Assembly (NCBI GenBank): GCA_951406725.2
Contig: OX597817.1
Location: 47,368,001-47,432,000 of the forward strand
Source of the DNA: Octopus vulgaris
Lineage: Eukaryota
Reading direction: 5' to 3'
Length of the DNA stretch: 64,000 nucleotides
The first letter of the stretch is position 1; every line of letters starts with the position of its first letter. Under the pieces are notes generated by a model, which made no database searches, was not told the origin of the DNA, and saw only the letters and a list, made by a program, of their open reading frames with translations. Below, in pieces: positions 1 to 64,000 of the stretch. Position numbers and translations under genes: made by a program.

Positions 1-479
1 GGGACGAAGACCGTTCGCTCAACAGCAACAGCAGCAGCAGCAACAACAACTGCATACAAACACTCCATTGTACCTTTATGTTCACTAACAATCGCTTTGT
101 TTTTATCATTTCAAGAAGTCACAATAAAGCTATGTAGGTGAAAAGTTAATATAGCAGTAAATAAACTTTCAAATCACCTGCACAGTTGGAGGCTTTCTTA
201 TAAAACCTGTTGCAGGTATCACTGTTAATACATCTCTTGTATCATCTTTGTTTTTCACTTGGTTGGCTGCTAATATTTAAATGATTTCTTCCAAACAGTT
301 CAAAGCCGATACATTTTTCAGATATCTGAGGAGATTATAACATTTGGTCTCTTGACTAAAATATGTTCTTTATTTCCGGATCTCGTATTTATCTTATACT
401 GTTCAAAAGATATCAAGTGCCAGTCAGATAACATACACTAGTAAAACATCACAAACCAGTAAGATGTCACATAACAGTG

Positions 480-1075
480 AAGGCATATGACTCGGCGGAT
501 TGAGAGTCGGGCTGACAATCATGGGGTAGTGAGTTTGATTCTTGGACCAGGCTGTGCATTGTGTTCTTGAGCAAGACACTTTATTTCACATTGCTCCAGT
601 TCACTCATCTGTAGAAATGAGTTGCGATGTCACTGGTGCCAAGTTGTATCGGCCTTTGCCTTTCACTTGGATAACATCTGTTTCTTTATTACCCACAAGG
701 GGCTAAACATTGAGGGGACAAACAAGGACAGACAAATGGATTAAGTCGATTACATCTAACCCAGTGCATAACTGGTACTTATTTAATTGACCCCGAAAGG
801 ATGAAAGGCAAAGTCGACCTCGGCGGAATTTGAACTCGGAACGTAACGGCAGACAAAATACGGCTACGCATTTCGCCTGGTGTGCTAACGGTTCTGCCAG
901 CTCACCATCTTTCACTTGGATAACATCAGTAGCGTGGAGAGGGGAGGCTGGTATGTATGGGCGACTGCTGGTCCTCCATAAACAACCTTACGCAGATTTG
1001 TGTCTGGGGGGTTTGGGGTGGAGGGCTTTCTAGGTGTGATCCCTTGGTCATTCTTGACCGAAATGGATCTTTAAC
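480..1075 (+). mobile_element. tRNA-derived SINE (family D), interrupted by a family A SINE
   Basis: Degenerate A/B-box head and the core ttcttgagcaagacactttatttcac...ctccagt. Related copies near 11690-11980, 17890-18070(-), 36975-37270(-), 38826-39150 and 39964-40220. Confidence 0.7.
679..908 (-). mobile_element. tRNA-derived SINE (family A) with 19-bp TSD
   Basis: Head ggcggcgagctggcaga, core gcctttcatcctttcggggtc. TSD ctttcacttggataacatc at 660-678 and 909-927. Confidence 0.85.
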
Positions 1076-1514
1076 ATTTAATCAGTGAGATATTATATAC
1101 CAGTAAATTATCGTGCCTCAGTAAGGTATTCAGTGAGATCTACAACAGAATACAGGAGTGCTTATGGGAGTTAGAATAGTCTCAACTACATAAACCTGTT
1201 CATTGGTTACATAAAGTCTGAAACCTGTCTTGGCTGACCAAACCCATTCCTGAAACACAATGAGACAATTAGGGACAGTTCTTTAAATGATTGCGATTCG
1301 GAACAACTGAGTGGACACTGAACCTGTTTTGGTGACAGTACCTTTTAGCGCTAGAAGCAAATATACTCATAGAAACACACATACACACACAAAATATATA
1401 ACACAGATAGAAAGGAGAGAAAGTGAGAGGGTGAGGGGGAAAAGAGTCAGTGCAATTTATTAATTGAACATGGCTGACATAAACCCTTTCCCTCTCCTCA
1501 TACACATAATGAGC

Positions 1515-2060
1515 AGGCTTTCCATGTTGGCATGGGTTGGACGGTTTGACTGAGAGCTGGCAAACCAGAAGGCTGCACCTGGCTCCAGTTTGAACTGGTA
1601 AAGTTTCTACAGCTGGATGCCCTTCCTAATGCCAACCACTCCGAGAGTGCTTTTTATGTGCCACCGGCACAGGAGCTAGTCAAGCAGCACTGGCATCAAC
1701 CACACTCAAATGGTGTTTTTTATGTGCCACTAGCACAGGAGCCAGTCAGGTGGCATTGACATACACCATGCTTAAATGGTGTATTTTATGTGTCACTGGC
1801 ACAGGAGCCAGTCAGGCAGCACTGGCAATGATCACGCTCGAATGGTGCTTTTTACGTGCCTCCAGCATGGGAGTCAGTCAGGCGGCACTGGCATTAAACA
1901 CACATGAATGGTGCTTTTTACATGCACTGACATGGGCGCCAATCAGGCAGTACTGTTATCAGCCACGACAATGATTTCACTTGCCTCAACAGGTCTTCAC
2001 AAGCACAGATTATTGCACAATGATTGAAGGGTACTCTTAAATGGGCCAGTTATGCTGCCA
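1515..2060 (-). mobile_element. Family C short retroposon with internal ~55-bp tandem repeats
   Basis: Shares ggatgcccttcctaacgccaaccactc and repeated atggtgctttttacgtgccac units with more than 12 other copies in the window. Confidence 0.75.
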
Positions 2061-3649
2061 GTTATGTACCAGGATTATTGGCTTGTTTATATCAGTGTCA
2101 CTTAGCAGTTCAGTGAAAGAGACTGATGGATGAAAGAAGTACCAGAATTCTTGGTTTGTTTATGTCCTTATAACTTAGCAGTTTAGCAAGAGAGCAATGA
2201 AATAGGAACTAAATTTTATCAGTCTGTCTGTGTCCCAGTAACTTAGCAGTGCAACAAAAGAGACTGATGAAATAAGTACTAGACTTTAAAAAACAATAAG
2301 GATTGGGGGGTTGATTTGTTCGACCAAAACCCTTCAAATAGTACCCCAGCATGGCCACAGTTAAATAACTAAAAGAAGTAAAAGATACACATACACCCCC
2401 ACTGTGTTTCTGGTTACCAAATTCCACTCACAGAGCATTGGTCAACCCAAGGCTATGGTAGAAGACACTTGCCCAAGTGATGCATAGTGGTACACAATGA
2501 GCTTGAACCCTTGACTGCACGATTACAAATCAGCCTTCTTGACCACTTAGCCATGCCAATTCTACCTATGTAACTCGTTATCATTCGCAAATGCTGAATA
2601 ACAATGATTTGTAACCAAATTCACAAGTCTCTTTCTTTCGCTATGGTGGCCATCAGTTCACCATAGGAGTTAGCAGCTTTAGATATGTATCTGAACGTTG
2701 GTTCAGAAATATTGAAATTACTGAAAGCAGTGAAAAAAAAAAAACAGTAAGAGCCTGGTCTACTATCTACACTTGTCAACTCTATTCAGAATATATATAT
2801 ATTTGCTGTATGGTTGACTTTGCATCATTCACTAGCTCTATCAATGCTTGTATTTTCCAGACAGCTTGGTGTAATATTTTTTCCATATTTTTGCCTTTTT
2901 ATATATATATATATATATAGATATTTTTTCCTCCTTTTTTTTTACACTAGATTTTTTTTGGTACATAGAGTTAGTTATTTACTTGCCAACATGAAGTCTC
3001 AAACATTCTGTCAGGTGAAAAAAAACCAAAAAAAACCAAAAAAAAACTCGGATGATAAATTATTATTTGCATTAGTTTTTATAATCTTTCTGAACTCGCT
3101 CTAGACTTGTTATATACATATAAACATACATACATACGAGCGTGTAACACAATATATTGTCCCCCGCCCCCTTTTCATATATATATTATGTATAGTTATT
3201 TCTTCCCACTAGGCTTAAATGGAATGCTTTATCGAAAGAATAGAGGACTGAAATCGAAATTCTGGATATGCTGACTGTGGCAGTTTAGTTATGTTGTCTT
3301 TTGTTTATTACGCACCTACTTTATTTTTTTAATTTTCATTTTTATTTCATATTTGTTTTACTTTTTTATTATTATTAGATGCATTAACGGACAATAGACT
3401 TGTTGGACATCTGAGCTCAAAGAAGGATCTGATGAAGCAATCGAAGCTTCGAAGCATTGTCATGGGTGAGAATGACGTTTGTGTGCGCTCAACTTTCCAA
3501 ACTTTATCTTCCATCCAATGAGATTGTTCCTATTGTAGCTTCTAGAAGTCTGCTACTAGAGTCAAATGAATACTGATGACTTGCAGGTTTAGTTTTAATA
3601 TGTTTCGGCAGATTCAAACATGAATATGCGTAAAGGAGAACAGCATCCG

Positions 3650-4100
3650 TGCTAGTGGAGCGCAAAGAGTACAAGTGAGATCGCTACCAGAGCAATAAGC
3701 TGGCCTCCGTGCCGATGGCATGTAAAAAAAAAAAAACACCATTCGAGCGTGATCATTACCTGAGTTGCCTTACTAGCATTTGTGCTGGTGGCACGTGAAA
3801 AAAACATTCGAGCGAGGTTGTTGCCAGTGCCGCTGGACTGACTCCTGTGCATGTGGCACATAAAAAGAATACCATTTGAGCGTGACCATTGCTAGTACCA
3901 CCTAACTGGCTCTCGTCCCGGTGGCACATAAAAGTACCCAGTACACTCTCAGAGTGGTTGGCGTTAAGAAGGGCATCCAGCTGTAGAAACTCTGCCAGAT
4001 CAGATTGGAGCCTGGTGCAACCATCTGGTTCACCAGACCACAGTCAAATTGTCCAACCCATGTTAGCATGGAAAGCGAACATTAAACGATGATGATGATG
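3650..4100 (+). mobile_element. Family C retroposon, (GAT)n tail
   Basis: aaaagcacc internal units, tggttggcgttaagaagggcatccagctgtag segment, and (gat)n tail. Confidence 0.75.
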
Positions 4101-4339
4101 AACTTTTCTTTCATGATGAACATGTTCATAACACACTTGATTCATTAGCACAAGGAACTCCAGAACAACCAGTATTTCAACATTGTTATGTCTCATCAAC
4201 CAAACGTACTCCTGAACCAATGAAATGAACAAGAATTAAGGATGCTCTTGTTTATAACTTCAGCAAGCAATATTTGTCAACTGATAAATAATGACTGCTC
4301 CTATCTGACGTATTGGCTTTAAACCAAGTGAGACCATAA

Positions 4340-4940
4340 CCCATGGCCTATGCCAGTGGTGTATAGCCAGCCCACTTATGAGTACCCTTCATTCATTGAA
4401 CAATGAACTTTGCTTGCGAAGACCTGTTGAGGCAAGTGAAATCAAAATCGCTGACGTGGCCGATGACAATACTGCTTGCTTGGCACTCATGCCAGTGGAA
4501 CATTAAAAGCACCATCCAAGCGTGATCGATGCCAGGGCTGCTGACTAGCTCCCATGCCAGCGGCATGTAAAAAGCACCATTCAAGCGTGATAGTTGTCAG
4601 TGTGGCCTCACTGGAACATGAGCTCGTAGCATGTGAAAAACATTTGAGCGTGGTTGTTGCTAGTGCCGCTGAACTGGCTCCCCATGCAGGTGGCATGTAA
4701 AAACACCTTTTGAGCATAATCATTGCCAGTACCACCTGAGTGGCCCTCATGCCAGTGGAACATAAAAGCACCCACTACACTCTCAGAGTGGTTGGCGTTA
4801 GGAAAGGCATCCAGCTGTAGAAACTTTGCCAGATCAGAATGGAGTCTGGTGCAGCCTTCTGGCTCGCCAGTTCTCAGTCAAACCGTCCGTCCCATGCCAG
4901 CATGGAAATGCGGATGTTAAACGATGGCGATGATGATGAT
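4340..4940 (+). mobile_element. Family C retroposon, (GAT)n tail
   Basis: Same conserved 3' segment and tail as the other family C copies. Confidence 0.75.
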
Positions 4941-5112
4941 GAGAGAGAGTGTATAAAGGTGAAAAAGCATGAATTCTAGTCCTATGATATCCTGTATTAT
5001 ACAACAACAGCACCACATTGCTCTGACTTGCCATGGTTTCTAGATTGGCATGTATGTCACAGTAACTGTGGTAGTCACAGTAACTTGCTTTTAGTGATAC
5101 AGACAATGTATG

Positions 5113-5920
5113 AAGGTGGCAAACTGGCAGAATCGTTAGCCCACCAGATGGAATGCTTAGTGGTATTTCGTCTGCAGCTACATTCTTACTTCAAATTCAA
5201 CCAAAGTCAACTTTGCCTGTCATCCTTTCAGGGTCAATAAATTAAGTACCAGTTGCATACTGGGGTCGATCTAATCGCCCACCCCCTACCCCAGGAAATT
5301 TCAGGCCTTGTGTCTAGAATAGAAAAGAATATTATACAGAATGTAAGGCAGTGAGTTGGCCGAATCGTTAGCACATTGGGCGAAATGCTTAGGGGTATTT
5401 TGTCTGTCCTTACATTCTGACTTCAAACTCCACCAAGGTTGACATTGCCTTTCATCCTTTCAGGGTCAATAAATAAAGTACCAGTTGTGTACTGGGATCG
5501 ATCTAATGACTGGCCTCCTCCCCAAAAATTTCAAGCCTTGTGCCTAGAGTAGAAAAAAAGATATAGACAATGGATGACAACATTCTTTAACATTTGTGAA
5601 TGTGTGTGTGTGTATGTGTGTGTATGTGTGTGTGCTGGTAACATTAGTCATGGCAGTGGTGTGATAACGGAACACTAATATTAGGAGGGCGGTGAGCTGG
5701 CAGAATCATTAGCACACCGGGCGAAATGCTTAGCGTTATTTCGTGTGCTGCTACGTTCTGAGTTCAAATTCCACCGAGGTCGACTTTGCCTTTCATCCTT
5801 TCGGAGTCAATTAAACAAGTACCAGTTACACACTGGGGTTGATGTAATCGACTTAATCTCTTTGTCTGTCTTTGTGTGTCCCCTCTATGTTTAGCCCCAC
5901 AGTGGGCAATAAAGAAATAA
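5113..5920 (+). mobile_element. Cluster of three family A SINEs (~5113-5330, 5346-5556, 5687-5920)
   Basis: Three tRNA-like heads, each followed by the gcctttcatcctttc core. The third copy is flanked by a 32-bp duplication (5643-5674 / 5923-5954). Confidence 0.8.
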
Positions 5921-6175
5921 ATATTAGTCATGGCAGTGGTGTGATAATGGAACAAGCACTGACTTAAAATTATTTGGCACAGGAACCAAGAGGTGAGACA
6001 TTACATGTAAAGAGAGCGAATGAGAATACCAAGTAGATTTAACTTAGAGATAACATCACATTAGCAATGTGTTTATAAGTAAAGACCAGTTCTGTCATGG
6101 CAGAAGAAACGATGAGAAGATATGACTCAGGAAAGTCATGCTGAGTAAGTGTTGACTGCAGAAAAGGAATATTAC

Positions 6176-6247
6176 CTGTAGAGCAGTGATTCCTTTCTTT
6201 GTACCAGCCAACTTGAAGTCCATGTCACCCATGTAGTCTTCAATACC
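6176..6247 (-). CDS. PNPT1: PNPT1 internal exon (72 nt): [24 protein letters not shown]
   Basis: Contains the metal-binding EDxxGDMDFK motif. Acceptor ttttgcag, donor gtaata; phase 0-0. The next exon (ADIK...) was not found in 1-6175, so the gene continues off both window ends. Confidence 0.97.
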
Positions 6248-6336
6248 CTGCAAAATAGAAATGAAAAAAATCAAGTGTGAAAGTCTGTAAAACTCAAGGT
6301 ATAATATGCATTTTTTTTTCACCATACTCAAGGTGG

Positions 6337-6370
<34 letters not shown>

Positions 6371-6775
6371 GGTGGTGGTGATGGTGATGATGATGATGAT
6401 GATGAAGCATCGTCGTTGTCAACATCATAAACATTATTAATTAATTTTCATGCTTGTATGGATCAGGTGGGGGATTTAAAGAGGCAGATTTTATTTACAG
6501 CCAGATACCTTTCTTCTTGCTGATATTCACCTCTTTCCATGCAAGGTAATTTTTTTTTCTCCCCCCCATAGCCAGACATATTTTTCACAAAGGAAGATGA
6601 ATGACTGGATGGTTAATTTAAACAAGGAACGACTACAGAACAACCACCAAATGGTAGAGAACTGACCCTTATTCTTCTCTTCTGTTTCTAATGATAAATA
6701 AAGTGATCTTCCATCAACAGAAACTTTTAAACTTCCCATTTGCCATAAATTCCCTTCATCAAGAGATAACTAGCT

Positions 6776-7507
6776 TTAACCCTTTCGTTACTGTATTTAT
6801 TTTGAGATGCTCTGTGTTTCTTTCAATTACTTTAACTATAACAAAGACTTTAGTAAAATAACTTAGTTGTCATTAAGCTAGTGTTCGGAACATAAATTGT
6901 GACTAAGGTTTGGTGGAAAGTTTAAATTCAAATCTTATGAAAAAATAGACATTTGTACTACAGAGCCTGAGGTGGTTTCAGCTAGGTTGGTATCAAAAGG
7001 GTTAAGAATTGTTTCTCTATTGTATATTTTAACCCTTTTGTTACCATATTTATTTTGAGATGATCTGTGTTTCTTTCAATTACTTTAAATATAACAAAGA
7101 ATTTAGTAAAACAAATTAGTTATCATTAAGCTAGTGTTAGGAACATAAATTGTGACTAAGGTTTGGTGGAAGATTTTAATTCAAATCTTATGAAAAAAAA
7201 GACATTTGCACTACAGAGCCTGAGGTGGTTTCAGCTAGGTTGGTATCAAAAGGGTTAAGAATTGTTTCTCTATTGTATATTTTAACCCTTTTGTTAGCAT
7301 ATTTATTTTGAGATGCTGTGTTTCTTTCAATTACATTAAATATAACAAAGAATTTAGTAAAATAACTTAGTTACCATTAAGTTAGTGTTAGGAACATAAA
7401 TTGTGACTAAGGTTTGGTGGAAGATTTTAATTCAAAACTTATGAAAGCAAGACATTTGTACTCAGAGCCAGAGCCGGCTTCAGCCGGATTGGAATTGAAA
7501 GGGTTAA
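6776..7507. mobile_element. Three tandem TTAA-flanked MITEs (piggyBac-like ends): 6780-7001, 7033-7254, 7286-7503
   Basis: Each ~220-bp unit reads TTAA|CCCTT...AAGGG|TTAA, with an identical spacer between units. Confidence 0.85.
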
Positions 7508-7971
7508 GATAATGGTTTTCCATGTCCACTGCAATTTCCTTATGAAACTAGAATTCTATGGATTATTCACTTGGGTCTCACCAAAAGTCTATAAGCTTCA
7601 CTACTAACTCTATTTGTCTGTTGGTGAGTTCCTGCACCAAAATGCAGGCAAAATCAGGATGTACATAACATAGGCTGCAAAGCTTTCCACTTCTTGCTTT
7701 TAAGGGGACACAAAAAATACAATGTAATAAAACTTATTTTAGATATATATATATAACTGAAATAGTAGCAGAATCAGTGAAAATGCTTTGCTCCATGGAT
7801 TTTAAAATATATTAAATCATTTGGAATGTCCTTGATTGTAAAGTTCATGTATTCACCTGAAGAATACGGTTTTCTTATAATGATATAGTGTACTCATTAA
7901 TCAATTAAAGGAGTCATTAGAAATGGTCATAATGAAGTGATACCTGTCCTTCAATTGTTATTTATATATAC

Positions 7972-8360
7972 AGGAGCAGGAGTGGCTGTGTGGTAAGTTT
8001 CGGATTCAGTCCCACTGCGTGACACCTTGGGCAACTGTCTTCTACAATAGCCTCAGGCTGACCACTGCCTTGTGAGTGGATTTGGTAGACAGAAACTGAA
8101 ATACGCCCATTGTATATGTGTGTGTGTGTGTGTGTCTGTTTCTCTGTGTGTGTATGCTTGTGTCTCTGTGTTAGTTCCCTCATCATCGCTTGACAACAGA
8201 TATTGGTGTGTTTACGTCCCCATATCTTAGCAGTTCAGCAAAAGTGACCGATACTGTAAGTACTAGGCTTACAAAGAATAAGTCCTGCGGTCAATTTGTT
8301 TGACTAAAAAGGCGGTGCTTCAGTATGGCCACAGTCAAATGACTGAAACAAATGAAAGAA
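7972..8360 (+). mobile_element. Family B SINE (tRNA head, ccttgggcaag core, internal (TG)n)
   Basis: ggagtggctgtgtggtaag head and gactgaaacaa 3' end. Other copies: 10085-10505(-), 27013-27372(-), 31255-31885(-), 32585-32850(-), 38255-38660(-), 47297-47680(-), 48985-49400(+). Confidence 0.85.
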
Positions 8361-8372
8361 TATGTATATATA

Positions 8373-9829
8373 TTATGGTTGGCATCCTTTTTGTCTCGGG
8401 AGACAATGGAGTTGCACATAAAATAGTCTAGTCTGGCTTTTACATTTCATGTCCTGATACATTTCCTGCTGTGGCTGTGCAGTCCTATCCTGGACAAACA
8501 CTCCCTCTGGCAGGTACCGCAAATGTAGCGAAGACTGTTCCTGGCTGGTTGTAATGTCATAATTTCTTGTTGACGTCTTTTCTTGTCTTTCCATTTCTTC
8601 TCTCTCTCTCTGTCACTCCTTTGTATTCCTTCTTTTACGGTACGTCGCCAATCTCCACGGATGCTGGCAACTGCTACCCAATTGCTAGTATTGATGTTGC
8701 AGGCCTTCATGTCCCTTTTGCAAACATCCTTGTAACGTAAGAACGATCTTCCCACAGACCTAGTACCCCTAGCAAACTCTCCGTATAGTATGTCCTTGGG
8801 GATTCTGCCATCTTTCATACGGCTAACATGCCCAAGCCATATCATACGTCTTTGTGTGAGGAGTGCAAACATGCTTGGTATTCCTGCTTGCTTGAGGACA
8901 TCTTTGTTGGGGATGTGATTCTGCCATTTGATGCGGAGGATTTTCCGGAGGCAGCGCAGGTGAAAGATGTTTAGGCGACGCTCTTGGCGTGTGTATAGCG
9001 TCCAAGTCTCACTTCCATACAGTAGAGTGCTAAGTACACATGCCTGGTAGATCTTCATTTTCGTGGTCTTGGTCAGCTTATTGTTGTCCCATGCCCATTT
9101 GGAGAGTTGGGCCATCGCAGCGGCTGCCTTGCCAATGCGTATATTGAGCTCAGTATCAAGGGATAGGTTGTAGGTGACGGTAGAGCCAAGATAGGTAAAC
9201 TTCTCCACCTCCTGTAATCTGTGATCTCCAATATGTATGTTTGGGATGTCCGATGTAGCCTGACCCATGATGTTGGTCTTCTTAAGGCTGATAGCTAAGC
9301 CAAAGTCGTTACATGCCTGCTCAAAACAGTTAATGAGCCTTTGGAGGGCTTCTGTGTGTGATACCAAAGTGGCATCATCAGCAAATAGCATCTCCTTGGT
9401 CAGGACGTTTCTGATTTTGGTCTTGGCACGCAGGCGCGAGAGATTGAACAGTTTCCCGTCACTTCAACTGTGCAGAAACACTCCATCATCTGATGTCTGA
9501 ACGGCATGTGAGAGCAAGAGGGAGAAGAAAATGCCAAATAATGTAGGAGTGAGGACACAACCTTGCTTTACCCCATTTTTTATTTGGAAGGCGGCTGATG
9601 TTGAACCATTGTGCTGTATGGTGCCTTGCATATCATCATGGAAAGACTTGATGATCCTCAGCAGCTTTGGTGGACATCCGATTCTTTGGAGCAGGATGAA
9701 GAGGCCTTTTCTAATTACCGAGTCAAAGGCCTTTGTCAGATCAATGAAGGCCATATGTAATGGTATTTTCTGCTCTCTGGACTTCTCCTGAAGTTGGCGT
9801 ATGGAGAATATCATGTCAATAGTTGATCT
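8373..9829 (-). mobile_element. 5'-truncated RTE-clade LINE (reverse transcriptase and C-terminus), one in-frame stop
   Basis: Motifs FIDLTKAFD, GVKQGCVLTP, MLFADD, FTYLGS, LLYGSETW, WLGHVSRM and a C-terminal CxxC...HxxxC. ORFs 9464-9958 and 8447-9391 are in the same frame, split by TGA at 9464-9466. RTE-type 3' end ctccattgtctcccgagac...ggatgcc. Confidence 0.95.
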
Positions 9830-10295
9830 ATATATATACATATTAAAAGTCAAGGTACAATCTGCACCAGTTTGCTGGAAAGAAGAGGTTAAAATTCTTC
9901 CAAGCCCCACATCTCCCACCATATGTAAACATGCACAGAGAGTATAGCAAATATACATAAAAAGAAATAGGCGTCACATTTGTAAAACTACAAAGAGGAG
10001 GATAGATATCCCAGTCTCAATTTATTTCACTTTCTGTGCTGAACTGACACTTAAAGCTCATCAGCTAAGCTTACTAAGTCTTTTATTTTTTACTCTTTAA
10101 CTTGTTTCAGTTATCTGACTGTGGCCATGCTGGAGCACCGGCTTTAGTCGAGCAAATCAACCCCAGGACTTATTCTTTGTAAGCCTAGTACTTATTCTAC
10201 CAGTCTCTTTGGCTGAACTGCTAAGTTATGGGGACGTAAACACACCAGCACATTGGTTGTCAAGTGGTGTTGTGGGGACAAACAGACACAAACAT

Positions 10296-10332
<37 letters not shown>

Positions 10333-11039
10333 CATACATATGACAGACTTATTTCAGTTTCCATCTACCAAACCCACTCACAAGGCTTTGGTCAGCCCGA
10401 GGCTATAGTAGAAGACACTTGCTCAAGATGCCACGCAGTGGGAGTGAACCCACAACCACGTTGTTGACAAGCAAGCTACTAACCACACAGGCACTCCTGT
10501 GCCTATACATGAGAGGTTTTTTTCAGTTTCTGTCTACCAGATCCACTCGCAAGACTTGAATGATGATGATGATGGAGAAGAAGAATGTATTTCATACAAA
10601 ATGACATTGAAACGCAATATATTGGATTATTGAATCATGTACCAATCATGTAACACAACGTATCACAGACGTTACTGAGGGGCTTTAAGACAATTAAGGG
10701 TGTGAAATCATGATGTATTGATGTACATGGCAGTGTACTTTTACTTCAGAGACATGTTGGGTGAATGGTTGAAAAAATGGACTGGGGGAGGGGGAGGCTC
10801 TACTAGACTGAAACTTTACTGAGCAGCTGCACTATAATGGAACTGTAATGAATGGCTATGACTAAATTACAAAATTATACACACAAACACACACATACAT
10901 ACATATATATAATAAATACATACATACATATAATATATACACATAATATATATATATTATATATATACACACACATACATAAGGTTAGCTAAGTTAGAGG
11001 TTAAAATAACCATCGATATTTCTCCTCCATTTTCTGTCT

Positions 11040-11111
<72 letters not shown>

Positions 11112-11177
11112 GGTCCCGGGTTGATTCGGGGTTAACCACAGTAAGTAAGGTACTCAATACATAGCAGAGTAAAATTA

Positions 11178-11308
11178 ATTTATTATATAGAAGGACTACA
11201 GGATTAGTACTGTTTCATTCAAGAGAAATCTTCAGGAAGCTCAGAAGATTTCCTGAAGATTTCTCTTGAATGAAACAGTACTAGTCCTGTAGAAGCTCCT
11301 TCTATATA

Positions 11309-11314
<6 letters not shown>
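11178..11314. repeat. Foldback (~60-bp arms) containing a hammerhead motif
   Basis: Arms 11178-11238 and 11250-11314. Plus strand: CTGAAGA at 11253, GAAAC at 11272, stem III ACAG/CTGT, GTA at 11289-11291, then GAAGCTC. Confidence 0.75.
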
Positions 11315-11362
<48 letters not shown>

Positions 11363-11424
11363 ATAAAAACAGTAAGACAACAAAAGAAAGAAAGAGACCT
11401 TGATGTTATGTAAATAGAGGAATT

Positions 11425-11596
11425 TATCTGTAAATGTAATATGACAATTATTCGGTGGCCATGATAAAACTCTGAATGCCGAGGTGGAAATCCACGCCAC
11501 CATCTCTTCAGTTATCCAGCCGTGGACTTCCACCTCGGCATCCGAAACTCAGAGTTTTATCATGGATACCGAATAATTGTCACATATTACATTTAC

Positions 11597-11601
<5 letters not shown>
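11425..11601. repeat. Foldback (~70-80-bp arms) containing a split hammerhead motif
   Basis: GATAA-CTGAAGA on the minus strand (11516-11505); GAAAC-TCAGA-GTT-TTATC on the plus strand (11544-11561). Confidence 0.75.
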
Positions 11602-11641
<40 letters not shown>

Positions 11642-11972
11642 TGGATGTGTGGTTAAGAGGCTATGTGTGTATGTGAAGGTGCATGACCTAGTGCTTAAGG
11701 AGTTGCACACATGATCCCTAGATCGTGCTTTCGAGATTCCCAGACTGGGTACCACATTGTATTCTTGGTCAAAACACTTCATTTTATGTTGCTCCAGTCC
11801 ATTCAGCTGTCAATGGATAACCCTACAACAGACTAGCCTTCCAATCAAGGGGGTTGTTGGCCTGCTCACCTGGCCAGCGAGGTGGCACCATTAGAAGGCT
11901 AACATGATGCAAAGTGCATTCTGCTCAGCGATGTATAACAACATCCAATAGTATGGTCAAACACGTGATCAG

Positions 11973-12003
<31 letters not shown>

Positions 12004-12019
12004 TACTTTTTGTTTGCTT

Positions 12020-12885
12020 TTCATCATCATCATCAAACATCCACTTTCCATGCTGGCATGGGTTAGACAGTTTGTTTGAGAACTAGTATATCAAGGAGCT
12101 GCACCAGGTTCCAATCTGATCTGGCAAGGTTTCTATGGCTGGATGCCCTTCCTAACGCCAACCACTCCAAGAGTGTAGTGGGTGATTTTACATGCCACCA
12201 CCATGGGTGCCATTGACATGATGCCAGCATTGTCCACAATGATGACCTCACTTGGCTTGACAGGTCTACAGAAGCAGAGAATATCGCCAAAGGTCTTGGT
12301 CACTTCCTCCATGAAGCCAAATACTCAAAGGGTGCTTTTTATGTGCTGGCGACATGTCATCATGATCATCATCATTTAACATCCGTTTTCCATGCTGGCA
12401 TGAGCTGGATGGTTTGACTGAGAGCTGGCAAGGTTTCTATACCTGGATGTCCTTCCTAACACCAATCACTCTGAGAGTGTAGTGGGTGCTTTTTAAGTGC
12501 TACTAGCATAGGAGCCAGTCAGGTGGATCAGTGCTTTTTACGTGCCATTGGCATGGGAGCCAGTTGGGGACGCTTGCATCAGCCACATTCGGATGGAGCT
12601 TTTCATGTGCCACTGGCATAGGAGCTAGTCAGGCAGGTCTGGCATCGATCATGTTCGGATAGTGCTTTTTACGTGCCACTGGCTTGGGAGTCAGTGAGAG
12701 GGCGCTGGCATTGGCCACAATCGGACGGTGCTTTTTACATGCCACTGGCACAGGAGCTAGTCAGGTGGGTCTAGCATTGATTACGTTCAGATAATGCATT
12801 TTACAAGCCATCGGCATGGGAGCCAGTCAGGGGCGCTGACATCGGCCAATTCGGATGGTGCTTTTTACATGCTACCAGCACAGGA
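12020..12885 (-). mobile_element. Two adjacent family C retroposons, the second with ~6 internal repeat units
   Basis: (cat)n tails at ~12022 and ~12365; repeated ggatggtgctttttacgtgccac units. Confidence 0.75.
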
Positions 12886-13318
12886 GACATGTGTGTGTAC
12901 AAGAGTCTTCTGTAAAGTTACAGTCTCTTTCCACCTACAAAATTTCCTCCACATGGTATTGGTCAAACTAAAGTTAAAACCAAAGATACCTGTTACACAC
13001 TAGGATCGAACCTGAACAATGTAAATCTTAAGCAAACTCCTTAATCACACAGTTATACTAACACACATACTCACAAACACAAACATATCACACATACATA
13101 ACACATCACTTGAGAGAGTGTGTGTGTGTGTGCATGCGTCTGTGTGTGTGTGTGTTTGTTTTATATGAATCTATGTTAAGTGCATATGCGATGAAGATGG
13201 AAACATGAAAAGAGGTATTAAGTACACAAAACCCAGTTTAGAAAAGAAGTGTTCTGTTGTAAACACGTGCCAAATGTTAGCATCAAAAGAAATGCATACA
13301 CAGACCTGTGCATGTGTT

Positions 13319-13365
<47 letters not shown>

Positions 13366-13559
13366 GTATACATATATATACATGTACACATATATATACA
13401 TATATGTACACATATATATACATACATACATATACATACATGTACACATATATATACATACATACATACATACATATACATATATGTACACATATATATA
13501 TACATACATATATATACATATATGTACACATATATATATATATACATACATATATATAT

Positions 13560-13602
<43 letters not shown>

Positions 13603-13855
13603 TGTACATACATATATGTACATATATATATACAGGTATACATATATATACAGGTATACATATATATACATGTATACATATATATATACACATATATATA
13701 TATATATACATACATATATATACAGGTATACATATATATACAGGTATACATATATATACATGTATACATATATATATATACATATATATACATATGCACA
13801 TATACATATATATACATATGCACATATACATGTATGTATGTATGTATGTATATGC
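13319..13855. repeat. Compound (TA)/(CA)/(TACA) microsatellite
   Basis: Low-complexity tract that generates the spurious Y/I/H/T-rich ORFs. Confidence 0.95.
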
Positions 13856-14679
13856 ACACCACCACCTTCACCATCGCCATCATCAACTCTCTGGCAGTAA
13901 AAATTTCAGATCGAGACAAAAGAGAAGGAGAAGCACCAAAAGCCGTAGAATTTCTTCTCAAAGTAGCTCTGTAAATGTATATTTAGCAAATATAGCTGGG
14001 CAACACATCAATATCGCTATAAGACAGAATTCCATATAGATTCACTGTAGTTGACGCTAATTCCAAAAGGCTGTTGCCATTAGCAACTGATTTGCATTAA
14101 AGATGCAACAGAATGCACAATAATCTGTTGTGAGATAAGCAGGTAAAATTCAAAAAGCAACAACAACAACAACAGCAGCAGCAACAAGTGAAATGACAGT
14201 AATAAAATAACAATGCTTCCTTTCTGCTTCCACCCCACCACCCCACCCCACTTTCATTTCGGCTTTGTTGTTTTATATTTTCTTTAAAAAAAAATTATTT
14301 CTTAAATTTATTTTTATTTAGTTCATTTTTGTTTTGTTTTTCAAGTATTTATGAATTTTTCTAGAGAAAAATAAAGCTTTAACTGTCATTTTTAAGTGCA
14401 AAGTTTCAAGACATCATCATCATCATCATCATTGCCGTCATTATCATCATCATCATCATCATCATTGCCATCGTTATCATCATCATCATCCTCATCATCA
14501 TCATCTTCTCCTTCTACATCTTTCTCAGATGCCTGCAAAGTTCTGGTTTCTTAACAATGAACAATAAACCCTAACAACTAGAAAGACTTTACAAAGGCAC
14601 TTGACCTGTTAGAAACAACAGCTAAATATCTCTGAAACTATACTCTAACACACTGGATCTTAACTTAACAGTAGCACCA

Positions 14680-15130
14680 GGCTCAAATGTGATCTGGCAA
14701 TGTTTCTACAACTGGGTGCCCTTACTAATGCCAACTACTCTGAGAGTGTGGTGGGTGCTTTTTATGTGCTGCTGGCACAGGAGCCATTCAGGCAAGACTG
14801 GCATTAATCACGTTTGGATAGTTCTTTTTACGTGCTACCAGCATGGGGGCCAGTCAGTAGGTACTGACATTGGCCATGTTCAGATGGTGCTTTTTATGTG
14901 CCATCAGCACAAGAGCCAGTCAGGGGGTACTAGCATCGGTCACATTCAGTTGGTGCTTTTTATGCGCCACCAGCACAGAAACCAGTTAGGCAGACCTGGC
15001 ATCGACCACATTCGGATGGTGCTTTTTATATGCCACCGCCATGGGAGCCAGTCAGGCGGCACTGGCCACAGCTACAATATTGGTTTTACTTGACTCAACA
15101 GGTCTTCTCAAGCATATCATATCACCCAAT
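14680..15130 (-). mobile_element. Family C retroposon
   Basis: Conserved gtttctacaactgggtgcccttactaatgcc segment plus 5 internal units. Confidence 0.7.
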
Positions 15131-15164
15131 GCATCAGGGTTATTTTTAACATGACTGGATATGT

Positions 15165-15390
15165 TTCATGATCCATGTTTCACTGCCATGTAGCATGGCT
15201 GTTTGCACGCATGCATCATAAAGTCTACCTTTCATTCTGAGCGAGAGTCCCTTAGTTGCCAGCAGAGGCAGGATTTCCCTGAACTTTGCCCAGGCTATTC
15301 TTACTCTAGTCACTACACTCTCAGAGCAGCCACCCCCACTACAGACTTGGTCGCATAGATAGCAGAAGCTTTTAACTACTTCTAGTTTTT
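15165..15390 (-). pseudogene. Non-LTR retrotransposon RT fragment (RTE/RTE-X-like)
   Basis: LEVVKSFCYL...RVRIAWAKFREILPLL...KGRLYDACVQTAMLHGSETW. Confidence 0.8.
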
Positions 15391-16015
15391 CCCTGGCATG
15401 TGATGGAATCTGTTTTCTGTATAAGACCCAAATGGATTCTTCCAGACATATGCCATCAAATACACTGAGTCTCAGACTTCTTTCATAATCTCTATAAAAA
15501 TTCCACATAGACCACAAAGATATCTTAAAAGAAACACAAGCTTGGTTGGAATGGCATGAGAAAATCTGGATAGTAAATGAGGTAGTTTTAAGTTCAGTTT
15601 CATTGCATAGCACATTGGGTGGGTATTTTCTGCTATAACCTCAGGCCAACCAATGCCATGCAAAAGTACTTAACAGATGGCAACTAGAGGAAGCCTGGCA
15701 TGTGTGTGCGTGTGTTTGTATTTATATTCCATGTTGTTATGACTTGGGTAGAGTGATGCAGAAGTTGATATGACCAGTTTCTCTGTATTTTTTCAAAGAC
15801 CTGTCGGATAGAGATATCTCTTTCTCGAGTAACAGAGAATGGTTGGCCATGGGAAGAGGCCCTGGCCACAAAATAACTCTCCTCAATAACTGCCTCAGAT
15901 AGCTCTCAATCCAAGTCCATGGTGGCATGGAGAAACAGGAATTAAATGAATAAACAAATGAGAGAATATATATGTATGCATGTGTATGTATGTATATACA
16001 TATATACATACATAC

Positions 16016-16055
<40 letters not shown>

Positions 16056-18314
16056 CAAAATAAGACAAAGTAGAAAATGCTAAAATAATTTTATCATGAA
16101 GAACATTTTAGTACCGGTTTCAGCCTTTGCAACTTTTTCAAACTTTTTCATAGTAGAGCATGAAAAACAATTAAATTGTGGAAAAATTAAATGTGATGCT
16201 TTATATATACATACACACACACACACACACACCCACATATGTATATACATACATACACATCCATATATATATATATATATATGTACATACACACACACAT
16301 ATACACATACATATATATACACATAATACACGTTCATATATATATAAACACATATACTTACACACACACATACATATATATATATACACATGATACACAT
16401 ACATATATATACACACACATATACTTACACACACACATACATAAATAGATACATACATACATACATATAACAACACACACATATATGTATTATATATATA
16501 CATCAAGTGAAAGTAACAATGTGTGGATGAACATTGTAAATAGTAACATATAACAACATCTGATATATATATATATATGTACATATCTGTAAGTATATGT
16601 GTGTATACATGCCACACAACAGAGTGGCTGCCAAAAAGGTACTGTAAGAATGTGTACCAAAAAAGTATTAACTGTGTATCAATAGCTGCAAGTTATTGTT
16701 GTCAGTATTGCTGGTGGTGCTAAAAAAAAAAAACAAACTAGAAGCACTTCACCAGAGGGGCAAGAGTAACAGGGAGGGATAAGACTCAGGAAACAAAATT
16801 AAAAAAGAAAAAAAAACAGAGAGAGCAAAAGAGAGTGTGGGAGAAACAAGTGGAAGGCTAATAAGCAGTGTGCTGGTGGTGGGTTGTGGAAATAGGGCAA
16901 TGGAGATAGTTCAGGAGATAAAGGGAGATAATGATGGGATTCTATTGGCATGAGAAATTGATCGACATAATGAAAGCAGTAAGAATTCTACAGCGATAAT
17001 TAAATGACTTGTTCTATGTTGCAAACCAAACAAAAAAAGTGGGACCTAGAAATACTCGCAGAAATAACCTTCAGGCCATAAGTTTTTTCAGCGATATAGC
17101 TGCCAGTGTGGAATTAAAAATACGAGACAATTATATAACTCAGAAAAAAATTTCTTGAAAACAAAACGAGAGACAGAAAGAGAGAAAACTGCCTGGTTTC
17201 TTCCATAAACAGTCACAACTTATTTCAAGAAACCTGAAAGTTTAAAGTAATCAATAAAATATGATCAATTTATTTATATGACAGTTAAATGCAGTTAGTG
17301 TTGTGGTTTAGCTCCAAGTTAGTTCTGATTGAGTGAATCGGCAGACTTACGACTTTACATTCCATCTGTGGCCATCCAGTGATTTGGGGTAGGGTGTGTA
17401 GGACTCTGTTATCTGATATCACCGTGATCACCATGACCGACCAGGTTATCAGATGTTGCAACACATCGCTGGTCACAATGCGCTTCGCATTGTTTTAGCC
17501 TTCAAATGATGCCACCCCACTGGCTAAGCAAGCAGGCCAATAGAAAAAAGAGTGAGAGAAAGTTGTGGCGAAAGAGTACAGCAGGGATCGCCACCACCCC
17601 TGCCAGAGCCTCGTGGAGCTTTAGGTGTTTTCGCTCAATAAACACTCACAACGCCCAGTCTGGGAATCGAAACCGTGATTCTACAACCACGAGTCCGCCT
17701 CCACGTTATTTGATATATCTTTTATATTTTACGTGCCTTAATCACTGGATTGCAACCCAGCCATGTTGGGGACACCCACATTGAAGGGTTGAAGCCAAAA
17801 CAAAATCAACACCCAGTTGACAACTGAAAAGTCCCTTAAACCCTTGAATGTCATTGGGACGCTACAGCCATGCAGCATATCTAGGGTGAGAAAGCAAGGT
17901 GGAGCCCATCTCCCTCCAAGCTAAACTCGTTTCTACAGCTGAGTGGACTGGAGCAACATGAAATGAAGTGTTTTGCTCAAGAACACAACCGATCAGCTGG
18001 TCCAGGGATCGAAACCACAATGTTACAATCGTGAGTCCAACACTCTAACCACTAAGTCACACACCTCCACACCCAATACTTAGCTTTTAAGTTCGGTAAT
18101 TATTCCATCAGTTCTCTTTTGCTGAACTACTAGGTTACAGGGATGTAAACAAACACTGGTTGTCAAGTGGTGAGAAGGAGAGAAACACAAATACAATGAC
18201 ACACACACACACACACATTCTTTATGACTTTTTCCATCCAATTGGTTTTAACATACTATTTACACATTATTCTTTATAACTTTATCTACTCTCAGTTCCA
18301 CTGTAAAAAAATCA

Positions 18315-18361
<47 letters not shown>

Positions 18362-19230
18362 CATACATATATACATACATACATACATATATACACATAC
18401 ATATATATATACACACATGCATATGCTAGCATAGAAAGCGGACGTTAAATGATGTGGATATATATACATACATATATATATATACATACATACGTATATA
18501 TATATACATACATATATACATATATATATACACGAATACGTACATACATGCATACATAGGGAAAGTGAGAATGGTATAGATTAATGAAATGATGACACAG
18601 AGGACAGGAGTAATGAAATAGGAGGTGAAGAAAGAGAAGAAACAAGAGGAGAGAAAAGGGAAGAAAAAAGAAGCATAAAAGTTCTTCATCTCCTTATTCC
18701 TTTACTCTTGTCTTCTATGTTGTCATTTCATTAATCTATATATCTATATATATATATATATGAAAATGATGTGTTATAATACTATTCAACATATACAAAA
18801 AACAGCCATACCAACAATCCAACATACTTCCATCATCAGCTGCCCCACATATATCATTATGGTTTCGACACCTGGACAGTACCATTCAATCCGGCAGTGT
18901 CAACAGCACTAAAATAAGTGTTGGTTGGGAACAAACATACCAAACAAACCACAACTTACAAAAGCATTTACACTATGTACAACCAAATCGGTAAATACAT
19001 TCAATAAGTAAATCTATAACCAATTCCTACATATGCAACTAAAAAGCAACCAAACCTTTAAGTCATGCAACTACATATGCAACTACATATGCAACTAAAA
19101 AGCAACCAAACCTTTAAGTCATGCAAACAATATTCCCTGCAGTCTTCCATAGTATATAAAAGTGAGAGCTTAATAACCACATTCATTCAATCTAAACATA
19201 AGCTGGATTAAACATGAAGTTTAAAATTAA

Positions 19231-19262
<32 letters not shown>

Positions 19263-19280
19263 GTGTATATATATATATAT

Positions 19281-19900
19281 ATCATCATCATCATTGTTTA
19301 ACGTCCGTTTTCCAGCCTAGCATGGGTTGGATGGTTTGACCAGGGTCTGCGCCAGACTCCACTCTGATCTGGTAGCGTTTCTACAGCTGGATGCCCTTCC
19401 TAACGCCAACCACTCTCCGTGAGTGTAGTGGGTGCTTTTTACGTGCCACCACCACAGGGGTAAAGGAGGCTGGTAAACGGTCGCAATCATTTGGTGCTTT
19501 TTACGCGTCGCCAACATGGATGCCAGTCAGGCAGTGCTGGCATCAGCCACATTCAGATGGTGCTTTTTACATGCCACTGGCATGGGTATCTTAACTACAA
19601 TTTCCATTTGATTTTTATTTTGATGCTGGTGTTGACGTACTTGACTCAATAGGTCTCCTCAAGAACAGTGGATCACTCTACGATCCAAGGTTAGCACAGC
19701 AGGCCATCCTGCGAGCCATGAACTCACTTCATTTGTTGGGTCTTCACAGTCACAGCATATCTCCAGAGGTCTCGGTCTTCGTCATTTACTCTGTGAGGCC
19801 CAACGTGCCACTGGCACGGGTATCACAACTACAATATCCATTCGATTTTTATTTGATGTTGATGTACTTGACACAATAGGTCTCCTTAAGCACAGCAGGA
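19281..19900 (-). mobile_element. Family C retroposon, long variant
   Basis: (cat)n tail and conserved core. The 5' part (cagcaggccatcctgcgagccatgaac) is shared with the copy at 44195-44752(+). Confidence 0.75.
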
Positions 19901-19929
19901 TATATATACTACGTAGGTATATATATATA

Positions 19930-20210
19930 TAGTTCAAATTTACAGAAAACAAAAGACGAAGACAAGTGTAGGAACAACAAACAACTGTATTAGTTTAATG
20001 CTCAGGAAGAATGGAAAAGGATTTTACATTTCGAGCCTATGCTCTTCACTGCAAAGGATTAAGAGGAAAAAAAATGGAGAGAGAATGAAAACAAATGGAG
20101 AGAGAATGAAAAAAGAAAAATGGAAAGAGAATGAAAGAAAAAATGGAGAAAGACAGAAAAGAATGGAGATAGAAAAAAAAAGGGTAGAGATTAATGGTTC
20201 AACATGATGA
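19930..20210 (-). mobile_element. (TA)n-embedded ~200-bp hammerhead-bearing element (family H), decayed core
   Basis: Shares aaagacgaagacaggtg...gtattagtttaatgctc...tttcgagcct with 28238-28435, 30062-30255, 36310-36525 and 36765-36900. Confidence 0.75.
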
Positions 20211-20238
20211 AATATAAATATAAATATATATATATATA

Positions 20239-20613
20239 TCACTTATTATAAAAGGCAGATTTTATCTGCCTCCCTTTGTCAGTTATAGAAATCTACAATA
20301 TAGGATTTCTTCAATTACAATTTACTTAGCATTTTTAAGAGTAGAATGCATCGGGTTTTGCCAGGCCCACTTTTTAAAATTTAAACTCCAATTAAGCAAA
20401 ATTTACAGAAAACTCACATTCTGGTGTGTATGTCAAATGCTTTTCTTAATGTGTTTTACACCACACGCACACACACAGTGTGCAAGGAATAAAATGAAAG
20501 TAATTCACCTTTTGTAGTGAGTGACTCTTTCAGTCTGCCACTTCCTCTTTACACACATAGACACGCAAATATATAAATAAAATTGTAAGCTAACGTGCGT
20601 GTGTGTGAGTGTG

Positions 20614-20667
<54 letters not shown>

Positions 20668-22328
20668 CGTGTGCGGGAGTGTGTGACAGGAAAGTATTTT
20701 AGGACGAATATAAGACCTATATCGGCGATGTTTCGCTTGTCGTAGCACAGGTTTCCGTCGATTTCCGTAAAAAACTTATTTTTTTACATAAGTAATGAGA
20801 GCGAAAGAGACTAAGAGAAAGCGATTGTATGACGAGGGAAGTTCTTTTGAAGTTACCGTGCATGGGATGCGCATTGATGTACATGTGTGTGTGTGTTTGA
20901 TGGAGTGTGGGAGACAGACAGTATGTTGTGTAAGTGAAGTGCTTCTGTTAGTGTGTGTGAAGAGACAGAGAGAGTAATGTGTGAAAGAGAGAGATAACTG
21001 AAATTTTTTACTCGGTTTATGTGTATATGTATGTATGCATGTATGTGTGTGTGTGTGTATGTATGTGTGTGTGTATGTATGTATGTATGTATGTATGGCC
21101 GATTCAGTGTTTACATTTTTTACGGAAATCGACGGAAACGTGTGCTACGACAAGCGAAACATCGCCCCTATATCCAAGTAGCAGAAAGATCGCCCAAAAG
21201 TGTATATAGATATTTAAATGTATTTATATATTCATCTATACACAGATGTATGTATAATGTGTGTGTATATATTTCCATACACGTAACCATTCACTCCGCA
21301 CAAAGTTTTTTAGGACGAAAATAAGATCTAAAGTTATCTCTAAGTAGCACAGAGATCGCCCAAAAGTGTATATAGATATTTAAATGTATTTATATATTCA
21401 TCTATACACACATGTATGTATAATGTGCGTGTATATATTTCCATAGAGGTAACCATTCAATCCATACAAAGTTTTTTAGGACGAAAATATTTATATATAA
21501 AAGAAAGGTTGTGTGTCTGTCTACTCCGATTTAGATTCCTAACTACTCCCACATTTTGCGATGCAGTTTAACCAAAACCGGGTATCTTATAGTCGTGATT
21601 CATATCGAGCCCTTCTGGGTATTAGCGCGCGTCTACGATGAGTCTATGATTTTACAAATAATTTACCATCATTTTTTTCCATTTTAATGCATATTTTTAA
21701 AAATAAACGGAAGTAACTCTCAAACTTCACACCAATATGCGTGCTCATCTTCGACGTAATATCACATCAGCAGCATTTCCTCACACCCTCCTTGCACTTG
21801 ATGAAGGCAAAATACCAGGGGATGAAAATGGTAATATTGCCATCGATTCCATTTGTACCATTGTTAAGATGCCTTCTGATCTCAGAGATGCAGTGTTCCC
21901 AGATCTACAAGCTAATTATCAGAATATGGATTGGAAAAAGGCTATACTGGCCCCGAGGAATAAAACTGTTCACCATATTAATGATGAAATGCTAAAACTC
22001 ATTCCTGGGGAGGTCTATGTATATCAGTCTATCGATACAACTCCTGACCCAGAGGACGTCATCAACTATCCAATAGAGGTACTCAATTCCTTTGAGCACC
22101 CCGGACTACCACCACACTTTCTCAAACTTAAAGTTGGTGCCCCTATAATGCTCATCAGAAATTTGGTTCCCCCAAAACAATGCAATGGCACACGTTTGAT
22201 CGTTAAGTCCTTATCTCCCACCGTAAGCTTATATCAATATTTGCCTGAATAATCATCATAATTCAGTGCAATCATTAACAGTACTTTCAAGCAATTCAGC
22301 CCCGAGCAACGCCGGGCAATTCTGCTAG
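20239..22328 (+). mobile_element. Composite non-autonomous Helitron
   Basis: A|TC 5' end; 3' hairpin cccgagcaacgccggg (22301-22316) followed by CTAG|T; inserted in (TA)n. A second Helitron-like 5' end lies near 21490. Confidence 0.85.
21737..22252 (+). pseudogene. Helitron PIF1-family helicase C-terminal fragment
   Basis: Motifs AILAPRN, LPPHFLKLKVGAPIMLIRNL and CNGTRL; no Rep domain and no Walker A. Confidence 0.9.
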
Positions 22329-22424
22329 TATATATATATATATATATACCATTAGCATCAACATCACTCTTTTAACATCCACTTTCCTATGTTTGCACAG
22401 GTCCATGTCTGGTAAGTTCACCAT

Positions 22425-22640
22425 CATCAATTCATCACAGGGAAAATTCACAGTGAGGAATGTTCACTAATTGCTCGTTTTGATCTCCATTATGTTCATT
22501 TATTTTCAATAAAATCGTTTTTAACTATTAATGGTGAGATACAACGGATATATTTTCTTGGTAAATACGGATATATTTCCTTGTGGTGAACATTCTTCAT
22601 AGTGAATTGATGGCAGTGAACTCTCCTGTGATGAATTCAT
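22425..22640. mobile_element. MITE-like element with degenerate inverted ends
   Basis: aattcatcacagggaaaattcac ... gtgaactctcctgtgatgaatt. Confidence 0.5.
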
Positions 22641-23045
22641 CATCATTATCATCGTTTAATGTCTGCTTTCCATGCTAGCATGGGTTGGACGATTTGACTG
22701 AGGACTGGCGAACCAGTTAGCTGCACCAGGCTCCAATCTGATCTGGCAGAGTTTCTACAGCTGGATGCCCTTCCTAATGCCAACCACTCCGAGAGTGTAG
22801 TGGGTGCTTTTACGTGCCACCGGCACGGGAACCAGTCAGGTGCTACTGGCAATGACCTCGCTTGAATCTTTTTACACATACCCCCAGCACAGGTGCCAGT
22901 AAGGCAATGCTGGTAACAACCATGCTCGAATGGTGCTTTTTACATGCCACCGGCACGGAAGCCAGTTAGCCGTTCTGGCAATAATCATGCTCGGATGGTG
23001 CTCTTAGCACCCTACTAGCACGGGGCTCAAGTGCCAGTAAGGCGA
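22640..23045 (-). mobile_element. Family C retroposon
   Basis: Near-consensus copy. Others at 37350-37737(+), 39368-39840(-), 40225-40652(+), 58335-58670(-) and 59040-59345(+). Confidence 0.8.
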
Positions 23046-23941
23046 AATTCACCGAGGCCAATTTTTCATGGTCTGATACCTTTCCTGGCACCTTTTCTTA
23101 AGCAAGGTAACAGTCTCCCATGGCTGGACATGTTTTCACAGCCCATATTAGAAACGAATAACTCCACTTGTTTGGTGTTGGCACCCGCTTACAATTACAA
23201 GACAATGCCAAGATAAGGTGACCAACACACACACATACTCAATATCAATGTTCTTTCAGTTTCTATCTACCAAATTTACTCACAAAACTTTTATCAACCT
23301 ATGGCAGAAAACACTCACCTGGGGTACTGTAGGATTGAACCCAAAACTGCATGGTTGAGAAGTGAATTTCTTAACCAAACTGCTAAGCGTGTATAACTAT
23401 GATCATGTAGTTAAGACATTGGTTTTGCAATCACGAAAGCACAGGTTCAATTCTACTGCATGGTATTCTAGGCAAGTGCTTTTGCCTGACTCTAACTGCA
23501 AGTCAACTCAAACCTTGTGTATGAACCTGGGTAAATGTAAACTGTTTAGAAACACATCAGGTGGACTTTTATATGTCATTCAAAAGTCCAGTCTTAGCAC
23601 ATTATGTCACAGCAGTTCTACTTCAGAATTACAGTCAGGATACTGGGTTGGAGGAATCAGTGGAACAGCTGGCAAAGAGCGAATGGAGTGTGGTGGTATA
23701 GACATGTGGAAAAACCATAGGGTCAAAACAGCTTTTGACCCAAACCAATCAGCCACAAGAAAAACTTTCCACATTAAGGAGCTCGGCTCCGCTGCCACCC
23801 AGACCCCAGTGGATAGTCTCCTCTATCCACTTGGGTTTTATACCGGGTGGCAACCCGTAGACCCAAGCTCTTGTCAACTTCTTCCCACAATATTTGGGAA
23901 GAAACAAAATTTCTTTGCCCTCTATGGGCTAAAAATAATGA

Positions 23942-24175
23942 AGGCGGTGAGCTGGCAGACTCGTTAGCATGCCGGGCGAAATGCCTAACGGTATTTCGTC
24001 TGATCTTACGTTCTGAGTTCAAATTCCGCCCGGAGTTCAATTTTGCCTTTTGTCATTTCGGGGTCGATTAAATTAGTACCAGTTTCACACTGGGGTCGAT
24101 ATAATCGACTTAATCCGTTTGTCTGTCCTTGTTTGTCCTCCCTGTGTTTAACCCCTTGTGGGTAGTAAAGAAATA
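23942..24175 (+). mobile_element. Family A SINE
   Basis: ggcggtgagctggcagactcgttagc ... taaagaaata. Confidence 0.85.
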
Positions 24176-24177
24176 GG

Positions 24178-24263
24178 TATGGACATGTGTTGAGGAAGGA
24201 TGAGGATCATGTTCTGAGGAGAGTACTTGAGTTTAAAGTGAACGAACCATGAAAGCGAGGTCA
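24178..24263 (+). pseudogene. RTE-like LINE fragment
   Basis: YGHVLRKDEDHVLRRVLEFKV. Confidence 0.6.
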
Positions 24264-24264
24264 A

Positions 24265-25050
24265 TGGTATGGGCATGGGTGCTTTTTAGGTAGTACCAGC
24301 ATGGGTGCATTTTACATGGCACTAACATAGCTGCATTTTATGTGGTACCAGTACAGGTATTTTTTTACAAGGCACCAGCACAGGTGCTTTAAGCATATGG
24401 CACCAGTACAGGTGCTTTTTACATGGTACCAGCATGGTTGCTTTTTACATGGTACCTGCATGGTTGCTTTTTACATGATACCATCACGGTTGCTTCTTAC
24501 ATGGTACCAGCACGGTTGCTTTTTACATGGTACCTGCATGCTTGCTTTTTACATGGTACCAGCATGGTTGCTTCTTACATGGTACCAGCATGGTTGCTTT
24601 TTACATGGTACCAGCACGGTTGCTTTTTACATGCTACCAGCAGAGGTGCTTTTTACATGGTACCAGCATGGTTGCTTTTTACATGTACCAGCATGGTTGC
24701 TTTTTACATGGTACCAGCATGATTGCTTTTTACATGGTACCAGCAGAGGTGCTTTTTACATGGTACCAGCATGGTTGCTTTTTACATGGTACCAGCACGG
24801 TTGCTTTTTACATGGTACCTGCATGCTTGCTTTTTACATGGTACCAGCACAGTTACTTTTTACATGGTACCAGCACGGTTGCTTTTTACATGCTACCAGC
24901 AGAGGTGCTTTTTACATGGTACCAGCATGGTTGCTTTTTACATGGTACCAGCATGATTGCTTTTTACATGGTACCAGCATGGTTGCTTCTTACATGGTAC
25001 CAGCACAGTTGCTTTTTACATGGTACCAGCACAATTGCTTTTCACATGGC
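24265..25050. repeat. 26-bp minisatellite (~30 units), consensus gctttttacatggtaccagcatggtt
   Basis: Direct reading; the ORF-track peptides cycle with a 26-aa period. Degenerate relatives at ~49530-49640 and ~58650-58905. Confidence 0.95.
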
Positions 25051-25939
25051 ACAAACAGAGGTGCACCAGCACCAACAGGGTCAATGCTATTAAATCCGTT
25101 TGTTCTAGGTCTACTTCTCAAGCATTTGCCATTTATTCCTTCTAGTAAAAGACTTTTTTATACCTCGTACTCTTACTAAGTGACCAAAGTACTTTAACTT
25201 CCTCTTTTTATTAGCTGAGAGTAAACGTCCACATTTCAAAAGCTTCTAGTTTGTCAGATAGAGTTTGCGTCAATGTCCATGTTTCTACACCATATACTAG
25301 TACGGACCATATATAACATTTACCGTCATATACACAGCTACAAACACACATACAGACTCTTTCGAGATAGACGGAAGAGAAAAATGGAAAATACTATGAA
25401 ACTGCATCTTGGATAATAATAATTTAACCTGTTCCCATAAAACAAGATATAAAGTTGAAAAAGTTAATTTGATGGTCAGAGAGTCACTAAAATAATCAGA
25501 CTGTAGATACAGCAAGAAGTGAAAGAATAATGGCTCTTATCATAGAATCCAGGCTACCATTTTTCAAAATGGTCTTCGCATTGCTAAAACTTTACAAGTG
25601 GTATCTGTGGCAGTAGTCATATTTCACTGCACATTTAGCATGCAATCTACAATTCAGAATTGTTCTTTGTCCGTGTGTGTGTTTATAATGAAAATATATA
25701 CATAACTGTTCTTGTACATGGCCCGCATGTGTGCGTATATGTGTGTGTATATATATATATATATATATACATATATGTGTGTGTGTGTAAACATAAAGGT
25801 ACACACACATATATATATATATATACAGACATTCATCTATAATAATAAACAATATACAAACACGCAAAAAAACATATATGCATACATAAATATTTCATCT
25901 CTACACGTATACACAAAAAATAATTCAATAAATCATATG

Positions 25940-25971
<32 letters not shown>

Positions 25972-26164
25972 TATGTGTGTGCGTGTGTGTATATATGTGT
26001 GTGTATACATATTATGCATTCACAAATATATACATTAGTATATATACATACATATATATATTTATATACATATACACACAAATTTACATGCACCCCACAC
26101 ACCTGCAAACACATACTTACAGACTAACATACATATATGTCTATAAACAAAACACAATACACAC

Positions 26165-26490
26165 ACATTCAAAATTATACAGACATACATAGACATAGCT
26201 GCAATATGAACACACATACCACCACTAAAATACACACACTCAAAATTATACAGACGTACACAGATATAGCTGCATATGAACACACATACTACCACTAAAA
26301 TACACACACACACACTCAGAATTATACAGACATACACAGACATAGCTGCAATATGAACACACACATACAGCTACTAAAACACATACATGCGCACGCGCGC
26401 ATATACATAGACACATACACACACACTCAAAATTATACAGACATACACAGACACAGCTGCACATGATCACCCACACAACCACTAAAATAC
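26165..26490. repeat. ~70-bp minisatellite (4 imperfect units)
   Basis: Repeated aaattatacagacatacacagacatagctgca...actaaaatac. Confidence 0.8.
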
Positions 26491-26978
26491 AAATACAGAT
26501 TTACTCACAAACGCAAACATACGACCGACACACTAACAAAAACACAGAAATATGCAGAGGTCTTTCAAGACCAAAGAACCATTAAAAAATATATATAAAA
26601 AAAAAAGATAATTTACATAAATTTGATTCCACAAAGGACCAAATGTGACGACAAACTTCAAAGCAATTCTTAAATTCTATTATTTCAAAATATAGTAATA
26701 TTTAGCTTGGTATTTTTTTACAGCTTCTATGATTTATTTGCTCCAGTCATTGGACTGTGGCCATGCTGGGGCATGGCTTCAAGGTTTTGATTGAACAAAT
26801 CGACTCCGGTGCTTCTTTTTTTGTGCCTGGTACTTATGGTAGGTGTAAACAAACCAACACAAGTTGTCAAAGTGTTTTGTGACACACACAAATGTGCACT
26901 TGCGTGTGTGTGCATGTGTGTGTTGTTTGAAGCACTGAGAAGTTTCCAAATAAGCCAAAATACAAATATACATATATA

Positions 26979-27009
<31 letters not shown>

Positions 27010-27952
27010 TCTCTTATTCTTTTACTTGCTTTAGTCATTTGCATGCAGCCATACTGGAGCACCACCTTTAGTCAGACAGATCAACCGCTTCCTTCTAGGA
27101 TGTATTCTTTGTAAGCCTATTACTTATTCTATCAGTTTCTTTTGCTGAACCGCTAAGTTACAGGGATGCAAACACACCAACATCGGTTGTCAAGAGGTGG
27201 TGGGGAGACAAGCACACACACACATATATATATACAATGGGCTTCTTTCAGTTTCCATCTACTAAATCCACTCACAAGGCTTTGGTCAGCCCGAGGCTAT
27301 AGTAGAAGACACTTGCCCAAGGTGCCACACAGTGAGACTGAACCCAGAACCATGTGGTTGGTAAGCAAGCTACGAAGCTTTGTCAGTGAACAGGTCACAG
27401 TCTTAAAGTGACGAACATATTTTGACGAAAATATTTTCACTAATTAAATTTAAATGTTGAAGTGAATCTAACGGTTTTGTGTGTTTCTTAAATGGCTTAT
27501 AAACACCTTCCATGCTGCAATTGTATGTATATATATATATATATATACATTTATTATAATGGAATAATTACTATGAAGCATTGTGTAGAATACATTTCAA
27601 TCTCTAGAAAATGGGGTCATAACCCCGAAATATTGAATATAAGGTAAGTCTACATTAATTCAGATATTTGCTTTCTTGGGATTTACCTTGCATTTACTTC
27701 ACATTGTTTTGGCCTCATCCACAATCTTTTATACAATATACACACACACTTACAAATACACCCACCTATCAATACCACTACTTGCTCACTCTTCTATCCA
27801 ATTTCCATCTTCCATTCGCAAATACTTCCATTATACAAGAATTTTATTTGATGAACCAAAATTTGTAACACAATATATTTTATCTAAACACCATGAAAAA
27901 TATGTTTTTTTTTTTTGTCTTTTTTTTTTACAAGTGAGCATTGCATATTTAC

Positions 27953-28116
27953 CAGAATATCTGTCATGATCCTATAATCTTCAATCACATTGGATTTTGC
28001 TTCATTTATCCTTGTGACAAGACCCATTGCGACTCCAGCCACGGCTTCCTTAATTGGTACACCGGCATCCATTAGTGCAAGGCTGCCACCACAAATAGAA
28101 GCCATAGAAGAGGAAC
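27953..28116 (-). CDS. PNPT1: PNPT1 internal exon (164 nt): (G)[54 protein letters not shown]
   Basis: Contains the GSSSMAS phosphate-binding motif and the [16 protein letters not shown] motifs of PNPase. Acceptor gtttcag, donor gtaaat; phase 1 to 0. Confidence 0.97.
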
Positions 28117-28205
28117 CTGAAACAGCGAGAAGAAGAAGATGAAGAAATAATAATCTTTTCTATAGGCACAAGGTCAAAATTTGTAGGCGGGAGAATTAGT
28201 CCTCA

Positions 28206-28237
<32 letters not shown>

Positions 28238-28240
<3 letters not shown>

Positions 28241-28435
28241 AAGAGTTTACGAAAAAAAACAAAAGACAAAGACAGGTGGTGTACAAAACAAACAGATGTA
28301 TTAGTATAATGCTCAGGAATAAAAAAAAATATTTTACATTTCGAGCCTACACTCTTCTACAGAAAGGGACACAGAAAAAATCAAGGAGAGAAACAAGGAG
28401 AAAAAAAAATGTGTGTAGTGGCTAATGATCTATCA
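28238..28435 (-). mobile_element. Family H element with hammerhead (28331-28367)
   Basis: Minus strand: CTTT-CTGTAGA-A-GAGT-GTAG-GCTC-GAAAT-GTA-AAA. Confidence 0.75.
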
Positions 28436-28440
28436 TATAT

Positions 28441-29180
28441 ATTTTAAATAAAAATAATGAGGGTAGGAATTGATATCAATTAACATCAATTTAAACCAGT
28501 GGTCTAAGCATATTCAAAAAAATCTGAAGATTTAAAAATTATATTACAATTAATAAGAAGAATGACCACTTTTTGTGGTAAGGTGATTTGATGTCTATCT
28601 CTAGCGTATAGGAATCCACTTTAGTGATCATTCCTCTAATTAATTGTAATATAATTTTTTAATCTTCGAATCTTTTTTGAATATGCTAGACCACTGGTTT
28701 AAATTGATGTTAACTGATTGATATCAATTTCTACCCCCAGTATTTTAATTTAAAATAGCAATGTTCTTAAATCGGTAAATAACTGTGGTAATTTATTATC
28801 TGCAGGGTTATGTCTGGCACTAGCACACCAAAATGAAGACATTTGAAAAATACCACAAATATATTTTGTAGAACTGTGCATGAGTTTTCTTTCGAGAAAA
28901 CGTTTCTGTGTATAGTTCTGTGGAATATGTTTTGAAATATGACAGACTACGCTGAGGATTTACAGATACTTGCATCTTGCATTTTACATTTTGCAAGTAT
29001 TAATAAGGAAATCATGATACGTAGGTAATCGTTTGATTTTGTAAATTTTCATTTGCCTTGCTTATTTTTTACATATTGGCATTTGCTGGAGTTTTTTTTT
29101 TTTTCTTGAGAACACACTCTTTGTGGTAAGTCGATTTAATGTCTATTTCTAGCGTATAGGAATCCACTTTAGTGATCATT
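28441..29180 (+). mobile_element. Penelope-like non-autonomous element: foldback, hammerhead and terminal direct repeat
   Basis: Inverted arms 28441-28570 / 28624-28757; 28571-28630 repeated at 29120-29180; followed by (TA)n. Confidence 0.7.
28947..29024 (+). ncRNA. Type I hammerhead ribozyme (intact core)
   Basis: Stem I CTACG/CGTAG; core CTGAGGA; stem II TTTA..ATACTTGCA/TGCAAGTAT..TAAG; GAA; palindromic stem III ATCATGAT; predicted cleavage after A29019. Confidence 0.85.
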
Positions 29181-29285
29181 ATTAATATATATATATATAT
29201 AGTCAAAGAACAAACAATTAAAAAAACGGAGAAAATAATAAAACTACAAATGTAAGGATGTGCACAAGAAATATATTAATTTGAC

Positions 29286-29318
29286 ACACATTTTGAACAC
29301 AGCTCTTCATCAGAGAGA
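29286..29318 (-). ncRNA. Decayed hammerhead motif
   Basis: CTGATGA-A-GAGC-TGT-GTTC-AAAAT-G. CGAAACG appears to have become CAAAATG by two CpG-type transitions. Confidence 0.55.
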
Positions 29319-29465
29319 AAAGCCCAAAGAGAAAGACGGAAAAACAAGGAAAAATTGCCAACAATCCATGTGCAGTTATATTCCTGAAGCAAGCAGAAGA
29401 GGAAAGAGAAAGACAAAGTGGTTTCTGGGGCAGGAGAGTGTGAAGATAGTCAGTATGTGTGCATA

Positions 29466-29501
<36 letters not shown>

Positions 29502-29628
29502 ATTAATTAATAAGGGTGAGAGAATTAGATACTAATTTAATAGTATATTTATTCCACACCAAGTGGCCTAGTGCTACGAGAAACCTGGATTATTATAATA
29601 TTTTATAACATATTATAATATTTTCACA

Positions 29629-29833
29629 AAATAAATATAAGAGAGTGTTCACTATATTGATCACTCTAGCACCAGTTAATCCAAGAGGTTTCAACCACGA
29701 AAAATACATGTTTCCCATGAAAGTGTGAACTAACAGTCGTACCGGCTTTCATGGGAAACATGTATTTTTCGTGGTTGAAACCTCTTGGATTAACTGGTGC
29801 TAGAGTGATCAATATAGTGAACACTCTCTTATA

Positions 29834-29840
<7 letters not shown>
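29629..29840. repeat. Perfect 95-bp inverted repeat with 22-nt loop
   Basis: 29629-29723 is the exact reverse complement of 29746-29840; followed by (TA)n. Confidence 0.95.
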
Positions 29841-29891
<51 letters not shown>

Positions 29892-30022
29892 TAAATGTCA
29901 AATGAAAAGAATGAGTGCTCAACACCGCATTGGTGGGTATAATTTCTGTATTGTGAATTAAGGCCACCATTAGTTTCATGTTAAGAAACCTAGGAAAACA
30001 TCTATATATGTATGAAAGTATG

Positions 30023-30061
<39 letters not shown>

Positions 30062-30065
<4 letters not shown>

Positions 30066-30255
30066 AGAGAATTCACAGAAAAAAAAAAAGGTGACAGCAG
30101 GTAGTGTAGACAACAAACAGATGTATTAGTTTAATGCTCGGGAAGTGAAAACGTCTTTAACATTTCGAGCCTGTGCTCTTCCACAGAAAAGAACACCGAA
30201 AGAAACAAGGAGATAAAATAAAGAATGTGTAGTGGCTAGCGATCTATCATGGTGA
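30062..30255 (-). mobile_element. Family H element with hammerhead (30154-30190)
   Basis: Minus strand: TTTT-CTGTGGA-A-GAGC-ACAG-GCTC-GAAAT-GTT-AAAG. Confidence 0.75.
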
Positions 30256-30272
30256 ATATGTGTGTATGTATA

Positions 30273-30339
<67 letters not shown>

Positions 30340-30740
30340 CCATATGTGCTCCCATATGTTTTCAGTACATTCAAATGTAAAGTGTGGAAGATATTTTTGG
30401 CCTCATTTACAGCAATTTTTCTTTGTCATTTTTTTCTTTTTACTTTTTTCTTTTTTTAAATAAAATATATTGAAACAGGAAAAACAATTGTTTGAAAGTT
30501 AAAAAACGAAAAATAAAAAGTAGTTTTTATTTAGAATCTCAAACATCTCCATGTTTGCATTTGAACAAAAAAATATGACAGTTAGAAATTGTGCCACCAC
30601 TCCATCATGGTAGAGAAAAAAAAAACAATTTGTGTATGGTAGGGAACGGATGCAGGCTATGTGCGTATGGTTTTTGAAAGCGGGGTATGTTTGTCTTTGT
30701 TTTTTCGTTGTTTTCTTTCTTTATCTCTCTCTCTCTCTCT

Positions 30741-30772
<32 letters not shown>

Positions 30773-31553
30773 TTTCAGAGAATCTTTCACTGAATCCCAA
30801 GTGAAGTGTATGATTAGCCATTTTGCAACACACAATTGGATTTTAGATCACAAATTTAGACTTGCTTACGGCAAAAGCTGAAGTGATGTTAACTGACAGT
30901 ATGATATTAAAATAAGTTTCTTGAAAAATTAACGAGGAAATTATTATTATGGAAGCTGAAAAGTAAAACAGTTGTATTTCAAAAATGTGCTTCTAGTAAA
31001 ATTCCTTTACATCTATAAATTTTTCTTTTATTCCATTTTTAAAAAAATTTTTAGGCTGACAGAAAAACAAGCAATTTTTTGCTGTTGTTGTTTATATTCA
31101 TTCGTTATCAAGTCTTCCTAGATTATGGCGATAGAGAAAACTAGGTGAGATTATCATGTTAACCTACTAACTGTGCGTGGATTACTGGTTATTTCAAGGA
31201 TATATGGAGAATGGATGAAAGTTCTAGAGCTTTTTCCATTTGCGGTACATTTTATTCTTTTCTTTGTTTCAGTTATTTGGCTGTGTGTAGAGACAAACTG
31301 CTAAGTTACAGGGATGTAAACACACAACCATCGGTTGTCAAGCGATGTTGGGGGGGGGGGGGACAAACACAGACACACAAACATATTCCCACATATATAT
31401 ACATATATACAACGGGCTTCTTTCAGTTTCCATTTACCAAATCCACTCACAAGTCTTTGGTTGGCCCGAGGCTATAGTAGAAGACACTTGCCCAAGGTGC
31501 CACACAGTGGGACTGAACCTGGAACCATGTGGTTGGTAAGCAAGCTACTTACC

Positions 31554-31870
31554 TATTTCTTTACTACCCACAAGGGGCTAAACACAGAGGGGACAAACAA
31601 GGACAGACAAATGGATTAAGTCGATTACGTCGACCCCAGACGAAATATGGCAAAAGCATATAAGAAGAGGGAAATGATAATGTTGGAGGCTGGAATTATG
31701 GTGGATGCATACCGTGAGGATGTGGCAAATAACTGGTACTTAATTTATCGACCACGAAAGGATGAAAGAGAAAGTCAACCTAGGCAGAATTTGAACCCAG
31801 AACGTAGCAGCAGACGAAATCCTGCTAAGCATTTCCCCCGGCGTGCCAATGTTTCTGCCCGCTCGCCGCC
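31554..31870 (-). mobile_element. Family A SINE nested in a family B SINE, carrying a 90-bp insert
   Basis: cttacc duplication on both sides; insert at 31642-31732. Confidence 0.8.
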
Positions 31871-32011
31871 TTACCATACAGCCACTCATTCGGTGGCTCA
31901 ACTGAACTAAAAATATAGCTAAAAGTATAGGGAAAAAGATCATATTCAGGTCACACTGTGGCACACCTAGCATTAAATCCAAGTTACTTGTAGCAGAGCA
32001 ATGTTCTAGAG

Positions 32012-32525
32012 AAATGTTTCTCAACCATTCTTCACCTATGGTCCCTATTGATTTCTATTTTACTTAGGTAGACCCTAATAGCCATTTGCAGTTTTAAAAA
32101 AGCCTATTATATTTTTAGAACTAAATAGTATTAGGAACTGTATTAAAAAAAATTGTTATAATATTTTGGGTATCATCGAAGTATATATTTCTTTATTGCC
32201 CACAAGGGGCTAAACATAGAGGGGACAAACAAGGACAGATAAACGGATTAAGTCGATTACATCGATCCCCAGTGTGGAACTGGTACTTTATTTATCGACC
32301 CCGAAAGGATGAAAGGCAAAGTCGATCTCAGCGGAATTTGAACTCACAACGTAACGACAGATGAAATACCGCTAAGCATTTCGCCTGGCGCGCTAACGTA
32401 TCTGCCAGCTCGCCGCCATATCATTGAAGTATAACCAGTTTGGTGTATCGTAGAAGCATCGCCAATTTCTTACACATAAATTTTGACAAAAAACATCTTT
32501 TATGAACCCCTGTTGGGAATCACTG
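32012..32525. mobile_element. hAT (Charlie-like) non-autonomous DNA transposon with a nested family A SINE (32186-32418)
   Basis: Ends tgtttctcaac ... gttgggaatcactg; 8-bp TSD-like ttctagag/ttccaggg; SINE TSD tatcatygaagtata. Related copies near 52655-53000 and 56830-57440. Confidence 0.7.
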
Positions 32526-33728
32526 TTCCAGGGGAATGTGGTTCTGGGAAAGGATTTCATTTGATTATGTCCTCATTCTTATTTCTTTACTCTCTCTTTA
32601 ACTTGTTTCAGTCACTTGACTGTGGCCATGCTGGAGCACCGCCTTTAGTCGAAGAAATTGACCCCAGGACTTATTCTTTGTAAGCCTAGTACTTATTCTA
32701 TCGGTCTCTTTTGCCGAACCGCTAAGTTATGGGAACGTAAACACACCACCATCAGTTGTCAAGCGATGTTGAGGGACAGACACGGACACAAACACATATA
32801 TGACGGGCTTCTTTCTGTGTCCATCTACTAAATCCACTCACAAGGTTTTAGTTCATCACCTGACACAAGATCACTTCCTCCAATGCCCCTTCCCCCTCTC
32901 AAAAGATCTTTATCTTGCAAGTTACTTGGCAACCCTGCCAGTGCCGGTGCCATATAAAAAGTGTCTAATCCACATTGTAAAAGTGGTTGGCATTTGGAAG
33001 GGCACCCAGCCATAAAAACCATGCTAAAACTGACCTCACCTGTGTTCAAGCCATGTAAAAAGACCTCATTCCATTCTGCAGGGTGGTTGGTGTTAGGAAG
33101 GGGCATTGAGCCATAAAAAAAAAGTAACTATGCCAAAACAGACACAGAAGTCTGGTGCAGTCTTCCCCCTGGCCACCACCTGTCAAACCATTCAACCCAT
33201 GCTAGCATGGAAAGCAGGCATTAAAGAATGATGATGATGATGATGATAAACAACCTCATTATCATCATTCAACGTTTGTGTTATATGCTGACATGGGTTG
33301 GATGGTTTGAGAGAATCGGGCAAACTACAAGGCCTCATCAAGCGCCAATGTCAACTTTGGCATGTTTTCTATAGCAGGATGCCCTTCGTAATGCCCACTA
33401 CAGTGTAATGGGTGCGATTTTCATGCCCCTGGCACCAGTGTGGTTACCAAGTAACTTGCAAGACAAGAAAAAACACGAACAAGAAAATAGGTAAAAGCCC
33501 TTTCAAATAGGGAGTATTTGAGAGTGGTGGCAGTGGTCCTGTGGAAGGTATTGAGAGGCTATAGTAGAAGATATTTGCCCAAAGTGCTGCACAGTGAGAT
33601 TGAACCCAAAACCACACAGTACCAAAACAAGCTTCTTAACCTCACACCCATTCATGTGTCATTTAGATGGGGGTTTTTTTCACATTTAAAAAAAAGGCAA
33701 ATTATATAGAATAACACAAAGATACATA

Positions 33729-33890
33729 CCATATTTTAACATGTATTAAGAACCCCTTAATTTTGGGGACTTAAAATTTGGAAAAAAGGCTTTCTAAGGG
33801 ATTATAATGCTATCCATGTATAAGAAACTCTAATATTTTTTAACCTAATTTTTGACAAAAAAAGGGTTCCTTATACTTGTTAAAATATGA
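33729..33890. mobile_element. Tc1/mariner-type MITE
   Basis: ~28-bp TIRs ccatattttaacatgtattaagaaccc / gggttccttatacttgttaaaatatga, flanked by TA. Confidence 0.7.
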
Positions 33891-34885
33891 TAAATATGTT
33901 CTGTTGTGGTGGTCTAAGATTTCAGTGGAAATATGGCAAAAGCATATAAGAAGAGAGAAATGTTGTAGGCTGAAATTATGGTGGATGCATGCAGTGAGGA
34001 TGTGGTAAATAATATTGAGGATAAGAAGAAAATATATAAATGGAGAAGAAAAAGAGGAAATAAGGGAAAACATTGAGATAGAATAAAATCCATTAATTTG
34101 AAGAGGAATTATGGAATTACAGAATGAGACATATAAGAAATAAAAGAGAGAGGGGTAGAGAGACTGAAATCTATCAAATGAACTGTGGAAGACTAAATAT
34201 CACAGACAGACAGACAGAAAGAGAGAAGGATTGAAAGAAAAGAGGGAAAGAGGATAAAGAGAACAAAAGAAAAATAGAAAGAGCAAAAGAAAGAGTGAAA
34301 GAAAGGAAGAAAGAAACAAAAAATGAAGAAACAAGAATGAAAGACAGGAAACCTATGAAAGGATAAAAAGAACAAAAGGAAAAAGTGAAAGAAAGAGAGA
34401 GAGAGAAGGAAAGAGAGAAGGAAGGAAGAAAGGAAAGAATGAATGAAAAAGTGAAAGAAAGAAAGAACAAAAATGGAAGCAAAAAATTAAAAAATGAAAG
34501 AAATAAGAAAAGGAAAAATGCAACATTTCAGTGAAGGAAAAAAAAGTATGAAAGATTACAATTTTCAATCTATTTATCAATTCCATCCTGGATAGGAATA
34601 ACAGAACATTCTAAGAGAAGAAAAGAAAAGTAAGCTTAAATGCAAGCACGCACGCAGGTACACACAGACACACACAATATTGTTTTTGTTTTTTCCTTTT
34701 TTTCTTTTTTTAAATAACCAGTTGAAATAAAACATTAAACAACTTTCTGAATGGTTTTAAATGTAGAAATAAAACTGAACAAAAAGAAAAAAAAATGGCA
34801 ACGACAACAAGACAACTGTTCATAAATAAAAATAGAAAACAACATATAAACATATATATATATAAATTTACCCTAAAAAACAGCT

Positions 34886-34902
34886 TAATAATAATAATAA
34901 TA

Positions 34903-34934
<32 letters not shown>

Positions 34935-35016
34935 GTGAATAATAATAATAATAATAACAATAATAATAATAATAATAATGATGATGATGATGATAATAAT
35001 AATAATAATAATAATG

Positions 35017-35048
<32 letters not shown>
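34886..35048. repeat. (AAT)n/(GAT)n microsatellite
   Basis: Direct reading. Confidence 0.95.
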
Positions 35049-35049
<1 letters not shown>

Positions 35050-36309
35050 GCGATGAATAAGTAAATAGATAAGAAATGTAAAAGAAGACATTTTTCGTTC
35101 GCAGAAAAAGAAGAGGATAGAAAATTTCATTTCATTCTTTTTTTTCTTTCCTTCTTTCTTTTTTCTGTTACTAAAAGAAAAGCTAATTTATAATATAGGG
35201 AACATTTTCAATTGAAGGAGAAAATTACAGGTAGGGGAGGGAGGGAGGGGAAGAGAAAGAGAAAGAGCAAGAGAGTGTAAAACAAAAGATAGTAGTAGTA
35301 GTAGTAGTAACAAAATTGGTTTAGGAACCATCAAGATAGAACAGTTTCATCGTTTGAGTCATATAGACGGTATCTTAGTATGATATGATAAATACCCATA
35401 TGAAGTAGCTAGTTTGGTTTTGTTGATTTTTTCTTTATTTTTGTGGTTTTTTGGGTTTTTTTTTTTGTATTCGTGTGTCCTGTCTAGTAGTAGAAAGACC
35501 CGTCCAGCCACAGATTCTGATTGAAATGATAAATCTAAGTGACATTTTGTCCTCCCACTAAATATTATATTTGAAGAAGTATATTTCGTTAATAAAATAA
35601 TGGGTACGACGAAACGGAAGGACGGAAAGTAATAATGCGTGAGCGGATGTTTATGAGTCTCTGTCTGTGTGTCTGTAAGTATCCGCATGCATATACAGGC
35701 ACTCAAATATATGTACACTTATAACAAAATGCCAGCATATATATGTATATATATACACACACACACATATATATATATATTATATACACACACGCATGCA
35801 CACACACACACACTCATATATATAGTTATGTTATATTCCGTTAGAAACATGGCAGAGTACAATATATATATATACATACGTTTGTATACAAAGTGTATGT
35901 GTGAGTCTGTGCGTATGTACTTGACCACTGAATACTAAAGGTCAGCTTAAGAAATTAACATGTGTAGCCAACCATGAAGAACAGATCAGAAATACAGCCA
36001 AATAGAGGACCAATCCAATTTAAATACCAGCCAGTACCATCTACTACCAATCATAGCAGTCTGACAAACCTGTTCCCGCGGCACATACCATGGGTATCTC
36101 AGCTGCTATTAAATTCAAACAGCGAAGATGAACTTGAAGTCAATGATTTTAAAGTAACAGAGACATCACTCATATATCATCTGAGGAAATACAACAATTG
36201 TAGTGAATAATAAATAAATGGCCAATCATATTCCTTCTCCTTGACTCCAATTTCTTTAATTATATATATATATGTATGCATGTATGTATATATATATATA
36301 TATATATAT

Positions 36310-36525
36310 CAGATCGCCATGTTGAATCGCTAGCTTCTACACGCATTTTTTTCTCTCCTTGTTTCTCTCCGTGTTTCTTTTCTGTGTATCTTTCTGTTGA
36401 AGAGCGTAGGCTCGAAACGTAAAAGACTTGTTTTATTTATATTCCTGAGCACCATACTAATACAATTGTTTGTTTGTACTCCACCTGCCTTCGTCTTTTG
36501 TTTATTTTCATAAAGCTTCCCGTTA
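36310..36525 (+). mobile_element. Family H element, best-preserved copy, (TA)n on both sides
   Basis: Full ~215-bp unit between TA tracts; contains the hammerhead at 36389-36426. Confidence 0.8.
36389..36426 (+). ncRNA. Minimal type I hammerhead with variant core CUGUUGA
   Basis: Stem I TCTTT/AAAGA; CTGTTGA-A; stem II GAGC-GTAG-GCTC; GAAAC-GTA with palindromic ACGT stem III. Confidence 0.75.
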
Positions 36526-37734
36526 TATATATATATATATATATAAAAACAGTACTGCCTGATTGGCACTTGTGCCACTGGAATGATAAAAGCACATCTG
36601 AGCATGGTTTGTAACCAGCCCACTTATGAGTACCCCTCATTCATTGTACAATAAACTTTGCTTGTGAAGATCTATTGAGACAAGTGAAAGCGAAATCAAA
36701 ATCATTGACATGGCCAATGACAGTACCACCTGATTGGCACTCATGCCAGTGGAACGTTAGTTGCTCAAATTTATAGAAAACAAAAGACGAAGACAGGTGT
36801 ATAAACAACAAGCAGGTGTATTAGTTTAATGCTCGGAAAGAATGGAAAAGTCTGCAATATTTTGAGCATACACTCTTCAACAGAAAGGATAAAGAAGCAA
36901 AGAACAGAGACAAAAAAATATGCACAGCATATAATAATACAACATACATTGGTTAATCTATGTGCATATGAATGACCATAGGATCGCACCTAGAAAGTTC
37001 CCTTCCAACCAAGGTTGTTTATGGAAGACTAGCAGTCGCCTATGCATACAAGTCTCCCTTCTCCGCACCACCAATGTTATCCAAGGGAAAGGCGAAGGTT
37101 GATACAGCTTGGCACCAGTGGCATTAGAACTCATTCCTACAGTTGAGTGAACAGTAGCGACGTGAAATAAAGTGTCTTGCTCAAAAACACAACACACAGC
37201 CTGGTCCAGGAATTGAACTCGCTACCTCATGATTGTGAACCTGATGTTCTAACCACTGAGCCATGCGCCACAAACACAGACACACACATACATACACACA
37301 TGTATATAGATAGATAATATATAAACACATGCATGTAAAAGATACACCTATAACAGGCTGAGTTAAGTACATCAACATCAGCAATATCAAAATCAAATCA
37401 AATGGAAATTGTAGTTGTGAGCCCTGTGCCAGTAGCACGTAAAAAGTACTGTCCGAACGTGCCCGATGTCAGTGCAGCCTTGACTGGTTTATATGCTGGT
37501 AGCACATAAAAAGCACCATCCAATCATGATCGATGCCAGGTCCTCTGGCCCCTTGTGCCAGTGGCACGTAAAAAGCACCCACTACACCCTCGGAGTGGTT
37601 GGCGTTAGGAAGGGCACCCAGCTGTAGAGTCACTGCCAGATAGATTGGGGCCTGGTGCAGCCTCCTGGCTTCTCAGGCCCCAATCAAACCGTCCAACCCA
37701 TGCCAGCATGGAAAACGAACGTTAAACGATGATG

Positions 37735-37791
<57 letters not shown>

Positions 37792-37889
37792 TACATATGT
37801 ACACATTTCCAAAGAAACAATGATTAAACAGACACTTGACTTGTGTAAATCACCCTCTCAGAAAGGCAAATAAACTCACAAAGAACACC

Positions 37890-37934
<45 letters not shown>

Positions 37935-40900
37935 CATGTGCACAGATCAAATCTCTGTAAATATACACCTAATATATATTCTAAAAGTAGAAAGGAGGTA
38001 AAAAAGCAAATAGCAAGAAAGGGGGGTTTTTTTAATATAAAGATTAAATTGAATTTCAAAATAAATTCCAACTCAAATTAAATCACCAGCCAGGAGTAGC
38101 AGCAGTAGCAGCAGCAACTTATCATTTCAAACTGATTTTTATAAATAAATCAGACTATAGCCCTTAATAATAATTCTAGGAAGGCTGTCAGTCTGGTTTC
38201 TGTTCAGAGAAGCATAAATTTTTCAGCCAGACATACTTACACATAAGCATATATTTTATTTGTTTCAGTCATTGCACTGTGGCCATGCTGGGGCACTGCC
38301 TTAAAGAACTTTTAGTCAAATGGATCAACAATGGTACTTGTTTTTACTTTTTTAAGTGTGCTAAAATTTTATCAGTATCTTTTTGTTGAACCGCTAAGTT
38401 ACAGGGGCGTAAACACACCACCACACTGGTTGTCAAACAGTTGTGGGAGACAAAGACAGACACAAAGATACACACACACATATACACCCATATATAAGAT
38501 GGGCTTCTTTCTGTTTCCATCTAGCTAATCCACTCACAAGGCTTTGGTAAAACCTGAGACTATAGTAGAAGACACTTGCCCAGGGTGTCACACAGTGGGT
38601 CTGAACGCTGAACCATGTGGTTGGGAAGCAAGAGTCTTACGACAGATCCACGCCTGCACTTAAGTACAAACAAGTGCACAGTTTTTCTTCTCTATCCCAA
38701 ATCACTATATCAGGTCTGTTGTGCTTACATTTTATTGAGGTCTTCATTGGGACATTCTACCAGTATTCCTTTTCATTATGAGTAGCTATGGCTTCTACCA
38801 TACAGTATGTATGTATATATGTAGTGAAGGCGTGTGACTTAGTGGTTAGGGGCATTCAGCCCATGATCGTAAGGTCATGCGTTCAATTCCCAGTGGCACG
38901 CTGTGTCCTTGAGCAAGACACTTTATTTCATGTTGCTCCAATCCACTCAGCTGGCAAAAAGAGTAGTACCTGTATTTCAAAGGGCCAGCCTTGTCACACA
39001 CTGTGTCGTGCTCAAACTACCTGGGAACTATGTTAAGGGTACACGTGTTTGCTGAGTGCTCAGCCACTTGTATGTTAATTTCATGATCAGGCTGTTCTGT
39101 TGATCATATCAGCTGGGACCCTCATCGTCACAACCAACGGAGTGCTCCTATGTATGCATGTATGTATGTATGTATGTATGCATGTAAGAATCCCAGCGAC
39201 CTTTTAGTAGGCACAGTTTGTGATAGGCCATGCCTTTCTTTTGCTGGGCTCAAATCTCGTTTGTGTGCATGAGTGTGTGAAGGCATGTATCTTAGTGGCT
39301 TGGGTAATCAGCTAATGAACATAAGGTCATGAGTATGACATCTGGTGGTGTGTGAGTATGTCGATATCATCATCATCATTTAATGTCTGCTTTCCATGCT
39401 AGCACGGGTTGGACGATTTGACTGAGGACTGGGAAACCAGATGGCTGCACCAGGCTCCAATATGATCTGGCAGAGTTTCTACAGCTGGTTGCCCTTCCTA
39501 ACACCAACCGCTCCGAGAGTGTAGTGGGTGCTTTTACGTGCCACAGGCATAAGGGCCAGTCAGGTGGTACTGGCAACGACCACACTCAAATGGTGTTTTT
39601 TACATGCCACCTGCATGGGAGCCAGTCCAGTGCCACTTCGCTCAAATGTCTTTCATGTGCCACCAATACAAGTGCCAGTAAGGCGATGCTAGTAACAATC
39701 ACACTTGAATGGTGCTTTTTATGTGCCACTGGCATGGAAGCCAGTCAGCTGCTCTGGTAGCGATCACACTTGGATGGAGCTCTTAGCGCTCCACTGGCAC
39801 AGGTGCCAGTCATTGAACTTGCGAATTTGATTTGATTTCGATTTATATATACATATATACACAGTCACCCACACACATTTACAGATATGTGCGCACACAG
39901 ACACACACACATACACATAGGTGTACGTCTGTGTTTATTTGTATATGTATATGCATATGAGTGTGGAGGAGCGTGGCTTAGTGGTTAGGGTGTCAGCATC
40001 ATGATCGTAAGATTGTGGTTTCGATTCCTGGACCGGGCAACGTGTTGTGTTCTTGAGCAAAACACTTCATTTCCCATTACTCCAGTCCACTCAGCTGGCA
40101 AAAATGAGTAACGCTGCAATGGACTGGCGTCCCGTCCAGCTGGGGAACACATATGCCGGGAAAACAGGGAAACCGAGCCCATGAGCCTGACTAGGCTTGA
40201 AAAGGATGCATTTATTTATTTATCAAATCAAATCAAAACAAATCAAAATAGATGAACATCAATGGAATTTGTATCTTTGTGGTACCAGTGCCGGTGGCAC
40301 ACAAGAAAACCATCCGAACGTGGCCGTAGCCAGTACCGCATCGACTGGCCTCCGTGCTGTGGGCACGTAACAAACACCATCCGATCATGGCCGTTCGCCA
40401 GCCTCATCTGGCACCTGTGTCGGTGGCACATAAAAACACCATCCGAGCGTGGCCGTTCGCCAGCCTCGTCTGGCACCTGTGTCAGTGGCACATAAAATCA
40501 CCCACTACACTCTCGGAGTGGTTGGTGTTAGGAAGGGCATCCAGCTGTAGAAACACTGCCAGATCTGACTGGCCTGGTGCAGCCTTCAGGCTCCCCAGAC
40601 CCCAGTTGCTAGCATGGAAAGCGGACGTTAAATGATGATGATGATGATGATGATTTCTGCATATGAGCAGAGGGATACATTTGTGTGTTTTTGTCTTGTC
40701 ATCATAGTTGATAGTTGAAAGCAAGTGTCATTGTCTTTCATGTTAGAGAAACATATCTGGTCATGGAGCACAAAATATCATCTTGCTGGGAAACGAATGA
40801 GTGTTGCATCAAAAAGATTCCATCCTATTCATGAAAGCATGGAAAAGAGAACACAATGATGATAATGATGATGATAACACAATTAGTCACTCAGACCAAT

Positions 40901-41788
40901 CCGGATTCTCACCACCACCATCACCATCACCATTCTTTTGAGTTAGTTCTCCATCACTGCAAATGATAAACCTCTATCATTCCAGATCTTAGATGATCCA
41001 TCACACGGTTCGGAGTTTGGAAAGTCTCAAAAAATTGCCAGCACTACATTGGCATTGGATGCCATTCTCTATCACATGACCGAACCATTTCAGTCTCCTA
41101 CTACTCCTCCTCCTCCTCCACCCCTCCTGATTACACACTTTAATCTATTATTGATTTATTAAATTATTAATCGATTTTATTTATTTGTTTCCTGTATATT
41201 TCAAATTATGTTTGTTTGTATTTTATATCTTTACACTTTTATACCTTTCTCTTAAAGTAACATCAAAGTAGTGTCTTTTTGAAAGGAATTTTTATAGTTT
41301 TCTGCAAATTAAAATATTTATGAATTCTGCGAAAAACCTACACATGAAATTTTTCTTTTTCAGATTCCAAACTCTAATGGTTTTTTGTTGAATAATTATT
41401 CTGTTATTCTAGTATTCTCTTGCTTGTTTCAGTCATTGGACTGCAGCCATACTGGTATACACCCTTGAAGGCTTTTAGTCAGCCAACTTGACCCAAGCAC
41501 TTATTTTAAGTCTCATTATATCACTCTCTGTTAGCTAAACTGCTAAGTTACAAGGACACACAAATGAACACTGATTGTCAAGCAGTGAGAAACAAATACA
41601 GTAATACACAAACATAATAAGACATACATACATACATACATAGCTACATACATACATACATACATACAAACAAACAAAAATACACTGTTGCTGATACTGA
41701 AATTCCAACGAAGGTGTCTTGGATATAGGTTAGAAACCAGATCTTTCTCTATTGGTAAGAAATCTTGAAATAAAACTGAACAATCACA

Positions 41789-42155
41789 TCTCTCTCTATA
41801 TAAACAGCAAAATGTCTGTCTGCATGCGTATCCTTTATACAAATCCACAATTTTTCAGTTAGAGGGCTCGCACTTTCTATGGTCATTCAAAACCGTCCAA
41901 GGCTGGTCGTGCACATCTTTACATTTCCCCAGTCACCCAACAAAGCCATTAAAAAAAATCAACCGAAGTGACTTTTTTGTGAATTTTCTATCCAAAACCC
42001 AAAGTGCCCGAAACTTGATACGCCAATTGAATGCCAGCTAGCTGTATGTGATTGGTCGGAGATTTTGGACAGTACTTGCTTGTATGTGCGCATGCACACA
42101 GCTGTATATGCATGCAGTAGCACTATGACCCAGCGTTGCCGAGTCATAGTGCTAG
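41789..42155 (+). mobile_element. Short non-autonomous Helitron
   Basis: A|TC start, tctatataaa...tgtctgtctg head, 3' hairpin tagcactatgac/gtcatagtgcta, CTAG|T end. Confidence 0.8.
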
Positions 42156-42249
42156 TACATACATAAAAAAGACCATGCATGGGTATGTTTCTTGTAGACT
42201 TGAAGAAGATAGTAACATTGACATGAAGCAATGCCTTTTTTTTAACTCG

Positions 42250-42450
42250 TGACCACTACATCAGACTTCAAAGGCTATGCATTTGCAATCCAAGAACAGG
42301 GGATTTTGACCAAACACCTAATCAACAACAGAGACACAGAAGCCCTTGAAGTTCCAAGATGCAACTTTAATTGTAGATTATGTCACATTTCTGAGGAAGA
42401 CATCATACATGGGATTAGCAGCTGCGCAAAAATGTCATCAAGGTATTGCT
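42250..42450 (+). pseudogene. R4/Dong-like non-LTR retrotransposon fragment (CCHC knuckle)
   Basis: GYAFAIQEQGILTK...CRLCHISEEDIIHGISSC. Confidence 0.7.
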
Positions 42451-42529
42451 TCCTACAATCTCACTTGGTCTGTCGGGTCTTCTCAAGCACAGTATATCTC
42501 TAAAGGTCTCGGTCACTTGTCATTGCCTC

Positions 42530-42830
42530 AGTGAGGTCCAGTGTTCGAAGGTCGAGCTTCCCTAAGACATCCAATGTCTTTCTAGGTCTACCTTTTCCAC
42601 AGATTCCTTCCATTATTAGAGCCCAACACTTCACACAGCTGTCCTCATCCATATGTAACACATGACCATATCAGCACAGTCATCTCTCTTGCACACCACA
42701 TCTGATGCTTCCAATGTCCAACTTTTCTCTCAGGGCACTTACACTCTGTCATTCATGCACACAGACATTACACATCCAGCAGAGCATACTAGCTTCATTT
42801 CTTGCAAGCTTACGCATGCACTCAATAGTT
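42530..42830 (-). pseudogene. Decayed RTE-like RT 3' fragment
   Basis: Minus strand reads ...YGHVLHMDEDSCVK...GKGRPRKT... Confidence 0.6.
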
Positions 42831-43194
42831 ATAGTTACTTGACCACTTCAAAAATTATACTGAGGTGTTAGAAGTCCCCCTTGCCACCTGTTACCTCCAT
42901 TGGTCCACTCTCTAGACTCATTCTTATCTTTCAAGCATTCAAAATGGCAAGACCCCTTTGTCACAGGAATTGATAACTTCACAATGTCCCTTGAAAAGCT
43001 AATTTAAATAGCGAAAACCAGTCGGATATGACTACATCCATAAAATACGTATGTACTTTTAAAAATTTCTTTATAAAAAGATATTAAATTATGTGAAAGA
43101 AAGGCATTTCTCTTCCACTTTTTATATATGTTTCCCACATATTTTCAACTATGCATACATATATATATATATATATATTAAACATATATATATC

Positions 43195-43410
43195 TTACGG
43201 AGATATACTTGCATAGCAAGTGACCTGATCTGAGATCGTGTGCTGGAACAAAAACAATTGCAGCATGGAAGGTGTTTATAAGCCATTTAAGAAACACACA
43301 AAATCCGTTAGATTCACTTCAACATTTAAATTTAAATTTAAATTAAATTTAAATGTTGAAAGGTTCTTGTGTGTTTCTTAAATGGCTTTTAAACACCTTC
43401 CACGCTGCAA

Positions 43411-43412
<2 letters not shown>
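43195..43412. repeat. (TA)n-flanked foldback of a repeat also present at 27372-27523
   Basis: ttgcagcatggaaggtgtttataagccatttaagaaacacaca occurs with its inverted copy. Confidence 0.75.
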
Positions 43413-43440
<28 letters not shown>

Positions 43441-43444
<4 letters not shown>

Positions 43445-44090
43445 CAATATGGAGCAAATAATTCATGAGAAAAATAATTCACATAAAAATAATTTGTAAA
43501 GATACCACTGACTGTGTTATTATTTAGTATAACAATTTAAAAATAATAACAGAATCAATAATATAGGCGATTGCATACTTAGTATGTCTTTGATTAATTT
43601 TAATCCTTCAGCTATTTAATGCTTTGGGGGGGGGGGCTGCAATCACCTATATTTTTAATTCTGTTATTATCATTTTTAAATTGTTACACTAGATAATAAC
43701 AGAGTCAGTGATATCTTTACAAATTATTTTTTCATCAATTATTTTTCTCATTAATTATTTTACTCCGTATTGAAATTATTTTCACACTGGTGGCTGCGAT
43801 GATTTCAGCACAAAAAAAATATCAGTTGCAGCAGCACAGACTTTGACACAATGGGTGGGGGGCTTTCTGTCATGGTAACGCATACTGAGCGAAGTTAGGC
43901 TATTATACCAGTCCAGAAACAAGTCCATGTGAGTCCAAATACTTGAATATATGCTGAGAGATTCTCTTAGCTCGTTTGCTTTCAGACAGTTGATCTCTGT
44001 AGTTATTATCAGTGCATTTTGGTGATTTACATAAGAGTTTTGACTGCTATTTCCAGCAGGTAGACATTCTTAGTATCACCTTTGATTAAT

Positions 44091-44098
<8 letters not shown>
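43441..44098 (+). mobile_element. Penelope-like non-autonomous element: foldback, hammerhead-like relic and short direct repeat
   Basis: Arms 43441-43575 / 43638-43776; loop segment repeated at ~44069-44094; CATA-CTGAGCGA...GAAAC-AA-GTC-CATG at 43880-43930; (TA)n on both sides. Confidence 0.6.
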
Positions 44099-44186
<88 letters not shown>

Positions 44187-45892
44187 ATAGTTGTGATACC
44201 CATGTCGGTGGCACGTTGGGCTTCACAGAGGAAATGGCGAAAGACCAAGACCTCTGAGATATGCTGTAGCTGCGAAGACCTGACAAATGAACTAAGTTCA
44301 TGGCTCGCAGGATGGGCTGCTGTGCTAACGTTAGATCGTAGAGTGACCTGCTGTGCTTGAGGAAACTTAGTGAGTCAAGTACATCAACATCAAAATAAAA
44401 ATCAAATGGAAATTGTAGTTATGATACCCGTGCCAGTGGCACGTAAAAAGCACCATCCGAACATGGTTGATGCCAGCGCTGCCTTGACTGGCATCCGTGT
44501 CGGTGACACATAAAAAGCACCAACCAATCGTGGCCGTTTGCCAGCCACATCTGGCCACAGTGCCGGTGGCATGTAAAAAGCACCTACTAATCTCACAGAG
44601 AGGTTGGCGTTAGGAAGGGCATCCAGCTGTAGAAACACTGCCAGATCAGACTGGAGCCTAGTGCAGCCTCCTGGCTTCCCAGGCCCCAGTCGAACCGTCC
44701 AACCCATACTAGCATGGAAAACGGACATTAAACAATGATGATGATGATGATGTGTTTGTATGTGTTTATGTCTGTCTGTGTTTGTGCATGTTCACCAGCA
44801 CAGTGCGACAAGCAGTGTTGGTGTGTTTACATCCTTTTAATTTAGCAGTTCAGCAAAAGAAACCAATAGAAAGAGTTCCAGGGTTTTAAAAAAAATATAA
44901 GAACTGGGTTTGATTCCTTTCACTAAAAATTCTTCAAGGTGGTGCCCCAGTATGGCCGCAGTCTAGTGACTGCAACAAGTAAAAGAATAAAAGAGTAAAA
45001 GAAAAAAGATGATGATGGTGATGAAGATGGTTACAATAAAATTTTTTGAAAACAATTCCTACAGCTATTTGAACTTTGTATCCCAAAGCTCAGCAAGCAC
45101 TTTACCAATTAGGCCTTTGTGTTATCTTCCGTTTGAGGACGATGGCAAGTCAATGATGAGGATGAAGATGATGGCGATGATAAAAACTAACATTGATGGT
45201 GGAGATTATAATATTGAGGATGACAATACAGAGGACAATAATAAAAAAAAAATGTTATCAAAATTTAAGATTGATGATGATCATCATGGTAGTGATAACG
45301 AGAACACTGATGAGGAAGGTGACAATGATGATGACGACTGATGGTTGATGATGTCAATAAGAATGATGATGATGATGACAATGACTGATGATGATGATGA
45401 CAAGAACAATTTCAACAATAGTGATGATGACAATGGTGATGATGACGAGAGTAAATGTGAAAAAAGAAAGATTCCCCTGTGAAGGATTTGAACTCCGTAC
45501 CCTGAGGCCCCTTGTTTTTACCAATTATACTCCTGCTTTATCTTATCTCGATGACAATGACGACACCAACAATGACGAGGGTGATGACGAGGGTAAATCT
45601 GATGATGATGATGATGATGACAACAAAAATATAAAACAAGAAATAAAAAGAAAATGGAAAGTGATTATCTATGGAGGAGGAGACAGATGGTGAAAATAAA
45701 TGATAGCTTCAGGTGGATTTTGTCTAAAAAAAATAAAAAATAAAATAATAATAATAATGATAAGAATTGATTGGCAGAGAATTGATCTCCATTGGGGGAG
45801 GAGTTGGGGAAGCATGTATGCATCAGTAAAATGAAAATTGCTCAGGACTGTGTTGGACAAATGCCAGAAGTTGTGAAACCTACCTCTCTCTT

Positions 45893-45946
45893 TATGTGTG
45901 TGTGTGTGTGTTATATGCACACACACACACACACACACACGTGTTG

Positions 45947-45991
<45 letters not shown>

Positions 45992-46155
45992 TATATCTAT
46001 ATACACACGCACACATATACATATGCATGTATATATACATACATATACATACATGTATATATATATACATATATATATAAAAACATATACATATATATAT
46101 ATATATATACACACATACATACATGTATATATATATACATATATATATACATACA

Positions 46156-46195
<40 letters not shown>

Positions 46196-46295
46196 CACAA
46201 ATACATACATGTGTATATATACATATATATATAAAAACATACATATATATATATATACATACATACATGTATATATATATACATATATACATACA

Positions 46296-46329
<34 letters not shown>

Positions 46330-46345
46330 CAAATACATACATGTG

Positions 46346-46399
<54 letters not shown>

Positions 46400-46430
46400 C
46401 ACATAACTATAGATATTTACACACACACAT
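45893..46430. repeat. Compound TA/CA microsatellite
   Basis: Direct reading; source of spurious ORFs. Confidence 0.95.
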
Positions 46431-47708
46431 CTATGAATCTCTTTCTCTTTTTCCCACTGTCACTTTTGCTTGGAGCCTGAAGGAGAAGAAATATCACAGA
46501 ATCAACATCCTTTTCAATAGATACTCATTAGTAAGTGATGGGCAGGTAGGCAGGCAGGTAACTATGATTACCAATATTCTAGTACCCTGGTTTCCTCCAA
46601 AAATTTTATTAAGAGCAACACGTACAGAGAGAGTTTCCATTAAAAATTCTTAGAAATCCATTCTGCATTTTGACTCTTTTTTTCCGTTTTCTTCTTTTCT
46701 GTTTTTGCATGGCAGCATAATATTGAAATTTTCTGATTATTTTGCCATTTTTTCCCCTTTTCAAAAAAAAATTAAATCTCTCTTTTTATTTTTCTCAGCA
46801 TGTTTTTTTTTCGGTTTGTTTTTGTATTTTTTTGTTTTCAGTGGGAGGAATAATTTTAAAATGGTATAGTCATATAACACGAATGGACAAACAGATAGAA
46901 AAGTGTCAAGAACTATATGGAGAGTATTGAAGACATTATGGTCTATTGCACAGCAGTTATACACACGCGTGCACACACACACACACATACAATCACCACC
47001 ACTACCACTATGGTCATTATCATTTCAGCATCCACTGTTCCATGCTTGGTCAGAGGAGTTTACTGAAGCAGATTTTCCATGGCTGGATTCGCATCCCATC
47101 GACAACCCTCACCTGTTTCCGAGCAAAGTAATATTTCTCCATGGCTAGACATGTTTCCACAGAATACTGGAAATGAAGGACACTGCTTGTACAACAGTGA
47201 CACTGTCATGTGATGTCAAGACAAAGGGACACAAACATACACTCACTCACACACACATGTATTTATATGAGTGTGTGTGTGTGGCGTGTGTATGTTCTTT
47301 TACTCTTTCACATGTTTTCAGTCATTTGACAGTGGCCGTGCTGGAGCACTGCCTTAAAGGGTGTTAGTCGAAGAAATTGATCCCAGGATTTAATTTATCA
47401 GTCTCTTTTGCTGAACCACCAAATTATGGGGATGTAAACACACCAGCATCAGTTGTCAAGTGATAGCAGGGGGAGGAGCAAACACAACCACACACACAAA
47501 CATATACTTATATATACAATGGGCCTCTTCCAGTTTCCATCTACCAAATCCACTCACAAGCCTTTGGTTGGCCCAAGGCTATAGTAGAAGACGCTTGCCC
47601 AAGGTGTCATGCAGTGGGATTGAACCCTGAACCATGTGGTTGGGAAGCAAGCTTCTTACCACACAGCCATGCCTGCACCTATAGTAAGTGCCTTACCACA
47701 CAGCCACA

Positions 47709-47745
<37 letters not shown>

Positions 47746-48360
47746 TAATTAACAGCAACAAAGGTAGTATTTATACCAAAAGGTAATCTTGATCTCCAAC
47801 TTAATGGGGAAACAGTTTTAGAACAGAGAATACTGGGTTATTTATCTTGAAAGGACCCCTCATAAGGACTTTTGGAGTAAAGATGCACTTGAAATAATAC
47901 ACATTGTGTTTCTTTCAGTTTCCATTTACTAAATCCTCTCACAAGGCTTTGGTCAGCCTGCAGCTGTAGTAGAAGACATTTACCCAAGATACCACTCAGT
48001 TGAACTGAACCCAAAACCACATGGTTGGGAACCAAACATCTTAACCACCCAGCCATGCCTGCACATATGGGAAATAAAAATTAAGCCCCAGGCTTAAGCT
48101 GACATTTTACAAAATGAACCTCCATTTGGATATAAGTGAACAGTACAAATTCAGCTGCATTCTCTGCATACGTAGTATAACTTGAGTGTATCATTGTCAT
48201 CTAATGAAACAAGCAACTAGTTATAAAAATAATGAGATTTCTTAAGAAGTTTCTCAGATTTCAGACTTTACTCTTAAACATAAGTTAACTATAACATCTC
48301 TTCATCTTATTTATATTATTTACATTTGACACATATTTGTCCTCATCTAGTTTGTTGTCA

Positions 48361-48404
48361 ACACAACTTTTCAGCTGATATACCCTCCAGCCTCCATCAG
48401 GTGT
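48361..48404 (-). ncRNA. Type I hammerhead motif with point lesions
   Basis: ACAC-CTGATGG-A-GGCTG-(10 nt)-CAGCT-GAAAA-GTT-GTGT. Confidence 0.65.
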
Positions 48405-48544
48405 CTTGGGGAAATTCCAAACCTGGGTTCTCACTCCTAAGGTATTTTTCAATGTTTATTATTATTATTATTATTATTCAAGTCACTGCCCGGACTCGAA
48501 CTTGGAATCTCGGGGTTAGTAGCCCGCGCTCTTAACCACTACGC

Positions 48545-48760
48545 CATATAGAACTGTATCTTTTCATCTTACCTATTATATTTGAAATGAGATAGTCTGA
48601 GAACAGAGCAGAGTGAATGATGTGATCAAAGGGTACCAAAAGCACAAGTTCTGTGGGATTGGATATGTCATAAGGTTCACAAACAACAGGTGGACCCATA
48701 CAGTTGCTGAGTCCAGGCATGGGCCGTCAGTAATTACCCAGGGTAGGCAGTTAGTGACAT
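48545..48760 (+). pseudogene. RTE-1-like LINE 3' fragment
   Basis: EQSRVNDVIK...KFCGIGYVIRFTNNRWTHTVAE. Confidence 0.6.
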
Positions 48761-49144
48761 TTACGTAGTAAAACACACAAAAAAATAAGTGAAACACAGG
48801 CACACGTCTCAGTTGAAGGCAGATCTATTTCTGCCTTTATAGCACATGAAGAAAACAGTGTTGTAGGAGTGTATGCAGCTTGTGTACTACAGCAGTACTA
48901 TACATAGCTTAAATATTGAGATTGAAAAGCAGGGGTGAATTATGCCTACCTAATCTACAAAAAAAAATGAAATATTTTTCATTAGTGGCTGTGTGATAAG
49001 TAGCTTGCTTACAAACCACATGGTTCTGGGTCCAGTCCCACTGTGTGGCACCTTGGGAGAGTGTCATCTACTATAGCCTCGGGCCGACCAAAGACTTGTG
49101 AGTGGATTTGGTAGACGGAAACTGAAAGATGCCTGTCGTATGTA

Positions 49145-49189
<45 letters not shown>

Positions 49190-50221
49190 GTGTGCATGTG
49201 TTTGTGTTTGTACCCCCACCATCGCTTGACAACCAATGCTGGTGCATTTATGACCCCATAATTTAGTGGTTCGGCAAAAGAGGCCGATAGAATAAGTACT
49301 AGGCTTACAAAGAATAAGTCCTGGGGTCGATTTGCTCATCTAAAGGCAGTGCTCCAGCATGGCCACAGTCAAATGACTGAAACAAGGAAAAGAAAAAAGA
49401 ATAACTATGCATAGTAATCAGAGTAACCTTCATAATTTTACTGAATTAGGTGCTTATTTTGCCATAAAAGGAAAATGCTGCTATCAATCTATTTTACCAT
49501 GCTTACTCATGCTAATACATCATAAAAAAACAGCTGGTGCTGGTCCCATATAAAAATCACCAGTGATGGTCCCACATAAAAAGCACTCATGCCAGTACAT
49601 CATAAAAATAAAACTGGTGCTGGTGCCATGTAAAAAGAACCCCGTACATTCGTGTTAGGAAGGGATCCAACCATCAAAACCAACCCGAAACAGACTATGT
49701 AACCTGGTGCAAGCCATCCAACCCATGCCAGTATGAACAACAGTTTGAAATAATGATGATGATGATGATGATGATAATGATAATAATTATGATGAATGCT
49801 GCATCTGTGATATTGTTTACCATCGACGCTTGTTATCAGAGGAGCCATATAAACATTTCTATTAACACCCACAACAGACTGTGGACACCAACATTTGTTT
49901 TTCACACCTGAGCAATTGGCCAGCACCAAAAAAACTGACATTGTATCATCCAACCACCACTGAATCTTATTGGTGTCACCGTTTTCATCAATGCTGACAC
50001 CTGGTCTGTCATCACCGTCGTAAAAACAGAACAGCTCCAATTAACATTAATACAGAATGTCAATACCAATAATCGCTACTGAGTGATCACCATCATCATA
50101 AAAACTAAGCAAGCATTCTTACTGGCACCAATACCACAAACAACAACAATTCAACCAACACTAGTATTAATTGAGGGACCATTGTAGTCGTTGTCAATTC
50201 TACTAAACTACCATTAATGGT

Positions 50222-50790
50222 AGCACTACCACCACCACTACTACTACTGTTGTAACACTATCAACATGAATATCAGGACATTAGCACTACTACAACCACC
50301 ACTACCACTACACCAGAAACATTATCATCACTACCAGTCTGACCACCACTACCAAATACACTGCTACCTCTACCACCACCATCACTACCACCACCACTAC
50401 CACCTACTTCCTCCACCATCATCACTAACACTTACTGCCTCCACCATCACAACTACCAACTACACCACCACTACTGCTTCCACCACCATTACCACCACTG
50501 CCACCTCTACCACCACCATCACTACCACTAACACCTACACTACCACTACCGCTTCCACCATCATTACCACCACTACCACATCCACCAAAACCTCCACCAC
50601 CACTACCAGCACTATAACCTCTACCACTATCAGCAACATCATCATCTTTACCACCACCAACACTACTACAATGATAACGCTGTCACCACCACCAGCAGAG
50701 CATTACCATTACAACAACAACCACCACCACAAATACAACCAGCACCACCACTACCACCACCACCACCACAACCACCAGCAGCAGCAACAC
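50222..50790. repeat. Degenerate (CAC/CTA)n trinucleotide tract
   Basis: Direct reading; produces the Thr/His-rich ORF 50266-50817. Confidence 0.9.
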
Positions 50791-51269
50791 TGTCACTCCT
50801 GTTTTCATTATAGTTAATGTCCATTTTATCACAGTGTTTTGAGATAGACACTAGACCGGAGGGGGGGGGTGCAGGATGGGGGTTGTGTCTAGCAATATTT
50901 TGGCACCAGCCCAAGCTAAGTTGGTGCTGGCCGAAGGTAGGTCAGCACTAATCACATGAACAAATGTGTTAATAACATTTTGTGCAGTAGAGCATGCCTA
51001 ATTAAAACCTAGGTGTTATGGCTAGATTCCACACCCAGCTCGACACCGTTCAGATGCTAACCAACCAATCATTGTACGATGCACATGCATGGCCTGTAGG
51101 AGAGCTGTGTGTGTGTGGGTGTGTGCCTCTCTCTCATTCTCAATATGTGTCGAACCAAATATGCCGTCTCATTACTGGAACAGTTCAACTAAATTGGACT
51201 GAGGTGTAAATTGAGATTGAACCGGTCTCCTCTGTTCAAGAATCTGTGTGTTTATTCTCTAAGCTATAC

Positions 51270-51668
51270 TCTTTTACTTGTTTCAGTCATGTGACTGTGG
51301 CCTTGCTGGAGCACCGCCTTTAGTCAAACAAATCAATCCCAGGACTTATTCTTTGTAAGCCTAGTAATTATTCTCTTTTGCCGAACCGCTAAGCTACGGG
51401 GCCGTAAACACACCAGCATTGGTTGTCAAGTGATGTGGGGGGGGGGGAACAGTGGCACACAAGCATACACACACATATATATATATATATATATACACAT
51501 ATATACGACGGGCTTTTTTCAGTTTCCGTCTACCAAATGCACTCACAAGGCTTTGGTCAGCCTGAGACTATAGTAAAAGACACTTGCTCAAGGTGCCATG
51601 CAGTGGGACTGAACCTGGAACCATGTGGTTCGTAAGCAAGCTACTTACCACACAGCCACTCCTACGCC
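51270..51668 (-). mobile_element. Family B SINE
   Basis: Full-length copy. Confidence 0.85.
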
Positions 51669-52023
51669 TAACAAACTTTTCATGTAATTCACAGAGACAG
51701 ACATACACACACATAAACATGCACACACACAGAGAAAGACATACACACACATATCACACACTACATTAGTGATAACAGACTGAAGAAAAAGAACTCAATA
51801 CCTTAATACATAAGTGTTCATGCACATTTATACCATTGGTTCTCAACCATTTTTTATTTTTTTGCCTATGGACCCCTTTGGATCCTGTTGTACTCAGAGC
51901 ATGGCACCTTGTTATGATGTTCATATACACATCTGGCGCAAAATGGTATTACACAAAAAACAAGTTGGTTATGAACACAGAACACACTCCATACTACTAT
52001 TCGGACGTAGGTACGAAACTCAG

Positions 52024-52470
52024 TAGGAGTGGCTGTGTGGTAAGTAGCTTGCTTACCAACCACATGATTCTGGGTTCAGTCCCACTACGGGCATTTTGGG
52101 CAAGTGTCTTCTACTATAGCCTCGGACCAACCAGAGCCTTGTGAGAGGATTTGGTAGACGGAAACTGAAAGAAGCCCGTCGTATATATGTATATATGTGT
52201 GTGTGTATGTGTGTGTGTATGTGTGTGTGTGTGTGTGTGTATGTATATGTTTGTTTGTGTGTTTGTGTTTGTCCCCACAACATCGCATGACAACCAATGC
52301 TGGTGTATTTACGTCCCCGTAACTTAGCGGTTCGGCAAAAAGAGAACGATAGAATAAGTACTAGGCTTACAAAAAAATAATTCCTGGAGTCGATTTTCTC
52401 GACTAAAAGGCGGTGCTCCAGCATGGCCACAGTCAAATGACTGAAACAAATAAAAGAGTAAAAGAGAAAA
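52024..52470 (+). mobile_element. Family B SINE, inverted relative to 51270-51668
   Basis: Full-length copy. Confidence 0.85.
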
Positions 52471-52720
52471 AGAGTATCCACCTTTCAGCTACCGACTGCA
52501 AAACCAACACACAACGAACTAACACAGTAAACCAACACAGTCCAACTAACACCATCAACTACACCTTGACAGTTCAGACAGTTCTTATTTATTGAAATCC
52601 GATAGTCCACTTTCAGTCACATGGGGGTGTTCAGGATCCTCCCACAACACACTCTCATAGCCATTCAATGTCTAAAAGCTCCCTATTATATTTTAATGCT
52701 TAGATATCATTAGGAATTGC

Positions 52721-52949
52721 TTAACCCTTTACCATCTAAACCGAGTCATATTCAACCCAAATATGCGACCTGTTTTATGATTCAAACCAGCCAGATCCAG
52801 CCTATCACACCTATCATCCAATGTCCTGCTAAAAATATACAATCATATCATAGAAATCTTTAAGCTACTAGATAATGCATGATTAATTAAAACAATGTGA
52901 ATAAATAAGCATTACATTTGATGGAATACTCTGAATGCTAAAGGGTTAA
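52721..52949. mobile_element. TTAA-flanked MITE (second family)
   Basis: TTAA|CCCTTTA...TAAAGGG|TTAA. Other copies at 57062-57290 (inverted), 62846-63072 and a fragment at 61661. Confidence 0.8.
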
Positions 52950-53012
52950 AAAAATGTTTAAACATTTTGTGTATTGTGGAAGTATAACCAGTTTATTGCA
53001 CATGTATGTATA

Positions 53013-54185
53013 TCTATAATATAAATCCCGTTCTGTCTGTGTGTAGGTGAAAGATTATAACGGCCATATTTTTCAACTGATTTTCTCCAAACTGGGAACA
53101 TATATTACTTATGTTCCAGGGATGATTCTAGACTCTTAAAGTTTTTTACATAATAAGTAACAGGCCCCTTGGGGAAAAAAAACACCTGTTCCTGGGTTAC
53201 ATGGAGAAGGGAGGTAACTTCTTGTGAAGTAACTTTCAGAAATTGATTGCCTCCATTGGTCATAAAAATAATTGATTGCCTCCATTGGTCATAAAAATTT
53301 TTTAAATATTTACTTCTGGTCTTCTAGCATCAGTGATGTCTATATCTCACTATCTATCTTTATATATATCTTTATCCATCTCTATCTATCTCTCTGTATC
53401 ACTCTATATCTCATCTATCTATCTATATCTATCTTATTTGTCTAACTAGCTAGCTCGCTCTCTCTCTCTCTCCCTCCCTCTATATCTCACTCACTCTCTA
53501 TTGACTTCACTTTCATTTTTCGGATGCCATTGTTTTCACTTTAAGTTCAATCGTTATTGTTTTCACTGTAAGTTTTCAATTGCTACTTACAAACACCGAT
53601 GACAAATTACTGACAGAAAGAAGTTCACAATTACTGATGAAAGTAATTTCATACATAATTTACAGACAGAAGTAACTTCAAAATTTTCACTTAAATCTAT
53701 TCACTTAGTTAATTTCCCTACAAATTTCTTATTTACTTCAGCAACAGTTTTGTGTTTTTCTGTTAACGGCTTTTTTTCTGGTTCCTTCAATACTGGCTCT
53801 TTAGTTCACTGACAAATTTTGCTTCAACCTGTATAATTATTTATTTTCAGTAAAAATTTATGTACTTACTGCCTGTTGTATAAAGAAATATAATTTCCAT
53901 TACACAGTTATTTTCATTGTTTACTATCTTCTGCACCTGTGTATAACTATGTCTAGAAAGTAAGTGTCAAATTTGTCTACAATGTCATGGTCATCCAAAA
54001 GAATGTCTCTGTCCAGGGAAAGAGAGACAGTTGCAGAAAGGAAAGCACACCAAGAAATGAACAGACTGTGCACTACAAAATCCAGAGCATCTCAAAGTGA
54101 TGAATAGAGGTACGCACAGCTGAGAAGAAATAGGATCTCCACTGCAGAGCAAAGAGCATTTGCAACAGCTCAAAGAAGCAACTCT
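53013..54185 (+). mobile_element. 3'-truncated Helitron-like element
   Basis: A|TCTATAATATAAA...ctgtctgtgtgt head. Decayed R/Q/E-rich N-terminal-like coding sequence at ~53980-54180; no CTAG end seen. Confidence 0.55.
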
Positions 54186-54727
54186 AAGCATTTCGCCCGG
54201 CATGCTAATGATTAGCTCACCGCCCCTTTCTATATTATTGGCATAATGACCCTTCCCAAAAACCAAGTGTTAAACTTGTGCAAAAACAAGTCAGATATTA
54301 AAAATAACGAAAAAAATTTCAAATGAAAACCTCAAAGCACAAACCTGTCACTTGTCAGTTACAGTGTTACTAATTACCGTACGCTCATGTTTTCAATTCC
54401 CTTTTGTTTTAAATATAAACGACCAAGTGCTTCATCTGTAAACTTAACCCAGAAAGTAATCCCTTTGTATCAGGAGAATCATGTCAGCCTCAGAGCTACA
54501 GGGAGGCTTTCTATGTTGCGGTTTTTTTTTGATAATGTTTAACATAAGAAAATATCACACATCTGTGTGTGTGTGTGTGTGTGTCTATGTGTGTCTGTGT
54601 GTGAATGTGGGGGCTGTAGGTTGTAGAAGGCCAGGTTGTTGAAGAAGAAATCACTAAATTAAAAACTATGATTTCTATCCCATCAGAGGCACAGTGCATG
54701 TTTAAACCCAGAACCCTGCACTGACTA

Positions 54728-54760
<33 letters not shown>

Positions 54761-55197
54761 TGGTGAATCTGGTGTTTGTGGCAATGACGGTGATGGTGGT
54801 GGTGGTGGTGTGTTTGTGTGTATGTGAGTGTTGTGCACATCTGCATGTGTATGAGTGCATGTCGTGTGGCATGCATTTTGAAATGTATTCCTTTGAATAA
54901 TGCGCATGTGTGTGCAGAGAATGTAGTTGTTTAAAATATGCATCTTTCTGTTTAAAATGCATATGTTTGTGCACATGCATATTAGTTTGAAAACAGCACT
55001 TGTTTAAAAATCATTCACATTCGCTTAAAAATCCTGTGTGAGTTTAAAAAGGATTGTGTATTTGTGTGTGTGTGTTTGAAAAGGATGTACATGTGCAAGT
55101 GTGCAACGTGTGTTTTGCACTGACTTAGTGAAGTGATACATGGTAAATTATATAAGTTGAATCTCATACATGATTACAAAAAAATGCTTCATATACT

Positions 55198-55598
55198 CTC
55201 TTTATTTTGTTTCAGTCATTTGACTGTGGCCATGCTGGAGCACCACCCTTGGTCGAGCAAATCGATCCCAGATCTTATTCTTTGTAAGCCCAGTACTTAT
55301 TCTATCAGTCTCTTTTGCTGAACCGCTAAGTTATGGGGACGTAAACACACCACCATCAGTTGTCAAGCGATGTTGGGGGGACAAACACAGACACACAAAC
55401 ATATACACACACATGCATATATAAAAACATATGTACGATGGGCTTCTTTCAGTTTCCGTCTACCAAATCCACTCACAAGGCTTTGGTCAGCCCGAGGCTA
55501 TAGTAGAAGACACTTGCCCAAGGTGCCACGCAGTCGGACTGAACCCAGAACCATGTGGTTCGTAAGCAAGCTACTTACCACACAGCCACTCCTACGCC
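55198..55598 (-). mobile_element. Family B SINE
   Basis: Full-length copy. Confidence 0.85.
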
Positions 55599-57559
55599 TA
55601 TATGTTGCAGTGTTGCTAATGAAATTCTTCACCAATTTACAGAGCCATTCAGTCACAGGAAAATAGCGAAAGTCATCTTGGATGTGAAAGAAGGAAACCA
55701 ATGCGAACTTCAGTAGGTTACAATTTATAGGGAGCAACTGCAGGCCACTCAAATCAATGAAACATCAAATACCAACACACATATGTGCAAGCACACACAC
55801 ATAGATAGATAAACAGAAAATTCTGAAATACAAAGTAAACTAAAGCAAACGAGATGCAGTACATGTACATATACAAACACAGATGTGCCTATGGTGAGAC
55901 TTGACACATAAGTTTGATCTAATAAAAGAAGAAACTAGAACAAAATATTCAAAAACCTAGCATACGCAAACATCAACACACAAGATCACACACATATATA
56001 AAAGTGTCTGCGTATATCTCACATGCATGCAGGCACACACATACATGCAAACACATAATTCTTCCTAAGGATTTCTTGATATTCCCTTATTAACCGATCG
56101 AGTTCAATTTGGAGCATTAACATTCCTAAATCTATTAGCATTTCATTAGCATTTCAAAGATATCTCAGCTCCAAAACTCTGAAGGAAATTATAACAAAAT
56201 GGCAGGCTATCAGGTTATCAAACATTTTGCATTCAATTGCAAAGGATCATGGGAGTACTGATGATATTTTTCTTGTTTTTCTTTTTGATTATTTTTTTTA
56301 TAGCAGGTTTAAAAAATTAATACTCAAATCTGGTAGTTTTTGCAGCTACTTTCACAAGAATTGTATCTCTAAGTTGAACTTTGGCTGAGGCATATACTTT
56401 TGAAAAAAAATCACCATTAATATTTTTCTAATATTTTTGTACTATTCTACATAGAATTGTAGCGTTGTCAACAATCATTTTTCTGTTTATTTCCTTGCAT
56501 GTTTTTCTACTTATTTTTTGCAGTAAACAACGGTAATGTTTTTACTTGTATCACGAATATTACTGTCTGATTTCAGAAGTCTACAACTGAATCTCTAAAC
56601 AAGTGTTGCTTGAAGAACTAACAAACGGAAGAAGAAGCATAGGATTCCCAACTCTGTGCTTTAAGGACCAATGTAAAACTACTCTGAAAGAGTTCTTTAC
56701 GGACAAAGGAAAATAAGAAGAGTCAGCAGAGAAGCACAATAAATGAAGACCAGCTGTGCACGGAGGATCCAAAGTTCATGAAGATACCTGCATTCAGCAT
56801 GTTAAAACGGTAACACAACAATGTAAATCAATGTTTCTCAACTATTTTTACCTATGGACCACCTTGATTACTATTTTACTCAGGTAGATCCTCCAGCTAT
56901 TCAATGTTATCTTTTTTGGGGTTTTTTTTTTTTTTTGCTGATATTATTTGCATCCCATCTCACTGATATATGAGTTTTTCTCAACTATTTTTTACCGATG
57001 GGTCCATTGGACCCTTTTGATTCCCATTTTATTTGGCTAGACCCTCAAAGCCATTCAATGTTTAACCCTTTAGTGTTCACATTATTCTGCCAAAATTAAT
57101 GCTTTTTTATCCACATGGTTTTGAACTAATCATGCATTATCTTGTAGCTATGAGATTTTGATGAGGTAACTTTTAAATTCTAAAACAATATTGTAGGGTT
57201 GGTGTGAGAGACCAGATCTAGCCAGTTCGAACATAAAACAGGTAGAATACTTTTGGCTGGATATGGCTGGTTTAAATGCTAAAGGGTTAAAAAAAAATTC
57301 TAATATATCTTTATAATTAAATATTATTAGGAACTGTATAAAAAAAATCGTTCAAATGTTTTGCATATTGCAGATAAATTTTAACAAAATAACTTACATG
57401 GACCTCCAAGGATCACAATGACCTTGCTGAAGAATTACAGATGCAAATGTTCCTTCTGCTTCAATATTGCTCGACTGCAATCATGGTTAAAAATCATAGG
57501 ACTTAGCCAAGAAAAACACTGTTCAGGAAGAAGTTAAGTGAAGGAGTTGAATATAAGAG

Positions 57560-57730
57560 GTGTAGGAGTGGTTGTGTGGTAATTAGCTTGCTTACAAACC
57601 ACATGGTTTCAGGTTCAGTCCCACTGCATGGCACCTTGGGCAAGTGTCTTCTACTATAGCCTTGGGCCGACCAATGTCTTGTGAGTGGATTTGGTTGACG
57701 GAAACTGAGAGAAGCTCGTCGTATATATGC

Positions 57731-57764
<34 letters not shown>

Positions 57765-58017
57765 ATATGTATATATATATGTATGTGTGCGCGTATATGT
57801 TTGTGCATCTGTGTTTGTTCCCCCAACATCGCTTGACAACCGATGCTGGTGTGTTTACGTCCCTGAAACTTAGCGGTTCGGCAAAAGAGACCGATAGAAT
57901 AAGTACTAGGCTTACAAAGAATAAGTTCTGGGGTTGATTTGCTCGACTAAAAAAAAAAGTGGTGCTCCAGCATGGCCACAGTCAAATGACTGAAACATGT
58001 AAAAGACAGTAAAAGAG
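57560..58017 (+). mobile_element. Family B SINE
   Basis: Full-length copy. Confidence 0.85.
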
Positions 58018-59325
58018 AATCAGAAATGAACAAAGAAGTTTCTGTCCCTGAAATACTGTCAACCAATGACAAAATGGACAGACACAACTATCGTGTTTAC
58101 AGTCATCGTCATCATCGCCGCTGCTGCCTTCCTCCCCACTTCTTCATCCCCCTCTTCCATTCCCTCCCCAAATCTCTCTTTTATTCACTGAAAATACTGC
58201 AAAAGTTAAACAGGGACATAGATTTGAACTTGGTACTTGAATTTTATGTCTACATGCAAAAGTTCATGAATGTATGTACATGCACGCATGCATGTATGTG
58301 TGTGTGTTCTGCATGTATGCACACATGCATCGCCGCTGCCATTTAACATCTGCTTTCCATGTCGACATGGGTTGGATGGTTTGACAAGAGCTGTAAAGTC
58401 AAAGGGCTGCACCAAGCTCCAGTCTGTTTTGACAAGGTTTCTATGGCTGCATGCCCTTCCTAACACCAACCACTATATAGAGTGTACCGGGTACTTTTTA
58501 TATCTGCTTTCCATGTTGGCATGGGTTGGACTGTTTGGCAGGAGCTGAAAAGTCGAAAGGCTGTGCCAAGCTCCAGTCATCTGTTTTGACATGGTTTCTA
58601 TGGCTGCATGCCCTTCCTAACACCAACCACTATATAGAGTCTACCGGGTACTTTTTACATGGCACCAGCATAACTGTCTTTTTATGAGGTACCAACACCG
58701 GTGCTTTTCAGGTGATACTGGCACAAGTTGCTTTGTATGTGGTGCCAGCACAGGTGCTTCTCATGCAATGCCTGCACTGGTGCTTTCTGTGTGGTACTGT
58801 CATGGGTGATATTTAAATAGCACTGGCATGGGTGCTCTTTATATGATGCTGGCACAGGTGTTTTTACATGACACCACCACAGGTGCTTCTTATGTGGTGC
58901 CAGCATATTGGAATTTATATATCACCTGTTTTTGCCTCTCTGTCACAATCTAGCCTTTCATCATCTGGCACAAGATCCCTTCCTCCAATGCCCCCCACCC
59001 CTCTCAAAGATTCCTTGTCTTGCAAGTTACTTGGTGACCCTGCTGGTGCTGGTGCCACATAAAAAGCATCCAGTCCACACTGTTAAGTGGTTGGCACTTG
59101 GAAGGGCATCAGGCTGTAAAAAAAATCATGCCAAAACGAACCCCAGCTGTGCTAGTGCCATGTAAAAAACACTGAGTCCACTCTGCAGAGTGGTTGGCGT
59201 TAGGAAGGGCATCCGTCCGTAAAAAACCCTGCCAATACAGACACAGTAGCATGGAGTAGTCTTCTACCTGGCCAGCTCCTGTCAACTGTCCTACCCATAC
59301 ATGCATGGAAGATGGACATTAAACT

Positions 59326-59530
59326 ATGATGATGATGATGATGATGACAATGACAATGATGATGATGATGACAACGATGATGATGACAACGATGATGATG
59401 ATGATATGATGATGATGAGAACGATGACAACGATGATGATGACGACGACGATGATGATGATGATGACAATGATGATGATGACGATGATGACAATGATGAT
59501 AATGACGATGATGACGACGACGATGATGAT
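59326..59530. repeat. (GAT/GAC)n tract extending a family C tail
   Basis: Direct reading. Confidence 0.9.
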
Positions 59531-59898
59531 TTCTAGCATGAAGGTCTGTGATTTGTTGATTTGTGACTTTCTGTTAATAAGAAAGTTTTCCATTCTGGGT
59601 TTATTGTGTTATATACTAGCAGAGAGTTAGTGATTAAGTGCTAGCATGTGTTATGTGTCCTGTTTTATGAGTTTTTTTGTTTTTTTTGCAATAGTGTATT
59701 AATCTACTCTGAAGTTAGGATGTATTTGGTTCTAGCAGTATAATGAAAACTACCAAACTTAACTATTCAATAATTTTTAAACCAGCACTGAGTAGAAAAA
59801 ACGAAAAAAAAAAAAACTACAAAGGAAAAAATACCCAACACTCACACGATTCTTTGTGATCCAACACAAACCATGGGAACATATGCCATTCTATTATC

Positions 59899-59946
59899 AT
59901 TCGATTCTGAGGATGGAGCTGAGAGAGCTTTGAAACGTTAATGAAT
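59899..59946 (+). ncRNA. Minimal type I hammerhead motif
   Basis: ATTC-G-ATT/AAT-GAAT stem I; CTGAGGA-T; GGAGCT-GAGAG-AGCTTT stem II; GAAAC-GTT with palindromic AACGTT. Confidence 0.7.
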
Positions 59947-60747
59947 TAATGGATTTAGGAATGCTAATGTTCCAAATTAAACATAAAGAACTGTTTTAAA
60001 GTTCTGTTTTAAAGGAAATATGAAAAAAAAAATCGTTAATAAACAGACGATCAAACTCAAACATAGCCGTGTCTTTAATATGACATGTTGAAAATACAAG
60101 CAGTTCGCAAAATATATATATATATATACATATATAAATAAACATGTACATGTGGGTGTGTGCATGCAAGCACAACATACACACATACATGCATGCATGC
60201 ACATACATTCATAAAGTTTTGCACACAGACATAAAATACGAGGGAATATGTCAAAATTGTCAAACTTGACAAGTACCAAGCACAAATCTTTAGGCCCGTG
60301 TAAGTTTTGCAGTATTTTCAGTCAATAAAAGAGAGCTTTGAGGAGGGAGAGGAAGATGGTGGGGAGGAAGGAGAAGGAAGAGGAAGGCAATGAGGGGAGG
60401 AAGGGAGGTGCTGAAGGATGATGGAAGGAGAGAAAGGGAGACGGGGAAAAGGGCTGGGTATGTAAGTAGGCAGGTAACTGGTTAGGTGGGTGATTGGGTG
60501 GATGGAATGATGGATAGATGAGCAAATAGATAAATAGATAGACAGACAGATATACCGATACATGCATAAATAGAACAGAAAGTTGGATTTGGAGAATCAA
60601 GCAAAACTTGTGGTAGGTGCTCCAGCTGAGGAACTGGCTATCAGATCTCATACCAATTAGATTATGATGTAATTCAATGTGACTATGCATCTGAAAATCC
60701 CGGATGCACAAACAGTACTATTTTAATAACTTTAGTAATAAGCAAGG

Positions 60748-61183
60748 AACCAAGAGATTTGAGATGCAAAAGAAGATTTAATACTTTCATATGGTCACAG
60801 CTGTTTCATAATTTATTCCAGTTACATCATTAATTTCAAATCATATGTACATTTATAGTATATTTAGCACATAGTTATATGTATATGCTATATATGTACA
60901 TAGACAGTGAAATTAATAACATCATCATCATTATCGTTGTCAATTAATGCCTGCTTTTCATGCTGGCATGGGTTGGATGGTTTGACTGAAGACTGGCAAA
61001 CTGGGAGGTTGCACTAGATTGTACTAAATATACTATGAATGTACATATACTTTGAAATTAATGATGAAACTGGAGTAAATTATGAAACAGCTGTAACCAT
61101 ACAGAAGTATTAAATCTTTTCTCTCACAGATTTTTGTAACCATACTGAAGTATTAAATCTTTTCTCTCACAGATCTCTTGGTT
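60748..61183. repeat. Foldback (~120-bp arms) with a family C fragment in the loop
   Basis: 60748-60870 is inverted at 61021-61183, with a ~35-bp tandem duplication in the right arm; contains GAAAC-AGCT-GTA. Confidence 0.75.
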
Positions 61184-61480
61184 TTAAGCTTATGATATAT
61201 GTGAACAGAGAAACACAAACCAACAGATAGATCCATATACTCTGCTTGATGTTTTCACTTTCACCTGCTTGCAAAACTAAACATATTAATACAAAACCAC
61301 AGACTCGTATAGACATTCTCTTCCATTTCTCTCATTCCCTCTCACTCTCACACACACACATACATGTCATAAAACCATGTACAGTGTAACTGAAGCAAAC
61401 GATTTACAAGCAGACATTCTGTCTATCAAAGAGAGAATAAGTACCAAACATAACAGAAACTGAAGCGTAACAAAAATTAC

Positions 61481-61570
61481 CATTTGACTCCAAGACTTCT
61501 GAGGTAAGACGTATGGTAAAGGGGTATTCTTCCGGTATGATAGCCTGCAACCCTTTTTCAGCCAAGTCAC
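61481..61570 (-). CDS. PNPT1: PNPT1 internal exon (90 nt): (G)[29 protein letters not shown](G)
   Basis: Aligns to human [31 protein letters not shown]. Acceptor atttgcacag, donor gtaatt; phase 1-1, in frame with neighbours. Confidence 0.95.
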
Positions 61571-62134
61571 CTGTGCAAATTAGAAGAAAATAAATATTCT
61601 TTACAATATCATATGTACCACAATAAAAGCTAACCCTAGTATAAAAGATGACACCAAAAACTTAACCCTTTAGCATTTAAACTGGCTATATCTAGCTAAA
61701 ATACCCGTCATGTATTGAGGTCAATGGTTGGTGTAATGACAAACACCTTTCCCCTAAAATTGTTATCTCTTATCCCAAGATTTGAAGGAATATGAATTCC
61801 ATCAAGATCAACTTTCTCTTTCATTCTTCTGGGATTGATAAAATAAAGGAGCAGTCAAGTACTGGGTTGGTGTGATTGACTAAGACCCCACCCCTAAAAT
61901 TGCTGACCTCGTGCCAAGATTTGAACTCACTTTTATTATTTTAATTATGGCAATGAAATGGCAGCATCATTGGTGTGTTGGAAAACATGCTTTGCAGTAT
62001 TAAATTCAACCACTTTATATTCAGAATTTAAAATCTTGCCACGGTCATTATTTCAAAGTTGATGTAGAGTACCAAGTACTTGACTAAAAACACTTACCCT
62101 CACAATTGCTGGCCTTGTGCCAAAATCACAAACT

Positions 62135-62330
62135 ATTATTACCTCTGCCTTAGTGAAGGAGGAGGTATTGTTTTCAGTTGTATTTGTTTGTTTGTCCATG
62201 CACAAGATAGCTCAAGAACTGCTGTATAGATTCAGATGACACTTTCAGGGATGTTTGGCCTCGTGACTGGCACAAACTGATTAGATTTTGGGATCAATCT
62301 GGTACCGGACAAGGATTCTGGATTATTTGT
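62135..62330 (+). mobile_element. Helentron/DINE-like non-autonomous element fragment
   Basis: ttattacctctgcc...ggaggtattgttttc...(ttgt)n head, recalled as typical of HINE/DINE elements. Confidence 0.45.
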
Positions 62331-63342
62331 TATATTTACTTTACATGATTACGATCTTACGATGACTTTCAAGTCTTTCGCAATTATCTGCCTTTAGGCG
62401 CTTTCAGATGTTTTATTTTCGTTTCTCTATTATTAATTTTACTCGCATCTCTCTCAGTAGAAACTGATGGTTAAGGAAATCAAACTACATAAACAAACGG
62501 CAGCAAAACCATTCAGAAATTGAATAACACTAACATATTTTTATAATATATATGTGAGATATTATACATGCATATGAACACTTTACAGTATACTTACATA
62601 TATACATACATCTATACATTGATCTAAAACATCAGGAACACTAAAGGAAGGCCGGGATTTGAGAGAAGAGAAAACCGAAAGGTCTCATGCTATTCATTTA
62701 AAAATTCCTGAGTAGGACTTATTATTATTATCCTCCCCCTAGAAACTATTTTCAATGGTGAATTTGTTAACTTTGGCTTGTGTTAGATAAAGACAAACTA
62801 ATCATTACTATATGCAAAGATGGGTCCTTGCTCAGTTTTAACACATTAACCCTTTAGTATTTAAACTGGCCATATCCAGCCAAAATAGTTAATCTGTTTT
62901 ATGTTCAAACTGACCAGATCCAGGCTCTCACACCTACCCTACAATGTTATTCTACATTAAGTAATTACACCATCAAGATCTTGAAGATATGAGATAATGG
63001 ATGATTAATTCAAATCAATGGGGATCAATAGGCATTATGTTTGATAGAATAATCTGAACACTAAAGGGTTAAAAACTATTTTTCCTGAATAAACGCTGCT
63101 GAAATTAAGGTGCACTCAATACATTTTGGATGCCTCTTTATGGCATCTAAAATGTTATATATTTAATCACCCATGAACTTTGAATCAAATTTGCAACATC
63201 AGCCAAAGTTATCCTGTAAAAATTTTGAGATCTGTTTTTAAAATTTTACATCAATTGTATGCGTCTGCAAATTTAGGAAATATTTCACAAGTTCTTATCT
63301 GGGTTTGCAGTTATAGTATTGAAGAGTATAAATTTTAAGTAC

Positions 63343-63409
63343 CATGTCCAATTTCTCGTCTTCCAATGCTAGATAGCCGGCCAGTATCATTCGTGGCATA
63401 TGGTGGAAA
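63343..63409 (-). CDS. PNPT1: PNPT1 internal exon (67 nt): [22 protein letters not shown](G)
   Basis: Matches the PNPase motif FPPYxxxE...RRExGHG. Acceptor ttccatttcag, donor gtactt; phase 0 to phase 1. Not in the ORF track. Confidence 0.95.
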
Positions 63410-64000
63410 CTGAAATGGAAAGAATGTGGTGAGTTAAAAAATAAAAGTATTGAAAGTATAGAGGAAAGATTCAAAGGGTTAAATGAAAATCTGAGCTGAA
63501 ATCTCATTATCTTTTATTCTTTTACTTGTTTCAGTCATTGGATTGCAGCCATGCTGGGGTACCATCTGGAAGGGGTCAGTCGACCAAATCTATTCCAGTA
63601 TTTATTCTTTATTCGAATTCCACCAAGGTCGACTTTGCTTTTCATCTTTTTCAGGGTCGATAAATTAAGTACCAGTTGCCTCCTGGGGCCAATCTAATTG
63701 ACTGGCCCCCTCCCCAAAAATTTTGGGCCTTGTGCCTAGTGTAGAAAAGAATATTTATTCTTTATTTTTTATTTGCTTTTTTGGGGTTTTTTTGTTTTGT
63801 TTTTTGGGTTTTTTTTTTTTTTTGTGGGAGCAGGGTCTGGTACTTATTCTGTCAGTCTCTTTTGCAATATTGCTGTGTTATGGGAATGTGAATAAACAAA
63901 CACCTGCTGTCAAATGATGATAGGGACAAACATGATATAAACACAAAGACATACAGATGCCCACACAGATATATATATACATATATACACATGCATACAC

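What the first reader, a model, noticed from the sequence alone, without database searches (positions are those of the whole stretch)
36389..36426. Family H carries a fixed A6>U change in the hammerhead core (CUGUNGA)
Four copies read CTGTTGA (36394), CTGTAGA (28331 copy), CTGTGGA (30154 copy) and CTGTTGA (36851 copy). U at position 6 is shared while the normally free position 7 varies, so the variant was amplified as such rather than decaying copy by copy. A relative at 29286 has canonical CTGATGA. A6 is normally highly conserved, so this may be a functional natural core variant or a family that no longer needs cleavage.
Basis: partly seen in the sequence, partly recalled or inferred. Interest (0 to 1): 0.75.

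Follow-up and report, generated by a model that had tools for sequence, protein, structure and literature searches.

The report
U6 hammerhead in a Penelope retrotransposon
A jumping gene with over 17,000 copies in this animal genome carries a small self-cutting RNA motif (hammerhead) in which one normally fixed core letter is U instead of A; the rest of the catalytic core stayed unchanged while the flanks drifted, so it is likely a slowed but still useful ribozyme, although cutting has not been tested.

Summary
Confirmed and much larger than the window. The motif is the minimal type I hammerhead in the pseudo-LTR of a Penelope-like retroelement (RT plus C-terminal GIY-YIG, likely Neptune clade); two full-length copies carry it at both ends. 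Genome-wide, 17,610 of 18,333 exact matches have U6 and 226 have A6, mostly scattered point changes. Across nine successive subfamilies chosen without regard to the core, 0 of 28 core and stem sites changed against 27 of 77 flank sites (p=7.6e-5). N7 took all four bases and the cut-site base was only A or U. So the source elements kept the catalytic geometry after U6 was fixed. Against strong cleavage: copies run through the cut site and 5' ends do not pile up there (29 junctions against 20 at a control site). Best reading: an attenuated, still-selected ribozyme (0.55); rival: a non-cutting scaffold (0.3). A sister family amplified U4C. Natural A6C is published; I found no A6U in the papers searched. 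The scan noted core variants in other Penelope families before, and possibly this same family elsewhere in this genome. No cleavage or RNA data.

The parts
36310..36524 (+). solo pseudo-LTR (3' end) of the Penelope-like element, young subfamily
   Evidence: 40 best genome matches 97-100% identical to 36330-36520; same sequence at both ends of full-length copies L243 and L245
36261..36309 (.). (TA)n microsatellite on the left of the insertion
   Evidence: sequence
36524..36546 (.). (TA)n on the right of the insertion
   Evidence: 27 of 29 young copies with a located 3' end are followed by at least 3 TA units
36389..36393 (+). stem I, 5' strand (TCTTT)
   Evidence: pairs with 36422-36426 in the predicted fold
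36394..36400 (+). core C3 U4 G5 U6 U7 G8 A9; U6 = 36397, N7 = 36398
36401..36413 (+). extra A between A9 and G10.1, then stem II GAGC/GCTC with GTAG loop
   Evidence: extra base is typical of PLE minimal hammerheads
36414..36421 (+). G12 A13 A14 A15.1, palindromic ACGU in place of stem III, A17; predicted cut between 36421 and 36422
   Evidence: sequence; numbering by the published min-HHR consensus
36422..36426 (+). stem I, 3' strand (AAAGA)
36442..36463 (+). conserved downstream boxes TTCCTGAG and CTAATAC, shared with the sister family; role unknown
28232..28438 (-). copy with CTGTAGA core
30059..30255 (-). copy with CTGTGGA core
36763..36944 (-). old copy with CTGTTGA core, G12 lost
19925..20089 (-). 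decayed copy, core GCAGTGA
29282..29318 (-). decayed hammerhead of a different, A6 family

Best explanation
The motif is the minimal type I hammerhead in the pseudo-LTR of a Penelope-like retrotransposon whose source elements have carried U at position 6 through at least nine successive subfamilies, and it is likely a slowed ribozyme that is still kept by selection. Shown: the carrier and its layout (pLTR-ORF-pLTR, hammerhead on the coding strand at both ends), fixation of U6, conservation of the other core and stem bases in the source lineage, neutral decay of inserted copies, and copying of RNA that was intact at the cut site. Inferred: two hammerheads (the two pLTRs, or two RNAs) pair through the ACGU palindrome and cut after A17/U17 at a low rate. 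U6 would lower that rate twice over, by losing the A6 contacts and by favouring an inactive monomer rod (U4.G16.2, G5-C15.2, U6-A15.1) that hides the palindrome. Slow cutting would leave most RNA intact for reverse transcription, which starts about 100 nt downstream of the cut site and must read through it, while still allowing occasional processing or turnover of tandem or read-through transcripts.
For: 17,610 of 18,333 U6. In 116 copies picked without reference to the core, 113 U6 and 3 A6; nine subfamily consensuses: 0 of 12 core and 0 of 16 stem sites vary, 27 of 77 flank sites vary (Fisher 7.6e-5; core alone 0.015). Inside the hammerhead the consensuses differ at N7 (all four bases) and H17 (A or U), the two positions that catalysis leaves free, plus one CpG-type change in loop II. 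Inserted copies decay at core sites about as fast as at flank sites (22/1603 vs 118/6770, non-CpG), so the constraint acted on source RNA. Natural A6C hammerheads keep low activity (PMC3088659 section; PMC7151607). Predicted G5-C15.2 pairing is 0.44-0.98 in six U6 copies and 0.08-0.27 in three A6 copies of the family.
Against: No cleavage was measured. 5' ends do not cluster at the cut: 1 of 97 copies starts there; (TA)n junctions at the cut number 25+4 against 20 at a control point in loop II, among roughly 4,000 young copies. Core mutants of the anole PLE hammerhead did not change insertion in vitro (PMC11167929 passage). All single mutants of the CUGA region had low activity in a mutational scan (PMC9901934 passage), and A6C cost more than 10,000-fold in Mg2+ versus Mn2+ in one construct; on an already weak minimal hammerhead A6U may leave almost nothing. 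Loop II and the downstream boxes are conserved too, so part of the constraint may be unrelated to catalysis. There are no compensatory stem changes within the family. Stasis at position 6 alone is not significant (P about 0.63): U6 may be tolerated rather than favoured.
Confidence: 0.55

Rival explanations
1. U6 ended useful catalysis; the hammerhead sequence is kept as a non-cutting element, such as a binding or dimerisation site for the element's protein or part of the pLTR promoter.
For: Templates were intact at the cut site; catalytic mutants insert normally in vitro in another PLE; loop II and downstream boxes are as conserved as the core; a sister family amplified a different core change, U4C (8,835 pattern matches, about 85 of the first 100 listed with C4 by my count).
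Against: Variation falls on N7 and H17 and avoids G17, which follows catalytic rules rather than those expected of a plain binding site or DNA promoter.
Confidence: 0.3
2. U6 is a fully competent variant in its natural setting, rescued by a host or element protein, by tertiary contacts, or by a different metal ion.
For: A6C keeps good activity in Mn2+; the family has been very successful (over 20,000 copies by a downstream anchor); cut 3' fragments might be degraded rather than copied, hiding cleavage.
Against: 79 of 97 copies begin upstream of the core and span the site; no second-site change in the core accompanies U6; the predicted monomer rod disfavours the active dimer.
Confidence: 0.08
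3. The hammerhead is a neutral relic; U6 is a founder mutation that hitch-hiked with a successful lineage.
For: One founder event explains U6 itself, and stasis at a single site is unremarkable.
Against: 0 of 28 core and stem sites changed while the oldest and youngest consensuses diverged to about 79% identity.
Confidence: 0.07

Closest known systems
Minimal type I hammerheads in pLTRs of metazoan Penelope-like elements (Cervera and de la Pena 2014, PMC4209133; read: main text parts 1-2 of 4, supplement file 2 search and part 2 of 3; file 1 not available)
   Same: Position in both pLTRs, extra base after A9, G10.1-C11.1, palindromic 15.2-16.2 with no stem III, short stem I, U-rich 5' flank, mostly solo copies
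   Different: U6: 44 of 44 rows of their alignment seen have A6, but their search fixed the catalytic boxes, so it could not have found this family. Stem II has 4 bp rather than the larger stems they report.
Natural A6C hammerhead of phage Bcep176 (Perreault 2011, PMC3088659, passages and section 8; Naghdi 2020, PMC7151607, parts 1-2 of 4)
   Same: Natural substitution at position 6 with the rest of the core intact
   Different: C not U; one phage locus with measured low, Mn2+-preferring activity, against more than 17,000 genomic copies of untested activity
Poseidon element PAc of the green anole (Frangieh 2024, PMC11167929, passages)
   Same: PLE with a hammerhead in the pLTR; uncut RNA is the template; AT-rich targets
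   Different: Its hammerhead was shown to cut in vitro and overlaps the ORF start; here it has U6 and lies in non-coding sequence several hundred bases from the ORF
Neptune-clade PLEs (Craig 2021, PMC8557442, passages)
   Same: RT followed by a CX2-5CxxC linker and a GIY-YIG with CCHH; DKG motif; (TA)n targets
   Different: Clade not tested by phylogeny; Nematis also has the linker
Animal non-LTR retrozymes (bioRxiv 10.64898/2026.07.22.740005, part 1 of 5)
   Same: Type I hammerhead in PLE-derived non-coding units
   Different: Copies here are mostly dispersed solo pLTRs of an identified autonomous element; one triple tandem seen (L010)

Membership tests
Hammerhead ribozyme (minimal type I) | C3 U4 G5 A6 N7 G8 A9 box | tested here: not met
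   U at 6 in 17,610 of 18,333; the other positions match
Hammerhead ribozyme (minimal type I) | G12 A13 A14 A15.1, U16.1, H17 not G | tested here: met
Hammerhead ribozyme (minimal type I) | Stem II closed by G10.1-C11.1 and stem I of 4-5 bp | tested here: met
   Predicted folds; invariant among subfamilies; no compensatory changes seen within the family
Hammerhead ribozyme (minimal type I) | Palindrome at 15.1-16.1 allowing a dimer | tested here: met
   ACGU in all nine consensuses; the modelled active dimer is less stable than two monomer rods
Hammerhead ribozyme (minimal type I) | Self-cleavage after position 17 | not testable with these tools
   No raw RNA reads listed; the genomic junction proxy showed no enrichment
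Penelope-like element, EN+ | RT domain | tested here: met
   Pfam RVT_1 E=3.2e-7; DKG, GVAMG and YIDD motifs
Penelope-like element, EN+ | C-terminal GIY-YIG with CCHH | tested here: met
   Motif IYCVSCSLCHSLYIG followed by two His motifs; by motif only, Pfam gave no hit at E 0.01
Penelope-like element, EN+ | Partial-tandem layout giving pLTRs on both sides of the ORF | tested here: met
   2 of 20 RT-anchored 10-kb loci (L243, L245) have both pLTRs
Neptune clade | CX2-5CxxC linker before the endonuclease | tested here: met
   CSRPRCRTC; shared with Nematis
Neptune clade | RT phylogeny with reference elements | not tested
   No reference PLE set at hand
Non-LTR retrozyme | Tandem units each with a hammerhead, circular RNA | tested here: inconclusive
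   One triple tandem among 30 young loci; no RNA data

The most novel reading that the evidence does not exclude
U6 is a selected brake. It weakens the active site and folds the monomer shut, so that the element's RNA stays intact long enough to be copied yet can still be cut. With U4C in the sister family, this would mean that successful Penelope lineages repeatedly tune their ribozyme down rather than lose it, possibly with a changed metal-ion requirement.
Probability: 0.25. Interest if true: 0.75.

Novelty: new variant of a known kind. Interest (0 to 1): 0.5.

Why it matters
What hammerheads do for Penelope-like elements is open: they cut poorly in vitro and were dispensable for insertion in the one reconstituted system. 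This family gives a natural experiment, a core change fixed for a whole lineage while every other catalytic base stayed put, with natural A6 copies and a U4C sister family as controls. It also shows that searches fixed on CUGANGA miss very large hammerhead families.

Tried and rejected
Rfam scan: only microsatellite-driven miRNA matches among the 150 rows shown. Idea that U6 and the sister's U4C stabilise the same inactive rod: true for U6, not for U4C in its own background (pairing 0.01); rejected as a shared mechanism. Idea that the downstream GAGCG box is a switch that pairs with stem II: probability 0.01-0.2 in 7 of 8 copies, 0.52 in one; not supported. A6 copies as a surviving young A6 lineage: in the tree most sit inside U6 subfamilies, and 22 of 31 share N7 with their nearest U6 copy; only 4 form a small old CTGATGA clade. 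Metagenome scan for a U6 motif: 10 single hits without family flanks, treated as chance. Sequencing runs: no RNA holder listed, contigs only; the second lay gave an empty variant table. No PLE ORF was found beside 30 sister-family loci or in the random sample, so the sister's autonomous partner is unidentified. The first 5'-end tally was limited by a 190-base extraction and was redone. Papers not held: Lunse 2017, a 2024 in vitro selection paper recalled from memory, Scott 2013; these and unseen supplements (Perreault Figs S6-S7, Cervera file 1, Roberts data) could contain A6U data.

Full report
Observation. The copy at 36389-36426 reads as a minimal type I hammerhead: stem I TCTTT/AAAGA, core CTGTTGA, an extra A, stem II GAGC-GTAG-GCTC, GAAA, C-G, U16.1 and A17. 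It lies in a unit of about 215 bases between (TA)n runs. The window is part of a 2.80-Gb, 227-contig genome. That it is an octopus is my inference from size and repeat content and from unchecked earlier notes, not a tool result.

What carries it. The 40 best genome matches are 97-100% identical. [quoted passage not shown] Of 20 RT-anchored 10-kb loci, 2 (L243, L245) are complete units of about 4.4 kb with the U6 hammerhead in both pseudo-LTRs, on the coding strand; their ORFs are broken by stops and frameshifts. These features match EN+ Penelope-like elements with the Neptune/Nematis linker (PMC8557442 passages). Neptune is likely but was not tested by a tree.

Is U6 fixed? Exact genome counts are 18,333 for any base at 6 and 7, 17,610 for U6 and 226 for A6. 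Samples not chosen by the core agree. Of 97 copies anchored on a downstream motif (20,661 genome matches; from 90 loci covering part of the first 100 listed), 78 cover the core, with 74 U6 and 4 A6, and N7 is T30, A24, C16, G8. In 864 kb of arbitrary sequence, 29 of 33 hits cover position 6: 19 U, 1 G and 9 A, of which 6 are a sister family, 2 other relatives and 1 in-family by my reading. In a tree built with positions 4, 6, 7 and 17 masked (219 of 281 aligned copies kept), A6 copies picked by pattern fall inside U6 subfamilies, except four old CTGATGA copies that group together. The change from A to U is inferred from sister families and the published consensus; the root is uncertain. Contigs of four public runs under four other organism codes listed no alternative letter at 36397 but did at N7 and H17; that table omitted G7, so it is incomplete, and the codes may be the same or close species.

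Is the ribozyme still constrained? From 116 copies chosen by flank, RT or random position, clustered on non-hammerhead columns, nine subfamily consensuses were built. No change occurs at 12 core or 16 stem sites, against 27 of 77 flank sites (Fisher p=7.6e-5; core only p=0.015). N7 takes all four bases and H17 is A or U; one old consensus has a CpG-type change in loop II. A run that also included copies selected by core pattern or overall likeness gave the same table, five N7 changes along the series, and 79% identity between the oldest and youngest consensus. G17 is found in 132 of 17,610 copies. After insertion, core sites decay at 1.4%, stems at 2.5% and flanks at 1.7% (non-CpG; copies with gaps in the core were left out), so selection acted on source elements, not on inserted copies. 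Limits: cluster seeds were chosen by hand from the tree, old subfamilies have 5-6 members, sites are not independent, loop II is conserved as well, and the stasis of position 6 by itself is not significant (P about 0.63).

Does it cut? Not tested. No RNA run with raw reads was listed. The fossil record is negative. 79 of 97 copies begin upstream of the core and 1 begins at the cut. (TA)n junctions at the cut number 25 and 4 for the two possible spellings against 20 at a control point in loop II, among about 4,000 young copies (19 of 97 scaled). Cut fragments could be destroyed rather than copied, so this shows only that the copied RNA was intact. Folding predicts that U6 adds a pair to an inactive monomer rod: G5-C15.2 probability 0.44-0.98 in six U6 copies, 0.08-0.27 in three A6 copies. 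Nearest-neighbour energies ignore tertiary contacts.

Literature. PLE minimal hammerheads are known, act as dimers and cut poorly (PMC4209133; PMC6765202 passages); 44 of 44 alignment rows seen have A6, from a search that required it. Natural A6C has low, Mn2+-favoured activity (PMC3088659; PMC7151607). CUGA-region single mutants were all low in a scan (PMC9901934 passages; supplement listed only). In the anole PLE, core mutants abolish cutting but not insertion (PMC11167929 passages). Searches for a natural A6U or an octopus hammerhead showed nothing relevant in the listed titles and abstracts; only part of the hits were listed, and Lunse 2017 could not be read.

A second variant. A sister family with stem II GAGC-TCC-GCTC has 8,835 pattern matches, mostly CCGACGA (U4C, A6), with a smaller canonical subfamily. 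Unchecked earlier notes report A6C in a shark PLE, 3-8 pair swaps in this genome, and possibly this family. They are leads only, but they suggest that core deviation in PLE hammerheads is common, which lowers the surprise of this case.

Verdict. A real, massively amplified natural A6U variant of a known ribozyme in a known element class. Best reading: attenuated and still selected (0.55); non-cutting scaffold 0.3; fully competent 0.08; neutral relic 0.07. New variant of a known kind; interest 0.5, because it makes the open question of what PLE hammerheads do directly testable, but activity is unmeasured.

Noticed in passing
G000 pattern hits, loci L352-L381: Sister family with a U4C core (CCGACGA), 8,835 pattern matches, plus a smaller canonical CTGACGA subfamily; no PLE ORF found beside the 30 loci
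   Followed up: partly
window 36442-36463: TTCCTGAGCG and AATAC boxes downstream of the hammerhead are conserved between the U6 and U4C families although other flanks diverge; a pairing switch was not supported
   Followed up: partly
window 36310-36320: Many copies have 5' ends near ATCGCCATG, 65-90 bases upstream of the core; possibly the transcription start of the pLTR promoter
   Followed up: partly
subfamily series: N7 changed five times along the lineage, more than any flank site (at most 2); hypervariability unexplained
   Followed up: no
L010:1250-1982: Three tandem pLTR copies separated by (TA)n, retrozyme-like
   Followed up: no
L243, L245, L172-L199: A long C/T-rich low-complexity tract lies between the endonuclease and the pLTR, and the ORF often reads into it without a stop
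   Followed up: no
window 11200-11288: Near-perfect 89-base inverted repeat (Rfam miRNA matches below threshold), probably a small DNA transposon
   Followed up: no
window 24273-25049; 6775-7509; 1647-1955, 12525-12886, 14754-15066: 26-base x 30 minisatellite, 253-base x 2.9 repeat, and a recurring 66-base tandem repeat family
   Followed up: no
window 59907 (+) and 10064 (-): CTGANGA...GAAA matches with possible stem II; other hammerhead-like motifs or chance
   Followed up: no
L023 and L195: Neighbouring non-LTR retrotransposon ORF fragments (RTE-like and CR1-like by recalled motifs)
   Followed up: no
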